Part shown: positions 1 through 64,000 of the stretch, one piece after another | How positions within the stretch are numbered: position 1 is the first letter of the stretch | How the letters are laid out: the number at the start of each line of letters is the position of its first letter | Assembly: GCF_054482525.1 (NCBI RefSeq) | Contig: NZ_CM137006.1 | Strand: one strand, 5' to 3' | Length of the DNA stretch: 64,000 nucleotides | The notes under the pieces: generated by a model | What the model was told of the DNA's origin: nothing | Database searches by the model: none | What the model saw: only the letters and a program-made list of their open reading frames with translations | Position numbers and translations under genes: made by a program

Positions 1-11
1 GTCTAAACTTT

Positions 12-37
12 ACGCCCTAATTAGGGCGTTTTATTTA
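12..37 (+). terminator. Perfect 18-bp palindrome ACGCCCTAA/TTAGGGCGT followed by TTTTATTT; intrinsic terminator for a plus-strand gene lying upstream of the window, possibly bidirectional
   Basis: Palindrome at 12-29 read directly, T-run at 30-37; the 205-aa minus-strand ORF stops at 44-46 immediately beside it. Confidence 0.6.
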
Positions 38-43
38 AAAAAG

Positions 44-661
44 TTAATTTGCTGTATTTTCTCTCATCTTTCTAAGTTCTGGCAATACTTTCTTATAGAA
101 TTTCGTAGTGGAATCAGCGCAGTAGTTTTGCAGATACTTATAGTTTTCTTCAAATTTAGGGAGATCTTTAGCTACCGTCAATTGCTTTGGTAAAGTTCCG
201 GTAGCATCATCGGTTATATCAAATGTTATTGAATTATGTTTTCGATCTTCATTAACTTTTTTTAAAGTGGCAACAATAGGGCTTTTATCCATAGAACCAT
301 CTATTAGTTGGCGAACTTGAAACTTCCTTGGGATTATAAAATTAATTACTGACGGAGGTTCACTATTTAATGTTATATTCCAAGTTATTGGCATAGCATC
401 ACATAAACCTTCAGATATTATTTCACCATCAATTGAACCATCAGAATTGGCGATAAATTGTATTATAACAAGTGGTTGATCTTTATTTAAGCCAAGATCT
501 CCACTATTTATTATATATTCAGCGTCTGTCGACCATTTGCCTGTTAGAAATTCTTTTTGATAAAGTGCTTCATTTATTTCACCTCTATATGGTAAATATA
601 GACCTATAGCACCAATTGCAACACCTAATACAGTGCATATTGTTGTTATTCGTCCACTCAT
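44..661 (-). CDS. Hypothetical protein, 205 aa, N-terminal hydrophobic anchor then a soluble D/E/K/N-rich domain; no family recognised
   Basis: Uninterrupted ORF with ATG at 659-661 and TAA at 44-46; hydrophobic stretch ITTICTVLGVAIGAIGLYL near the N-terminus; low GC (counted 23/60 and 19/60 G+C in two 60-nt stretches); sits where K-12 has ydiL but is too long to be the 118-aa YdiL. Confidence 0.55.
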   Translation of the reverse strand: MSGRITTICTVLGVAIGAIGLYLPYRGEINEALYQKEFLTGKWSTDAEYIINSGDLGLNKDQPLVIIQFIANSDGSIDGEIISEGLCDAMPITWNITLNSEPPSVINFIIPRKFQVRQLIDGSMDKSPIVATLKKVNEDRKHNSITFDITDDATGTLPKQLTVAKDLPKFEENYKYLQNYCADSTTKFYKKVLPELRKMRENTAN

Positions 662-978
662 ATCACACTCGTTATCTTATCCTTGTTGTAGTTAAGCATT
701 TTATTTTATTTTTTTATTGTGAAAATGGCTAGTTTTAGTTGGGTCTTGCGCTGAATCTAACGAGTGCTTACCCCGTGAAGTGATTTATGATTAAAGTTCG
801 TTTTGTTTTTGGTTAAAAAATGAACATGTGAGTGCTTTGGAAAATTTCTGTAACACTCACCTGATTTACGCTGGTAGCACACAAATGGTACACAAACGGC
901 ACACAGGTAATCGCATACCTTTAATGACCTAATTTCTTCAAGCCCCTGCATTGCTGCGTTTGTCGTGATTTTCGGCAT

Positions 979-1084
979 AAAAAAAAGCCCATCGTGGGAG
1001 ATGGGCAAAGACTACACACAGCAATTCGTTGTTTCACTCAGGGGATTTCCATGCTTATAAATCAATATGTTGATTTATAACCGT
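979..1084 (-). ncRNA. rprA: RprA small regulatory RNA (Hfq-dependent activator of rpoS translation)
   Basis: Reverse complement of 979-1084 reads ACGGTTATAAATCAACATATTGATTTATAAGCATGGAAATCCCCTGAGTGAAACAACGAATTGCTGTGTGTAGTCTTTGCCCATCTCCCACGATGGGCTTTTTTTT, matching rprA as I recall it, including the terminal hairpin and U-run; lies downstream of ydiK as in K-12. Confidence 0.85.
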
Positions 1085-1269
1085 GAGCTAATAGTAGGCA
1101 TACGGACTTTTTGCGTCGATCAGATTCGTCTCATTAGTTTAAAAACTGTAAAGAATTTGCGACAGGTACTACCAGCTGAATGGCGGTAAGCAGGAAAATA
1201 TGGGGAAGAGCAAGCAAATATCAATTAGCGGTGGTTAACAATCAGGCGGCAGAGCCGCCTGATGAGAAA

Positions 1270-2382
1270 TTACTTATTCGGTTTCTCTATTTCGCCAAGT
1301 TCTTCGAGAACTTCTTCCGGTTGGTCAGTCGGCGGTGGGACTTCTTCCACCCACGCGGCAAAAAGACGCCAGGAAACGGCTAACAGAACCGGACCAATAA
1401 ACAGGCCGATCATCCCGAAAGCAATCAAACCACCAATAACGCCAGAGAGGATCAGGATCAGCGGTAAATCGGCACCCATGCGAATTAACATTGGGCGGAT
1501 GACGTTATCCAGCGTGCCGACCACACCGCTCCACACTAACAGTACCGTTCCCCAGGTGGTATCACCGGTCCAGTAGAGCCAGATAATCGCCGGAATCAGT
1601 ACCGGCAATGGTCCAAGCTGGACAAGGCAGGAGAGGATCATTAACACCGTGAGCAAAGTTGCATAAGGTACGCCGGATACGGCGAGGCCGATACCGCCAA
1701 GCACTGCCTGTACTAACGCTGTCACCACAACACCCAGCGCCACCGCGCGGATAGCTTGTGCCGCTAGCAGCACGGCGGCATCTCCACGAACGCCTGCCAG
1801 ACGGGTTGCAAAATGGCGAATGCCTTGTGCCACCTGTTCACCGCGCCAGTACAGCAGGGCACTGAAGAGAAGCATCAGCGCACAATGCACCATAAAGCGC
1901 CCGATATGCGCCGCTTGCCCAACGAACCAGGTGGTGGTGGTGCCAATATAAGGACGGACTTTTGCCATGATCGCCGTCCCCCCCATATCCAGCAAGTTGT
2001 GCCAGCCTGCATACAGCTTCGCGCCAATCACCGGAATGGTATTAAGCCACGCCAGATCGGGTAACGTCATGTCACCGCTGGAAATGGCTTTAATTAGCGG
2101 GCCGCTGCCGTCGACGATACTGTTAACCAGCAAGGCAATAGGGATGATAAACACCATCACTAATAACAGCGTCATCACCAGAACGGCGAGAGAGCGGCGA
2201 CCAAACATGATCTTTTGCAAACGTAACAATACCGGCCAGGTGGCGATGACCACCGTACCAGCCCATGCAAAGCCGAGAATAAAGGGTTGTACAATCCACA
2301 GACATGCCACAATCATGATGGCTAAAAAGAGCACCGAAAGCAGAATTTGTGCGACATCCCTGGGCTGACGAACATTTACCAT
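1270..2382 (-). CDS. ydiK: AI-2E family (PerM-like) inner-membrane transporter, 370 aa
   Basis: 370-aa polytopic membrane ORF recognised as YdiK; position upstream of rprA and divergent from ydiJ as in K-12. Confidence 0.9.
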   Translation of the reverse strand: MVNVRQPRDVAQILLSVLFLAIMIVACLWIVQPFILGFAWAGTVVIATWPVLLRLQKIMFGRRSLAVLVMTLLLVMVFIIPIALLVNSIVDGSGPLIKAISSGDMTLPDLAWLNTIPVIGAKLYAGWHNLLDMGGTAIMAKVRPYIGTTTTWFVGQAAHIGRFMVHCALMLLFSALLYWRGEQVAQGIRHFATRLAGVRGDAAVLLAAQAIRAVALGVVVTALVQAVLGGIGLAVSGVPYATLLTVLMILSCLVQLGPLPVLIPAIIWLYWTGDTTWGTVLLVWSGVVGTLDNVIRPMLIRMGADLPLILILSGVIGGLIAFGMIGLFIGPVLLAVSWRLFAAWVEEVPPPTDQPEEVLEELGEIEKPNK

Positions 2383-2770
2383 AACTACTTTTCACCTTTT
2401 TTGTGCGTCAAATCGTCGACGCGACGTGAACACGCGAAACTCACTTGCATAATGATGAGCAATTTCAGCGGTTTTTAACAGGCCGATTCTGCCCTTAATT
2501 CTGATGGGCGTGTTAGAAAAAAATGTGGTACAACAACTCAGGCAACACGCAAACGATTTACTCGTCGTATTTCAAGTTGCATGTGCTGCGGCTACGTTCA
2601 TTCACCCCAGTCACTTACTATTGTAAGCTCCTGGAGTTCACTCGCTTGCCGCCTTCCTGCAACACGAAATCCATAGAGTAAACAAACATCACCTTTCAGT
2701 GCGCTATTGCAGCAGCCTGAAAGAATAGTGTATCGACCTACATCACAGACCGCAGGAAAGGGTCAATATA

Positions 2771-5700
2771 ATGATTCCACAGATTTCCCAGGCACCCGGC
2801 GTCGTTCAACTGGTGCTTAATTTTTTGCAAGAGCTGGAGCAACAGGGGTTTACCGGCGATACGGCGACAAGTTATGCCGATCGTCTGACAATGTCGACCG
2901 ACAACAGTATTTACCAACTTCTCCCCGATGCGGTGGTATTTCCGCGTTCAACCGCAGATGTGGCGCTGATCGCCCGTCTTGCCGCGCAGGAACGCTATTC
3001 ATCGCTGATCTTTACCCCCCGCGGCGGCGGCACCGGCACTAACGGTCAGGCGCTCAACCAGGGGATTATTGTTGATATGTCCCGCCATATGAACCGCATC
3101 ATCGAAATTAACCCTGAAGAGGGCTGGGTGCGCGTTGAGGCCGGGGTGATAAAAGACCAACTCAATCAGTACCTGAAACCGTTCGGCTACTTTTTTGCGC
3201 CGGAGCTTTCGACCAGCAACCGGGCAACGCTCGGCGGGATGATCAATACCGATGCGTCCGGTCAGGGATCGCTGGTCTATGGCAAAACGTCAGATCACGT
3301 ACTTGGCCTACGTGCGGTATTGTTGGGGGGCGATATTCTCGATACGCAACCTTTACCCGTCGAGCTGGCGGAAACGCTGGGTAAATCCAATACCACAATC
3401 GGGCGAATTTATAACACGGTTTATCAACGTTGCCGTCAGCAACGCCAGTTAATCATCGACAACTTCCCCAAACTTAACCGCTTTCTTACCGGTTACGATC
3501 TGCGTCATGTCTTTAACGATGAGATGACCGAGTTCGACCTGACGCGCATTCTGACGGGTTCAGAAGGGACGCTGGCCTTTATTACCGAAGCGCGGCTGGA
3601 TATTACGCCCTTGCCTAAAGTGCGCCGTCTGGTGAACGTCAAATATGACTCTTTTGACTCCGCGCTGCGTAACGCGCCGTTTATGGTTGAGGCGCGGGCG
3701 CTTTCGGTAGAGACGGTGGACTCAAAAGTGCTGAATTTGGCGCGGGAAGATATTGTCTGGCATTCCGTCAGCGAGTTGATTACCGATGTGCCTGACAAAG
3801 AAATGCTCGGGCTGAACATTGTGGAATTTGCTGGTGATGATGAGACGCTGATTGATGAGCGGGTAAATGCACTCTGTGCGCGGTTGGATGAACTGATTGC
3901 CAGCCAACAGGCAGGTGTGATTGGCTGGCAGGTGTGCCGCGAACTGGCGGGTGTTGAACGTATCTATGCGATGCGCAAAAAAGCTGTTGGTCTGCTTGGC
4001 AATGCCAAAGGTGCCGCTAAGCCAATTCCGTTTGCTGAGGATACCTGCGTACCGCCGGAACATCTGGCAGATTATATTGCTGAATTTCGCGCGCTGCTCG
4101 ACAGCCACGGCTTAAGCTACGGTATGTTCGGTCACGTCGACGCAGGTGTCTTGCACGTCCGTCCGGCACTGGATATGTGCGATCCGCAACAAGAGATTTT
4201 GATGAAGCAAATCTCTGATGATGTAGTGGCGCTTACCGCGAAATACGGTGGTTTGTTGTGGGGCGAACACGGCAAAGGTTTTCGCGCCGAATACAGCCCG
4301 GCGTTTTTTGGTGAGGAACTTTTTGCAGAACTGCGTAAAGTGAAAGCGGCATTTGACCCGCATAACCGACTCAACCCTGGGAAGATTTGCCCGCCAGAAG
4401 GTCTCGATGCGCCGATGATGAAAGTGGACGCGGTGAAGCGCGGTACATTCGATCGACAGATCCCCATTGCGGTACGCCAGCAGTGGCGTGGTGCAATGGA
4501 GTGTAACGGCAACGGTTTATGCTTCAACTTTGATGCCCGCAGTCCGATGTGCCCGTCGATGAAGATTACCCAGAACCGGATTCATTCACCGAAAGGGCGC
4601 GCAACGCTGGTGCGTGAATGGCTGCGTTTGTTGGCAGATCGCGGCGTTGACCCACTCAAACTGGAACAAGAGCTGCCTGAATCAGGCGTCAGTTTGCGGA
4701 CGTTAATTGCCCGCACGCGCAATAGCTGGCATGCGAATAAAGGCGAATATGACTTCTCCCACGAAGTCAAAGAGGCGATGTCTGGTTGCCTGGCCTGTAA
4801 AGCGTGTTCGACACAGTGCCCAATCAAAATTGACGTGCCTGAGTTTCGTTCTCGCTTTCTGCAACTCTATCACACCCGTTATTTGCGCCCGCTGCGCGAC
4901 CACCTCGTCGCCACGGTCGAGAGCTACGCACCGCTGATGGCACGCGCGCCGAAAACCTTTAACTTCTTCATTAACCAGCCGCTGGTGCGCAAACTCTCGG
5001 AAAAACATATCGGCATGGTTGATTTGCCGCTGCTGTCGGTCCCCTCGCTACAACAACAAATGGTGGGGCATCGCTCGGCAAACATGACGCTGGAACAGCT
5101 TGAAGCTCTCAGTGCAGAGCAGAAAGCGCGCACGGTGCTGGTGGTGCAGGACCCCTTTACCAGCTATTACGATGCGCAAGTGGTGGCGGATTTTGTCCGT
5201 CTGGTCGAAAAATTAGGTTTCCAGCCGGTGTTACTGCCATTTTCGCCAAATGGCAAAGCCCAGCATATCAAAGGCTTTCTTAATCGTTTTGCGAAGACGG
5301 CGAAAAAGACGGCGGATTTCCTCAACCGTGTGGCGAAGCTGGGGATGCCAATGGTGGGCGTCGATCCGGCGCTGGTACTTTGTTATCGCGATGAATATAA
5401 ACTGGCGCTGGGCGAGGAACGTGGCGAGTTTAACGTCTTACTGGCGAATGAATGGCTGGCAAGCGCACTTGACTCACAGCCAGTGGCTACAGTCAGCGGT
5501 GAATCATGGTATTTCTTTGGTCACTGTACCGAAGTTACCGCTTTGCCGGGCGCGCCAGCACAATGGGCCGCGATATTTGCCCGTTTTGGCGCGAAACTGG
5601 AAAATGTCAGCGTGGGTTGCTGCGGCATGGCAGGGACTTACGGACATGAAGCGAAAAACCATAAAAATTCGCTCGGGATCTATGAGTTATCCTGGCATCA

Positions 5701-5827
5701 GGCGATGCAGCGACTGCCGCGTAATCGCTGTCTGGCGACCGGATATTCCTGCCGTAGCCAGGTAAAACGGGTCGAAGGCACGGGGGTACGCCATCCTGTG
5801 CAGGCTTTACTGGAGATTATTAAATGA
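2771..5827 (+). CDS. ydiJ: FAD-linked oxidoreductase with C-terminal Fe-S cysteine clusters (D-2-hydroxyglutarate dehydrogenase-like), 1018 aa
   Basis: 1018-aa ORF with FAD-binding PCMH-type N-terminal region and CxxCxxC motifs; recognised as YdiJ. Confidence 0.9.
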   Translation: MIPQISQAPGVVQLVLNFLQELEQQGFTGDTATSYADRLTMSTDNSIYQLLPDAVVFPRSTADVALIARLAAQERYSSLIFTPRGGGTGTNGQALNQGIIVDMSRHMNRIIEINPEEGWVRVEAGVIKDQLNQYLKPFGYFFAPELSTSNRATLGGMINTDASGQGSLVYGKTSDHVLGLRAVLLGGDILDTQPLPVELAETLGKSNTTIGRIYNTVYQRCRQQRQLIIDNFPKLNRFLTGYDLRHVFNDEMTEFDLTRILTGSEGTLAFITEARLDITPLPKVRRLVNVKYDSFDSALRNAPFMVEARALSVETVDSKVLNLAREDIVWHSVSELITDVPDKEMLGLNIVEFAGDDETLIDERVNALCARLDELIASQQAGVIGWQVCRELAGVERIYAMRKKAVGLLGNAKGAAKPIPFAEDTCVPPEHLADYIAEFRALLDSHGLSYGMFGHVDAGVLHVRPALDMCDPQQEILMKQISDDVVALTAKYGGLLWGEHGKGFRAEYSPAFFGEELFAELRKVKAAFDPHNRLNPGKICPPEGLDAPMMKVDAVKRGTFDRQIPIAVRQQWRGAMECNGNGLCFNFDARSPMCPSMKITQNRIHSPKGRATLVREWLRLLADRGVDPLKLEQELPESGVSLRTLIARTRNSWHANKGEYDFSHEVKEAMSGCLACKACSTQCPIKIDVPEFRSRFLQLYHTRYLRPLRDHLVATVESYAPLMARAPKTFNFFINQPLVRKLSEKHIGMVDLPLLSVPSLQQQMVGHRSANMTLEQLEALSAEQKARTVLVVQDPFTSYYDAQVVADFVRLVEKLGFQPVLLPFSPNGKAQHIKGFLNRFAKTAKKTADFLNRVAKLGMPMVGVDPALVLCYRDEYKLALGEERGEFNVLLANEWLASALDSQPVATVSGESWYFFGHCTEVTALPGAPAQWAAIFARFGAKLENVSVGCCGMAGTYGHEAKNHKNSLGIYELSWHQAMQRLPRNRCLATGYSCRSQVKRVEGTGVRHPVQALLEIIK

Positions 5828-6234
5828 TATGGAAACGAAAAATCACCCTGGAAGCACTGAATGCTATGGGTGAAGGAAACATGGTGGGGTTGCTGGATAT
5901 TCGCTTTGAACATATTGGTGATGACACCCTTGAAGCGACAATGCCAGTAGACTCGCGGACAAAGCAGCCTTTCGGGTTGCTGCATGGAGGAGCATCCGTG
6001 GTACTGGCCGAAAGTATCGGTTCCGTTGCCGGTTATTTATGTACCGAAGGTGAGCAAAAAGTGGTTGGTCTGGAAATCAATGCTAACCACGTCCGCTCGG
6101 CACGAGAAGGGCGGGTGCGCGGCGTATGCAAACCGTTGCATCTCGGTTCGCGTCACCAGGTCTGGCAGATTGAAATCTTCGATGAGAAAGGGCGTTTGTG
6201 CTGTTCGTCACGATTGACGACCGCGATTTTGTGA
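5824..6234 (+). CDS. menI: 1,4-dihydroxy-2-naphthoyl-CoA thioesterase (hotdog fold), 136 aa
   Basis: 136-aa ORF recognised as MenI/YdiI; start overlaps the ydiJ stop by 4 nt (ATGA). Confidence 0.9.
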   Translation: MIWKRKITLEALNAMGEGNMVGLLDIRFEHIGDDTLEATMPVDSRTKQPFGLLHGGASVVLAESIGSVAGYLCTEGEQKVVGLEINANHVRSAREGRVRGVCKPLHLGSRHQVWQIEIFDEKGRLCCSSRLTTAIL

Positions 6235-6333
6235 CGTTGTCACCAGAAAAGTGTGACGCATATTGCTTTTGGTCATTATCTGCACAGTAAACGGTGGTAT
6301 ACTGTGCAGGTCTTGTCTAAAAGCGAGGATGCT

Positions 6334-6522
6334 ATGTCTACTCAACTTGATCCCACCCAGCTGGCCATTGAATTTTTACGCCGTGACCAGAGCAATCTTT
6401 CACCTGCCCAATATCTCAAACGTCTGAAACAACTAGAACTTGAATTTGCTGACCTGCTTACTCTCTCTTCTGCTGAATTAAAAGAAGAAATCTACTTTGC
6501 CTGGCGTCTGGGCGTGCATTGA
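6334..6522 (+). CDS. ydiH: Small uncharacterized protein YdiH, 62 aa
   Basis: Internal ATG at 6334 preceded by GAGG; yields MSTQLDPTQLAIEFL..., 62 aa, matching the K-12 YdiH length; the 89-aa ORF call is probably an over-extension. Confidence 0.75.
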   Translation: MSTQLDPTQLAIEFLRRDQSNLSPAQYLKRLKQLELEFADLLTLSSAELKEEIYFAWRLGVH

Positions 6523-6721
6523 TCCTGACTTAATGCCGCAATTTCGCCAAATCGACCTGGATTAACCTCCGTCCAGGTTCGATGACCTTCTTAATACTGC
6601 TTATCTACCCGCCTGATATTGTTCAAAAATAATACTAATCGCAGTTTGTGTTAAAACGGCGGGTTAGCTTTATGAGATTATTCTTATCGCCCCTTCAAGA
6701 GCTAAGCCACTGAGAGTGCCG

Positions 6722-6790
6722 GAGATAAGCGCCGGATGGGGTAGAAACCCTTAAGCCTGTGTCGCACAGACTTAAGGGTTTTCTTATTTC
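6722..6790 (+). ncRNA. rydB: Probable RydB small RNA; boundaries approximate
   Basis: K-12 places rydB between ydiH and sufA on the ydiH strand; long stem-loop 6746-6780 (AACCCTTAAG...CTTAAGGGTT) followed by TTTTCTTATTTC; the 5' end is not determinable by eye. Confidence 0.4.
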
Positions 6791-6885
6791 TGAACGCTGC
6801 ACTTTTTTACCTATCTCTTAAATAGTCATTTTCAATACAACTTTTTCTTTTTCATCACAGCCTTAATGCTCCTTAGATAATAATC

Positions 6886-6901
6886 ATTATCTAACAATGA
6901 G
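6886..6901. promoter_or_regulatory. AT-rich palindromic Fur-box-like element GATAATAATCATTATC in the distal suf control region
   Basis: Read directly; resembles the Fur consensus GATAATGATAATCATTATC; about 170 bp upstream of the sufA ATG, where IHF and OxyR sites are reported. Confidence 0.35.
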
Positions 6902-7011
6902 ATACCTAATTCTTAGCGTGCCTGTTAACCCACACATCAGGGTCTATGCTTATTAAAAGCAGGAAAAAAGCATGTTTTACGGTAAAGCCCCTGCGTTTGC
7001 TGGGTTGAACT

Positions 7012-7026
7012 GATAATCATTATCAC
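7012..7026. promoter_or_regulatory. Fur box overlapping the sufA core promoter (GATAATCATTATCAC)
   Basis: Fur-consensus-like sequence about 45 bp upstream of the sufA ATG; suf is known to be Fur-repressed with the site overlapping the promoter. Confidence 0.6.
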
Positions 7027-7070
7027 TAACATGCTGTTATACGCTGAAAGCGATGAAGTGAGGTAAATCG

Positions 7071-7439
7071 ATGGACATGCATTCAGGAACCTTTAATCCA
7101 CAGGATTTTGCCTGGCAGGGCTTAACGCTGACACCCGCAGCCGCTGTCCACATCCGCGAGCTGGTGGCAAAGCAGCCGGGTATGGTCGGCGTGCGCTTAG
7201 GCGTGAAGCAAACGGGCTGCGCGGGCTTTGGCTATGTGCTCGACAGTGTTAGCGAGCCGGACAAAGACGATCTGCTGTTTGAACACGACGGCGCGAAGCT
7301 GTTTGTCCCGCTGCAAGCGATGCCGTTTATTGATGGCACGGAAGTCGATTTCGTTCGTGAAGGACTTAATCAGATATTTAAATTTCACAACCCTAAAGCC
7401 CAGAATGAATGTGGCTGTGGCGAAAGCTTTGGGGTATAG
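7071..7439 (+). CDS. sufA: Fe-S cluster assembly A-type carrier SufA, 122 aa
   Basis: 122-aa ORF with C-terminal CGCGESF motif; GAGG RBS; first gene of the suf operon. Confidence 0.95.
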
Positions 7440-7447
7440 GCGGTACT

Positions 7448-8935
7448 ATGTCTCGTAATACTGAAGCAACTGACGATGTCAAAACCTGGACCGGCGGCCC
7501 GCTGAATTATAAAGAAGGATTCTTCACCCAGTTAGCCACCGATGAGCTGGCAAAGGGGATAAACGAAGAGGTGGTGCGCGCAATTTCGGCGAAGCGTAAT
7601 GAGCCGGAGTGGATGCTGGAGTTTCGTCTCAACGCCTATCGCGCATGGCTGGCGATGGAAGAGCCGCACTGGTTGAAAGCGCACTACGACAAGCTGAATT
7701 ATCAGGATTACAGCTACTACTCAGCACCATCGTGCGGTAATTGTGACGACAACTGCGCGTCTGAACCCGGCGCGGTGCAGCAAACTGGCGCGAACGCCTT
7801 TTTAAGTAAAGAGGTGGAGGCGGCGTTTGAGCAGTTGGGCGTTCCCGTGCGGGAAGGCAAAGAGGTGGCGGTGGATGCCATTTTCGACTCTGTTTCGGTT
7901 GCCACCACTTATCGCGAAAAACTGGCGGAGCAGGGAATTATTTTCTGTTCCTTTGGCGAGGCGATCCACGATCACCCGGAACTGGTGCGTAAATATCTCG
8001 GCACCGTGGTGCCGGGGAATGACAACTTCTTTGCCGCACTTAATGCGGCGGTAGCCTCTGACGGTACGTTTATTTATGTGCCTAAAGGCGTGCGCTGCCC
8101 GATGGAACTTTCCACCTATTTTCGTATTAACGCGGAAAAAACCGGGCAGTTTGAGCGCACCATTCTGGTGGCCGACGAAGACAGCTACGTTAGCTACATT
8201 GAAGGCTGTTCCGCTCCGGTGCGTGACAGCTATCAGTTACACGCGGCGGTGGTGGAAGTCATCATCCATAAAAACGCCGAGGTGAAATATTCCACGGTAC
8301 AAAACTGGTTCCCTGGCGATAACAACACCGGCGGTATTCTCAACTTCGTCACCAAGCGTGCTTTGTGCGAAGGCGAAAACAGCAAAATGTCATGGACGCA
8401 ATCAGAAACCGGGTCAGCGATTACGTGGAAATATCCCAGCTGTATTTTGCGCGGCGATAACTCCATTGGTGAGTTTTACTCAGTGGCGCTGACCAGCGGT
8501 CATCAGCAAGCGGATACCGGCACCAAGATGATCCACATCGGTAAAAACACCAAATCAACCATTATCTCGAAAGGGATCTCTGCCGGACATAGTCAGAACA
8601 GTTATCGCGGCTTAGTGAAAATCATGCCGACGGCAACCAATGCGCGCAATTTCACTCAGTGCGACTCAATGCTGATTGGCGCTAATTGTGGGGCGCATAC
8701 CTTCCCGTATGTCGAATGTCGCAATAACAGTGCACAACTGGAGCACGAGGCAACGACATCACGTATTGGTGAAGATCAACTGTTTTACTGCCTGCAACGC
8801 GGGATCAGCGAAGAAGACGCCATCTCGATGATTGTTAACGGTTTCTGCAAAGACGTGTTCTCAGAACTGCCGCTGGAATTTGCCGTTGAAGCACAAAAAC
8901 TCCTCGCCATCAGTCTTGAACACAGCGTCGGATAA
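7448..8935 (+). CDS. sufB: Fe-S cluster scaffold SufB, 495 aa
   Basis: Start placed at ATG 7448 ([10 protein letters not shown]...), giving the K-12 length of 495 aa; the ORF call begins 13 codons upstream, inside sufA. Confidence 0.95.
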
Positions 8936-8944
8936 GGAATAAAC

Positions 8945-9691
8945 ATGTTAAGTATTAAAGATTTACACGTCAGCGTGGAAGATAAAGCTATCCTGCGTCG
9001 ATTAAGCCTCGACGTTCGTCCCGGCGAAGTTCACGCCATTATGGGGCCAAACGGTTCGGGCAAAAGTACCTTATCGGCAACGCTTGCCGGGCGAGAAGAT
9101 TATGAGGTGACGGGCGGCACGGTTGAGTTCAAAGGCAAAGATTTGCTTGCGCTGTCGCCGGAAGATCGTGCAGGTGAAGGCATCTTTATGGCCTTCCAGT
9201 ATCCGGTGGAAATTCCCGGCGTCAGTAACCAGTTTTTCCTGCAAACGGCACTTAATGCGGTGCGCAGCTATCGCGGCCAGGAAACGCTCGACCGCTTTGA
9301 TTTTCAGGATTTGATGGAAGAGAAAATCGCTCTCCTGAAGATGCCGGAGGATTTATTAACCCGTTCGGTAAACGTTGGTTTTTCCGGCGGCGAGAAAAAG
9401 CGCAACGATATTTTGCAAATGGCGGTGCTGGAACCGGAGTTATGCATTCTTGATGAGTCGGACTCCGGGCTGGATATTGACGCATTAAAAGTGGTTGCCG
9501 ATGGCGTGAACTCGCTGCGTGACGGCAAGCGCTCATTCATCATTGTTACGCACTACCAACGCATTCTCGACTACATCAAGCCTGATTACGTCCATGTGCT
9601 GTATCAGGGACGAATTGTGAAATCCGGCGATTTCACGTTGGTCAAACAACTGGAGGAGCAGGGTTATGGCTGGCTTACCGAACAGCAGTAA
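8945..9691 (+). CDS. sufC: Fe-S cluster assembly ATPase SufC, 248 aa
   Basis: ABC-type ATPase with Walker A GPNGSGKST; recognised as SufC. Confidence 0.95.
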   Translation: MLSIKDLHVSVEDKAILRRLSLDVRPGEVHAIMGPNGSGKSTLSATLAGREDYEVTGGTVEFKGKDLLALSPEDRAGEGIFMAFQYPVEIPGVSNQFFLQTALNAVRSYRGQETLDRFDFQDLMEEKIALLKMPEDLLTRSVNVGFSGGEKKRNDILQMAVLEPELCILDESDSGLDIDALKVVADGVNSLRDGKRSFIIVTHYQRILDYIKPDYVHVLYQGRIVKSGDFTLVKQLEEQGYGWLTEQQ

Positions 9692-10937
9692 CGCGCTGCA
9701 ACAGTGGCATCACTTGTTTGAAGCTGAAGGGACAAAACGCTCACCGCAAGCACAGCAGCATTTACAACAATTGCTGCGTACCGGACTGCCGACACGTAAA
9801 CATGAAAACTGGAAATATACGCCGCTGGAAGGGCTGACCAATAGCCAGTTTGTCAGCATTGCGGGAGAGATATCCCCACAGCAGCGTGATGCCTTAGCGT
9901 TAACGTTAGACGCCGTGCGGCTGGTGTTTGTCGATGGACGTTACGTGTCAGCACTGAGCGATGCAACTGAAGGCAGCGGATATGAAGTGAGCATTAACGA
10001 CGACCGTCAGGGGTTACCCGACGCTATTCAGGCGGAAGTGTTTCTGCATTTGACGGAAAGCCTGGCACAAAGCGTGACGCATATCGCCGTGAAGCGCGGT
10101 CAACGACCGGCAAAGCCATTGCTGTTAATGCATATCACCCAGGGCGTGGCAGGTGAAGAGGTCAACACTGCCCATTACCGACATCATCTGGATCTGGCGG
10201 AAGGTGCCGAAGCAACGGTGATCGAACATTTTGTCAGCCTTAATGATGCTCGTCACTTCACCGGCGCACGGTTCACTATCAACGTCGCAGCGAACGCCCA
10301 CTTGCAGCATATCAAGCTGGCGTTTGAAAACCCGCTCAGTCACCACTTTGCCCATAACGATTTGTTGCTGGCTGACGATGCCACCGCATTTAGCCACAGT
10401 TTCCTGCTGGGTGGCGCAGTGTTACGACACAACACCAGTACGCAACTCAATGGCGAAAACAGCATGTTGCGGATCAATAGCCTGGCGATGCCGGTGAAAA
10501 ACGAGGTGTGTGATACCCGTACCTGGCTGGAACACAATAAAGGTTTTTGTAACAGCCGACAGTTGCACAAAACTATCGTCAGCGACAAAGGCCGCGCGGT
10601 ATTTAACGGTTTGATCAACGTCGCGCAGCACGCCATCAAAACGGATGGTCAGATGACCAACAATAATCTGCTGATGGGCAAACTGGCGGAAGTGGATACG
10701 AAACCGCAGCTGGAAATCTATGCAGATGATGTGAAATGCAGCCACGGCGCGACGGTGGGGCGTATTGATGATGAACAGATGTTCTATCTGCGCTCGCGCG
10801 GGATCAATCAGCAGGATGCCCAGCAGATGATCATTTACGCCTTTGCTGCCGAATTGACGGAAGCACTGCGTGATGAGGGGCTTAAACAGCAGGTGCTGGC
10901 CCGAATCGGTCAACGGCTGCTAGGAGGTGCAAGATGA
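9666..10937 (+). CDS. sufD: Fe-S cluster assembly protein SufD, 423 aa
   Basis: 423-aa ORF overlapping the sufC 3' end; recognised as SufD. Confidence 0.95.
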
Positions 10938-12154
10938 CTTTTTCCGTCGACAAAGTGCGGGCCGATTTTCCGGTGCTTTCTCGTGAGGTGAACGGTTTGC
11001 CGCTGGCTTATCTCGACAGCGCCGCCAGTGCGCAGAAACCAAGCCAGGTGATTGACGCCGAGGCTGAGTTTTATCGTCACGGCTACGCGGCGGTGCATCG
11101 CGGTATTCATACCTTAAGCGCCCAGGCGACCGAGAAAATGGAGAACGTGCGCAAGCGGGCATCGCTGTTTATTAATGCCCGTTCGGCGGAAGAGCTGGTG
11201 TTCGTCCGCGGCACGACGGAAGGGATCAATCTGGTCGCCAATAGTTGGGGCAACAGCAACGTGCGGGCGGGCGATAACATCATCATCAGTCAGATGGAGC
11301 ACCACGCTAACATTGTTCCCTGGCAGATGCTTTGCGCACGCGTTGGCGCAGAGCTGCGTGTGATCCCTCTCAACCCCGACGGTACGCTGCAACTGGAGAC
11401 GCTGCCTACGCTGTTTGATGAGAAAACTCGCCTGCTGGCAATTACCCATGTCTCCAACGTGCTTGGGACAGAAAATCCGCTGGTGGAGATGATCACGCTT
11501 GCGCATCAACATGGCGCAAAAGTACTGGTGGATGGCGCTCAGGCGGTGATGCATCATCCGGTGGATGTTCAGGCGCTGGATTGCGATTTTTACGTGTTCT
11601 CCGGGCATAAACTGTATGGCCCCACCGGGATTGGCATTCTTTATGTCAAAGAAGCCTTGCTACAGGAGATGCCGCCGTGGGAAGGGGGCGGTTCTATGAT
11701 CGCCACCGTCAGCCTGAGTGAAGGCACTACCTGGACCAAAGCACCGTGGCGGTTTGAAGCCGGCACACCCAATACCGGAGGCATCATTGGTCTTGGCGCG
11801 GCGCTGGAGTATGTGTCGGCGCTGGGGCTTAATAACATAGCCGAGTATGAACAGAATCTGATGCACTACGCGCTATCACAGCTGGAATCTGTACCGGATC
11901 TCACTCTCTATGGTCCCCAGAACAGACTTGGCGTTATTGCTTTTAATCTTGGTAAACACCACGCCTATGATGTTGGCAGTTTTCTCGATAATTACGGCAT
12001 TGCTGTGCGTACCGGACATCACTGCGCTATGCCATTAATGGCCTATTACAACGTTCCTGCCATGTGTCGGGCGTCGCTGGCTATGTATAACACCCATGAA
12101 GAAGTGGATCGTCTGGTGACCGGCCTGCAACGTATTCACCGTCTGCTGGGATAA
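10934..12154 (+). CDS. sufS: Cysteine desulfurase SufS (PLP-dependent), 406 aa
   Basis: 406-aa aminotransferase class V ORF; start overlaps the sufD stop by 4 nt. Confidence 0.95.
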
Positions 12155-12166
12155 CAGGGAGGCACT

Positions 12167-12583
12167 ATGGCTTTATTGCCGGATAAAGAAAAATTGCTGC
12201 GTAATTTTTTACGCTGCGCCAACTGGGAAGAGAAATATCTCTACATTATTGAGCTGGGCCAGCGTCTGCCAGAATTACGCGACGAAGACCGAAGCCCACA
12301 AAATAGCATTCAGGGCTGCCAGAGTCAGGTGTGGATTGTCATGCGCCAGAATGCCCAGGGAATTATTGAATTGCAGGGCGACAGCGATGCGGCGATTGTG
12401 AAAGGGCTTATTGCGGTCGTCTTTATTCTCTATGATAAAATGACGCCGCAGGATATTGTCAATTTCGATGTGCGTCCGTGGTTTGAAAAAATGGCGCTGA
12501 CCCAACATCTCACCCCATCTCGTTCACAAGGTCTGGAAGCGATGATTCGCGCAATTCGCGCCAAAGCCGCTGCACTTAGCTAA
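12167..12583 (+). CDS. sufE: Sulfur acceptor protein SufE, 138 aa
   Basis: 138-aa ORF immediately after sufS; recognised as SufE. Confidence 0.95.
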
Positions 12584-12731
12584 ACTAAAGGGACAGCTTT
12601 CATCCGGTTGGCTCACATTGCCGGATGGTCAATGTTTACACTGACCTGCACAGGAGTGTTTTGGTTTCAGGTGAACATAAGTACCATCCGACGTTTCAGC
12701 GTGAGTCTCCGGCAAATACAGGAGGTTTACA

Positions 12732-13736
12732 ATGAAACGCGCGTCTTTGCTTACACTCACGCTTATCGGCGCTTTCAGCGCCATCCAGGCTGCCTGGGCG
12801 GTTGATTATCCGCTACCTCCAACCGGAAGCCGACTGGTTGGGCAAAATCAAACGTATACGGTGCAAGAAGGGGATAAAAACCTTCAGGCCATCGCCCGAC
12901 GTTTTGATACTGCGGCAATGTTGATCCTTGAAGCCAATAACACTATCGCCCCGGTGCCAAAACCTGGTACGACGATAACTATTCCTTCGCAACTGTTATT
13001 ACCTGATGCGCCGCGTCAGGGGATTATCGTTAACCTGGCAGAGCTGCGCCTTTATTATTATCCGCCGGGAGAAAATATCGTGCAGGTCTATCCGATAGGT
13101 ATTGGTTTGCAGGGGCTGGAAACGCCAGTGATGGAAACGCGTGTGGGGCAGAAAATCCCTAACCCAACCTGGACGCCTACGGCGGGCATTCGTCAGCGTT
13201 CGCTGGAGCGTGGCATTAAATTACCGCCAGTCGTTCCTGCCGGGCCAAATAACCCACTAGGACGTTACGCACTGCGCCTCGCGCATGGTAATGGCGAATA
13301 CCTCATTCACGGCACCAGTGCGCCGGACAGCGTCGGTTTGCGCGTCAGTTCAGGGTGTATTCGCATGAATGCACCGGATATTAAAGCCTTATTCTCCAGC
13401 GTGCGGACGGGAACGCCGGTGAAAGTGATCAACGAACCTGTGAAATATTCCGTGGAGCCTAACGGGATGCGTTATGTTGAAGTACATCGACCACTATCGG
13501 CAGAAGAACAGCAGAACGTTCAGACAATGCCATACACACTGCCAGCAGGCTTTACGCAATTTAAAGACAATAAGGGTGTAGATCAGAAATTAGTCGATAA
13601 AGCGTTGTATCGTCGGGCAGGGTATCCGGTTGCGGTGAGCAGTGGAGCAACTCCCGCAGCCAGCAATGCGCCTTCAGTAGAGTCAGCGCAGAATGGTGAA
13701 CCAGAGCAAGGGAATATGTTACGCGCGACGCAGTAG
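12732..13736 (+). CDS. ldtE: L,D-transpeptidase LdtE (YnhG) with signal peptide and LysM/YkuD domains, 334 aa
   Basis: Signal peptide [23 protein letters not shown]; YkuD catalytic motif [20 protein letters not shown]. Confidence 0.9.
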
Positions 13737-13751
13737 CGGTAAATGGCAGGC

Positions 13752-13783
13752 AAAAAAAATGGCGCACAATGTGCGCCATTTTT
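13752..13783. terminator. Bidirectional intrinsic terminator between ldtE and lpp (A-run, ATGGCGCAC aat GTGCGCCAT, T-run)
   Basis: Perfect 9-bp stem flanked by A8 on one side and T5 on the other. Confidence 0.8.
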
Positions 13784-13799
13784 CACTTCACAGGTACTA

Positions 13800-14048
<249 letters not shown>

Positions 14049-14291
14049 CTAGATTGAGTTAATCTCCATGTAGCGTTACAAGTATTACACAAAGTTTTTT
14101 ATGTTGAGAATATTTTTTTGATGGGAAGGCACTTATTTTTGATCGTTCGCTCAAAGAAGCATCGAACGCTGGGTTTTAGATAAAAAAATTGAGAGAAAAC
14201 AGGATGCTTCCATCGGATTCATCTTAGATAAAGTGAGATTATATAGTGAAATCCGATTTGATTTTTTATTGCTTCTGGTTATCGATTAAAT

Positions 14292-14314
14292 AAAAAAAGC
14301 GCCCATCAGGGCGC
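14292..14314 (-). terminator. pykF intrinsic terminator (hairpin AGCGCCC-atca-GGGCGCT followed by U-run on the minus strand)
   Basis: Stem-loop 14298-14314 with A7 run on the plus strand at 14292-14298, about 35 nt downstream of the pykF stop. Confidence 0.75.
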
Positions 14315-14346
14315 TTCGATATACAAATTAATTCACAAAAGCAATA

Positions 14347-15759
14347 TTACAGGACGTGAACAGATGCGGTGTTAGTAGTGCCGCTCGGTACCAGTGCACC
14401 AGAAACCATAACTACAACGTCACCTTTGTGTGCCAGACCGCTCTGCAGAGCCAGTTCTTTACCCAGACGGTAGAAATCATCAGTAGAAGTGATCTCTTTA
14501 ACCAGCTGCGGCACAACGCCTTTGCTCAGTACCAACTGATGAGCCGTTTTTTCGTTGGTGGTCAGTGCCAGGATGGTGGCATCCGGGAAGTATTTACGTA
14601 CTGCGCGAGCAGATTTACCGCCCTGGGTAGCAACCACGATCAGCGGAGCATCCAGTTTTTCAGCAGTTTCAACGGCACCACGGCATACCGCTTCGGTAAT
14701 GCGCAGTTTACGGTTGTCATTGTTGAACTCGAGACGGCTGTTCATCACGCGGTCGGTACGTTCGCAGATGGTCGCCATGATAGAAACCGCTTCCAGCGGG
14801 TATTTACCTTTTGCGGATTCACCAGACAGCATCACTGCGTCAGTACCGTCGAGGATGGCGTTTGCAACGTCACCGGCTTCTGCGCGAGTCGGGCGTGGGT
14901 TTTTGATCATGGAATCCAACATCTGGGTCGCAGTGATAACGACTTTACGTGCACGGATACATTTTTCGATCATCATCTTCTGGGCGAAGATAACTTCTTC
15001 TACCGGGATTTCTACACCCAGGTCGCCACGCGCAACCATGATGCCGTCAGAGGCTTCGAGGATTTCGTCGAAGTTGTTGAGGCCTTCCTGGTTTTCGATT
15101 TTGGAGATGATGTGGATGTTTTCGCCGCCGTGCGCTTTCAGGTGCTCACGGATTTCGATAACGTCAGAACGCTTACGAATAAAGGAAGCAGCAACAAAGT
15201 CAACGCCTTGTTCGCAACCAAAGATCAGGTCCTGTTTGTCTTTTTCAGCCAGTGCTGGCAGGGCAATGGAAACGCCTGGCAGGTTCACACCTTTGTTTTC
15301 GCCCAGGTCGCCGTTGTTCAGCACTTTACAGATAACTTTGTTACCTTCAATGGCGGTAACTTCCATACCGATCAGACCATCGTCAACCAGTACGGTGTTG
15401 CCAACAGACAGGTCAGTAGTGAAACCTTCATACGTTACCGCAACCATTTCGCTGTTGCCGATAACAGATTTATCAGTGGTGAAAGTAAAGGTCTGACCCG
15501 CTTTCAGAGAAACGTCGTTACCGCCTTCCAGTTTCATGGTGCGGATTTCCGGACCTTTGGTATCAAGCAGGATAGCGGCGGTTTTACCAGTTTTGCTCAT
15601 CACGTTGCGCAGATTCTGAATGCGCTGACCGTGTTCTGCATAGTCACCATGAGAGAAGTTCAGACGCATAACGTTCATGCCAGCGTCCAGCATTTTAGCT
15701 AACATCTCTTCAGATTCGGTTTTCGGTCCGATGGTGCAAACAATTTTGGTCTTTTTCAT
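14347..15759 (-). CDS. pykF: Pyruvate kinase I (fructose-1,6-bisphosphate activated), 470 aa
   Basis: Start placed at the internal ATG giving [38 protein letters not shown]..., 470 aa; the ORF call over-extends by 72 codons. Confidence 0.95.
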
Positions 15760-16315
15760 GACAGTCTTAGTCTTTAAGTTGAGAAGGATGGGAGAAACTT
15801 GCTTTCTGGGCGCACTGCCGGAAAGCGAATCCGGTATTACGAAAGTGGTGGTGCCTCGCTCTAAGGATAGGTGACATCGAAAAAGCGTGCAGAGGAATGT
15901 GTGCTTGTGTCTCAGCCCAACGTGAGTGCCTGTTTTTGAGTCGTTGAGTTCTACAGTCCAAAGTGCTGAAACCATTCAAGAGTCAATTGGCGCGCATTAT
16001 ACGCTGAAATTAATCCAAAAGGAAAACAAAAACAGCGTTTCAAAAAATATACAACTTGTTAGACAATAAATTGTTATCAAAGATTTAACGTTCCAGGGAA
16101 AAGGTTACGCAAAAACTTCGCTGTTTGCGCAACGTCTGGTGCCGGGGTTGTCAGTGTGAGGATAAGTGAGAGTTCATCCGGTGTATAAATACATCATCGC
16201 TCAATTGCTACAGTGAAAATAATTTATCGCGTTATTTGTCTGATTTTGTTTGGTTTTTGTTTAATTGGTTAGATTGATATATGCTGATAGTTGGCATGAT
16301 AAATAGGTATAAAGA

Positions 16316-16525
16316 ATGGGAAACCGGACAAAAGAGGATGAACTGTACCGAGAAATGTGCAGAGTTGTCGGTAAAGTTGTGCTGGAAATGCGCGATCTGG
16401 GGCAGGAACCAAAGCATATTGTTATCGCAGGCGTATTACGTACAGCATTAGCCAATAAACGCATTCAGCGCAGTGAGCTGGAAAAGCAGGCGATGGAAAC
16501 CGTCATTAACGCACTGGTAAAATGA
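16316..16525 (+). CDS. fumD: Small fumarase-D-type protein FumD (YdhZ), 69 aa
   Basis: 69-aa ORF between pykF and ydhY, matching the K-12 YdhZ position and length. Confidence 0.75.
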   Translation: MGNRTKEDELYREMCRVVGKVVLEMRDLGQEPKHIVIAGVLRTALANKRIQRSELEKQAMETVINALVK

Positions 16526-16765
16526 CCATTCAGGATGAGGCGGTAAGCTTCATCCTGATATTCTTGCTTCAGTTGCGCTCCAGTTAATCACTCTAAATAA
16601 CAACTGCTGAAATTATACGAATTTCGGTATGTATTTTAATTTATAGCGATAATGTTATTTTTATTTTCTGCAATGAACGTCACAAATAATTGTCGCTTAA
16701 GTTAAATTTATTTCAAATGATAATAAATATCAGTTCACTTATAATTTCTTGCTTTGTGATTTTAA

Positions 16766-16779
16766 TTGATAACGATCAA
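16766..16779. promoter_or_regulatory. Perfect FNR consensus box TTGAT-aacg-ATCAA upstream of ydhY
   Basis: Exact match to TTGAT-N4-ATCAA about 200 bp upstream of the ydhY ATG; the ydhYVWXUT operon is reported as FNR-activated. Confidence 0.6.
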
Positions 16780-16980
16780 TGTTAAGGGCTCAGAATAATC
16801 ACATTATTTTTTCTCCTAACCATAAAGGATTAGTTTATCGGCGTTAAATCTTTTCTCATACACTATCGGGTTAGGGAAAATATCTGGTGTTGGGGACAGA
16901 GTCAGCAGCGTATTAGTTGAATGCTTAATATCAGGCTGCTGAATTGTCAGCACTGTGTTTGCGAAGAGGATGCGAAATAA

Positions 16981-19730
<2,750 letters not shown>

Positions 19731-19733
19731 GGA

Positions 19734-20381
19734 ATGGGTGAGATGAACCATCAGGATGAATTGCCGTTAGCGGAAGTCAGCGAAGTTGATGAGGCGAAGC
19801 GGCAATGGTTGCAGGGGATGCGTCACCCCGTTGATAAGGTAACCGAACCAGAACCTGCTGAAATCCTGGCAGAGTTCATTCGCCAGCATTCTGCGGCTGG
19901 GCAGCTGGTGGCGCGCGCCGTGTTTCTCTCGCCACCCTATTCGGTTGCAGAAGAGGAACTGTCAGTTTTGCTGGAAAACATTAAGCAGAACGGAGACTAC
20001 GCGGATATCGCGTGTATGACGGGAAGCCAGGATGATTACTATTACTCAACGCAGGCCATGAGTGAAAACTACGCGGCGATGTCTTTGCAAGTTGTGGAGC
20101 AGGACATTTGTCGCGCCATTGCACATGCCGTTCGTTTTGAGTGCCAGACGTATCCTCGTCCTTACAAAGTCGCCATGCTGATGCAAGCGCCATATTACTT
20201 CCAGGAAGCGCAGATTGAAGCCGCGATCGCCGCGATGGATGTTGCACCTGAATATGCCGATATACGGCAGGTGGAGTCATCGACGGCGGTGTTGTACTTG
20301 TTTAGCGAGCGATTTATGACCTATGGCAAGGCGTATGGCTTATGCGAATGGTTCGAGGTAGAGCAGTTTCAGAACCCCTGA
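19734..20381 (+). CDS. ydhW: Uncharacterized protein YdhW, 215 aa
   Basis: 215-aa ORF at the operon position of YdhW. Confidence 0.85.
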   Translation: MGEMNHQDELPLAEVSEVDEAKRQWLQGMRHPVDKVTEPEPAEILAEFIRQHSAAGQLVARAVFLSPPYSVAEEELSVLLENIKQNGDYADIACMTGSQDDYYYSTQAMSENYAAMSLQVVEQDICRAIAHAVRFECQTYPRPYKVAMLMQAPYYFQEAQIEAAIAAMDVAPEYADIRQVESSTAVLYLFSERFMTYGKAYGLCEWFEVEQFQNP

Positions 20382-20444
20382 AATTTCAGGGAGATGTCAT
20401 GGATAGGGTGGACAGTTGCAGCCACTGCATTAGGGGATAATCAG

Positions 20445-21113
20445 ATGTCCTTCACTCGACGCAAATTTGTTCTGGGGATGGGAACAGTAATCTTTTTTAC
20501 TGGTTCTGCGTCTTCTCTGTTAGCGAACACGAGGCAAGAAAAGAAAGTTCGGTATGCCATGATTCATGACGAGTCACGGTGCAATGGCTGTAATATTTGC
20601 GCCCGCGCATGCCGTAAAACCAATCACGTCCCCGCTCAGGGAAGCCGTTTATCGATAGCACACATTCCAGTCACCGATAACGACAACGAAACGCAGTATC
20701 ACTTTTTTCGCCAGTCATGTCAGCACTGCGAAGATGCTCCGTGCATCGACGTTTGTCCGACAGCGGCATCGTGGCGTGATGAGCAGGGGATCGTACGGGT
20801 AGAAAAATCGCAGTGCATCGGCTGCAGTTATTGCATTGGCGCTTGTCCTTACCAGGTTCGCTACCTTAACCCTGTCACTAAAGTGGCAGATAAATGTGAT
20901 TTCTGCGCTGAGTCCCGACTGGCAAAAGGCTTTCCGCCCATTTGCGTCAGCGCCTGCCCGGAACACGCCTTGATCTTTGGTCGCGAAGATAGCCCAGAAA
21001 TTCAGGCGTGGTTGCAGGAAAATAAATACTATCAATATCAGCTACCTGGTGCCGGGAAACCGCACCTGTATCGCCGGTTCGGTCAACATTTGATTAAAAA
21101 GGAAAATGTATGA
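20445..21113 (+). CDS. ydhX: Tat-exported 4Fe-4S ferredoxin-like protein YdhX, 222 aa
   Basis: Start placed at ATG 20445 (MSFTRRKFVLGMG, twin-arginine motif) with AGGGG RBS; four Cys clusters. Confidence 0.88.
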   Translation: MSFTRRKFVLGMGTVIFFTGSASSLLANTRQEKKVRYAMIHDESRCNGCNICARACRKTNHVPAQGSRLSIAHIPVTDNDNETQYHFFRQSCQHCEDAPCIDVCPTAASWRDEQGIVRVEKSQCIGCSYCIGACPYQVRYLNPVTKVADKCDFCAESRLAKGFPPICVSACPEHALIFGREDSPEIQAWLQENKYYQYQLPGAGKPHLYRRFGQHLIKKENV

Positions 21114-21895
21114 ACCCGTCGCAACATGCTGAACAGTTTCAGAGCCAGTTGGCGAACTATGTGCCACAGTTCACTCCCCAATTTTGGCCGGTGTGGTTGA
21201 TCATTGCCGGACTATTGCTGGTAGGGATGTGGTTGGTGCTGGGGCTGCATGCCTTGCTTCGTGCTCGTGGCGTGAAGAAATCAGCCACCGATCATGGTGA
21301 GAAGATTTATCTTTACAGCAAAGCGGTCAGATTATGGCACTGGTCGAATGCGTTACTCTTTGTATTGTTGCTGGCAAGTGGGCTGATAAATCACTTTGCG
21401 CTGGTGGGCGCAACTGCGGTTAAAAGTCTGGTTGCGGTGCATGAAGTTTGCGGATTTTTGTTACTGGCATGCTGGCTTGGCTTTGTTCTGATCAATGCCG
21501 TTGGGGGTAATGGTCACCACTATCGCATTCGTCGTCAGGGGTGGCTGGAGCGAGCGGCAAAACAAACGCGATTCTATTTGTTTGGCATTATGCAGGGGGA
21601 AGAACATCCTTTCCCGGCAACAACCCAGTCTAAATTTAATCCCTTACAGCAGGTTGCCTATCTTGGTGTCATGTATGGATTGCTGCCGTTGTTACTATTG
21701 ACGGGGCTGCTGTGTCTCTATCCGCAAGCCGTGGGAGATGTGTTTCCTGGCGTAAGATACTGGTTATTGCAGGCGCATTTTGCTCTGGCATTTATAAGCC
21801 TCTTTTTTATCTTCGGTCATCTTTATCTTTGCACCACGGGGCGTACGCCACACGAAACCTTTAAAAGCATGGTCGATGGCTATCACCGGCACTAA
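21110..21895 (+). CDS. ydhU: Cytochrome b-type membrane subunit YdhU (PhsC-like), 261 aa
   Basis: Polytopic membrane ORF overlapping the ydhX stop by 4 nt. Confidence 0.88.
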   Translation: MNPSQHAEQFQSQLANYVPQFTPQFWPVWLIIAGLLLVGMWLVLGLHALLRARGVKKSATDHGEKIYLYSKAVRLWHWSNALLFVLLLASGLINHFALVGATAVKSLVAVHEVCGFLLLACWLGFVLINAVGGNGHHYRIRRQGWLERAAKQTRFYLFGIMQGEEHPFPATTQSKFNPLQQVAYLGVMYGLLPLLLLTGLLCLYPQAVGDVFPGVRYWLLQAHFALAFISLFFIFGHLYLCTTGRTPHETFKSMVDGYHRH

Positions 21896-21898
21896 CGA

Positions 21899-22711
21899 AT
21901 GATCATTACACGAGCAGACCTGCGAGAATGGCGTATCGGAGCGGTGATGTATCGCTGGTTTCTGCGCCATTTCCCACGCGGCGGTAGTTATGCCGATATT
22001 CATCATGCACTGATTGAGGAAGGATATACGGACTGGGCGGAGAGTCTAGTTGAGTATGCGTGGAAAAAATGGCTGGCGGATGAAAACTTCGCGCATCAGG
22101 AAGTTTCTTCTATGCAAAAACTGGCCACAGATCCCGGAGAGAGACCATTTTGCAGTCAGTTTGCCCGCAGCGACGATCATGCTCGCATCGGCTGTTGTGA
22201 GGATAATGCCAGAATCGCAACTGCTGGGTATGCCGCGCAAATTGCCAGTATGGGTTATAGCGTGCGGATTGGAAGTGTCGGCTTTAACAGTCACATTGGC
22301 AGCTCCGGTGAACGCGCACGGGTTGCTGTAACCGGTAATTCTTCGCGGATAAGCAGCGCTGGAGATAGTAGTCGGATTGCGAATACCGGAATGCGAGTAC
22401 GCGTTTGTACATTGGGTGAACGGTGTCATGTCGCCAGTAATGGTGACCTGGTGCAAATCGCCAGCTTTGGCGCAAACGCCAGAATTGCCAACAGCGGCGA
22501 CAATGTACACATCATTGCCAGCGGTGAAGATTCAACAATAGTGAGCACGGGCGTGGTCGACTCAATTATTCTCGGGCCAGGGGGAAGCGCCGCACTGGCA
22601 TATCATGACGGCGAAAGAGTTCGCTTCGCCGTCGCCATTGAAGGTGAAAACAATATTCGAGCCGGAGTCCGCTATCGCCTTAATGAACAGCATCAGTTTG
22701 TTGAGTGCTGA
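21899..22711 (+). CDS. ydhT: Uncharacterized protein YdhT, 270 aa, with a central array of 9-residue repeats
   Basis: Last gene of the ydhYVWXUT operon; about 16 consecutive 9-aa units of pattern x-[RHQ]-[IV]-x-x-x-G-x-x read directly from the translation. Confidence 0.85.
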   Translation: MIITRADLREWRIGAVMYRWFLRHFPRGGSYADIHHALIEEGYTDWAESLVEYAWKKWLADENFAHQEVSSMQKLATDPGERPFCSQFARSDDHARIGCCEDNARIATAGYAAQIASMGYSVRIGSVGFNSHIGSSGERARVAVTGNSSRISSAGDSSRIANTGMRVRVCTLGERCHVASNGDLVQIASFGANARIANSGDNVHIIASGEDSTIVSTGVVDSIILGPGGSAALAYHDGERVRFAVAIEGENNIRAGVRYRLNEQHQFVEC

Positions 22712-22716
22712 TAGCT

Positions 22717-24327
22717 TTACATTTGATTAAACGAAAGACGCTGACGAGCACGGGATGCAGGCTTTACGACCGCCTGAGCCATCGCCTCACCAATTTCTGC
22801 ACATGCCGTAAGTCCCTGAACGAAAGGCTGGTCGTGCATTAACCAGGGCAACGCGCCGAACGCTACGCGCCCACGAATATCTTCGGGTTGCTGTAACGTA
22901 TAATCTTCGCCAACATCAGGGATTTCATCCCCTGTTTTCTGTAATTGTTCGCGTAGTCCAGGGAAAGGAATATCTTTCACTTTAAGCGGACGCTGCCCAC
23001 GGGCATCAATAAAAACGTCAAACGAGTAGCTGTTGTCTTCCGTTTTCAGGACGGTGCGCGACTCATTAATTTCCATTTCGTAGTCTTCACCGAGGGCGAG
23101 AATATGAATGATTCCCGCTTCACGTAAGGCCAGCAGCCGACGAATAGACTCTGAAGGGATTGCTGCATAATTATCTATGAAAACTCGGGCAAGGCCTTTA
23201 CTGAACCGTTTATGGTCGTGTTCATTCAGATGAGGAACAATTTCCTGTACGGCTTCATGCAGGCGCAGAATGACATAACGCCAGGGAACAGTATGTTTTT
23301 CTCGTTTATTGCGTTCGACTTCCTGGAGATTTTTTTCTGCCCAGTCAAATGGGTCGCGTTGTTTGCGCTCGGCAAACCAGGCTTGAGCAAAGGAATCAAC
23401 ATTCAGGCTCTCTAAGGCTATGCGTTGGCTCCAGTCTGGATCAGCAAACTTGATTTCCTCTACTATCAATCTAAATACCCGATCCAAAAGGCCCTCTTCG
23501 CCTTTTTGAATCTCAGCATTTAATGCCTGATCAGTGACGATGTGTAAGGGCTCGTAGGGAATAGGGCAATAGAAATCGGCTTCGGGTAAAATACCCGTGC
23601 GCGACATTAACGTAATATTTAGCTTTTCACTTGCGTTATCGCGGTGAAAAACGACGTGTTGTTTATCATCTTCAATGAACGAACCATGCTGAATAGCCAC
23701 TGCCATTGCCGCATCCAGTCCGCTCAAGGATGTTCCCATAATACCCACGTTACACGCATCGACCTTTGCTTCCATCAGGCCTGACCACGGGCTGGGAAAA
23801 TACGTTCTGGTTGCTTCTTCTTCATCAGGCCAGACGTGACCCGTCGCGATCACTGCTAAATCAAACGTCTCGCTGGGTAAATCCTGATTTGTAGCGAGCA
23901 TGACGCCAGCATTTATAATTTGCAGATCGGTAACCTGGCATGATTCATAAACAGCCACTGCAAATTTTTGCTGTCGTGCCTGGTCTACTAATCGTAAAAA
24001 TTGATCGCGGAAATATTCGCCCAGCAGAATTCGCGGTAAAAACTGACGATCGTGCAAGGTTTCTTTTTTAACGCCATAACGCTGGAGATGGCTGGCTTCT
24101 TGCTTTTGTAGCCATTCGAGATACGTACAATAAATCGGCGGTATTTCAATACTGGCAATATTTGCCAGCATCAGTTTTGAGTTTTCCTCATCACTGTATG
24201 GCATCCCGACACCGGCTTCATCAGCCTGCTCGAAGATAGAAATAGAAAGTGGAGTTTGTTGCTGTAGAAGCGAGAATAAGGTGTAGATCCCCGTAGGCCC
24301 GGCACCCACAATAGCAATTTTTTTCAT
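22717..24327 (-). CDS. ydhS: FAD/NAD(P)-binding protein YdhS, 536 aa
   Basis: N-terminal Rossmann motif IAIVGAGPTG; position convergent with ydhT. Confidence 0.88.
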   Translation of the reverse strand: MKKIAIVGAGPTGIYTLFSLLQQQTPLSISIFEQADEAGVGMPYSDEENSKLMLANIASIEIPPIYCTYLEWLQKQEASHLQRYGVKKETLHDRQFLPRILLGEYFRDQFLRLVDQARQQKFAVAVYESCQVTDLQIINAGVMLATNQDLPSETFDLAVIATGHVWPDEEEATRTYFPSPWSGLMEAKVDACNVGIMGTSLSGLDAAMAVAIQHGSFIEDDKQHVVFHRDNASEKLNITLMSRTGILPEADFYCPIPYEPLHIVTDQALNAEIQKGEEGLLDRVFRLIVEEIKFADPDWSQRIALESLNVDSFAQAWFAERKQRDPFDWAEKNLQEVERNKREKHTVPWRYVILRLHEAVQEIVPHLNEHDHKRFSKGLARVFIDNYAAIPSESIRRLLALREAGIIHILALGEDYEMEINESRTVLKTEDNSYSFDVFIDARGQRPLKVKDIPFPGLREQLQKTGDEIPDVGEDYTLQQPEDIRGRVAFGALPWLMHDQPFVQGLTACAEIGEAMAQAVVKPASRARQRLSFNQM

Positions 24328-24452
24328 TGTTACTTACCTGTACGCATTCTTTCGAATTTAGTGTTATCAGATAAGTTTGGTTGAGATTTTTAGAATTTGA
24401 GAAATTTCAGACAGGGATGAAAAGGGCGCTAACCGCCCTTGATTAAATTCTG

Positions 24453-24758
24453 TCAGGCGAGTTTTGCCTCATTGATTTGACTCAGTGGCTCATTGACATC
24501 GAAAACTTTGGCGACAACTTCCTCAACGCCGAGATTTTTCAGTCGGGCAGTATGTTTTTCCAGATAGGCAAGGGCGCTTTTTTCATCAGTGAAAAGGTAG
24601 ATCCCACCGGCTTCGTGGTTCTTTTCACTTTCTGTCCATACCTTCCACAGAAAACCAGGTTCCTGATTAATCGACTCAGCAAGTGGTTTAAGCTGCTCAG
24701 CCATTGCGTCGCCAAATGGGCCATTAAAAGCAAAATGAAGTTGTAACAAAGTTGCCAT
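24453..24758 (-). CDS. ydhR: Putative monooxygenase-like protein YdhR, 101 aa
   Basis: 101-aa ORF beside the tRNA-Val pair as in K-12. Confidence 0.85.
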
Positions 24759-24866
24759 AGCGATTCTCCTTCTGATAACGCATACGAAGACAGTGTAAAT
24801 CTTTTAACGTATTGGATACAGAGAAGAAACAGAGGGAAAAAAGGAGAAGACCAGATTAAGAAAATC

Positions 24867-24943
24867 TGGTGCGTCCGAGTGGACTCGAACCACCGACCCC
24901 CACCATGTCAAGGTGGTGCTCTAACCAACTGAGCTACGGACGC
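24867..24943 (-). tRNA. valW: tRNA-Val (anticodon GAC), 77 nt
   Basis: Reverse complement reads GCGTCCGTAGCTCAGTTGGTTAGAGCACCACCTTGACATGGTGGGGGTCGGTGGTTCGAGTCCACTCGGACGCACCA; copy adjacent to ydhR, so by K-12 order probably valW. Confidence 0.9.
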
Positions 24944-24947
24944 AGGA

Positions 24948-25024
24948 TGGTGCGTTCAATTGGACTCGAACCAACGACCCCCACCATGTCAAGGTGGTGC
25001 TCTAACCAACTGAGCTATGAACGC
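24948..25024 (-). tRNA. valV: tRNA-Val (anticodon GAC), 77 nt, second tandem copy
   Basis: Reverse complement reads GCGTTCATAGCTCAGTTGGTTAGAGCACCACCTTGACATGGTGGGGGTCGTTGGTTCGAGTCCAATTGAACGCACCA; 4-nt spacer from the first copy; differences are compensatory in the acceptor and T stems. Confidence 0.9.
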
Positions 25025-25332
25025 AACGTTGTAGGTGACAACGGGGACGAATATTAGCGGCAGAGTGGGAAGGTGGCAAGAGGCAAAACGTAATTTTCTG
25101 CGGTATTTCGACCGTTTGCAGAGCTTTTAAGCAAATTGGCTATATTTTGTTGATTTGCAAGGGCGATTTTTATTCAGGATCGCATTTACATCTGACACAA
25201 CCCAATAATCTGTGTATCAGAGTTTAAACAGAGTTGTTTGCCACCATCTCAAAATCTGTCGTGGATAAATCCTCCGTAGCCTTTACACTTAAGTAGCAAT
25301 AAAGGCACACAGATGCAGCAAAGGAATAAATC

Positions 25333-26589
25333 ATGGGATCTGATGCGAAAAACTTGATGAGCGACGGGAACGTGCAAATTGTTAAGACCGGCGAGGTCAT
25401 TGGCGCGACGCAACTTACTGAAGGTGAGTTAATTGTTGAAGCTGGCGCAAGAGCCGAAAATACCGTGGTCATGGGGGCCGGTTGGTTGAAAGTGGCAACT
25501 GGTGGGATCGCCAAATGCACACAGTACGGTAACAATGGCACGCTATCGGTCAGTGACGGTGCCATTGCCACAGATATTGTTCAGTCAGAGGGAGGCGCAA
25601 TTAGTCTCTCTACGCTCGCTACGGTTAATGGCCGCCATCCCGAAGGTGAATTCAGCGTTGATCAGGGTTATGCCTGCGGTTTGTTGCTGGAAAATGGCGG
25701 TAACCTGCGTGTACTGGAAGGACATCGCGCGGAAAAAATCATTCTCGATCAAGAGGGCGGCCTGTTGGTTAATGGGACAACCTCAGCGGTCGTGGTAGAT
25801 GAAGGTGGTGAATTGTTGGTGTATCCAGGTGGGGACGCCAGCAATTGTGAGATTAATCAGGGCGGCGTTTTTATGCTGGCGGGGAAAGCCAGTGATACAT
25901 TGCTTGCTGGTGGCACCATGAATAATCTCGGTGGTGAAGACTCTGACACTATTGTTGAGAATGGATCCACTTATCGTCTGGGGACGGATGGTCTTCAGCT
26001 CTACAGTTCCGGTAAGACGCAAAACCTGTCCGTTAATGTGGGTGGTCGGGCTGAAGTGCATGCCGGTACGCTGGAAAATGCGGTAATACAAGGTGGGACA
26101 GTCATCCTGTTGTCACCCACCAGCGCGGACGAAAATTTTGTCGTAGAGGAAGATCGCGCACCGGTTGAACTGACCGGTAGTGTTGCATTACTGGACGGCG
26201 CTTCAATGATTATTGGCTATGGCGCAGATCTGCAACAATCAACGATTACTGTACAGCAGGGCGGTGTATTGATTCTCGACGGCAGTACGGTAAAAGGTGA
26301 CAGTGTCACTTTCAGTGTTGGTAGCATCAATCTAAATGGCGGAAAACTGTGGCTAATCACTGGTGCGGCAACGCATGTGCAACTGAAAGTGAAACGCCTG
26401 CGCGGAGAGGGAGCGATTTGCCTGCAAACCAGTGCGAAAGAAATTTCACCTGACTTCATCAATGTGAAAGGGGAAGTTACTGGTGATATACACGTTGAGA
26501 TAACAGATGCCAGTCGGCAAACTCTGTGTAACGCACTGAAACTACAGCCAGACGAAGACGGGATTGGCGCAACGCTCCAGCCTGCGTAA
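25333..26589 (+). CDS. ydhQ: Autotransporter-passenger-like beta-helical protein YdhQ (no beta-barrel translocator domain), 418 aa
   Basis: Gly/Thr/Val-rich repetitive composition typical of adhesin passenger domains; recognised as YdhQ. Confidence 0.85.
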   Translation: MGSDAKNLMSDGNVQIVKTGEVIGATQLTEGELIVEAGARAENTVVMGAGWLKVATGGIAKCTQYGNNGTLSVSDGAIATDIVQSEGGAISLSTLATVNGRHPEGEFSVDQGYACGLLLENGGNLRVLEGHRAEKIILDQEGGLLVNGTTSAVVVDEGGELLVYPGGDASNCEINQGGVFMLAGKASDTLLAGGTMNNLGGEDSDTIVENGSTYRLGTDGLQLYSSGKTQNLSVNVGGRAEVHAGTLENAVIQGGTVILLSPTSADENFVVEEDRAPVELTGSVALLDGASMIIGYGADLQQSTITVQQGGVLILDGSTVKGDSVTFSVGSINLNGGKLWLITGAATHVQLKVKRLRGEGAICLQTSAKEISPDFINVKGEVTGDIHVEITDASRQTLCNALKLQPDEDGIGATLQPA

Positions 26590-26629
26590 AAACACAGGCG
26601 CGACCCGTGAAGGTTGCGCCTTGTCTTTA

Positions 26630-28024
<1,395 letters not shown>

Positions 28025-28217
28025 TTATATGAGAGACTAAAAAGCCGCCTGAATGGGCAGCAAAAAGAAGAAGCAGGGGAAATTCAGTCTATTGTAGCGA
28101 GGATTTATTAATTCTCCAGTGAAAAAATAGTCATTCTTACCCCTTCACTGGTAAGGGCGTTTTCCACCTGCTATTGTGCTGAACAGAATGTCTTAACTGA
28201 TTTCAGGAGTTGTAAGT

Positions 28218-28859
28218 ATGTTTACGGGGATTGTACAGGGCACCGCAAAACTGGTGTCAATTGACGAGAAACCAAATTTTCGCACGCATGTGGTGGAGTT
28301 ACCCGACCACATGCTGGACGGCCTGGAAACCGGTGCGTCCGTGGCGCATAACGGTTGCTGCCTGACCGTAACGGAAATTAACGGCAACCATGTCAGTTTT
28401 GACCTGATGAAAGAAACGTTACGCATTACCAATCTTGGCGATTTAAAAGTGGGGGATTGGGTAAACGTTGAGCGTGCGGCGAAATTCAGCGATGAAATTG
28501 GCGGACACTTAATGTCAGGTCATATTATGACCACCGCTGAAGTCGCGAAAATATTAACCTCGGAAAATAATCGCCAGATCTGGTTTAAAGTCCAGGATAG
28601 TCAGTTGATGAAATATATCTTGTACAAAGGATTTATTGGCATCGACGGTATTAGCCTGACCGTCGGCGAAGTCACGCCAACGCGTTTTTGCGTCCATTTA
28701 ATTCCGGAAACACTGGAACGCACGACTCTTGGGAAGAAAAAACTTGGCGCACGCGTCAACATTGAAATCGATCCACAAACTCAGGCAGTGGTAGATACGG
28801 TAGAACGAGTGCTGGCGGCACGAGAAAATGCCATGAATCAACCAGGTACAGAAGCCTGA
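28218..28859 (+). CDS. ribC: Riboflavin synthase, 213 aa
   Basis: [21 protein letters not shown]... recognised as riboflavin synthase (E. coli ribC/ribE). Confidence 0.93.
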
Positions 28860-28865
28860 TCTGAA

Positions 28866-28888
28866 ATCGCCCCCGGAGAGGGGGCGAT
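28866..28888. terminator. Terminator-like hairpin between convergent ribC and cfa (TCGCCCCC-ggaga-GGGGGCGA)
   Basis: 8-bp GC-rich stem read directly; flanking U-tracts are weak on both strands. Confidence 0.5.
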
Positions 28889-28898
28889 AGAATAGCCT

Positions 28899-30047
28899 TT
28901 AGCGAGCCACTCGAAGGCCGTTTTCAACACCGCGTGAGAACACGACCTGCCAGAGCTGAATATCACGGGCGCGGAAAGCACCTGCACAGGCATTCAGATA
29001 ATAGGTAAACATTCGTTTAAAGCGTTCACTGTAGTTATCCGCAATTTCTGGCCATGCGGCGAGGAATCGTTCATACCACGCCATCAACGTAGTATCGTAA
29101 TCAGCACCGAAGTTATGCCAGTCTTCCATCACAAAGTGGGGTTCGCTGGACTGAGCAATCTGGCGTACAGAGGGCAGGCAACCGTTCGGAAAAATATATT
29201 TATTAATCCAGGGATCAACATTCAGATCGGTTTTTTTCGAACCGATAGTATGGAGCAGGAATATGCCTTCCGGTTTCAAATTACGATCCACCACCGCAAA
29301 ATAGGTATCGTAATTTTTCGGTCCGACGTGCTCGAACATCCCCACAGAAACAATACGATCAAACTGGTCGTTCATGTCACGATAATCTTGCAGCAAAATG
29401 GTGACATCCAGGCCTTCACAGCGTTCCTGAGCCATTTTTTGCTGTTCGGCAGAAATGGTGACGCCAACCACGCTTACGTCATAATTAGATGCCATGTAGT
29501 GCGCCAGTCCGCCCCAGCCGCAGCCAATATCCAGTACGCGCATCCCTGGTTTTAACTGCAATTTTTCACAAATCATTTTGAGCTTCGCCTGCTGGGCAGA
29601 TTCCAGATTATCGGCATCTTTCCAGTAAGCGCAGGAATATTGCATGAAGGGATCAAGCATGCGGCTGAACAAGTCATTACCCAAATCGTAATGCTCTTTG
29701 CCGACTATCCAGGCACGTTTTTTACTCTGAAGATTGAAGAGACGAGCGCCGACAATACGCAGCGTGTCTTTGAAATGATGGGGGAGTTGGTTCTCGAGAC
29801 CTGCGCGTAAGACTTTGCTAAAAAACATATCCAGTCGGTCACATTCCCACCAGCCATCCATATAACTTTCGCCTAACCCCAAAGAGCCTTCCTGCAGAAC
29901 GCGTTTAAAAAAATCGGGGTTTTTCACACGAATATCCGCCGGGGCAGAACCGTTAATGGCTATACCGGCACGGCTAAGTAATTCGTTGGCGATACGGTAC
30001 CAGTTGTCATCCGGTACACTGACTTCTTCTATACACGATGAACTCAT
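28899..30047 (-). CDS. cfa: Cyclopropane-fatty-acyl-phospholipid synthase, 382 aa
   Basis: SAM-methyltransferase motif VLDIGCGWGG; recognised as Cfa. Confidence 0.93.
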   Translation of the reverse strand: MSSSCIEEVSVPDDNWYRIANELLSRAGIAINGSAPADIRVKNPDFFKRVLQEGSLGLGESYMDGWWECDRLDMFFSKVLRAGLENQLPHHFKDTLRIVGARLFNLQSKKRAWIVGKEHYDLGNDLFSRMLDPFMQYSCAYWKDADNLESAQQAKLKMICEKLQLKPGMRVLDIGCGWGGLAHYMASNYDVSVVGVTISAEQQKMAQERCEGLDVTILLQDYRDMNDQFDRIVSVGMFEHVGPKNYDTYFAVVDRNLKPEGIFLLHTIGSKKTDLNVDPWINKYIFPNGCLPSVRQIAQSSEPHFVMEDWHNFGADYDTTLMAWYERFLAAWPEIADNYSERFKRMFTYYLNACAGAFRARDIQLWQVVFSRGVENGLRVAR

Positions 30048-30337
30048 AGTTTCTCCATCACTGGTCGGTGATCAGAACCTTAAAACAGCGTAGACGCTTT
30101 TTGGGCTTTGTGAGAAATCTCGCAGAAAAAACCGCGAGTCTATAATCCGACGTAGAACAGAGGGAAAGGAGGAACCCTTGCCGAAATGACCATCCATAGT
30201 GAGTCGGGAACGATCCTGTCCCCGTAAAAACATAATATTTATCGTAGCTTTAACAACTCGAAATTAGTATAGGCCGCTAATTTCAATCATACAACAAAAT
30301 TTTGTTAGCAGCCTAAGTATAAGTATATCGATATAGA

Positions 30338-31549
30338 TCAGTGTGATTCGCTATGAGCGACTTCGGCATTGCCATGATTCTGACAGTCTACTTCTTCACA
30401 ACGTTGCATCATGTAACCCAGAGCGACCAGCACTACTGTTGATAACATCACGCTGGTGGTGGTGAGCAATGGCGTGCTGATACTGATAAGCCAGGAAACT
30501 ACCAGACTTGCGAGGAAGCACAGACCCAGTTGTAGAGTGTTCTGCAACGCTGCGGCGCGACCAGTTGCATGTGGGAAGGGACGCAGCGCCTGGGCGACAA
30601 CAATCGGGTAGATCGCGCCATTGGCAATCGCCATCACACAGAATGGGATCAGGATTTCGACTAGCGACACATGGCTAATGAAGCCCGCAGCCCAGGTCGC
30701 AATGACGCTGACAGCAAACAGTACCAGCAACCACGGTAATAACTGCTTGCCTTGCCATTTCTGCAGTGCGGCGCGACAGCCATAACCACCAATCAGAAAC
30801 GCGATAGTTTGCGGGACATAACTTAAACCAATAACTGCCGGGCTGTAGCCCATTTCACTAAGGATGAACGGTGAGCCGGTCAGCCATGCAAAAAAACTGG
30901 CTGAACAGGCCGCATATATCAGCACGTTGCCGCGATAGGTTTTAGAACGTAGCAGGTCGGTAAAGGTCAGACCATCCTGACTATTGTTACGGGCCTTCGT
31001 CGTGGGTTTGAGCCAGAAAATAGGCAGAATCAGCACCACGGTAATGGCAAACAGGGTGGCGAAAATCGCCTGCCAGGAAAAATGGACCAGCAGCCAGCTT
31101 CCTAACAGAGGAGCCAGTGCTGGAGATAGACCCACCAGCGGCATGATGGTCGCAAAAATACGGTTAACTTTCTGTGAAGGATAATAATCCGTCACTAACG
31201 CTTGCCAGATAACCGCCGCGGCGCAGACACCCACAGCCTGTACAAAACGCAATACCAACAGCGTAGCGGCGTTTTCTACCCACAGCATCCCCAGACTACC
31301 TAACGCAAAAATTGTCAGGCCGATTAATAATACCGGTTTACGACCATAACGGTCGGAGAGCGGCCCCCACAGAAGCTGGGCTGCGGCAAAACCGGCAAGG
31401 AACAGACTAAGGCTGGCACTGACAGCAGACGCAGGCGTTTGCAGGTCGGCCTGTATGGCGGCGAAAGCAGGCAGATACATATCGGTTGCCAGAAAACCGA
31501 GTACGCTCAAACCCGCCAGCCAGACTAAAAATCTTTTCCCAGGTTGCAT
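30338..31549 (-). CDS. punC: MFS transporter PunC (YdhC; purine nucleoside / drug exporter family), 403 aa
   Basis: 12-TM MFS ORF divergent from a LysR regulator, as in K-12 ydhC-ydhB. Confidence 0.88.
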
Positions 31550-31661
31550 GTATATTCTCTAAATCTCTCAATTAAACACCGCCGCAAAGTGTAGGGAGTG
31601 AAATTAGTGTTGTGAAACGGTAATATTTGATGACTGGTTTCAAAAATTTTGCAGGCAGACT

Positions 31662-32594
31662 ATGTGGTCAGAATATTCACTCGAAGTTGTTGATGCGGTA
31701 GCGCGTAATGGTAGTTTTAGCGCTGCGGCACAGGAGTTGCATCGCGTTCCTTCTGCGGTCAGCTATACCGTGCGTCAGCTGGAAGAGTGGCTGGCGGTGC
31801 CGCTGTTTGAACGACGTCACCGTGATGTGGAACTGACCGCTGCCGGGGCGTGGTTTCTCAAAGAAGGGCGCTCTGTTGTCAAAAAAATGCAGATCACCCG
31901 GCAGCAATGTCAGCAGATAGCGAACGGCTGGCGCGGTCAGTTAGCTATCGCAGTGGATAATATTGTCAGGCCAGAACGTACACGGCAGATGATCGTTGAT
32001 TTTTATCGCCATTTTGATGATGTCGAACTTCTTGTCTTTCAGGAAGTGTTCAACGGTGTCTGGGATGCGCTTTCCGACGGGCGCGTGGAACTGGCGATTG
32101 GCGCAACACGCGCGATTCCGGTAGGCGGTCGTTATGCCTTCCGCGATATGGGGATGCTAAGCTGGAGTTGCGTTGTTGCCAGTCACCACCCGCTGGCGTT
32201 GATGGATGGCCCGTTCAGCGATGATACGTTGCGCAACTGGCCGTCGTTGGTGCGCGAAGACACCTCGCGAACGCTACCTAAACGTATTACCTGGTTGCTG
32301 GATAACCAAAAAAGACTTGTCGTGCCTGACTGGGAATCATCGGCAACCTGTATCTCGGCAGGATTATGCATAGGGATGGTGCCAACACATTTCGCCAAAC
32401 CGTGGCTTAATGAGGGGAAGTGGGTGGCACTAGAACTGGAAAACCCCTTCCCGGATTCGGCATGTTGTCTGACATGGCAGCAAAATGATATGTCGCCTGC
32501 GTTAACCTGGTTGCTTGAGTATCTCGGCGATAGTGAGACGCTGAATAAGGAGTGGCTGCGGGAGCCGGAAGAGACTCCCGCAACGGGTGATTAA
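31662..32594 (+). CDS. punR: LysR-family transcriptional regulator PunR (YdhB), 310 aa
   Basis: N-terminal HTH plus LysR substrate-binding domain; divergent from punC. Confidence 0.88.
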
Positions 32595-33616
32595 CGACGA
32601 TAGTCGCGGAACGGGCCGTCAGCCACGGAGCGGCGTTCAATCAACCGCGGATGCACTTCAATGGATTGCGGTTCTTCGCGTTTATTGACGATACGATCCA
32701 ACAGCATGTTGAACGCCGTTTCGCCCAGCGAATCTTTTGGCTGATGGATCGTGGTCAGCGCCGGCGTAAAATAGCGGGCGTTGCGCACGTTATCATACCC
32801 GATCAGCGAAACATCCTGCGGGACGCGCAGACCCATTTCATCAGCAGCACAAAGTGCGCCCATTGCCATGATATCGCCACCACAGAAGACGGCAGTAGGG
32901 CGATGCGGTTGCGACAGTATTTGCTGCATGGCGCGATAACCGGATTCAGGTTCAAAATCACCCTGTACAATCCAGCTTTCCGGCACTTTGATCATCGCTT
33001 CTTCCATCGCCTTCATAAAACCGGCAAGGCGGCCTGCGCCGGTGTTACGTTCCAGCGGGCCAGGGATAACGCCGATTTCGCGGTGACCGCGTTCTATCAG
33101 ATAACGCCCGGCCATGTAGCCGCCTTCGAACGCGTTATCAATGACCGCATCGGTGAAGTCAGCTTTTGCTTCACCCCAGTCCATCACCACCATTGGGATA
33201 TGGCGATACTCTTCCAGCATCGCCAGCAACGGCTCTGGGTACTCAGAACACATCACCAGCAGACCATCGACGCGTTTTTGCGCCATCATCGACAGATAAG
33301 CCCGCTGTTTCTCAAGATTGTTCCACGCATTGCCCAGAATCAGGGTGTAACCTTTCTGGAAGCAATTTTTTTCAACCGCTTCAATGATCTCGGCAAAATA
33401 GGCCGCTTCGCTGCTGGTCGCCAGCAAACCGATAGACTTGGTGTGGTTAACCTTCAGACTACGCGCCACCGCGCTAGGGGAGTAGTGTAATTCTTTGATC
33501 GCTGCCCACACGGCGTTGCGCGTTTCTTCAGCGACGAAACGTGTTTTGTTGATCACGTGTGACACAGTTGTAGTGGAAACGTTTGCTCGTTTCGCTACAT
33601 CTTTTATTGTTGCCAT
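32591..33616 (-). CDS. purR: Purine repressor PurR (LacI family), 341 aa
   Basis: [36 protein letters not shown]... recognised as PurR. Confidence 0.95.
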
Positions 33617-33660
33617 TCCATTTCACTCCAGACCCTAACTTCAGCTCCTGCAAAATCGCA

Positions 33661-33676
33661 AGGTAAACGTTTGCCT
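33661..33676. promoter_or_regulatory. PUR-box-like palindrome AGGTAAACGTTTGCCT upstream of purR (autoregulatory operator candidate)
   Basis: Core AAACGTTT palindrome matching the PurR operator consensus, 45 bp upstream of the purR ATG. Confidence 0.55.
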
Positions 33677-33914
33677 TTACACACCTTACGCACAACAAAA
33701 GTGTTGCGGTACGCCGGAAAAACGACACGGAGCGTCAGGAAGGGGTCAATGGCCAGTACGCAAATAGTGTAAGCGTGGAATTTTGGCCGATCTTGACGAA
33801 AAGGGGAAGTGGTAAAAACACTTATCATTATAAATGACGGGAGATTTTTTCATCACAGTGTGTAAAAATGCGTAATATCACTTTTTGTGTGGTAATAAAA
33901 AAGGAGAAAACTTG

Positions 33915-34004
33915 ATGAGCACCGACCTTAAATTTTCACTGGTAACAACGATTATCGTCCTCGGTTTGATCGTGGCCGTGGGTTTGACTGCCGCGCTGCA
34001 CTGA
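33915..34004 (+). CDS. ynhF: Small membrane protein YnhF, 29 aa
   Basis: ATG 33915 preceded by AAGGAGAAAA; translation MSTDLKFSLVTTIIVLGLIVAVGLTAALH, a single TM helix. Confidence 0.7.
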   Translation: MSTDLKFSLVTTIIVLGLIVAVGLTAALH

Positions 34005-34169
34005 TTTCCTCTCGAGGGAGCGCGTTCTCCCTCGCATCTCCTTCCTGTTTGTTAGCAAAATGGCAAAAGTGTTTTCTCTTTTTGTTATTTTCATTTTTTT
34101 GTGATTGCTGTCATGCTTTCGCCACTTAAATGAATATCGCGTAATGACGCGAAGAGGTGGAGATAAGGC

Positions 34170-35339
34170 ATGAAAATTAACTATCCGTTGCTGGCGCTGG
34201 CGATTGGCGCGTTTGGTATCGGGACAACGGAGTTCTCGCCAATGGGCTTATTGCCCGTCATTGCGCGCGGTGTGGATGTCTCGATTCCCGCTGCCGGAAT
34301 GTTAATCAGTGCCTATGCAGTTGGCGTAATGGTTGGCGCGCCGCTGATGACGCTTCTACTTTCTCATCGTGCCCGCCGCAGTGCGTTGATTTTCCTGATG
34401 GCGATTTTCACGCTCGGCAACGTACTTTCCGCCATCGCGCCGGATTATATGACTCTCATGCTTTCACGCATTTTGACCAGCCTGAATCACGGAGCATTTT
34501 TTGGTTTGGGTTCAGTTGTGGCCGCAAGCGTGGTGCCAAAACATAAACAGGCCAGCGCAGTTGCCACTATGTTTATGGGGTTAACCCTGGCAAATATCGG
34601 TGGCGTGCCGGCGGCGACCTGGTTGGGTGAAACCATCGGCTGGCGGATGTCATTTCTGGCAACGGCGGGGCTGGGAGTGATTTCAATGGTAAGTCTGTTC
34701 TTCTCATTACCTAAAGGTGGCGCAGGGGCGCGACCTGAAGTGAAAAAAGAGCTGGCGGTATTAATGCGTCCGCAGGTGCTGTCTGCATTGCTGACGACGG
34801 TACTGGGAGCTGGTGCAATGTTTACCCTCTACACCTATATCTCTCCGGTACTGCAAAGTATTACCCACGCAACACCGGTGTTCGTTACGGCAATGCTGGT
34901 GCTGATTGGTGTCGGATTCTCTATCGGTAACTATCTCGGCGGCAAACTGGCAGATCGTTCAGTTAACGGCACGTTGAAAGGCTTTTTGTTGCTGCTGATG
35001 GTGATTATGCTGGCAATCCCGTTCCTGGCCCGCAATGAGTTCGGCGCAGCTATTAGCATGGTGGTGTGGGGCGCTGCAACCTTTGCGGTTGTACCGCCGT
35101 TACAGATGCGCGTGATGCGTGTCGCCAGTGAAGCGCCTGGTCTGTCTTCATCAGTCAATATTGGTGCCTTTAATCTTGGAAATGCGCTGGGAGCAGCTGC
35201 TGGTGGTGCGGTAATTTCCGCTGGGCTGGGATACAGCTTTGTGCCGGTGATGGGGGCGATTGTCGCGGGACTGGCATTATTGCTGGTGTTTATGTCAGCC
35301 AGAAAACAACCTGAGGCAGTTTGCGTTGCCAACAGCTAA
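34170..35339 (+). CDS. ydhP: MFS transporter YdhP, 389 aa
   Basis: 12-TM MFS ORF recognised as YdhP. Confidence 0.9.
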   Translation: MKINYPLLALAIGAFGIGTTEFSPMGLLPVIARGVDVSIPAAGMLISAYAVGVMVGAPLMTLLLSHRARRSALIFLMAIFTLGNVLSAIAPDYMTLMLSRILTSLNHGAFFGLGSVVAASVVPKHKQASAVATMFMGLTLANIGGVPAATWLGETIGWRMSFLATAGLGVISMVSLFFSLPKGGAGARPEVKKELAVLMRPQVLSALLTTVLGAGAMFTLYTYISPVLQSITHATPVFVTAMLVLIGVGFSIGNYLGGKLADRSVNGTLKGFLLLLMVIMLAIPFLARNEFGAAISMVVWGAATFAVVPPLQMRVMRVASEAPGLSSSVNIGAFNLGNALGAAAGGAVISAGLGYSFVPVMGAIVAGLALLLVFMSARKQPEAVCVANS

Positions 35340-35350
35340 TTAAACAAAAA

Positions 35351-35380
35351 CGCAGAAGGATAACCTTCTGCGTTACAGTT
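35351..35380 (+). terminator. ydhP intrinsic terminator hairpin (CGCAGAAGG-ataa-CCTTCTGCG followed by TTACAGTT)
   Basis: 9-bp perfect stem 10 nt after the ydhP stop. Confidence 0.6.
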
Positions 35381-35403
35381 GCTGGCAACGTGCGATTTAT
35401 CTT

Positions 35404-35465
35404 GCCGGATGCGGTGTTAACGCTTCATCCGAGTTGGCATGGTAAGCGAAGCGCATCAGGCAATG
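35404..35465. repeat. REP/BIME-like palindromic units between ydhP and sodB
   Basis: GCCGGATGCGGTGTTAACGCTTCATCCGAG and AAGCGAAGCGCATCAGGCAATG resemble the E. coli REP consensus (GCCGGATGCGGCG...CTTATCCGGCCTAC). Confidence 0.55.
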
Positions 35466-35484
35466 TTGCATTTGCCATCAGTTA

Positions 35485-36066
35485 TTATGCAGCGAGATTT
35501 TTTGCTACGAATTCCCAGTTCACCAGCGCCCAGAAGTGCTCCAGATAGCCAGGACGTGCATTGCGATAGTCGATGTAATAAGCGTGTTCCCAGACATCAA
35601 CGGTCAGCAGCGGAGTTGCATCGGTGGTCAGCGGAGTACCCGCGTTAGAGGTTGAAACGATAGCCAGTTTGCCATCGCTGTTTTTCACCAGCCAGGTCCA
35701 GCCAGAACCAAAGTTTTTGATTGCTGCATCAGTAAACTGTGCTTTGAAATCGGCAAAGCTGCCAAAAGATGCGGCGATAGCTTCAGCGACTTTTCCAGTC
35801 GGTTCGCCACCCGCGTTCGGTGCCAGGCAGTTCCAGTAGAAAGTATGGTTCCAGACCTGAGCTGCGTTGTTGAATACGCCACCTTCAGAGCTGCGAATAA
35901 TCTCTTCCAGTGATTTACCTTCAAACGCGGTACCTTTAATCAGGTTGTTCAGGTTAGTGACATAAGTCTGATGATGCTTGCCGTAGTGATACTCGATGGT
36001 TTCCGCAGAAATGTGCGGTGCCAGAGCATCTTTAGCATATGGTAGTGCAGGTAATTCGAATGACAT
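35485..36066 (-). CDS. sodB: Iron superoxide dismutase SodB, 193 aa
   Basis: [36 protein letters not shown]... recognised as Fe-SOD. Confidence 0.97.
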
Positions 36067-36193
36067 TGCTACTCTCCTTTATTATTAATTTGCATACGTA
36101 CAATAGCCTTATTGTGCGTATGGATAGGGTAGCAAATTAAAAGGTGAGACAAAAGATGAACTTACCCTGTTGCCGTAACAACAGGGTAAAGTT

Positions 36194-37021
36194 TTAGCGA
36201 AGTGTTTTTGGGGTCATTACCCGGCGAGCGCCAACATAGTGGCGCTGCCAGTAGTCTTCACTGAGAGAAGTGATTTGAATTTCCTGACCCGTGCGCGGTG
36301 ACTGAATAAATTTGCCGTTGCCGACATACACGCCGACATGATCGGCTGTACCGCGTCCCTGAGTACGGAAAAAGACCAGGTCGCCGTTTTTCAGTTCACT
36401 ACGTTCGATTGGCGCTGCATCGCGCAGGTGATACATTTCATTCGCCGTACGCGGAATACGAATTTTCACCAAATCTTTATAAGCGTAATAAACCAGGCCG
36501 CTGCAATCAAAACCGGTACGCGGTGAGCTGCCGCCCCAACGATATGGCTTACCAATTTGCTGCATCAGTTTATTCATTGCCACTTTCGTAGCTTTTTGCA
36601 CCTTCGCTTTGTGCGCGTCGGCAAGAGTTCCTGAAGCGGCATTTTTGACTTTCACACAATGCGATTTATAGCCCTTACGTTTGGTACACTTTTCGGTAAA
36701 GTTGGCTGAGGCCGTTTTATTGACGGCGTGTTTGCTGCGAGTTTTGGCGTTTTTAGAAGCGGTAATGGAAGATTTTTTAACGGAAGAAGCGGTTTTGCTT
36801 TTGGTCGTACTTTTACTGGCGGCTTTTTTCGCTGTTTTCTGGCTGGCTTTCTGGGTCTTTTTGGTGGTTGCCGTGCTTTTCTTTTTATCTGCTTTTTTGG
36901 TGATATGAGTGATAGCAGAACTCTCCCTGGCTTGCTTTGAAGCATGGGCCATAGGCGTTAAAGGCAGGGTGGTAAAAAGTAAAGCACAGAGCGTGATCGA
37001 AATACGGTTTATCCGCGCCAC
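36194..37021 (-). CDS. mepH: NlpC/P60 murein DD-endopeptidase MepH (YdhO) with signal peptide and K/T/S-rich linker, 275 aa
   Basis: C-terminal NlpC/P60 motif (DCSGLVYYAY ... HVGVYVGNG); start may lie a few codons inside the ORF call. Confidence 0.85.
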   Translation of the reverse strand: MARINRISITLCALLFTTLPLTPMAHASKQARESSAITHITKKADKKKSTATTKKTQKASQKTAKKAASKSTTKSKTASSVKKSSITASKNAKTRSKHAVNKTASANFTEKCTKRKGYKSHCVKVKNAASGTLADAHKAKVQKATKVAMNKLMQQIGKPYRWGGSSPRTGFDCSGLVYYAYKDLVKIRIPRTANEMYHLRDAAPIERSELKNGDLVFFRTQGRGTADHVGVYVGNGKFIQSPRTGQEIQITSLSEDYWQRHYVGARRVMTPKTLR

Positions 37022-37355
37022 TGAGCGTCCCTCTGTTAAGGCAGGTCTATCATGCCTGCGTCTGATTTACAAAACTTGATGATTCTAATGCATAGAAGAA
37101 GAGAAAGTTAATAGCTTTTATTGTTAAAAAATACGTTTCGTTGGCGAGCGCAAAAAAATGCAGCAGTGAAAGCTAAAAATGGTTATAAATACGCCAGTTT
37201 GCCGTGCGTCAGGGAAGAAACGAATATTTGAAATGCAACAAATAGAGCAAAGGGATAAAATAGCAAAAGCGTGATGAAAATGTTATTTTCCGATGCCGCA
37301 CTGACCCGCTACAATGTCAGATTACTGCCGTAAAGAAGTTTGAGGAAGCAAGACA

Positions 37356-37703
37356 ATGAGCACCACTATCGAAAAAATCCAACGCCAGATTGCTGAAAAC
37401 CCGATCCTGCTGTACATGAAAGGTTCACCGAAACTGCCGAGCTGCGGTTTCTCTGCCCAGGCAGTCCAGGCGCTTGCCGCATGTGGCGAACGTTTTGCCT
37501 ATGTTGATATTCTGCAGAATCCGGACATTCGTGCGGAACTGCCGAAATATGCTAACTGGCCGACCTTCCCGCAACTGTGGGTTGACGGCGAGCTGGTCGG
37601 CGGTTGTGATATCGTGATCGAAATGTATCAGCGTGGCGAACTGCAGCAGCTGATCAAAGAAACTGCCGCTAAATACAAGTCTGAAGAGCCGGACGCGGAA
37701 TAA
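37356..37703 (+). CDS. grxD: Monothiol glutaredoxin Grx4, 115 aa
   Basis: CGFS active-site motif (PSCGFSAQ); recognised as GrxD. Confidence 0.95.
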   Translation: MSTTIEKIQRQIAENPILLYMKGSPKLPSCGFSAQAVQALAACGERFAYVDILQNPDIRAELPKYANWPTFPQLWVDGELVGGCDIVIEMYQRGELQQLIKETAAKYKSEEPDAE

Positions 37704-37753
37704 TCCGTCCTGCAGTACTGACGGATGCGAACGGGCATCCGTCAGTTCTTTAT

Positions 37754-40700
37754 CTATCCCCAATCCAGCCCTTGTGGCGAACTTGAAAATCCCGCCTCAC
37801 GCAGCAGCGTAAACATCGGCGTTTGCCGGACCGGTAGATCATTCACTTCTGTTAGCGTAAAGCGCAGCCGTGGTTCGCGACGCAGTGCGGTGGTCAGCGC
37901 CTGGAAAATCTCTGGGGCGAGTAATTCATCTTTTTCCTGCCAGACCAGCATTTTTTTGCCGCCTTGCGCCAGATAGAGTAACAATTTGCCGCCAGAAACG
38001 ACCACCAGCGCACCCGCCCGACGCGTTGGAACCAGCGTTGCCGGATGTGCAGGCCAGGGCAGAAGATTTCCCCACACATTAGCCGGATCGTTGGCGGAGA
38101 GCGCCACTGGTGTATAGTGGCGCGTTTGCGTGGCTTGTGTCGCCAGATCGCGCAATCGGTCAATAGTCAGACGTTCAGCGAATTGCGCGCCACCCAGACC
38201 TTCTACAAAACGACCTCGCATAATTCGCCCGGAGTCTTCCATACTTCGACAAAGCGTTTGCATCGATGGAAACCCACCAGGGATATTTTCGGCTATCACC
38301 GCCTGACGACTGATGATGCCGTAGCGGTCGAGCATATTTTCCGCCAGCGCCAGCATCCTTTCGGTATCGTTTAGTGGCTCCACCTGCAATAACGACCAGC
38401 GTCCAGCAAGATTTGGTGTGTTGTAAGATACCCGCGGCGAGACGGGTTGTGCATAGACAGGACGCCCACGACGAGCCCGGTGACTGCGGCGAGTCGAGGT
38501 GCGTGCGTTGGAACTGCTGCGGGTGAGGGCGCGTAACGGTGCCCAAATGTCGCTGGTAATGAGGCCTTGCCAGACCAGCGCCCATAACGCCTCTTGCAGA
38601 GCCGAGGGATCAACCGATTCGCCGATTTTATCGCGTATCCGTTGGCTGATTTGTTGTGCAAACCAGGCTCCTCCGTCAGCCAGAACAGCGATTATCGCTT
38701 GCTGCAGCGCCGAACGATTCGCCTGATCTGCTTCGGCGGGAGTGAACGATTCTGCGGCATATTCCTGTAGATGCAGTGCCACCAGGCCGTCATCTTCACC
38801 CAGCTTTTTTTGCCCCGACCAGATAACCGCACCGGTTGCCAGTAATTCATCGAGCATTTCTGGCGAATAGTCGCGTACGCGGGCAGGCAGGATCTGGCTT
38901 TCCCAGAGTGAGGCGGGTAAACCGACTCCTGCAAGCTGTTCGATCACCCGCATGACGCCATCCACGCCCTCATAAACGCCTGGCGATGTTGAGGCAAAGA
39001 GTGCCGGGCTACCATCGGTGGCGGGTAATACGCCCTGACGTTCCAGCAGCAATCGCGCATAGGTCGTGGCCGCAACGGGACGTGTCGCTTCTCTGGCGGC
39101 TTGCAGCGAGCGCAAACGCAGACGACGAAATACTTCATCGCTCACCCAGATGTCTTGTTGCAGATTCATCACCAGCCCCTGTTCGCGCAGTTGCTGAAGT
39201 TGCTCTTCGACAATGGCAATACCGAGACTAAACTCATGAGCCAGTTGTTCAGACGTGACCAGAGCATGAGCCCGGAGATAGCGCAGAAAGAGGTCGCGAA
39301 GCGGGTAACTGACTCGGTGCAAATAAATCTCTGGCAGTGACTCTGGTAGTCGTACGCCGAGGGCATCGCGCAGCCTGGCGGCATCATCCATACAGGCAAG
39401 ACGCTCCTGCCCGCTAATCATCGTCGGGAAGATTCGTTTTACTGCAAGAAGATTTTCCAGATACGACGCAATCTCTCCACTGCTGCCTGTATGCCGTTGC
39501 GCCAGGTCTTCAACGGTCATTGGCCCCAGTTCGCGCAGCAGGTCGAACAATCCTTCTTCACCATTCGCTCTTCTGCCAGGAGCCAGTCGTTGCAACTCTT
39601 CTTCCACCTGGCGAATGACCTGCGGGTCGAGTAATTCCCCCGGATCGACCTGTCCGAGTAGATTGCGCAGTAACTCGCTGTCCAGCGACAGTACGGATGC
39701 CCGGCGCTCTGCCAGCGGGGCGTCGCTCTGGTACATAAATTCCGCGACATAGCCGAACAATAAACTGGCGGCGAAAGGCGAGGGCGTAGTGGTCGTTACA
39801 TCGGATATTTGAATTTCGCCACCGTTCAGGCGACGCATCAAACGTTCCAGCGCGGGAAGATCATAAACATCTTGCAGACATTCGCGTAGGGTTTCGAGAA
39901 TGACCGGAAAATCCGGATATCCCTGAGCGATTTCCAGCAACTGACTGGCGCGCAGCCGTTGTTGCCAGAGCGGGGTGCGATGGCCCGGCGTGCGGCCCGG
40001 CATTAATAATGCCCGCGCGGCGCATTCGCGAAAACGGGCGGCGAAAAGTGCCGAGCTGCCTACCGCCTCGCGGACAATTTGCAACAACTTTTCTGGTTCA
40101 AACAAAAAAATCGCGGCATCGGGCAATTTACCATCGGTGTCAGGAATGCGCGCAACAATGCCGTCATCACTAGCAACCATAGACGCGTCAGCGCCCCATA
40201 GTGCATGTATTCGCCCGGCAATCGCCAGCGCCCATGGTTCATGCACCCGTCTTCCATAGGGAGAGTGCAAAATAATACGCCAGTCACCAATATCATCACG
40301 GCACCGTTCGAGGACCAGATGACGACTACCCGGAACGATGCCCGTCGCGTTGCGCTGCTCGTCAATCAACCCCTGAATATTGGCGATCGTATTTTCTTCT
40401 GCCAACCACGGGGGAATAGTCCCGGAAAAGAACGCGCCATCCGCCAGTAAATGGAGAAAATCGCCGATCATCTCGCCTAATTCTGCCGGACGTCCGTTAC
40501 CTTCACCACGCCAGAAGGGAAGGCGGGCAGAACGACCTGGAGCAGGAGTCACAATCACCTGATCGCGGGTGATTTGCTGGATCCGCCATGAGGTAGCGCC
40601 GAGAGTGATAATGTCGTTCACCCGCGACTCATATACCATCTCCTCATCCAGTTCACCCACCCGCCGCGAACCGGCCTGTTCTTCACCTTCGGGTAATAAC

Positions 40701-42370
40701 ACGCTATACATGCCACGATCCGGAATGGTGCCGCCGCTGGTAACCGCCAACAATTGAGCGCCAGGTCGGGCGGTCAATATCCCGGTCTCCCGGTTCCAGA
40801 CCAGTTTGGGGCGAAAAGCAGAAAAATCGCCAGAGGGATAGCGCCCGGAAAGCATATCCAGCGTGGCGTCAAAAACACGTCTTGGCAGATCTTTCCACGG
40901 TGCGGCACGGCGTACGCGGGAGTACCATTCGTCTACCTGTAATGCATCCATCGCCGCGGCGGCAACGGTTTGCTGCGCAAGGACGTCGAGTGGATTATGC
41001 GGCGGTGTCAGGTTTTCCAGCCTGCCTGCGAACATACACTCTACAATGACTGCGGAATCGACTAAGTCACGCCTGGTTCGGGGGAAAAAAAGCCCTTTGG
41101 AGATACCACCTACCTGGTGTCCGGCACGTCCAATGCGTTGTAACCCACTGGCAACAGAAAGCGGCGTTGCCACCTGAATCACCAGATCCACCGCGCCCAT
41201 ATCAATCCCCAGTTCGAGACTGGAGGTTGCGACCACGCAGCGTAATTCACCCGATTTCAGCGCCTGTTCGGTGATTGCTCGTTGTTCTTTAGAGACGGAG
41301 CCGTGGTGTGAGCGGGCAATAAAAATGTCGCTACTTTGTACACGGTTAGAGGTTGCGCCGGAGGTCGACTCGAAATGGACCGCATCAACGGCGATAGACG
41401 GGGAACGCTGTAAGCGTGCGGCGTAAAGCTCATTCAATCGTGCCGTCAGTTTTTCCGCCAGCCCGCGTGAATTAGTAAAGACAATGGTCGAGCGATGGCG
41501 CAAAACTTCATCAAGGATACCCGTTTCAATATATGGCCAGATGGAGCCTTCTCGACCGGCATGGCTGTCTTCGCCGGTGCCGCTGGCGACCGATGAGACA
41601 TCATCCATATTGGCGACCGGTACGACAATCCGTATCTGCGGATGGCGCATTGCGGGCGGGTTGACTACCGTAACCGGGCGATCGCCACCAAGAAATGCTG
41701 CCACATCGCTGGCTGAGCGTACAGTGGCAGAAAGGCCAATTCGCTGTGCTGAGGTGTGGAGCAGCGCATCGAACCGCTCCAGACTTAACGCCAGATGCGC
41801 ACCACGTTTACTGCCCGCTACCGCGTGGACTTCATCAATAATTACCGTTTCGACGCCGCGTAGCGTTTCGCGCGCGCGGGAGGTCAGCATCAGATAGAGT
41901 GATTCGGGTGTGGTGATCAGAATATCCGGCGGATTACGGGTGAGTTTGCTGCGTTCCTGTGCAGGCGTATCGCCAGTACGGATCCCCACGCGAAGATTGA
42001 CTTCCGTTTCGCCGCGCCGCCGCCGTTCATCGGCAATACCCTGTAACGGGATCTGCAAGTTGCGCTGAACGTCGGTGCCCAGGGCTTTTATCGGTGAAAT
42101 ATAGAGGATGCGTGAGGTTTTACGCTTATGCGCCTCGCGGGTATCTTCGCCGCCTTCGCGGAAGAGCCGATCGAGGGCGTAGAGAAATGCTGCCAGCGTT
42201 TTCCCGGAGCCAGTCGGTGCAATCACCAGCGCATGTTCGCCTCGCGCCGCTACATGCCAGGTTTGCGACTGGACAGCGGTCGGCTGTTTAAAGGCGCGAA
42301 GAAACCAGTCGCGGGTCGCCGGTGAAAACACGTCCGGCAGGAGCGATGAAGGGTTTAGATTATCTGCCAT
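37754..42370 (-). CDS. lhr: Large ATP-dependent helicase Lhr (superfamily 2, DEAD/DEAH box), 1538 aa
   Basis: Walker A APTGSGKT and DEVH box near the N-terminus; 1538 aa; cotranscribed downstream of rnt. Confidence 0.93.
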   Translation of the reverse strand: MADNLNPSSLLPDVFSPATRDWFLRAFKQPTAVQSQTWHVAARGEHALVIAPTGSGKTLAAFLYALDRLFREGGEDTREAHKRKTSRILYISPIKALGTDVQRNLQIPLQGIADERRRRGETEVNLRVGIRTGDTPAQERSKLTRNPPDILITTPESLYLMLTSRARETLRGVETVIIDEVHAVAGSKRGAHLALSLERFDALLHTSAQRIGLSATVRSASDVAAFLGGDRPVTVVNPPAMRHPQIRIVVPVANMDDVSSVASGTGEDSHAGREGSIWPYIETGILDEVLRHRSTIVFTNSRGLAEKLTARLNELYAARLQRSPSIAVDAVHFESTSGATSNRVQSSDIFIARSHHGSVSKEQRAITEQALKSGELRCVVATSSLELGIDMGAVDLVIQVATPLSVASGLQRIGRAGHQVGGISKGLFFPRTRRDLVDSAVIVECMFAGRLENLTPPHNPLDVLAQQTVAAAAMDALQVDEWYSRVRRAAPWKDLPRRVFDATLDMLSGRYPSGDFSAFRPKLVWNRETGILTARPGAQLLAVTSGGTIPDRGMYSVLLPEGEEQAGSRRVGELDEEMVYESRVNDIITLGATSWRIQQITRDQVIVTPAPGRSARLPFWRGEGNGRPAELGEMIGDFLHLLADGAFFSGTIPPWLAEENTIANIQGLIDEQRNATGIVPGSRHLVLERCRDDIGDWRIILHSPYGRRVHEPWALAIAGRIHALWGADASMVASDDGIVARIPDTDGKLPDAAIFLFEPEKLLQIVREAVGSSALFAARFRECAARALLMPGRTPGHRTPLWQQRLRASQLLEIAQGYPDFPVILETLRECLQDVYDLPALERLMRRLNGGEIQISDVTTTTPSPFAASLLFGYVAEFMYQSDAPLAERRASVLSLDSELLRNLLGQVDPGELLDPQVIRQVEEELQRLAPGRRANGEEGLFDLLRELGPMTVEDLAQRHTGSSGEIASYLENLLAVKRIFPTMISGQERLACMDDAARLRDALGVRLPESLPEIYLHRVSYPLRDLFLRYLRAHALVTSEQLAHEFSLGIAIVEEQLQQLREQGLVMNLQQDIWVSDEVFRRLRLRSLQAAREATRPVAATTYARLLLERQGVLPATDGSPALFASTSPGVYEGVDGVMRVIEQLAGVGLPASLWESQILPARVRDYSPEMLDELLATGAVIWSGQKKLGEDDGLVALHLQEYAAESFTPAEADQANRSALQQAIIAVLADGGAWFAQQISQRIRDKIGESVDPSALQEALWALVWQGLITSDIWAPLRALTRSSSNARTSTRRSHRARRGRPVYAQPVSPRVSYNTPNLAGRWSLLQVEPLNDTERMLALAENMLDRYGIISRQAVIAENIPGGFPSMQTLCRSMEDSGRIMRGRFVEGLGGAQFAERLTIDRLRDLATQATQTRHYTPVALSANDPANVWGNLLPWPAHPATLVPTRRAGALVVVSGGKLLLYLAQGGKKMLVWQEKDELLAPEIFQALTTALRREPRLRFTLTEVNDLPVRQTPMFTLLREAGFSSSPQGLDWG

Positions 42371-42462
42371 TAACGCTATTCCCCGTGAATATCATGCATG
42401 ATGCGTGGAATAGCCTCACTATAGATGCCTGAATCATTGCATGTCATCAGGCATCGACTCGA

Positions 42463-43110
42463 TTACACCTCTTCGGCGGCAGGTAGCGGCCAGCCTCCCA
42501 GACGTTTCCAGCGGTTGACGATTTCACAAAACAGCACAGCAGTGCGTTCGGTGTCGTACAGCGCGGAGTGCGCCTGGGTGCTGTCGAAGTCCATGCCAGC
42601 GGTCTGGCAAGCCTTTGACAATACGGTTTGTCCGAGTGCCAGCCCGGCAAGTGCAGCAGTGTCAAAAGTGGCGAAAGGGTGGAACGGGTTACGTTTCAGT
42701 GAGGCGCGTTCTGCGGCGGCCATCATAAAGCTGTGATCGAAATTGGCGTTGTGCGCCACCATAATGGCGCGGTTACAGCCGCTCGCTTTAATGCCTTTAC
42801 GTACAACTTTAAAAATTTCGTGCAGCGCCTCGTATTCGCTGACCGCGCCGCGATCGGGATCGTTCGGGTCAATGCCGTTGAAGGCGAGGGCCTCTGGCTG
42901 CAAATTTGCGCCGACAAATGGTTCGACGTGGAAATGTAATGTGGTGTCCGGCATCAGCCAGCCTTGTTCATCCATTTTCAGGGTGATGGCGGCAATCTCA
43001 AGCAGCGCATCGGTTTTGGCGTTAAATCCGGCTGTTTCAACATCGATCACAACAGGATAAAAACCACGAAAACGGTCGCACAGACCGGTAAGTTGAGCGT
43101 TATCGGACAT
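42463..43110 (-). CDS. rnt: Ribonuclease T (DEDDh 3'-5' exoribonuclease), 215 aa
   Basis: [29 protein letters not shown]... recognised as RNase T. Confidence 0.95.
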
Positions 43111-43212
43111 CTGATTCTCTTAATACGGATAAATTGCAGCGCGCATTATGACAAATATTACTTGTCGATGCAGTAAAGATGCGGGCGCGAGGAGTTCACG
43201 CCCGGCAGGAGA

Positions 43213-43620
43213 TTAGTTGCCCAGACCGCGACCGGCGTCTTTCTCTTCGATTAACTCAATTTTGTAACCGTCCGGATCTTCCACAAACGCGATAACCGTA
43301 GTACCGCCTTTTACCGGACCCGCTTCACGGGTCACGTTACCCCCGTTTTGACGGATTTTTTCGCACGCTTCAGCGGCGTTATCAACGCTAAGCGCGATGT
43401 GACCATAAGCAGTGCCGAGTTCGTATTTATCCACGCCCCAGTTGTAGGTCAGTTCAATCACCGCTTCTTCGGTTTCCGGGCCGTAGCCAACAAACGCCAG
43501 TGAGTATTTGTATTCCGGGTTTTCGCTGGTACGCAGCAGTTTCATGCCCAGTACTTTGGTATAAAAATCGATGGAGCGTTGCAGATCGCCAACGCGCAGC
43601 ATGGTATGAAGAAGACGCAT
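43213..43620 (-). CDS. gloA: Glyoxalase I (lactoylglutathione lyase), 135 aa
   Basis: [30 protein letters not shown]... recognised as GloA. Confidence 0.95.
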
Positions 43621-43700
43621 CTTTATATCCTCAAAATGGCTAACAGATTCAAAATGTTGTTTTAGTATAGCGGCGGCTTTGCGCCGCTCGCAATGTTGGA

Positions 43701-44798
43701 TTATAGCGTCGGGTAATCAGTGTAGCCTTCCGCGCCGCCACCGTAAAAACTTTCGGCACGCTGTGGGTTAAGCTCAGCTTTGCGCTGCAAGCGGGCGACC
43801 AGATCCGGGTTCGCAATCCAGTCACGACCAAATGCCACCGCATCGATTAACCCTTTGCCGATCAGCGTTTCAGCTTTTTCTACTGTGTATGCACCTGCGC
43901 CGATAATCGGACCGTGGAAACGGGCGCGTACTTTTTCGCGGAACGCATCAGTATACGGTTCACCTCCCGCCCAATCCGGTTCTGACATATGCAGATAAGC
44001 AATGCCGCGTTTACCCAGTTGTTCAATCAGATACAGTGCATCGGCTTCTTCATTCGGGCCGTTATCTGTGTTCTGGAAAGTACCGATTGGTGAAATGCGA
44101 ATGCCAATGCGTTCGGCACCCCATTCTTCAATCCCGGCATCGACCACTTCCAGCACCAGTCGCGTGCGATTTTCCACACTGCCGCCGTACTGATCGGTAC
44201 GATGGTTTGAAGAAGGAGAAAGGAACTGATGCAGCAAATAACCGTGAGCAGAGTGGAGCTCTACCAGATCAAAACCGGCTTCACGCGCGTTAGCAATGGC
44301 CTGACGGAAATCATTGACGATACCCGGAATCTCTTCCAGTTCAAGCGCACGCGGCATGGATGTTTCAACACGGATCGCCTGACCATTTTCATCGCGCAGA
44401 GAAGTACGTGTTCCCGCGCTAAGTGCGGAAGGCGCTACCGGTGCCTGACCGCCAGGTTGCAGGCTGGCGTGAGAAATGCGTCCGGTGTGCCACAGCTGTA
44501 CGGCCATATGACCATTTTCAGCATGAACGCCAGCGGTAATTTTTTTCCATGCGGCAATTTGTTCCGGACTATGGATGCCAGGTGCACCAGCATACCCTTT
44601 TGCCTGGGCAGAAATTTGCGTGGCTTCGCTAATAATCAAACCGGCACTGGCACGTTGGCGATAGTATTCCGCCATCAACGGGGTAGGGATGTCACCCGGT
44701 TCAATACTGCGCAGACGCGTCAGCGGTGCCATAAAAATACGGTTTGCCGCCGTGATCGCGCCCACTTTCAGTGGGGAATACAGTTTTTCAGATGACAT
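43701..44798 (-). CDS. nemA: N-ethylmaleimide reductase (Old Yellow Enzyme family, FMN), 365 aa
   Basis: 365-aa OYE-family ORF downstream of nemR. Confidence 0.95.
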
Positions 44799-44834
44799 AA
44801 AGGCTCCCGGTCGTCTGGTGATAAAAAATGCCTG

Positions 44835-45434
44835 CTAAACGGCAGGCGTCGCAATAATGGTTTTTACATGTGCCAGCGCGTTTTCCAGTGGCTCGGAATT
44901 GCGCGAAATTTTGGCCTGCAGATTCGCACCCAGCCATAGTGCGTAAAGCACTTGTGCCTGTTGCAGCGGTTCGCCACAAAAGGTTAAACAATGGCTATCA
45001 CGGCCATTTTCCAGCGCCTGCGAGAGCAGAACGATCACGCCGCGAGCGCCTTTATCCATCGCGCTACGCATATCTTCTGACAGATCGCACACTTCGGCAG
45101 AGAGTTTTACTGTCAGGCAACCACTGATGGTTCCATGTTGGCAAAACTGGTTCAGTGTTTGCTGGTAATAAGCCAGTATGCGGTCGCGGTAGTTACCTTC
45201 GCCGGATTGCAGCAACTCAGTCAGTCGCTGGTGATATGTGGCGTAATGGCGCTCAAGCATGGCAACGCCAAACGCTTCTTTAGAGCGAAAGTAGTGATAG
45301 AAGGACCCTTTCGGCACTTCAGCGGTTTTTAGTAATTCGCTTAGCCCCATCCCGGTGAATCCACGTTGCAGGCAAAGTTGCTCGCCCGTCGCCAGGAGAT
45401 GTTCGCGAGTATCATGTTCGGTGTGTTTGTTCAT
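44835..45434 (-). CDS. nemR: TetR-family electrophile-sensing repressor NemR, 199 aa
   Basis: TetR N-terminal HTH; first gene of nemR-nemA-gloA. Confidence 0.93.
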   Translation of the reverse strand: MNKHTEHDTREHLLATGEQLCLQRGFTGMGLSELLKTAEVPKGSFYHYFRSKEAFGVAMLERHYATYHQRLTELLQSGEGNYRDRILAYYQQTLNQFCQHGTISGCLTVKLSAEVCDLSEDMRSAMDKGARGVIVLLSQALENGRDSHCLTFCGEPLQQAQVLYALWLGANLQAKISRNSEPLENALAHVKTIIATPAV

Positions 45435-45448
45435 GCGTTGGAGTGTAG

Positions 45449-45464
45449 TAGACCAGTCGGTCTA
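45449..45464. promoter_or_regulatory. NemR-box-like perfect palindrome TAGACCAGTCGGTCTA in the nemR / ydhL divergent region
   Basis: 16-bp perfect inverted repeat 15 bp upstream of the nemR ATG; resembles the reported NemR operator. Confidence 0.6.
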
Positions 45465-45536
45465 GTGCAAGCAAAGTTGCTACTTTGGGCATTAACAGCT
45501 TCAATAATGGTAATAATCTTATTTGAGGAGGGCGAA

Positions 45537-45776
45537 GTGGCGGAGCAATTAGAGTTCTTTCCCGTCCAGAGCCCGTGCCGGGGAATTTGCCAGTCTGACG
45601 AACGCGGGTTTTGTCGCGGCTGTTTTCGAAGCCGGGATGAGCGTTATAACTGGAATAAAATGAGCGATGGCGAAAAACAAGAGGTGCTGCGCCTTTGTCG
45701 GCAGCGATTAATGCGCAAATTACGCGCAAATAAGCCAGCGTCATCAGACGAACCGGAGCAACCATCACTCTTTTGA
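45537..45776 (+). CDS. ydhL: DUF1289-family small Cys-rich protein YdhL, 79 aa (GTG start)
   Basis: GTG at 45537 preceded by GAGGAGGG; product (M)AEQLEFFPVQSPCRGICQSDERGFCRGCFRSRDE...; the ORF call over-extends upstream into the nemR start. Confidence 0.75.
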   Translation: MAEQLEFFPVQSPCRGICQSDERGFCRGCFRSRDERYNWNKMSDGEKQEVLRLCRQRLMRKLRANKPASSDEPEQPSLF

Positions 45777-45824
45777 GCCTAATCTTGCGTATACTCCTCT
45801 CATATCTGATAAGAGGAAGCGATT

Positions 45825-46721
45825 ATGGTTCAGCGTATTACTATTGCGCCGCAAGGCCCGGAGTTTTCCCGTTTTGTGATGGGCTACTGGCGATTGATGG
45901 ACTGGAATATGTCCGCCCGCCAGCTGGTCAGTTTTATTGAAGAGCATCTGGATCTCGGCGTGACCACCGTGGACCATGCTGATATTTATGGTGGCTATCA
46001 GTGCGAAGCGGCGTTTGGCGAGGCGCTGAAACTGGCTCCTCACCTGCGTGAACGGATGGAAATCGTCAGTAAATGCGGTATCGCGACGACCGCGCGTGAA
46101 GAAAACGTCATTGGTCATTACATCACTGACCGCGATCACATCATTAAGAGCGCCGAACAGTCGCTAATTAATCTCGCGACCGATCATCTGGATCTGCTGT
46201 TAATCCACCGACCAGACCCGTTAATGGATGCCGATGAAGTGGCGGACGCGTTTAAACATCTGCATCAGAGCGGCAAAGTGCGCCATTTTGGCGTATCGAA
46301 CTTTACGCCTGCGCAATTTGCCCTGTTGCAATCACGTCTGCCGTTTACCCTTGCCACTAATCAGGTGGAAATATCCCCGGTGCATCAGCCGTTACTGCTG
46401 GATGGCACGCTCGACCAACTGCAACAACTGCGTGTTCGTCCGATGGCGTGGTCCTGCCTTGGTGGTGGTCGTCTGTTTAATGATGATTATTTCCAGCCGC
46501 TGCGTGATGAACTGGCTGTGGTGGCGGAGGAGTTAAACGCGGGCTCGATTGAACAGGTGGTTTACGCCTGGGTATTACGTTTACCGTCGCAGCCGCTGCC
46601 AATTATCGGCTCAGGTAAAATTGAGCGCGTACGGGCAGCTGTCGAAGCTGAAACACTGAAAATGACCCGTCAACAATGGTTTCGTATCCGTAAAGCGGCA
46701 TTGGGTTACGACGTACCGTAA
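45825..46721 (+). CDS. ydhF: Aldo-keto reductase YdhF, 298 aa
   Basis: 298-aa AKR-family ORF recognised as YdhF. Confidence 0.9.
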   Translation: MVQRITIAPQGPEFSRFVMGYWRLMDWNMSARQLVSFIEEHLDLGVTTVDHADIYGGYQCEAAFGEALKLAPHLRERMEIVSKCGIATTAREENVIGHYITDRDHIIKSAEQSLINLATDHLDLLLIHRPDPLMDADEVADAFKHLHQSGKVRHFGVSNFTPAQFALLQSRLPFTLATNQVEISPVHQPLLLDGTLDQLQQLRVRPMAWSCLGGGRLFNDDYFQPLRDELAVVAEELNAGSIEQVVYAWVLRLPSQPLPIIGSGKIERVRAAVEAETLKMTRQQWFRIRKAALGYDVP

Positions 46722-46801
46722 GCACTTTTAGGAATAGCCGCCGTTCAAAAATGTGTCACTGGTTTACACTTATTCAGGAATGCACAATGAACGGAGGTCC
46801 T

Positions 46802-47323
46802 ATGAAACGTTTTAGTCTGGCCATTCTGGCGCTGGTTGTTGCGACCGGCGCACAAGCTGCCAGTGAAAAAGTCGAGATGAACCTCGTCACGTCGCAAGGG
46901 GTTGGGCAGTCAATTGGTAGCGTCACCATTACTGAAACCGATAAAGGTCTGGAGTTTTCGCCCGACCTGAAAGCATTACCCCCCGGTGAACATGGCTTCC
47001 ATATTCATGCCAAAGGAAGCTGCCAGCCAGCCACCAAAGATGGCAAAGCCAGCGCCGCGGAATCCGCAGGCGGGCATCTTGATCCACAAAATACCGGTAA
47101 ACATGAAGGGCCAGAAGGTGCCGGGCATTTAGGCGATCTGCCTGCACTGGTCGTCAATAATGACGGCAAAGCTACCGATGCCGTCATCGCGCCTCGTCTG
47201 AAATCACTGGATGAAGTCAAAGACAAAGCACTGATGGTCCACGTTGGCGGCGATAATATGTCCGATCAACCTAAACCGCTGGGCGGTGGCGGTGAACGCT
47301 ATGCCTGTGGTGTAATTAAGTAA
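46802..47323 (+). CDS. sodC: Periplasmic Cu,Zn superoxide dismutase SodC, 173 aa
   Basis: Start placed at ATG 46802 (MKRFSLAILALVVATGAQA signal peptide) with GGAGG RBS; Cu/Zn ligand His clusters. Confidence 0.93.
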   Translation: MKRFSLAILALVVATGAQAASEKVEMNLVTSQGVGQSIGSVTITETDKGLEFSPDLKALPPGEHGFHIHAKGSCQPATKDGKASAAESAGGHLDPQNTGKHEGPEGAGHLGDLPALVVNNDGKATDAVIAPRLKSLDEVKDKALMVHVGGDNMSDQPKPLGGGGERYACGVIK

Positions 47324-49336
47324 TTAAGAGGCCAGCGTACCTTGCGGTGGTGCTTGCTCAAGTTGCGAAAGCGAGCAGTACAGCCGCCAGACAATTGCCG
47401 CCAGCTCACGGGCAGCAGGTTGATGATGACGGGCAAGGCTGTCACAAATCCGCTGTAATTCTTCAAGTGTGGCCGCCAGTGATTTTTGCTGAACGCCACG
47501 CTCACTCATCACTCCGCGCAACAGTGAAATACAGTTATCCCGTACTCGTGATAACGGATCGGAACGCGATTCCCAGTCGCGTAATTGCCAGACAACATGA
47601 GAACAGTTCAGCAGCACTACACCCCAGCGTAATAACCAACGGCGAGCCAGCGCATCCTGGCTGTTACTCAACTGACTGACGTGATGATAAGTGAGCGATT
47701 CAAATTCGCTTTCACTCAGTGTTGGATGGCGGCTTAGTTGATCGACAAAATCCCGGCGCAGCGCGCGAATATGACGACGGCTTTTACGAGCATCCGACCC
47801 TGGATGCAAAATGGCGAACGCTAACCACGCCAACGCGACGCCAACGATTTTTGCCAAATTATCGTTAAGAAAATCAGCAAAATCATACACCGGGGGATTA
47901 GTGACAGCGATAAACGAACCCATAAAAACAATCAGTTGCCCCCACAGTGCGGCAAATTTGGGCATCTGCAATTTAAGAAGCTGTATCGTCGCCAGCAGTG
48001 GAAAGAGAAACAGTAAAAATTGCCACAGATCGCTAATCTGGACCATCAGGCCAAATTTGACCACAAAGCTGAATAGCGAAAGTAACACCAGCGTACGCAT
48101 CAGTAGTGACAACGACTTAAACGGAGCTGCGACGGCGGAGTAGAGTACGCAGCTAATCGCTGCCAGCGTTAATGCATTGGCACCGGCATCCCATTGCGAA
48201 GCAATACTCCATGTGCCAATCATCATCAACGTACAAAATGTACGCAGTCCGCTCCACATAGCTTCGGCGTTATCGGTATGACGAGCCAGGCCGGATGTCC
48301 GTGGGAGTCTGGTATGATCATCCACACCGCTTTGCAGACGATGTAATTCCTGACTACTTTGCAGATAAATGCGGCAAAAATAACGTAGTCGCTGCCAGAA
48401 GGCGACGTGCCGGTAGTCGGCGACGTTGGTCGGGCGTAGCGGGGCGATAATACGTGCGACGGTGTAAACATCTGTTTGCGAACTGGCGAGCGCCGTCAGC
48501 AACTGCTCGAGAATTTCTCGTGTGGTACCTGGCGGTGAGGGCCAGTTGAGCAACATACGTCGCAGGCTGGAGATGACACTGGTCATACGTAATTGCTGGT
48601 GGAGTAGCGCATTAAGGCGCGCGTTTTGCTGGCGAAAACGATAGTGGCTCCAGAAAGCCTGGATACGCAGCAAATTCATGGTCAGTATCTGCCCAATCAC
48701 CCCTTCATGTGCTGCACGAATGGCATCGGTTGTTTCAGGCTGCCAGAGTAAACTGGCATGTTCCAGCAATCGGGCGTGCATGTTTTTCAATGCGGTTAAA
48801 AGGGCTGTAGCATCGGAACTGCTCGGCAGGATCATCATCATCATGCCGCCGCACAAAATACCGACTATCACCTCGCAAACGCGCGCCTGAGCGATATCCC
48901 ACAGCTGGCTGGCCTCAGTAATATTAACCATCGGAAAGGCGATGATGGCAGCCGTGTAGCCCGCCAGTTGAAATGCATACGCGACGTTATTCGTGAAGTG
49001 CGCACAGGCCCAGGTACAAAAGCCAAGCCACGCCGCCATGCTCAAAAGAAAAAACCACGGCTCATTAAGTGTATGTCCGGCAAGAAGCAGTGCCGCAATG
49101 GCTCCGAGCAAACTGCCAGCGATGCGTCCGAGGCTTTTGCTGATGACACCGCCAACGGTGGGAAAGCTAACCACGGCAGCCGAGGTCATCGCCCAATAGG
49201 GCTCATCAAGGTTCAAATAATAGGCAACCGTCAGTGCCAGACACATGGCAATGGTATTGCGTAACGCATAACGCCATTGCGCCAGCGTGGCCCTGAACCA
49301 GGGCAAATTGCGCAAGGACCATGACGATGCGTTCAT
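47324..49336 (-). CDS. ydhK: FUSC-family inner-membrane efflux protein YdhK (AaeB paralog), 670 aa
   Basis: 670-aa membrane ORF; its start overlaps the ydhJ stop by 1 nt. Confidence 0.88.
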
Positions 49337-50193
49337 TATTGACCTACGGCAATGCTACAGGTGGTGCCCGACACCAGCGTGACATCGCCTGGGACTTTAT
49401 CCAGCGCAAAGCGGACCGGAACACGTTGGGCGAGGCGAACCCAGGGGACGTTAGGTTTCACATCCGGAATAAGGCTTGAGTCACTTTCAACGCTCTGATC
49501 ATAAATCGCCCGACCGATGCTGGAAACGTGACCCTGTAACGTTTTGTTATCACTATAGAGGGTTATTTGTGCTGGTGCACCTTCGCGGATATGGCGCAAC
49601 TTGGTTTCTTCAAAATAACCAATGACGTAAAACGAGTGGCTGTCGACAAGGGCAAACAGCGGTTTCCCGGTGTCGGCGTAATCGCCGATGCGGGTAGTAA
49701 GATTAGTCACCCATCCGCTCACCGGGGCGCGAATTTCCGTTTGCTCCAGTTGCCATTGTGCCTGTTTCAGCGTCGCCTGTGCGGCATCAACACCGGCCTG
49801 CATCGTTTTAACATTGAGGTTAGCGGTATCGAGTTCTTCGGCAGAAATAAAATTTTGTGAGAGATGACGACGACGATTCGCTTCGTTATTGGCTTTTGCG
49901 AGGTCAGATTGCGCTTTCGCCAGCTGAGCCTGTGCGTTCAGCTCGGCGATCTGAAAGGGCGTTTTATCGATCGTGAGCAGAAGATCCCCCGCGTTAACCA
50001 GCTGGTTGTCTTTTATATTCAGCTCAACAATACGTCCCGACACCTGTGGGGTGATAGAAACCTGTTCTGCGCGTATTTTCCCGTCGCGTGTCCACGGAGA
50101 TTGCATGTAATAATTCCACAGCCACCATCCGGCAAGAACCGCAACTACCGCTACAATGATTGTTGAGAAATACTTAATTGTTTTAATTGACAT
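49336..50193 (-). CDS. ydhJ: HlyD-family membrane fusion protein YdhJ (AaeA paralog), 285 aa
   Basis: Start placed at the internal ATG ([26 protein letters not shown]...); coiled-coil MFP-like; the ORF call over-extends by 14 codons. Confidence 0.88.
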
Positions 50194-50195
50194 AG

Positions 50196-50432
50196 TTACC
50201 ACGCAATCAGTATTGCCAGGGCAAGGCAAACGCAAATCGCAAACAGCGATAAATCCATTAACAAGGGATGCCAGATGTCACCGGCGTAGATCCAGCCACG
50301 AAGCAGGCGGTGTACGACAAGCCAGATGACGAATCCAAACGCGAAGGCTTTGAAAAACGGAGGAAAGTAGACGGACGCACCGAACACCAGATCTTGTAAG
50401 GGCAATCCTGTTGCATTGAGCATAAACTTCAC
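50196..50432 (-). CDS. ydhI: DUF1656 small membrane protein YdhI (AaeX paralog), 78 aa
   Basis: 78-aa two-TM ORF directly upstream of ydhJ. Confidence 0.85.
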
Positions 50433-50626
50433 AAAGTAGATTCCTTTACGACCGAATATATTGCGTTAGATTAATAAATATTCTTTAAGTGCGAAAAATT
50501 TACGCGCAATTTCTGAAAAATATGTCTGACGGTAACCAAATGCAGCAATACATTTGTTTTAGCAATACAATTGCTGCACACTATTCTAAAAGCCGCATAA
50601 TATCTTAGCAAGCTAATTATAAGGAG

Positions 50627-51067
50627 ATGAAATTGGAATCGCCACTAGGTTCTGATCTGGCACGGTTGGTGCGCATATGGCGTGCTCTGATAGACCATCG
50701 CCTGAAACCGCTGGAGTTAACACAAACCCATTGGGTTACGTTACACAATATCCATCAGTTACCTCCAGACCAGTCGCAAATTCAACTGGCAAAAGCGATT
50801 GGCATCGAGCAGCCATCACTGGTCCGTACTCTGGACCAACTGGAAGAAAAAGGGTTAATTTCGCGTCAAACTTGTGCCAGCGATCGTCGGGCTAAACGTA
50901 TTAAACTGACGGAAAAGGCAGAGCCGCTGATCAGCGAAATGGAAGCTGTTATTAACAAAACCCGCGCGGAAATTTTACATGGCATCTCCGCAGAGGAACT
51001 GGAACAACTGATTAAGCTCATCGCAAAACTTGAGCATAATATCATTGAGTTACAGGCCAAAGGGTGA
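50627..51067 (+). CDS. slyA: MarR-family transcriptional regulator SlyA
   Basis: Winged-helix MarR ORF; the K-12 annotation (144 aa) probably starts at TTG 50633 (M-E-S-P-L-G) rather than ATG 50627. Confidence 0.92.
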
Positions 51068-51077
51068 AATGAAGGGG

Positions 51078-51103
51078 CGTGTGGTCAGTAACCTGACCAC
51101 ACG
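51078..51103. terminator. Hairpin between convergent slyA and slyB (CGTGTGGTCAG-taac-CTGACCACACG)
   Basis: 11-bp perfect stem; weak flanking U-tracts. Confidence 0.55.
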
Positions 51104-51112
51104 CAAACTTAT

Positions 51113-51580
51113 TTAGCGCGGGGAAACGGTCACCTGACTGCCATTGCTGGCCAGTACGACACGTTGGCCCGGAGAGAAACGAGTGTTGCCTTGTTTCTGT
51201 ACCACCATGATGGTATTACCATCGTCTTTACGAATTTCCAGCTCGACACCCTGCGTTTTGTTCATTGCACTCTGTACGCCCTGACCGGCTACGCCACCTG
51301 CAACAGCGCCTGCAGCAGTAGCCAGAGAACGCCCGGTTCCGCCACCAACAGTATTCCCCAGGAAACCACCAAGAACAGCACCGCCAATTGCGCCGATAAC
51401 GTTGGAATCATCACCGCCCTGAATCTGTACCGGACGTACGTTAACGATGGTGCCATAGCTGACATTCTGTACTTGTTTCGCTTCAGAAGCGGTATAAACA
51501 TCCCCTGACAGGGTGTCGTTATTAACACAACCGACAAGAGACAGACCTACCATTGAAACAACCAATACGCGTTTAATCAT
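51113..51580 (-). CDS. slyB: Outer-membrane lipoprotein SlyB, 155 aa
   Basis: Lipobox LVGC; Gly-rich central region. Confidence 0.93.
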   Translation of the reverse strand: MIKRVLVVSMVGLSLVGCVNNDTLSGDVYTASEAKQVQNVSYGTIVNVRPVQIQGGDDSNVIGAIGGAVLGGFLGNTVGGGTGRSLATAAGAVAGGVAGQGVQSAMNKTQGVELEIRKDDGNTIMVVQKQGNTRFSPGQRVVLASNGSQVTVSPR

Positions 51581-51853
51581 TGAAAAATCTCCTGTTCACC
51601 ATGAAACGCCACGCAAGCATCCCTCATGGTCAAAGTATATGGCATATGTGAATCCATGGTTACATGTTATACCAAATATGAGCAAATCATAATGAAAGTA
51701 GGATCAACCAATTATAAACAAAACATTCATGATGATTATTGATTTGAAGATAATGTTTTACTACCAACGGTAAAAATCGGTCATTCCGCATGGTATTCAC
51801 GAAAAGTTTATGTTTGAGTGGTGCGCAAACGTCAGATTGAAAAAGGATGAACT

Positions 51854-52963
51854 ATGAAATCGGGCCGCTTTATTGGCGTTATGTCAGGCACCAGCCTTGA
51901 TGGTGTTGATGTTGTGTTGGCGACAATTGATGAACACCGGGTCGCACAGCTGGCAAGTTTGAGCTGGCCGATCCCGGTGTCTCTGAAACAGGCTGTACTG
52001 GATATTTGCCAGGGCCAGCAGCTTACACTTTCTCAGTTTGGACAGCTTGATACTCAACTCGGGCGACTTTTTGCTGATGCGGTCAATGCCTTGCTTAAGG
52101 AACAAAACCTGCAGGCGAGAGATATCGTTGCGATCGGCTGTCACGGTCAAACCGTCTGGCATGAACCGACGGGCGTGGCACCACACACTTTACAGATTGG
52201 CGATAACAATCAAATTGTGGCACGCACCGGAATTACGGTTGTCGGTGATTTTCGCCGTCGCGATATTGCCTTGGGAGGACAAGGCGCACCGCTGGTACCT
52301 GCGTTCCATCATGCGCTGCTGGCTCACCCAACCGAGCGACGAATGGTGCTCAATATTGGCGGCATCGCCAATCTGTCACTGCTCATTCCTAGGCAGCCGG
52401 TTGGGGGCTACGATACCGGCCCTGGTAACATGCTGATGGATGCCTGGATCTGGCGTCAGGCAGGTAAACCTTACGATAAAGATGCCGAGTGGGCACGGGC
52501 GGGTAAAGTCATTCTCCCACTGCTGCAAAATATGCTCAGCGACCCGTATTTCTCGCAACCTGCGCCGAAAAGCACCGGACGCGAATACTTTAACTACGGT
52601 TGGCTGGAGCGCCATTTGCGCCATTTTCCGGGTGTTGATCCCCGAGATGTACAGGCGACACTGGCAGAACTCACCGCCGTGACCATTTCTGAACAAGTTT
52701 TGTTGAGCGGTGGCTGCGAACGATTGATGGTATGTGGTGGAGGAAGTCGTAATCCGCTACTCATGGCGCGTCTGGCGGCATTACTGCCAGGCACAGAAGT
52801 CACCACCACCGATGCCGTTGGCATTAGTGGCGATGACATGGAAGCATTGGCTTTCGCCTGGCTTGCCTGGCGGACGCTGGCGGGATTACCAGGAAATCTG
52901 CCTTCCGTCACTGGCGCAAGCCAGGAGACGGTACTGGGGGCTATTTTCCCCGCTAACCCGTGA
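51854..52963 (+). CDS. anmK: Anhydro-N-acetylmuramic acid kinase, 369 aa
   Basis: [28 protein letters not shown]... recognised as AnmK. Confidence 0.93.
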
Positions 52964-53060
52964 TATCAGAGTTAACTGAATTTTTCTTACCGCGTCTGCC
53001 GTTACACTTGGAACGTTAGGGAGGGCGTATTGCCCTCCAGACCAGGAAAGTCTTCGGGAT

Positions 53061-53390
53061 ATGTCTATGAAAAAACTGTTACTGATCTGTTTGCCGGTCC
53101 TTCTCACCGGCTGTAGCGCGTTCAATCAACTGGTTGAGCGCATGCAAACCGATACGCTGGAATACCAGTGTGATGAAAAACCGTTGACGGTCAAACTGAA
53201 TAATCCGCGCCAGGAAGTCAGTTTTGTTTACGATAATCAACTACTGCATCTCAAACAGGGCATTTCTGCGTCTGGTGCACGTTACACCGACGGGATCTAT
53301 GTTTTCTGGTCGAAAGGCGAGGAAGCGACTGTCTATAAACGCGACCGCATCGTCTTGAATAACTGTCAGTTACAAAATCCACAGCGTTGA
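53061..53390 (+). CDS. mliC: Membrane-bound lysozyme inhibitor of C-type lysozyme MliC, 109 aa
   Basis: Lipoprotein signal LLTGCSA; 109 aa. Confidence 0.9.
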
Positions 53391-53448
53391 GATTTTTCCA
53401 GGGGCGGCGCACAATAGCGTCACCCACTGACAATCCGTAAAGAAAACC

Positions 53449-54105
53449 ATGTCTGATAACGACGAATTGCAGCAAATCGCGCATCTGCGCCGTGAATACA
53501 CCAAAGGCGGTTTACGCCGTCGCGATCTTCCCGCCGATCCATTAACCCTTTTTGAACGCTGGCTCTCTCAGGCTTGTGAAGCTAAGCTGGCGGACCCTAC
53601 CGCGATGGTGGTCGCTACCGTGGATGAACATGGTCAGCCTTATCAACGCATCGTTTTACTCAAACATTACGACGAAAAAGGCATGGTGTTTTACACCAAC
53701 CTCGGCAGCCGTAAAGCACATCAAATCGAAAATAATCCGCGCGTTAGCCTGCTGTTCCCGTGGCATACCCTTGAGCGCCAGGTGATGGTGATCGGTAAAG
53801 CGGAACGACTTTCGACTCTCGAAGTGATGAAATATTTTCATAGTCGCCCACGTGATAGCCAGATTGGTGCATGGGTTTCGAAGCAGTCCAGTCGCATTTC
53901 TGCCCGCGGTATCCTTGAAAGTAAATTCCTGGAGCTGAAGCAGAAGTTTCAACAGGGCGAAGTGCCATTGCCGAGTTTTTGGGGCGGTTTTCGCGTCAGC
54001 CTTGAACAGATTGAGTTCTGGCAGGGCGGTGAGCATCGCCTGCATGACCGCTTTTTGTACCAGCGTGAAAATGATGCGTGGAAGATTGATCGTCTTGCCC
54101 CCTGA
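53449..54105 (+). CDS. pdxH: Pyridoxine/pyridoxamine 5'-phosphate oxidase, 218 aa
   Basis: 218-aa ORF recognised as PdxH. Confidence 0.95.
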
Positions 54106-54233
54106 AAAGATGCAAAAATCTTGCTTTAATCGCTGGTACTCCTGATTCTGGCACTTTATTCTATGTCTCTTTCGCATCTGGCGAAAAGTCGTGTACCGGC
54201 AAAGGTGCAGTCGTTATATACATGGAGATTTTG

Positions 54234-55508
54234 ATGGCAAGCAGTAACTTGATTAAACAATTGCAAGAGCGGGGGCTGGTAGCCCAGGTGACGGACGAGG
54301 AAGCGTTAGCAGAGCGACTGGCGCAAGGCCCGATCGCGCTCTATTGCGGCTTCGATCCTACCGCTGACAGCTTGCATTTGGGGCATCTTGTTCCATTGTT
54401 ATGCCTGAAACGCTTCCAGCAGGCGGGCCACAAGCCGGTTGCGCTGGTAGGCGGCGCGACGGGTCTGATTGGCGACCCGAGCTTCAAAGCTGCTGAGCGT
54501 AAGCTGAACACCGAAGAAACTGTTCAGGAGTGGGTGGACAAAATCCGCAAGCAGGTTGCCCCGTTCCTCGATTTCGACTGTGGAGAAAACTCTGCTATCG
54601 CGGCGAACAACTATGACTGGTTCGGCAATATGAATGTGCTGACCTTCCTGCGCGATATTGGCAAACACTTCTCCGTTAACCAGATGATCAACAAAGAAGC
54701 GGTTAAGCAGCGTCTCAACCGTGAAGATCAGGGGATTTCGTTCACTGAGTTTTCCTACAACCTGTTGCAGGGTTATGACTTCGCCTGTCTGAACAAACAG
54801 TACGGTGTGGTGCTGCAAATTGGTGGTTCTGACCAGTGGGGTAACATCACTTCTGGTATCGACCTGACCCGTCGTCTGCATCAGAATCAGGTGTTTGGCC
54901 TGACCGTTCCGCTGATCACCAAAGCAGACGGCACCAAATTTGGTAAAACTGAAGGCGGCGCAGTCTGGTTGGATCCGAAGAAAACCAGCCCGTACAAATT
55001 CTACCAGTTCTGGATCAACACTGCGGATGCCGACGTTTACCGCTTCCTGAAGTTCTTCACCTTTATGAGCATTGAAGAGATCAACGCCCTGGAAGAAGAA
55101 GATAAAAACAGCGGTAAAGCACCGCGCGCCCAGTATGTACTGGCGGAGCAGGTGACTCGTCTGGTTCACGGTGAAGAAGGTTTACAGGCGGCAAAACGTA
55201 TTACCGAATGCCTGTTCAGCGGTTCCTTGAGTGCGCTGAGTGAAGCGGACTTCGAACAGCTGGCGCAGGACGGCGTACCGATGGTTGAGATGGAAAAGGG
55301 CGCAGACCTGATGCAGGCGCTGGTCGATTCTGAACTGCAACCTTCCCGTGGTCAGGCGCGTAAAACCATCGCCTCCAATGCCATCACCATTAACGGTGAA
55401 AAACAGTCCGATCCTGAATACTTCTTTAAAGAAGAAGATCGTCTGTTTGGTCGTTTTACCTTACTGCGTCGCGGCAAAAAGAATTACTGTCTGATTTGCT
55501 GGAAATAA
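54234..55508 (+). CDS. tyrS: Tyrosyl-tRNA synthetase, 424 aa
   Basis: Start at ATG 54234 ([15 protein letters not shown]...); HIGH motif as HLGH and KMSKS-like KFGKT. Confidence 0.96.
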
Positions 55509-55523
55509 TGCATTAAGTGGAAA

Positions 55524-55556
55524 GGGGGAGTGAGAAATCACTCCCCCTGGTTTTTA
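55524..55556 (+). terminator. tyrS intrinsic terminator (GGGGGAGTGA-gaaa-TCACTCCCCC then TGGTTTTTA)
   Basis: 10-bp perfect GC-rich stem 16 nt after the tyrS stop, followed by a T-run. Confidence 0.8.
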
Positions 55557-55566
55557 TACAGGGAAC

Positions 55567-56430
55567 ATGATGAAAAATATTCTCGCTATCCAGTCTCACG
55601 TTGTTTATGGTCATGCGGGTAACAGTGCGGCAGAGTTTCCGATGCGCCGCCTGGGCGCGAACGTCTGGCCGCTGAACACCGTTCAATTTTCTAATCACAC
55701 CCAATACGGCAAATGGACTGGCTGCGTGATGCCGCCCAGCCATTTAACCGAAATTGTGCAAGGCATTGCCGCCATTGATAAATTACACACCTGTGATGCC
55801 GTATTAAGTGGCTATCTGGGTTCGGCGGAGCAGGGGGAACATATTCTCGGTATCGTTCGTCAGGTGAAAGCAGCAAATCCGCAGGCGAAATATTTTTGCG
55901 ATCCGGTAATGGGTCATCCGGAAAAAGGCTGTATCGTTGCACCGGGTGTCGCAGAGTTTCATGTGCGTCACGGTTTGCCTGCCAGCGATATCATTGCGCC
56001 GAATCTGGTTGAGCTGGAAATACTCTGTGAGCATCCGGTAAATAACGTCGAAGAAGCGGTTCTGGCAGCGCGCGAACTCATTGCGCAAGGGCCACAAATT
56101 GTGTTGGTTAAACACCTGGCGCGAGCTGGCTACAGCCGTGACCGTTTTGAAATGCTGCTGGTTACCGCCGATGAAGCCTGGCATATCAGCCGTCCGCTGG
56201 TGGATTTTGGTATGCGCCAGCCGGTAGGTGTTGGTGATGTGACGAGCGGTTTACTGCTGGTGAAACTGCTTCAGGGGGCAACGCTGCAGGAGGCCCTGGA
56301 ACATGTGACCGCTGCAGTATACGAAATCATGGTGACCACCAAAGCAATGCAGGAATATGAGCTGCAAGTGGTTGCTGCTCAGGATCGTATTGCCAATCCA
56401 GAACATTATTTCAGCGCAACAAAGCTCTGA
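55567..56430 (+). CDS. pdxY: Pyridoxal kinase 2 (PdxY), 287 aa
   Basis: 287-aa ribokinase-fold ORF downstream of tyrS. Confidence 0.93.
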
Positions 56431-56473
56431 AATATCTCATTTCGGCCCACAACGACCTGTGGGCCGATGGCTA

Positions 56474-57079
56474 TTACTTTAAGCCTTCCGCTGACAGCGC
56501 GTCTTGTACTTCCGGACGTTCAGCCATACGTTGCATAAATGCCGCAATGTGCTCTAACCCTTCCAGATTCAGTTTCACCGCGTATGCCCAGCGCATAACC
56601 GTAAACAGATAGGCATCAGCAATTGTGAATCGTTGCCCGCAGATCCAGTGCTCATCCTTCAGTGCCTCGTTCACATATTGCAGCTTCTTCTCCAGCTGCG
56701 CGCGAACTGTCGGTTTGTACTCTTCCGGTGTATCAGGGCGAAACAGAGGTGTGAAACCTTTATGCAGCTCGGTGGCGATGTAATTCAGCCATTCGATGGT
56801 TTTATAGCGGGAAATACTGTTTACCGGTGCCAGCAACTGGCGGTCGGGGACGCTGTCGGCAAGATACTGCATAATTGCTACGCCTTCCGTCAGCAAAGTA
56901 CCATCGTCCAGCAGCAATGCAGGCACCTGTCCCTTAGGGTTAACGGCAAAGTAATCGTCACCGTTTTCGAGACGTTTTTTCATTAAATCCACACTGACGA
57001 GCGTAAAATCCTTTCCGCTCTCACGCAGGGTGATATGGGAAGCGAGAGAGCAGGCACCCGGTTTGTAGAACAATTTCAT
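56474..57079 (-). CDS. gstA: Glutathione S-transferase GstA, 201 aa
   Basis: [32 protein letters not shown]... recognised as GstA. Confidence 0.95.
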
Positions 57080-57129
57080 CGGTAACTCCTTTTGTCTGTG
57101 GTTTAAAGTATGGTAGTGCGTTGCTGAAC

Positions 57130-57161
57130 AAAAAAAAAGCCGCTAACGAAAAGTTAGCGGC
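57130..57161 (-). terminator. dtpA intrinsic terminator (GCCGCTAAC-gaaaag-TTAGCGGC, U9 on the minus strand)
   Basis: Stem-loop 57139-57161 with an A9 run on the plus strand at 57130-57138, downstream of the dtpA stop. Confidence 0.8.
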
Positions 57162-57184
57162 TTGTAAAAGAGTTTCCCTGAATT

Positions 57185-58687
57185 TTACGCTACAGCAGCT
57201 TTCGCCGCTTTGTCTGCAGCGTCATCCTGCGTCATGCGGTGCAGTTTCGGCGCGGTCAGCAGCATCAGTACTGCAATAACGGCAGTAGCGACACCAATCT
57301 GCAAGAATACGCGACCATAGACTTCCAGTGACATCAGCGGATCGGTAACGTTATCCGGCACAGCCATCATACCCGCAACATAACCACCAATCAGGTTTGC
57401 ACCGGCAGTGGTCAGGAACCAGCTACCCATAATGAAGCCCATCAGACGCTGCGGAACGAGTTGTGCGACCATTGCCAGACCCAGACCAGAGATCATCAGT
57501 TCCCCGATACTCTGCAGGCCATAGCTCGCGACCAGCCAGCTTACAGACACGATACCAGCGTCAGACGCGAATTTCGCACCCAGCGGCAGAATCAGGAACG
57601 CACCAGAACACATCACCATGCCGATTGCAAACTTGGTTGGCATCGGCAGGGTATCGCCCATCTTGTTATAGATAGCGGCCAGAATCGGACTACCGATGAT
57701 GATCCAGAACGGGTTCAGTGCCTGATACTGCTCAGGTTCTACGGCCAGGCCCAGAATGGTGTGTTCAACGTTACGAATCGCAAAGAAGTTCAGTGACGTT
57801 GGCATCTGGCTGTACAGCACGAAGAAGATAATGGCTTCGAGCATCAGGATGAAGGCAACGATCATTTTACGACGCGCAGCACCTTTCATCGCGAAGGCTT
57901 CTTTACCGAAGATAACCACAATACCGAAGGCAACAACGCCCAGCGCCATACGCGCAACTTCCTGATTGTGCAGCAGCCAGGTGGCGATAGCGATCAGTGC
58001 CACAACACCAATAATGGTCAGCAGCAGGTTACGGTAGTTGATAGGCTCGAAGTCTGGTTTTGAACCGTACTGTTTAACCCAGCGTTGGCAGAAGGCGAAG
58101 TTAACGATAGTGATCAGCAGGCCTACAACGCTCAACGCAAACGCAACACTCCAGCCGTATTTCGCGGCCAGCCACGGGGTGGCGATCATAGAGAAGAAAG
58201 AGCCGATGTTGACGGACATGTAGTACATGGTGAATGCACCGTCCAGACGCGGGTCGTTTTTCTCATAGCATGTAGAAAGCAGAGAAGACGGGTTAGCTTT
58301 AAACAGGCCGTTACCGACCGCAATAGCTGCCATACCCATATAAACGATACCGGCGTCGTGACCAGACCAGGCAACCAGAGCATAACCAATCGCCAGCACA
58401 ATAGCGCCAAGCATAATTACGCGTTTAGTACCCAGTACCTTGTCACCTAACCAGCCGCCGATAGCGACCAGACCATAAACCAGGGCACTAAAGGAAGAGA
58501 AAAGGGTGATTGAATCCGCTTCAGACATACCCAGTTGTTTAACCAGGTAAACAGCCATAATTCCTTGTAGGCCGTAATAACCAAAACGTTCCCATAACTC
58601 AATCGAGAAGATGAGATAGAACGCCTTCGGTTGTTTGAAAGCGTTCAAACTGACGCTTTCAGTTGGTTTTTGGTTTGCAGTGGACAC
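57185..58687 (-). CDS. dtpA: Proton-dependent di/tripeptide permease DtpA (TppB/YdgR; POT family), 500 aa
   Basis: 500-aa POT-family membrane ORF recognised as DtpA. Confidence 0.93.
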
Positions 58688-59270
58688 TTTTACCTCTTTT
58701 TTTACATCCCATATTAACGGGGGTGCTTTCTCGCGTTATGCCTAAAAAACATACGCGCAATTGTTATAGTGGGAGGGGAAACGGCAGGTAATGTTCACTA
58801 TCTTGCACTTTCAGACAAGTCCTTTGTAATAATCTGTTACATATAACTGAGGCGGGGAATTCAACCATTCCGGGAAATGTTATCCAGCGTTAAATTTTTC
58901 AAAAAACGTAACGGCAGATTTTTTCACTACCCTGAGAGGGGGATGATGGCTTAACGGCGATATGTTCTGCTATTTAGCGTTTTTCCTAGTGAGATAGTCC
59001 AGTTTCTGAAAAATAGCCAGTGTAATGTTTTGTAGGTCAATATTTGTTGCGTGTGTAAATTTAAATGATTTTAACCTAATTCTTGCAATGTTTTTACATT
59101 GCCACAGCATCGTGATCTTGATCACGAATGAATAGAAAATTTCGCTATTAAAAAAACAATTAACCTGCATTTTTGGTTATCCGCAAACGGATTACCTGAT
59201 GATAACGCTAAGCAATGGCATCATTGACGTTAAAAAGATGTTTTAAAAGAGGATAAAGAAAGGTTATGAA

Positions 59271-59298
59271 TGGGGTAATCGGTGTTACCCCTTTTCTT
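59271..59298 (+). terminator. Hairpin GGGGTAA-tcggtg-TTACCCC followed by TTTTCTTC, reading as a plus-strand intrinsic terminator abutting the nth stop
   Basis: Read directly; the U-tract is convincing only on the plus strand, although no plus-strand ORF of 60 aa or more lies upstream of it. Confidence 0.45.
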
Positions 59299-59933
59299 CA
59301 GATGTCAACTTTCTCTTTGTATTCACAAAGATCTTCAATAATACAAGAGCCACAGCGGGGCTTGCGGGCAATACAGGTATAACGCCCGTGTAGGATCAAC
59401 CAATGGTGGCAGTCGACTTTAAACTCTGCCGGAACCACTTTCAGTAGCTTTTCTTCTACCTGTTCGACGTTTTTCCCCGGCGCAAATTGAGTACGATTAC
59501 AAACGCGGAAAATGTGCGTGTCGACAGCAATAGTCGGCCAGCCGAATGCAGTGTTTAATACGACGTTGGCTGTTTTACGACCTACACCAGGCAGGGCTTC
59601 AAGCGCAGCACGATCTTCCGGAACCTCGCCATTATGCTGTTCCAGTAAGATACGGCAGGTTTTGATGATATTTTCTGCTTTGCTGTTATAAAGCCCAATG
59701 GTTTTGATATAGGTTTTCACCCCTTCGACGCCCAGTTCAAGCATCGCTGCAGGTGTATTAGCCACCGGGTAGAGTTTCGCCGTCGCCTTATTAACACTGA
59801 CATCGGTCGCCTGAGCGGAAAGCAGTACGGCAATCAGCAATTCAAAAGGCGAACTGAAATTAAGCTCGGTGGTGGGATGAGGATTGTTCTCACGCAGGCG
59901 AGTGAGGATCTCCAGGCGTTTTGCTTTGTTCAT
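59298..59933 (-). CDS. nth: Endonuclease III (DNA glycosylase / AP lyase, 4Fe-4S), 211 aa
   Basis: HhH motif and C-terminal Cx6Cx2Cx5C cluster; last gene of the rsx-nth operon. Confidence 0.95.
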   Translation of the reverse strand: MNKAKRLEILTRLRENNPHPTTELNFSSPFELLIAVLLSAQATDVSVNKATAKLYPVANTPAAMLELGVEGVKTYIKTIGLYNSKAENIIKTCRILLEQHNGEVPEDRAALEALPGVGRKTANVVLNTAFGWPTIAVDTHIFRVCNRTQFAPGKNVEQVEEKLLKVVPAEFKVDCHHWLILHGRYTCIARKPRCGSCIIEDLCEYKEKVDI

Positions 59934-60628
59934 CAGACATTCCCTGTTTCACCGTTTGGCAATGCACGTTCGGCAGCTGCTTCAGTACGGCGCTTTTTCA
60001 TTCTTTCATCAATCAGGTATTTCCCTGCCAGCATCAGTCCCAGGCCAATAAATGCACCTGGTGGCAGCATCGCCAGCAGGAAAGGGGAGTCGGTGTGGAA
60101 AATTTCCACGCGTAATACTTTTGCCCAGCTACCTAACAACGCATCTGCACCGTCAAACAACGTGCCATTGCCGATAATTTCGCGTAGTGAACCCAGCACG
60201 AACATGGCGCAGGTTGCGCCCATACCAATTGAAAAGCCGTCCAGTGCCGAAAGCGCCGGACCTTTTTTGGCGGCGAAGGCTTCAGCGCGGCCCACAACGA
60301 TACAGTTAGTGACAATCAGCGGAATAAAAATCCCTAATGATTGATACAGGCCAAAGGCGTAGGCGTTGATCAGCATCTGTACAGCGCTGACCACCGAGGC
60401 GATGATCATCACGTAAATGGGAATGCGGATCTCGGCTGGCGTCCAGTGACGCAGCGTCGAAATGGTCAGGTTGGTCAGCGTCAGTACCAGCGTAGTCGCA
60501 AGTCCTAAACCCAGGGCGTTGGTGGCAGTGGACGTGACCGCCAGCAGCGGACAAAGGCCGAGCAACTGGACCAGCGCAGAGTTGTTTTTCCACAACCCCT
60601 GAACAATAACGTCTTTAATTTCGCTCAC
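59933..60628 (-). CDS. rsxE: Rnf/Rsx electron transport complex subunit E, 231 aa
   Basis: Polytopic membrane ORF; order rsxC-D-G-E-nth. Confidence 0.93.
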
Positions 60629-60631
60629 GCT

Positions 60632-61252
60632 TTATTCTCCACAGGCAGGAAGTTGAGAAAGTTGTGCCGGTAACGTCTGAGCGTACAATCCGGCGCGTTT
60701 TACCGCATTTACCACCGCGCGCGGAGTAATCGTCGCGCCGGTGAACTGGTCGAAATCACCACCATCTTTCTTCACCGCCCAGTGCGCATCATCCGCACCA
60801 CTGATTTTTTTACCCGCAAAATGGGTAATCCAGTCAGAAAGGCGCAGTTCGATTTTATCGCCAAGCCCTGGCGTTTCGTGGTGCTCTGTCACGCGCGTGC
60901 CAAGTACCGTGCCGTTAAAATCGGCTCCCACCAGCAGCTGAATCGCACCAGAATAGCCATCTGGCGCGGTTGCTTCCAGAACGGCGGCTACAGGTTTGTC
61001 ATCCTGTTTGGCGATGTAAACCCGATGCTCACCTTTACCTAACTCTGGCGCAGTGACCAGATAGCAACTCTGTGCCAGCGCATTGTTATAGCGTTCGGCT
61101 GGCAGCACCTGATCAAATAACGCCTTTTGTTGCAGACTGGCCTGTTCAGCAATTGTCGTTTTGGTCATCTGGTTGATGGCCGCAGTTAACCCTGTAGAAC
61201 CCGCTGCAAATAGTGCCAGTGTAATGCCGTGTTTTCGGATAGTTTTCAGCAT
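60632..61252 (-). CDS. rsxG: Rnf/Rsx electron transport complex subunit G (FMN-binding), 206 aa
   Basis: 206-aa ORF with N-terminal anchor; operon position. Confidence 0.93.
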
Positions 61253-61255
61253 GGT

Positions 61256-62314
61256 TTACCCTTTGCGATGGCCGTAGACGCGCGGACGCGTGTAGTAATC
61301 GATCAGAGGAACCGTGATGTTCGCCAGCAGGACGGCAAAAGCCACGCCGTCAGGATAGCCGCCGAAACTGCGGATCAACCAGACTAATAAACCCGCCAGC
61401 GCGCCGAAAATAAGACGACCACGATTGGTCGTAGAAGCAGTAACCGGGTCAGTCAAAATAAAGAATGCGCCGAGCATAGTCGCACCAGACAGCAGATGAA
61501 TTTGCGGTGATGCCAGTGTTTCTGGTGAGAACAACCAGCCCAACGTTGCGCATAACGCCAGCGTTACTAAGAAGCTGAGGGGAATATGCCAGTGAATCGC
61601 TTTCTGCCACAGCAACCATACGCCGCCAGCCAGCCAGGCGAGATTTACCCATTGCCAACCAGCGCCCGCCAGCATACCGCTGTAGATCGGATATTGCATA
61701 ATCTGTTCAACCGAATGACCTGCGCGGACAGAGGTTTTGAATGTATCCAGCGGTGTCGCCTGACTAATGCCATCAATACCTAAGCGTAGCGTGTTCATAT
61801 CACCACCACTGGCGGTATGACCGCTGAAAATAACCTGTATGGCGTCGATAAAACCAGGGATGTTGACCGCAATTTCATGTGGCGGTAACCAGCTGGTCAT
61901 CTGCACCGGGAAGGAGATCAGTAAGACCACATAACCAATCATTGCCGGATTAAACGGGTTTTGCCCCAGACCGCCATACAACTGTTTAGCGATGATCACC
62001 GCAAACACCGTACCCAGCACGACCATCCACCATGGCGCGAGGGGGGGAATACTTACCGCCAGCAATAAGCCTGTCAGCAATGCTGAGTTATCTTTCAACG
62101 TTGCGGCTACCGACTGCTTGCGTAGTTTGAGTACGAGAGCTTCGGCTAACAGAGCACTGACCGACGCCAACAGGATCTGAACGAGAGTACCCCAACCAAA
62201 AAACCACAGTTGCGCTGCGATTCCTGGCACGGCTGCGAGCAACACCAACAGCATAATGCGCGATGTCTGGCGCTGGTTATGGGTATAAGGGGAGCTAGCT
62301 ATTCTGAATACCAT
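61256..62314 (-). CDS. rsxD: Rnf/Rsx electron transport complex subunit D, 352 aa
   Basis: 352-aa polytopic membrane ORF; operon position. Confidence 0.93.

Positions 62315-64000
<1,686 letters not shown>

Follow-up and report, generated by a model that had tools for sequence, protein, structure and literature searches.

The ydhIJK module, which lies beside the regulator gene slyA, raises the question of what its products export and what governs their synthesis. Based on an analysis of the whole 64-kb stretch of DNA that surrounds it (the window), we propose, with considerable confidence, that ydhIJK is a chromosomal paralogue of AaeXAB that exports aromatic carboxylates under the control of SlyA, with an additional input from sigma-E; the gene anatomy, homologies, operator and promoter motif that enter this reading are observations. 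The kinship with AaeXAB, the control by SlyA and fusaric acid as a first substrate have already been published, and the present analysis adds a confidently predicted model of YdhK, which is internally duplicated and matches the plant ALMT channels. Since the locus is core in E. coli and annotated, the finding is of little weight, and the checks proposed in an earlier note on this DNA (alignment with AaeXAB, a palindrome search, SlyA dependence and sensitivity to aromatic acids) are either in the literature or confirmed here.

The operon is read from the minus strand. Its first gene, ydhI (50196-50432; 78 aa), encodes a DUF1656 small membrane protein, ydhJ (49336-50193; 285 aa from its ATG) an HlyD/EmrA/AaeA-type membrane-anchored periplasmic adaptor, and ydhK (47324-49336; an ORF of 670 aa) a FUSC-family inner-membrane transporter, and Pfam assigns all three genes to the DUF1656, HlyD and FUSC families that the earlier note had named. 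The tight coupling it described is likewise read in the sequence: the ydhI/ydhJ junction, TAA-CT-ATG, leaves a 2-nt gap, and the ydhJ/ydhK junction, CAA TAATG AAC, gives a 1-nt overlap, because the final A of the TAA stop doubles as the A of the ATG. The start codon of ydhI is a GTG with AAGGAA in front of it, and the longest ydhJ ORF extends to a TTG at 50235, the RefSeq start being the ATG. On the plus strand, and so divergent from ydhIJK as had been claimed, slyA (50633-51067) encodes a MarR-family regulator of 144 aa from its annotated TTG; the end previously given for its ORF, 51067, stands, and the start moves, a trivial difference, from an in-frame ATG at 50627 to the RefSeq TTG two codons downstream at 50633. 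A bidirectional terminator hairpin with a 12-bp stem (51077-51104; terminator scan of both strands), common to the convergent slyA and slyB, forms the module boundary on the slyA side. All four genes are annotated and present in 5425 of the 5426 complete E. coli genomes, and the region is 99.9% identical to that of E. coli PCN033; this is an ordinary, core-genome E. coli ydhIJK operon beside its regulator gene slyA.

Subunit by subunit, the best E. coli relatives of the module are those of AaeXAB (YhcRQP), as YdhK aligns with AaeB at 24% identity (E 3e-27), YdhJ with AaeA at 41% (E 2e-69) and YdhI with AaeX at 33% (E 1e-5), which bears out the AaeXAB-like architecture and paralogy proposed earlier; homology to AaeAB had already been stated (PMC12506092). 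The top NCBIfam matches are NF007916 AaeB for YdhK (119.6 bits vs a cut-off of 870), NF007850 AaeA for YdhJ (246.3 vs 400) and NF008615 AaeX for YdhI (21.4 vs 82). Because all three subunits score far under these equivalog cut-offs, an assignment of YdhIJK as the AaeXAB orthologue was rejected, and the two systems are paralogues. They share an identical gene order (DUF1656, short HlyD-type adaptor, FUSC) with a divergent regulator gene, and at neither locus was an outer-membrane factor gene found. However, aaeX, aaeA and aaeB are separated by gaps of 7 nt and 5 nt, unlike the 2-nt gap and 1-nt overlap of ydhIJK, the AaeXAB regulator is the LysR-type activator AaeR whereas the neighbour of YdhIJK is the MarR-family SlyA, and sigma-E control is a feature of YdhIJK in contrast to AaeXAB.

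The known substrates of AaeAB are 4-hydroxybenzoate (4-HB), 6-hydroxy-2-naphthoate and 2-hydroxycinnamate (cited in PMC12506092), whereas YdhIJK has so far been linked only to fusaric acid, to which a Salmonella ydhIJK mutant is sensitive (PMC6401476). Counted against our overall reading is that this phenotype is a growth delay and comes from Salmonella, not from E. coli. The earlier note had held both substrate and regulation to be undefined; the regulation and the fusaric acid link are in fact published, and its statement still applies to the physiological substrate, which is conceded to be open in PMC12506092, whose authors find no clear function established for ydhIJK. A serious competing explanation, to which we give somewhat less than an even chance, is that YdhIJK acts mainly as a safety valve through which metabolism sheds its own aromatic carboxylates, such as 4-HB and 2,3-dihydroxybenzoate (2,3-DHB), in a homeostatic loop on SlyA, and is not primarily a xenobiotic or fusaric acid pump. 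The closest paralogue, AaeAB, is described as an exporter of 4-HB and related acids that clears toxic metabolic intermediates (PMC12506092, PMC8277102), 4-HB and 2,3-DHB inhibit SlyA (PMC12506092), the operon belongs to the core genome of E. coli, a species that seldom encounters Fusarium toxins, and Will and Fang (PMC12506092) favour the export of an endogenous compound as the primary function. However, the sole phenotype to date was obtained with exogenous fusaric acid, and other Enterobacterales have repeatedly lost ydhIJK with slyA kept (PMC6401476), which speaks against its being an essential partner in feedback. As virulence genes are under SlyA control and aromatic metabolites inactivate SlyA, identifying the export cargo of YdhIJK would reveal whether the pump acts back on SlyA.

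For the export of aromatic carboxylates that we prefer, we infer the roles of the subunits, the transport mechanism and the natural substrate as follows. YdhJ, held by one N-terminal helix, would form the periplasmic adaptor, and YdhI, a membrane protein of two helices whose gene invariably accompanies those of YdhJ and YdhK, is probably an accessory subunit. YdhJ has the lipoyl-like, hairpin and beta-barrel parts and the N-terminal anchor of an HlyD-type membrane fusion protein, with the Pfam domains HlyD_D23, HlyD_3 and Biotin_lipoyl_2 (HlyD/CusB-type adaptor) above cut-off, 133 bits against TIGR01730 RND_mfp (cut-off 94.9), a single N-terminal TM helix at about residues 8-26 by hydropathy, and a short coiled-coil hairpin. 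YdhI, with two hydrophobic helices by hydropathy, scores 53.9 bits against Pfam DUF1656 PF07869 (cut-off 26.5) and has FPP and WHP motifs that recur in AaeX and in an uncalled ORF of the related locus L008. The triad is conserved at related loci, namely a MarR-DUF1656-HlyD-FUSC locus with 62% YdhK identity, a DUF1656-HlyD-FUSC locus with 50% identity accompanied by a LysR gene, and a relative with 28% identity at which an uncalled DUF1656 ORF was found.

Two further groups of systems bear on how far the pump may reach. In the translationally coupled operon of MdtNOP (SdsRQP), too, a FUSC protein (MdtO) is found together with an adaptor of the HlyD type (MdtN), which is 34% identical to YdhJ; however, the hairpin of MdtN is longer than that of YdhJ by about 60 additional residues, MdtO aligns to one repeat of YdhK only (23% identity, E 6e-6), YtcA, the small protein encoded upstream, has no relationship to YdhI, and MdtNOP has its own outer-membrane factor, MdtP, encoded next to mdtNO. 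MdtNOP is thus much more distant from YdhIJK than AaeXAB is. Bucl8-FusCDE of Burkholderia and FuaABC of Stenotrophomonas were compared by description, without alignment: FusCDE, like YdhIJK, combines a FUSC inner-membrane protein with a small protein of 67 aa that carries a DUF (FusD) and with FusE, an adaptor of the HlyD type with about 290 aa (PMC7682875), and these systems also have a fusaric acid phenotype, with fusaric acid and pHBA as inducers (PMC7682875). Unlike ydhIJK, their operons encode a dedicated outer-membrane factor, Bucl8 in the one and an outer-membrane component in FuaABC, together with a regulator of the LysR type, and their gene order (outer-membrane factor, FUSC, DUF, adaptor) differs.

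It is conceivable, though we hold it to be less than likely, that YdhJK enlists TolC, or a different outer-membrane factor whose gene lies elsewhere, to build a complete tripartite pump that spans the envelope, as in EmrAB-TolC or MdtNOP. In favour of this, YdhJ is a genuine adaptor of the HlyD/EmrA type, its relatives in the PDB include EmrA, AcrA and MacA, which dock to TolC-type channels, and the related FUSC systems bring their own outer-membrane factor, mdtP with mdtNO and Bucl8 with FusCDE (PMC7682875). However, no outer-membrane factor gene was found in or next to ydhIJK, nor was there one at the three related loci that we inspected, and PMC8277102 lists the closest paralogue as 'AaeAB-?', with a question mark for its partner. 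Moreover, YdhJ lacks the extra hairpin residues of MdtN and the YdhK model is without a large periplasmic domain, so that a reach to TolC appears uncertain. The absence of an outer-membrane factor gene from the locus is also counted against our own reading.

The transporter itself, 99% identical to K-12 YdhK, matches Pfam FUSC PF04632 over profile positions 1-658 of 660 (E 2.4e-140; 469.7 bits, cut-off 30.9). The chain is internally duplicated, since its N- and C-terminal halves align in hhalign with a probability of 95.6% (E 1.1e-8), and comparing the halves by plain BLASTP gave no significant match. In each of the two repeat units, a TM bundle precedes a helical region in the cytoplasm, with hydrophobic clusters at about residues 20-170 and 360-510 according to hydropathy and the model. 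Among solved structures there is no FUSC-family member, and the sole convincing relatives of YdhK are the plant ALMT anion channels: the best nine matches of the AlphaFold model (pLDDT 94, pTM 0.92) in a Foldseek search of the PDB were all ALMT1 or ALMT9 (probability 1.00), with identities of 13-17% and, for each half, target-normalised TM-scores of 0.45-0.53. The YdhK family profile matches ALMT9 with an E value of 8.4e-8 and the solved ALMT structures overall with 8.4e-8 to 9.3e-5, the plant ALMT/QUAC proteins AtALMT1, AtALMT9 and GmALMT12 lying at 8e-8 to 2e-5. YdhK is thus predicted to adopt an ALMT-like fold shared with the solved ALMT structures, and, like ALMT, it has the motif WAxxTVxxV...G..(S/C)K...R..GTL in its first TM helices. 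The ALMT substrates are likewise organic carboxylate anions. Unlike YdhK, which has two repeats per chain, ALMT is a homodimer whose protomer has one TM and one cytosolic helical domain, and, unlike YdhIJK, the ALMTs are eukaryotic gated channels without an adaptor or a small subunit.

Based on this predicted fold, YdhK may reproduce within a single chain, as a pseudo-dimer, the fold that ALMT channels build as homodimers, and one central anion path between the two TM bundles would therefore be the likeliest mechanism, by which YdhK could export aromatic carboxylate anions from the cytoplasm, presumably driven by the inside-negative membrane potential. That this mechanism leans on a predicted structure, moderate TM-scores and low identity was counted against our reading. 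The same moderate TM-scores would also suit a proton-coupled alternating-access antiporter in which the ALMT likeness is a shared scaffold only, and efflux systems that operate with an HlyD-type adaptor are, as a rule, energised transporters (reviewed in PMC8277102). However, such an antiporter seems doubtful, as the ALMT anion channels are the sole significant relatives with a solved structure in both sequence and fold, and in Foldseek the YdhK model matched MFS and other transporter folds only at noise level.

Transcription of ydhIJK would start in the 200-bp divergent spacer between slyA and ydhI (50433-50632), which is 100% identical to that of E. coli K-12 by alignment and has an A+T content of 68% over 50433-50626. 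The regulator encoded on its far side is a Pfam MarR protein that scores 277.6 bits against the NCBIfam SlyA equivalog NF002926 (cut-off 120), and the palindrome search suggested for 50433-50626 succeeded, as the exact SlyA high-affinity consensus TTAGCAAGCTAA occurs at 50605-50616 on the plus strand, its sole exact match in the 64-kb window. From the end of this site it is 10 nt to the ATG at 50627 and 16 nt to the annotated slyA TTG, and the reverse complement of the 12-mer occupies the equivalent place ahead of the slyA orthologue in the related locus L009. The palindrome adjoins slyA, with 173 bp between it and the start codon of ydhI, so that its main role may be in the autoregulation of slyA, a point counted against our reading. 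Closer to ydhI, a mismatch scan gave a SlyA-like site with 9 of 12 matches at 50466-50477 on the minus strand (TTAGATTAATAA in plus-strand letters), and a second one at 50559-50570 on the plus strand (TTAGCAATACAA, also 9 of 12), at a level of match that is common, with 39 occurrences in the window. That the sites near the ydhI promoter reach only 9 of 12 is counted against our reading; in Salmonella, a site with a 75% match near the -35 of the ydhI transcription start is a salicylate-sensitive SlyA footprint (PMC6401476).

SlyA binds the 200-bp K-12 spacer fragment in EMSA (PMC5797941), and in our reading it would do so at the exact consensus and possibly at the weaker sites too. In Salmonella, SlyA represses ydhI about 19-fold in vitro and salicylate relieves the repression (PMC6401476), ydhIJK is among the SlyA-repressed genes in RNA-seq (PMC12506092), and YdhJ levels increase by factors of 45 to over 100 in kvrA mutants of Klebsiella (bioRxiv 10.1101/845925). 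In these related enterobacteria, SlyA keeps the operon repressed until salicylate, 4-HB or 2,3-DHB releases it from the DNA. This resembles MarR-marRAB and EmrR(MprA)-emrAB, in which a local MarR-family regulator stands beside a divergent or adjacent efflux operon with a palindromic operator, and aromatic carboxylates such as salicylate release the regulator and derepress efflux (PMC6401476). Unlike these regulators, SlyA has additionally become a global counter-silencer of H-NS, and the sign of its effect on ydhIJK is unsettled in E. coli, because multicopy slyA, that is, overproduction of SlyA, raised ydhIJK RNA 2.2-fold in K-12 (PMC5797941), which counts against our reading.

The sigma-E input would come from a candidate promoter directly upstream of ydhI (50466-50492, minus strand; motif scan), with a -35 GCACTT (50492-50487), a 16-nt spacer and a -10 TCTAA (50470-50466). 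Compared with GGAACTT-N16-TCnAA, the sequence cGCACTT-N16-TCTAA (50493-50466, minus strand) has two mismatches, both in the -35 element; transcription from it would begin some 25-30 nt ahead of the ydhI GTG, and it would add induction by envelope stress. The SlyA-like site at 50466-50477 overlaps its -10 and spacer, where it may have a function. ydhIJK RNA is about 20-fold up on sigma-E induction and the operon is treated as having a known sigma-E start and as a regulon member (PMC7075262), and ydhK has been used as a sigma-E regulon gene (PMC2685091). That ydhIJK in E. coli has chiefly a sigma-E envelope-stress function, with SlyA as a weak activator or anti-H-NS factor and not the MarR-type repressor of Salmonella and Klebsiella, is nevertheless unlikely despite this induction, the motif, the RNA increase with overproduced SlyA and a spacer as A+T-rich as is typical of H-NS targets, as the start-site response to sigma-E was called weak and RNA stabilisation was invoked for the rise (PMC7075262), the 2.2-fold effect is small and from multicopy slyA, and the SlyA protein and operator are conserved with the species that show strong repression.

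Returning to the SlyA-controlled exporter, its boldest version appears improbable when taken as a whole: YdhK as a channel-like, potential-driven carboxylate exporter that, together with YdhIJ and without TolC, would vent endogenous aromatic carboxylates (4-HB, 2,3-DHB) that themselves switch SlyA off, so that a homeostatic loop would set the cytoplasmic level of the SlyA ligands and thereby tune SlyA-dependent counter-silencing of virulence genes, with sigma-E as a second input.

A consensus scan also gave a sigma-70-like promoter candidate toward ydhI, TTGCTA-17-TAGAAT (50583-50611, minus strand), whose -35 hexamer lies inside the SlyA palindrome; it is only a weak lead, because such matches are no commoner here than in shuffled sequence. 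In addition, the TTAGCAATACAA site lies within an inverted repeat, TGCAGCAAT (50541-50549) and ATTGCTGCA (50570-50578), and also within a direct repeat in which AGCAATACAwTTG occurs twice.

The ORF table and Pfam identify three co-directional minus-strand genes of the families that had been assigned to them from the sequence, with slyA divergent from them: ydhI (50196-50432, 78 aa, with a GTG start and AAGGAA nine bases before it; Pfam DUF1656), ydhJ (49336-50193, 285 aa from the RefSeq ATG; Pfam HlyD-type adaptor domains), ydhK (47324-49336, 670 aa; Pfam FUSC, E 2.4e-140) and, on the plus strand, slyA (RefSeq TTG 50633, end 51067; Pfam MarR). The module belongs to the FUSC, HlyD-adaptor and DUF1656 families. 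Reading of the junctions agrees with the tight coupling described earlier, as ydhI and ydhJ are separated by a 2-nt gap (TAA-CT-ATG) and ydhJ and ydhK overlap by 1 nt (TAATG); the maximal ydhJ ORF, from TTG 50235, would overlap ydhI and carries no RefSeq annotation. The slyA start had been placed at ATG 50627, which is in frame with the RefSeq TTG 50633 and precedes it by two codons. A Shine-Dalgarno-like AAGGAG has its end 1 nt ahead of this ATG and 7 nt ahead of the TTG, a spacing for which TTG 50633 is the better fit.

The proposed likeness to the aromatic carboxylate efflux system AaeXAB is borne out as paralogy, since all three subunits align with their K-12 counterparts: YdhK with AaeB (E 3e-27, 24% identity over ~520 residues), YdhJ with AaeA (E 2e-69, 41% identity over 282 residues) and YdhI with AaeX (E 1e-5, 33% identity over 51 residues). 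The NCBIfam equivalog models for AaeB, AaeA and AaeX are likewise the top matches of YdhK, YdhJ and YdhI, respectively, but at scores of 120, 246 and 21 against cut-offs of 870, 400 and 82. With the same families and the same architecture but scores far under the cut-offs, ydhIJK is not AaeXAB, and sequence comparison places it as a paralogue and not an orthologue of that system, which is also distinguished by a LysR-type regulator where YdhIJK has the MarR-type SlyA. MdtNOP, the other FUSC system of E. coli, is more distant from YdhIJK than AaeXAB: only one YdhK repeat could be aligned with MdtO (E 6e-6), while MdtN is 34% identical to YdhJ but has ~60 additional hairpin residues. The small protein encoded with mdtNOP, YtcA, was ruled out as an equivalent of AaeX and YdhI, as it has no similarity to YdhI.

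The triad is retained in more distant relatives. At 62% YdhK identity the locus reads MarR(SlyA)-DUF1656-HlyD-FUSC, followed by gloA and rnt, and at 50% it reads DUF1656-HlyD-FUSC with a LysR gene downstream. In a metagenomic locus whose YdhK relative is 28% identical, an uncalled 66-aa ORF (3906-4106, plus strand) lies just 5′ of the adaptor gene and carries the FPP (YFPPF) and WHP motifs common to YdhI and AaeX, which suggests that annotation probably misses some of the DUF1656 genes that accompany FUSC/HlyD pairs. None of these three loci contains an outer-membrane factor gene. MdtNOP encodes an outer-membrane factor within its own system, and one is likewise added in two pumps for fusaric acid that resemble YdhIJK, FusCDE/Bucl8 and FuaABC (PMC7682875); the partner of AaeAB is given as unknown (PMC8277102).

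For YdhK, an alignment of 87 full-length relatives was gathered by exhaustive search and a structure was predicted with high confidence (pLDDT 94, pTM 0.92). The model is all-helical and comprises two membrane bundles (residues ~18-170 and ~356-510), with a helical cytoplasmic region after each bundle. Profile-profile comparison of the N- and C-terminal halves (hhalign probability 95.6%, E 1.1e-8) indicates that the two halves are homologous, a repeat visible only at this level, as BLASTP of the halves against each other returned nothing significant. PDB searches with the YdhK sequence and the family profile found no solved structure of a bacterial FUSC protein, and a search of the literature for cryo-EM of a FUSC protein or AaeB yielded no relevant paper beyond the Bucl8 work. 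The single-sequence PDB search gave ALMT12 only, at a marginal E of 0.25, and significance needed the family profile, which matched ALMT9 (E 8.4e-8), ALMT12 (3.9e-6) and ALMT1 (1.5e-5) and aligned a conserved motif around YdhK K67 and R71 that is common to the ALMT proteins. In the fold search with the YdhK model, the nine best matches were all ALMT (probability 1.00, TM-score 0.45-0.53 when normalised to the ALMT chain), and all non-ALMT folds were at noise level. The plant ALMT anion channels are thus the only meaningful solved relatives of YdhK. Since ALMTs conduct organic carboxylate anions as homodimers, YdhK, as modelled, is best interpreted as a pseudo-dimer of the ALMT fold within a single chain. 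This ALMT-like reading, which draws on the predicted model, is the contribution of the present analysis.

The two repeats are not equally conserved. Among the 87 FUSC relatives, at ~20-60% identity, the invariant or nearly invariant residues concentrate in the N-terminal repeat (P46, G62, K67, R71, G74, G78, W103, C107, Y120, L124, G126-Y127-T128, R152 and G159), and the C-terminal repeat keeps few (A359, W377, W382, G385 and N491), which indicates that the YdhK halves are functionally asymmetric. We propose that a central anion path in YdhK could expel carboxylates along the inside-negative membrane potential, that YdhJ, with one TM anchor, a lipoyl domain, a short hairpin and a barrel, would act as the periplasmic adaptor, and that the two-helix YdhI may serve as an accessory membrane subunit.

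The slyA-ydhI spacer (50433-50632) is 200 bp long, with 68% A+T over 50433-50626. The earlier note had suggested a search for SlyA palindromes here, and the SlyA consensus TTAGCAAGCTAA has one exact match in the 64-kb window, at 50605-50616 in the spacer, ending 10 nt before ATG 50627, where the calculated expectation for an exact 12-mer is ~0.008 on both strands of 64 kb. The palindrome occupies the same position upstream of a 79%-identical slyA orthologue (locus L009). SlyA-like 12-mers with at most two mismatches are not enriched across the window (3 found, 5.2 expected); therefore, weight is placed only on the exact match together with where it lies and how it is conserved. Two sites with 9/12 matches are leads, not evidence: one at 50559-50570, inside an inverted and a direct repeat, and one at 50466-50477, overlapping a minus-strand sigma-E-type promoter. 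The inverted repeat, TGCAGCAAT / ATTGCTGCA, spans 50541-50578 with arms 20 nt apart, and the direct repeat AGCAATACAwTTG occurs twice with 17-nt spacing; these repeats exceed what the SlyA consensus alone explains and may be bound by SlyA oligomers or by a different factor. The candidate sigma-E-type promoter, found by motif scan on the minus strand (GCACTT at 50492-50487, a 16-nt spacer, TCTAA at 50470-50466), precedes the ydhI GTG by ~25-30 nt. A sigma-70-like match, TTGCTA-17-TAGAAT (50611-50583), places its -35 hexamer inside the SlyA palindrome, and such matches are not enriched in the region (3 found, 5.1 expected in shuffles).

Published work already covers much of this regulation. In Salmonella, SlyA represses ydhI ~19-fold in vitro and 3.2-fold with 2 mM salicylate, and the salicylate-sensitive footprint is a 12-mer of 75% consensus close to the -35 element of the ydhI TSS (Will et al., 2019; PMC6401476). 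In the same study, growth in fusaric acid was delayed in ydhIJK mutants and improved in slyA mutants, and slyA-ydhIJK linkage was analysed across Enterobacteriaceae. In Klebsiella, loss of the slyA orthologue kvrA raised YdhJ protein 45- to >100-fold (preprint 10.1101/845925). A further study has ydhIJK among SlyA-repressed genes in RNA-seq (Will and Fang, 2025; PMC12506092). It also reports inhibition of SlyA by 4-hydroxybenzoate and 2,3-dihydroxybenzoate, makes the YdhJ/AaeA and YdhK/AaeB homology explicit, and states that the physiological function of ydhIJK 'remains to be determined'. In E. coli K-12, SlyA bound the 200-bp slyA-ydhI fragment in EMSA, and multicopy slyA raised ydhIJK RNA 2.2-fold (Curran et al., 2017; PMC5797941). 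SlyA control thus differs in sign between this K-12 rise, obtained with a spacer identical to that of the window, and the repression in Salmonella and Klebsiella.

Sigma-E control is also on record: PMC7075262 counts PydhIJK among the known sigma-E start sites and gives a ~20-fold rise of its RNA on induction, and ydhK belongs to the sigma-E regulon and reduces viability when overexpressed (PMC2685091). The PMC1312014 main text, consulted for a mapped sigma-E TSS, does not name ydhI. Furthermore, ydhK transposon insertions appear in a table of candidate UPEC fitness genes (PMC3855560), and aminoacyl-tRNA synthetase mutants show raised ydhIJK expression (PMC10971285). The claim that substrate and regulation were undefined is therefore largely superseded (PMC6401476; PMC5797941; 10.1101/845925; PMC12506092; PMC7075262; PMC2685091). 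The proposals of the earlier note were all published already or are confirmed here without surprise.

The window is E. coli chromosomal DNA with 99.9% identity to strain PCN033. The locus was found in 5425 of 5426 complete E. coli genomes (coverage at least 80% in 5409), always annotated as ydhK/ydhJ/ydhI/slyA; it is on a plasmid in one match and is absent altogether from one complete genome. Identity over 47324-51067 reaches at least 99% in only 4 of the 5425 genomes, the bulk lying at 95-99%, which places the source of the window in a lineage near PCN033 that has been sampled less. YdhK is 99% and the slyA-ydhI spacer 100% identical to K-12, and by this spacer identity the K-12 experiments are directly applicable. 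An anti-phage reading of ydhIJK was discarded, as the PADLOC defence models matched none of the three proteins.

At the distal end, sodC (plus strand) and ydhK (minus strand) are convergent and their stops abut as TAATTA (47321-47326) with zero bases between, as in K-12; with no room for a terminator, transcription from either side must stop within the opposite gene or continue antisense to it. The 45-bp gap between the convergent slyA and slyB holds a hairpin with a perfect 12-bp stem, GCGTGTGGTCAG/CTGACCACACGC (51077-51104), which the terminator scan picked up on either strand. Rfam gave no RNA family at 47-51 kb of the window; its gathering-level matches outside the locus are RprA (977-1084, minus), rydB (6689-6749, plus), two minus-strand tRNAs with an overlapping plus-strand HPnc0260 'antisense' match (24742-25024) and a full-length plus-strand STnc550 match of 396 bits (33617-34007).

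Follow-up and report, generated by a model that had tools for sequence, protein, structure and literature searches.

The hairpin that lies directly downstream of nth is probably the ordinary 3'-end stem-loop of the rsxABCDGE-nth mRNA. It occupies positions 59272-59291 of the window, by which we mean the whole 64,000-nucleotide stretch of DNA analyzed here (RefSeq assembly GCF_054482525.1, contig NZ_CM137006.1). The 3' end of this message would be formed by Rho-assisted termination and subsequent trimming, and the T-run that accompanies the hairpin on the plus strand would be incidental. The hairpin itself is real and conserved across species; in E. coli its terminator-like look on the plus strand is genuine as well, though young.

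An 801-bp query around the hairpin is 100% identical to E. coli strain PCN033 and is single-copy in 5,423 of 5,426 complete E. coli genomes; a repeat or mobile element is ruled out as the identity of the region by this single-copy occurrence. The window runs opposite to K-12, and K-12 coordinates (NC_000913.3) are obtained as 1771456 minus the window coordinate. On the minus strand of the window, the ORF list and the RefSeq annotation give the order rsxG, rsxE, nth, a 610-bp gap, dtpA and gstA, of which the following features concern us:

59298..59933, minus strand: nth (endonuclease III) coding sequence, the last gene of the rsxABCDGE-nth operon (ORF and RefSeq annotation)
59300-59298, minus strand: nth stop codon TGA
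59297..58688, minus strand: nth-dtpA gap, 610 bp
58687..57185, minus strand: dtpA, peptide transporter gene

The initial annotation had described the gap as about 610 bp long and AT-rich, which agrees with the measured length of 610 bp and a GC content of 0.28-0.44, compared with approximately 0.5 in the flanking genes. RefSeq contains no annotated feature within the gap in either K-12 or PCN033. In PCN033, one locus tag number is skipped between nth (RS08825) and dtpA (RS08835), and in Klebsiella MGH78578 the gene KPN_01971 sits between the nth and dtpA orthologues. The skipped tag and KPN_01971 together suggest that earlier annotation of the nth-dtpA gap had included a hypothetical ORF.

Folding of the region downstream of nth, together with pattern scanning and alignment, yielded the following elements:

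59272..59291, minus strand: 3'-end stem-loop of the nth transcript (fold, pattern scan and cross-species equivalents)
59292..59299, plus strand: T-run TTTTCTTC, which overlaps the complement of the nth stop codon by its last two bases
59203..59232, minus strand: second predicted hairpin downstream of nth (fold of 59300-59170 and alignment)
59175..59196, minus strand: third predicted hairpin, with an AUCCG/CGGAU core (fold and alignment; E. coli only)

The first hairpin begins 6 nt past the nth TGA and is of moderate stability (dG about -9 to -11 kcal/mol). Read on the minus strand, it consists of GGGGUAA/CACCGA/UUACCCC, with a 7-bp stem and a 6-nt loop; read on the plus strand, it is GGGGTAAT/cggt/GTTACCCC, with eight pairs and a 4-nt loop. 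The two strands were compared by the d'Aubenton-Carafa discriminant, in which a weighted T score is joined to the per-nucleotide energy of the stem-loop. The plus strand, where the 8-bp stem is followed by the T-run (the tail is also given as UUUUCUUC), reaches d=+16.7 with a T-score of 4.67 and scores as an intrinsic terminator. The nth strand, where the tail after the stem is AUUCAUAA with three U in eight positions and thus lacks a proper U-tract, obtains d=-27.6 with a T-score of 2.52 and fails as one. Both observations bear out the initial annotation, which had noticed a hairpin followed by a T-run on the plus strand and a poor U-tract on the strand of nth. On the nth strand, the T-run corresponds to the A-rich spacer AGAAAAG together with part of the stop codon, and this upstream A-run can pair with a U-rich run downstream of the stem.

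Within the window alone, the signal is weak: terminator-like sites occur at 3 per kb in the pattern scan, where shuffled sequences give 1.0 +/- 1.0, and local folding z-scores are about -2. The longer minus-strand RNA from 59300 to 59170 folds with z=-3.5 and beats 200 of 200 shuffles, compared with z=-2.2 for the plus strand. Moreover, the arms of the second hairpin (59203-59232) differ among E. coli, E. albertii (GATGCCGC..GCGGCATC) and locus L003 of our comparison set, yet they remain complementary, the changes being compensatory.

The evidence that carries the main finding comes from the comparison of nth 3' ends. A total of 80 nth loci were fetched across Enterobacterales, and 45 of them (window included) have dtpA after nth on the same strand. 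In these 45 species, which range from Escherichia to Serratia, the length of the gap is nearly constant (520-720 bp, mostly 570-620 bp). When a tight hairpin is defined as one with dG <= -8 kcal/mol that starts no more than 15 nt from the nth stop, 34 of the 45 species have such a hairpin at this position and 11 do not, compared with 0-3 species when the search is moved to seven control offsets deeper in the gap and 1-8 when those sequences are shuffled. The hairpin is therefore non-random across species. Between genera, the hairpins share no sequence relationship (E. coli GGGGTAA.., Cedecea GCCCGG.., Serratia GGGTGCGG.. and Mixta GAGCCGGT..), and the closing pair shows a compensatory change from G-C to U-A between E. 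coli (GGGG..CCCC) and E. albertii (UGGG..CCCA). Therefore, what has been conserved is a structure anchored to the end of nth rather than a sequence.

The weak U-tract on the nth strand is general and not a property of E. coli alone, with d_sense > 0 in only 9 of 39 hairpins. On the opposite strand, d_anti > 0 was found in only three of the 39 hairpin-bearing species, two of which are Escherichia, and across species the T-score has a median of 2.77 on the strand of nth, as against 1.69 on the other strand. The spacer between the stop codon and the stem builds up stepwise, from CGCAAAT in E. albertii through CGAAAAG in L003 to AGAAAAG in E. coli. It seems that the opposite-strand T-run is a recent, essentially Escherichia-only detail added to an old, nth-linked hairpin. 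The 130 nt adjoining the hairpin (59297-59170) have only background identity across genera (0.24-0.48). Conservation among the 45 species, to which the initial annotation had looked for a decision, thus holds for the hairpin structure but neither for the adjacent 130 nt beyond the genus nor, essentially, for the plus-strand T-run outside Escherichia.

In Kosakonia and a few other genera (L010, positions 3643-4101; also L013, L023, L027 and L050), an opposite-strand ORF for a 152-aa membrane protein lies between nth and dtpA. Only 6 nt separate the end of this inserted ORF from the nth stop, and nth and dtpA are about 1.1-1.2 kb apart in these loci.

Downstream of the hairpin, the composition of the nth strand is distinctive, and one tract is defined from it:

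59229..59271, minus strand: 43-nt G-free tract with many C and U, a candidate Rho-loading (rut-like) region (composition)

Over the 50 nt past the hairpin, the nth strand contains more C than G in 43 of the 45 species. The mean skew peaks at +0.38 between +30 and +60 nt past the stop codon (C 0.32 versus G 0.14), and the excess persists at 60-90 nt (C 0.27 versus G 0.15). Upstream of the dtpA leader, the C-over-G excess is strongest at 30-90 nt past the stop, and only the leader bin at +510 nt is comparable (+0.32); a mild excess extends across the whole gap, and the rut-like signal is a quantitative peak and not a unique feature.

Such an arrangement resembles the Rho-dependent 3' ends of E. 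coli that lie directly past stable stem-loops lacking U-rich tails, where C is enriched over G and rut sites are found just downstream, where the stem-loops shield the RNA from 3' exonucleases, and where the A-rich tract upstream of the stem is absent (Dar & Sorek 2018, NAR; PMC6061677). The nth stem-loop likewise comes right after the gene, has no adjacent sense U-tract and is followed by more C than G. Unlike the Rho-type ends, the E. coli nth hairpin is preceded by the A-rich AGAAAAG (six A in 8 nt), whereas most other species have 0-2 A in the 8 nt before the stem, matching the Rho-type feature. The upstream A-run of E. coli does not fit the Rho reading and is found more typically at intrinsic terminators, which are often bidirectional. 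In the Term-seq and Rho-region tables of Adams 2021, neither nth nor dtpA appears, and these coordinates are missing for both strands, which may result from low expression or from the coverage of weakly expressed genes.

Taking structure and composition together, the course of events at the end of the operon can be proposed as follows. Because no U-tract adjoins the stem, the hairpin is at best a weak intrinsic terminator for nth, and RNA polymerase would mostly run past it. Rho would then load on the G-free C/U-rich tract (59271-59229) and terminate transcription short of the dtpA control region, whose start lies near 59167. Next, 3' exonucleases would trim the RNA back to the hairpin, and the hairpin would protect or stabilise the nth message. 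The plus-strand T-run would simply be the complement of the A-rich stretch of 7 nt that separates the stem from the nth stop; it probably arose within Escherichia and would not be needed to explain the hairpin, and at most it may confer a secondary ability to stop stray antisense transcription. We infer the involvement of Rho, the exonuclease trimming and the incidental nature of the T-run from the sequence.

The likeness to a canonical intrinsic terminator is partial. As in such terminators, a GC-rich stem-loop stands a few nt past a stop codon, and on the plus strand a stem and a T-run come together (d=+16.7). The gene-bearing strand differs in having no U-tract, and the strand with the complete signature differs in having no known transcription unit. 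In 2019, Ju, Li & Liu reportedly described, in Nat Microbiol, bidirectional intrinsic terminators located between convergent genes. The nth hairpin shares with these a symmetric stem, an A-run on one side and a U-rich run on the other, and the capacity of the two runs to pair; it differs from them in that nth and dtpA point in the same direction and do not converge, and in that the sense U-rich run lies about 10 nt off the stem.

It is conceivable, if rather unlikely, that the hairpin works as a two-way terminator or insulator, which ends nth and has also been kept in E. coli as a plus-strand terminator that spares nth antisense transcription. The plus-strand discriminant (d=+16.7), the 8-bp stem and the UUUUCUUC tail all suit such a role, as does the fact that termination 7-9 nt past the stem would hit the nth stop codon. 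Spurious initiation is common in AT-rich DNA such as the gap (GC 0.28-0.44); moreover, the pairing of the nth-strand A-run with the downstream U-rich run recalls bidirectional terminators. Yet the T-run is limited to Escherichia, where it appeared gradually, and is absent in 36 of 39 other hairpins, so that any role for it would be recent, and co-directional nth and dtpA offer no convergent unit to serve. Nor was a plus-strand promoter predicted above chance: a sigma-70 scan of 58500-59500 returned no sites, and in a PWM promoter scan the best plus-strand score was 6.4 against a mean shuffle maximum of 8.1, with neither strand above shuffles. In addition, the SMRT-Cappable-seq operon table for K-12 1712000-1712799 has a forward dtpA start as its sole TSS and no reverse-strand TSS. 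An ordinary 3'-end stem-loop of the rsxABCDGE-nth mRNA remains our preferred explanation.

The rest of the gap is accounted for by dtpA. Among the 45 species, column identity leaves the background level at 59167, and between there and dtpA it reaches 0.6-0.9 in discrete blocks that are set apart by variable spacers. Conserved regulatory DNA of dtpA, including a 96-nt leader, makes up approximately 480 bp of the gap, and this is the reason for its length. The elements recognized in this part are the following:

59090..59167, minus strand: distal conserved module comprising a T-run, an Lrp-like near-palindrome and a CRP site (60-76% column identity, 45 species)
59167-59150, minus strand: CAGGTTAATTGTTTTTTT in the distal module
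59148-59132, minus strand: Lrp-like near-palindrome ATAGCGAAATTTTCTAT, conserved and adjoining the CRP site
59110..59127, strand not assigned: CRP site TCGTGATCAAGATCACGA, a perfect 18-bp palindrome centred at 59118.5, conserved in most Enterobacteriaceae
58956..59037, minus strand: second conserved block (column identity)
58972-58956, minus strand: near-invariant TAGCAGAACATATCGCC at the end of the second block
58875..58894, minus strand: putative OmpR-like tandem box TTTAACGCTGGATAACATTT, about 90% conserved
58822..58841, minus strand: putative OmpR-like tandem box TGTAACAGATTATTACAAAG, near-invariant and directly upstream of the -35 element
58783..58818, minus strand: dtpA core promoter, with -35 TTGTCT (58818-58813), a 17-bp spacer and -10 AACATT (58795-58790), the hexamers being placed from sequence
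58688..58783, minus strand: dtpA 5' UTR of 96 nt, with C/A-rich CCCACUAUAACAAU, two hairpins and the Shine-Dalgarno sequence AGAGG

The Lrp-like near-palindrome (59132-59148), which in Citrobacter reads ATAGAAATTTCTAT, matches 13 of 15 positions of the Lrp SELEX consensus, and Lrp binding there is a prediction. The conserved T-run (59156-59150) was also considered as the tail of a U-tract-type terminator, a reading that was rejected because no consistent hairpin precedes the run across species. About 335 bp separate the CRP site from the dtpA TSS downstream of it, and a 2026 Footprint-seq preprint reports a novel CRP site, ttCGTGAtcaagaTCACGatg, at K-12 1712342 with a Kd of approximately 2.1 nM and assigns it to dtpA.

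The dtpA TSS itself is given by the SMRT-Cappable-seq supplement at K-12 1712673 (forward, operon b1634), which corresponds to window position 58783, and dtpA is listed there as monocistronic. A TSS near 58963 with TAAATA as its -10 element was dropped in view of this start. That nth transcription should be stopped upstream of dtpA fits both the presence of a promoter belonging to dtpA and its monocistronic listing. The -10 element AACATT is very poor; such a poor core promoter is consistent with dependence on activators and with the lack of consensus promoter matches. OmpR control of dtpA (tppB) is established in the literature, and the two tandem boxes were tentatively assigned to OmpR by their resemblance to the ompF and ompC boxes. 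Furthermore, tppB figures among the listed GcvB targets, with verification in Salmonella, and the GcvB site may lie on the C/A-rich stretch of the dtpA leader. RNAalifold analysis of the leader recovered three pairs only, and the middle hairpin aligns poorly. A second plus-strand terminator-like site (58635-58662, with an 11-pair stem and the tail TTGGTTTTTG) was observed in antisense orientation within the first 50 nt of the dtpA coding sequence; its stem can also form in the dtpA mRNA, roughly at codons 9-18.

We also checked whether the plus strand of the gap may carry a gene of its own. The longest plus-strand ORF in the gap has 42 aa, in line with the initial annotation, which had found none of 60 aa or more. 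Short plus-strand ORFs are located as follows:

58769-58846, plus strand: ORF of 25 aa
58877-58954, plus strand: ORF of 25 aa
59025-59135, plus strand: ORF of 36 aa

None of the small ORFs of the gap, on either strand, is preserved even within Escherichia: the 36-aa ORF has a stop codon in E. albertii, the 25-aa ORF at 58877 has one in L003, and the minus-strand gap ORFs of 66 and 34 aa are likewise not preserved. In the parts of the Kim 2012 supplements that were covered, no number corresponds to the estimated U00096.2 coordinates of the gap, and these genes appear in an orthologue table only. In its permissive E-value mode, Rfam returned chance-level matches only. The SMRT-Cappable-seq dataset is said to be biased to long RNAs, and the negatives from transcript-end tables are not decisive with regard to a plus-strand RNA. 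As far as the sequence goes, nothing found would require a plus-strand gene.

One feature that could be given another meaning is the CRP site. It is bound in vitro (Kd ~2 nM) and, at 335 bp from the dtpA TSS, is too far for classical activation of dtpA. Its centre (59118.5) would lie at about -40 relative to a start set by the -10-like TATTAA (59146-59151, plus strand), and a plus-strand terminator-like site follows 140 nt downstream. One could therefore imagine an unannotated plus-strand sRNA of about 140 nt whose class-II-like, CRP-driven start would lie near 59158 and which the hairpin and T-run would terminate at approximately 59298, and the corresponding 142-nt plus-strand RNA does fold with z=-2.2. 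We regard such an RNA as highly improbable. TATTAA does not end in the T that matters most in a -10 element, and conservation in other genera extends to the CRP site but not to this hexamer; the body of the RNA (59170-59297) is not conserved beyond Escherichia. Its U-tail amounts to four consecutive U followed by C, and four consecutive U is short for an Hfq-type sRNA. The minus strand folds more significantly than the plus strand, no promoter scores above shuffles, and the RNA has no Rfam match, no annotation and no 3' end in the Adams Term-seq tables. Compared with intergenic and 3'UTR-derived Hfq-dependent sRNAs, the locus is similar in being intergenic and in having a terminal hairpin with a U-run on the plus strand, whereas it differs from them in having no promoter, conservation or Rfam family and in the shortness of its U-run. 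If such an RNA were true, it would be a young, Escherichia-specific sRNA ending exactly at the nth stop codon.

A plus-strand mRNA for a protein of fewer than 60 aa, terminated at the hairpin, would find its material in the short ORFs of 25, 36 and 25 aa, but it has almost no chance of being correct, since the 36-aa ORF and the 25-aa ORF at 58877 are interrupted in E. albertii and L003, respectively, the 25-aa ORF at 58769 falls where the dtpA promoter and the OmpR-like box already account for the invariance of the DNA, and RefSeq K-12, with its curated small proteins included, annotates nothing there.

The two alternatives offered by the initial annotation have thus fared differently. A weak or bidirectional terminator for nth gains support from a hairpin that is tied to the nth stop, is kept as a structure and is followed by a C-rich, G-poor tract. 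A short unannotated plus-strand transcript, whether an sRNA or a small-protein mRNA, gains none, as neither promoter nor Rfam match, conserved ORF, conservation, listed TSS or listed 3' end speaks for it, and the search for short plus-strand ORFs that it had proposed yielded none conserved within Escherichia.

With the hairpin read as the 3'-end stem-loop of the rsxABCDGE-nth mRNA, the relevance of the hairpin itself reaches little beyond annotation: a 3'-end structure and a likely zone of Rho-assisted termination can be assigned to the rsx-nth operon. The long nth-dtpA gap, for its part, is shown not to be empty. This gap (nth-ydgR) is widely used as a "neutral" landing pad for large chromosomal insertions and for genome-integrated reporter libraries. 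Its conserved regulatory content means that the nth-ydgR landing pad is not neutral DNA, and insertions made there may part dtpA from its conserved distal elements or come to adjoin a terminator-like hairpin.
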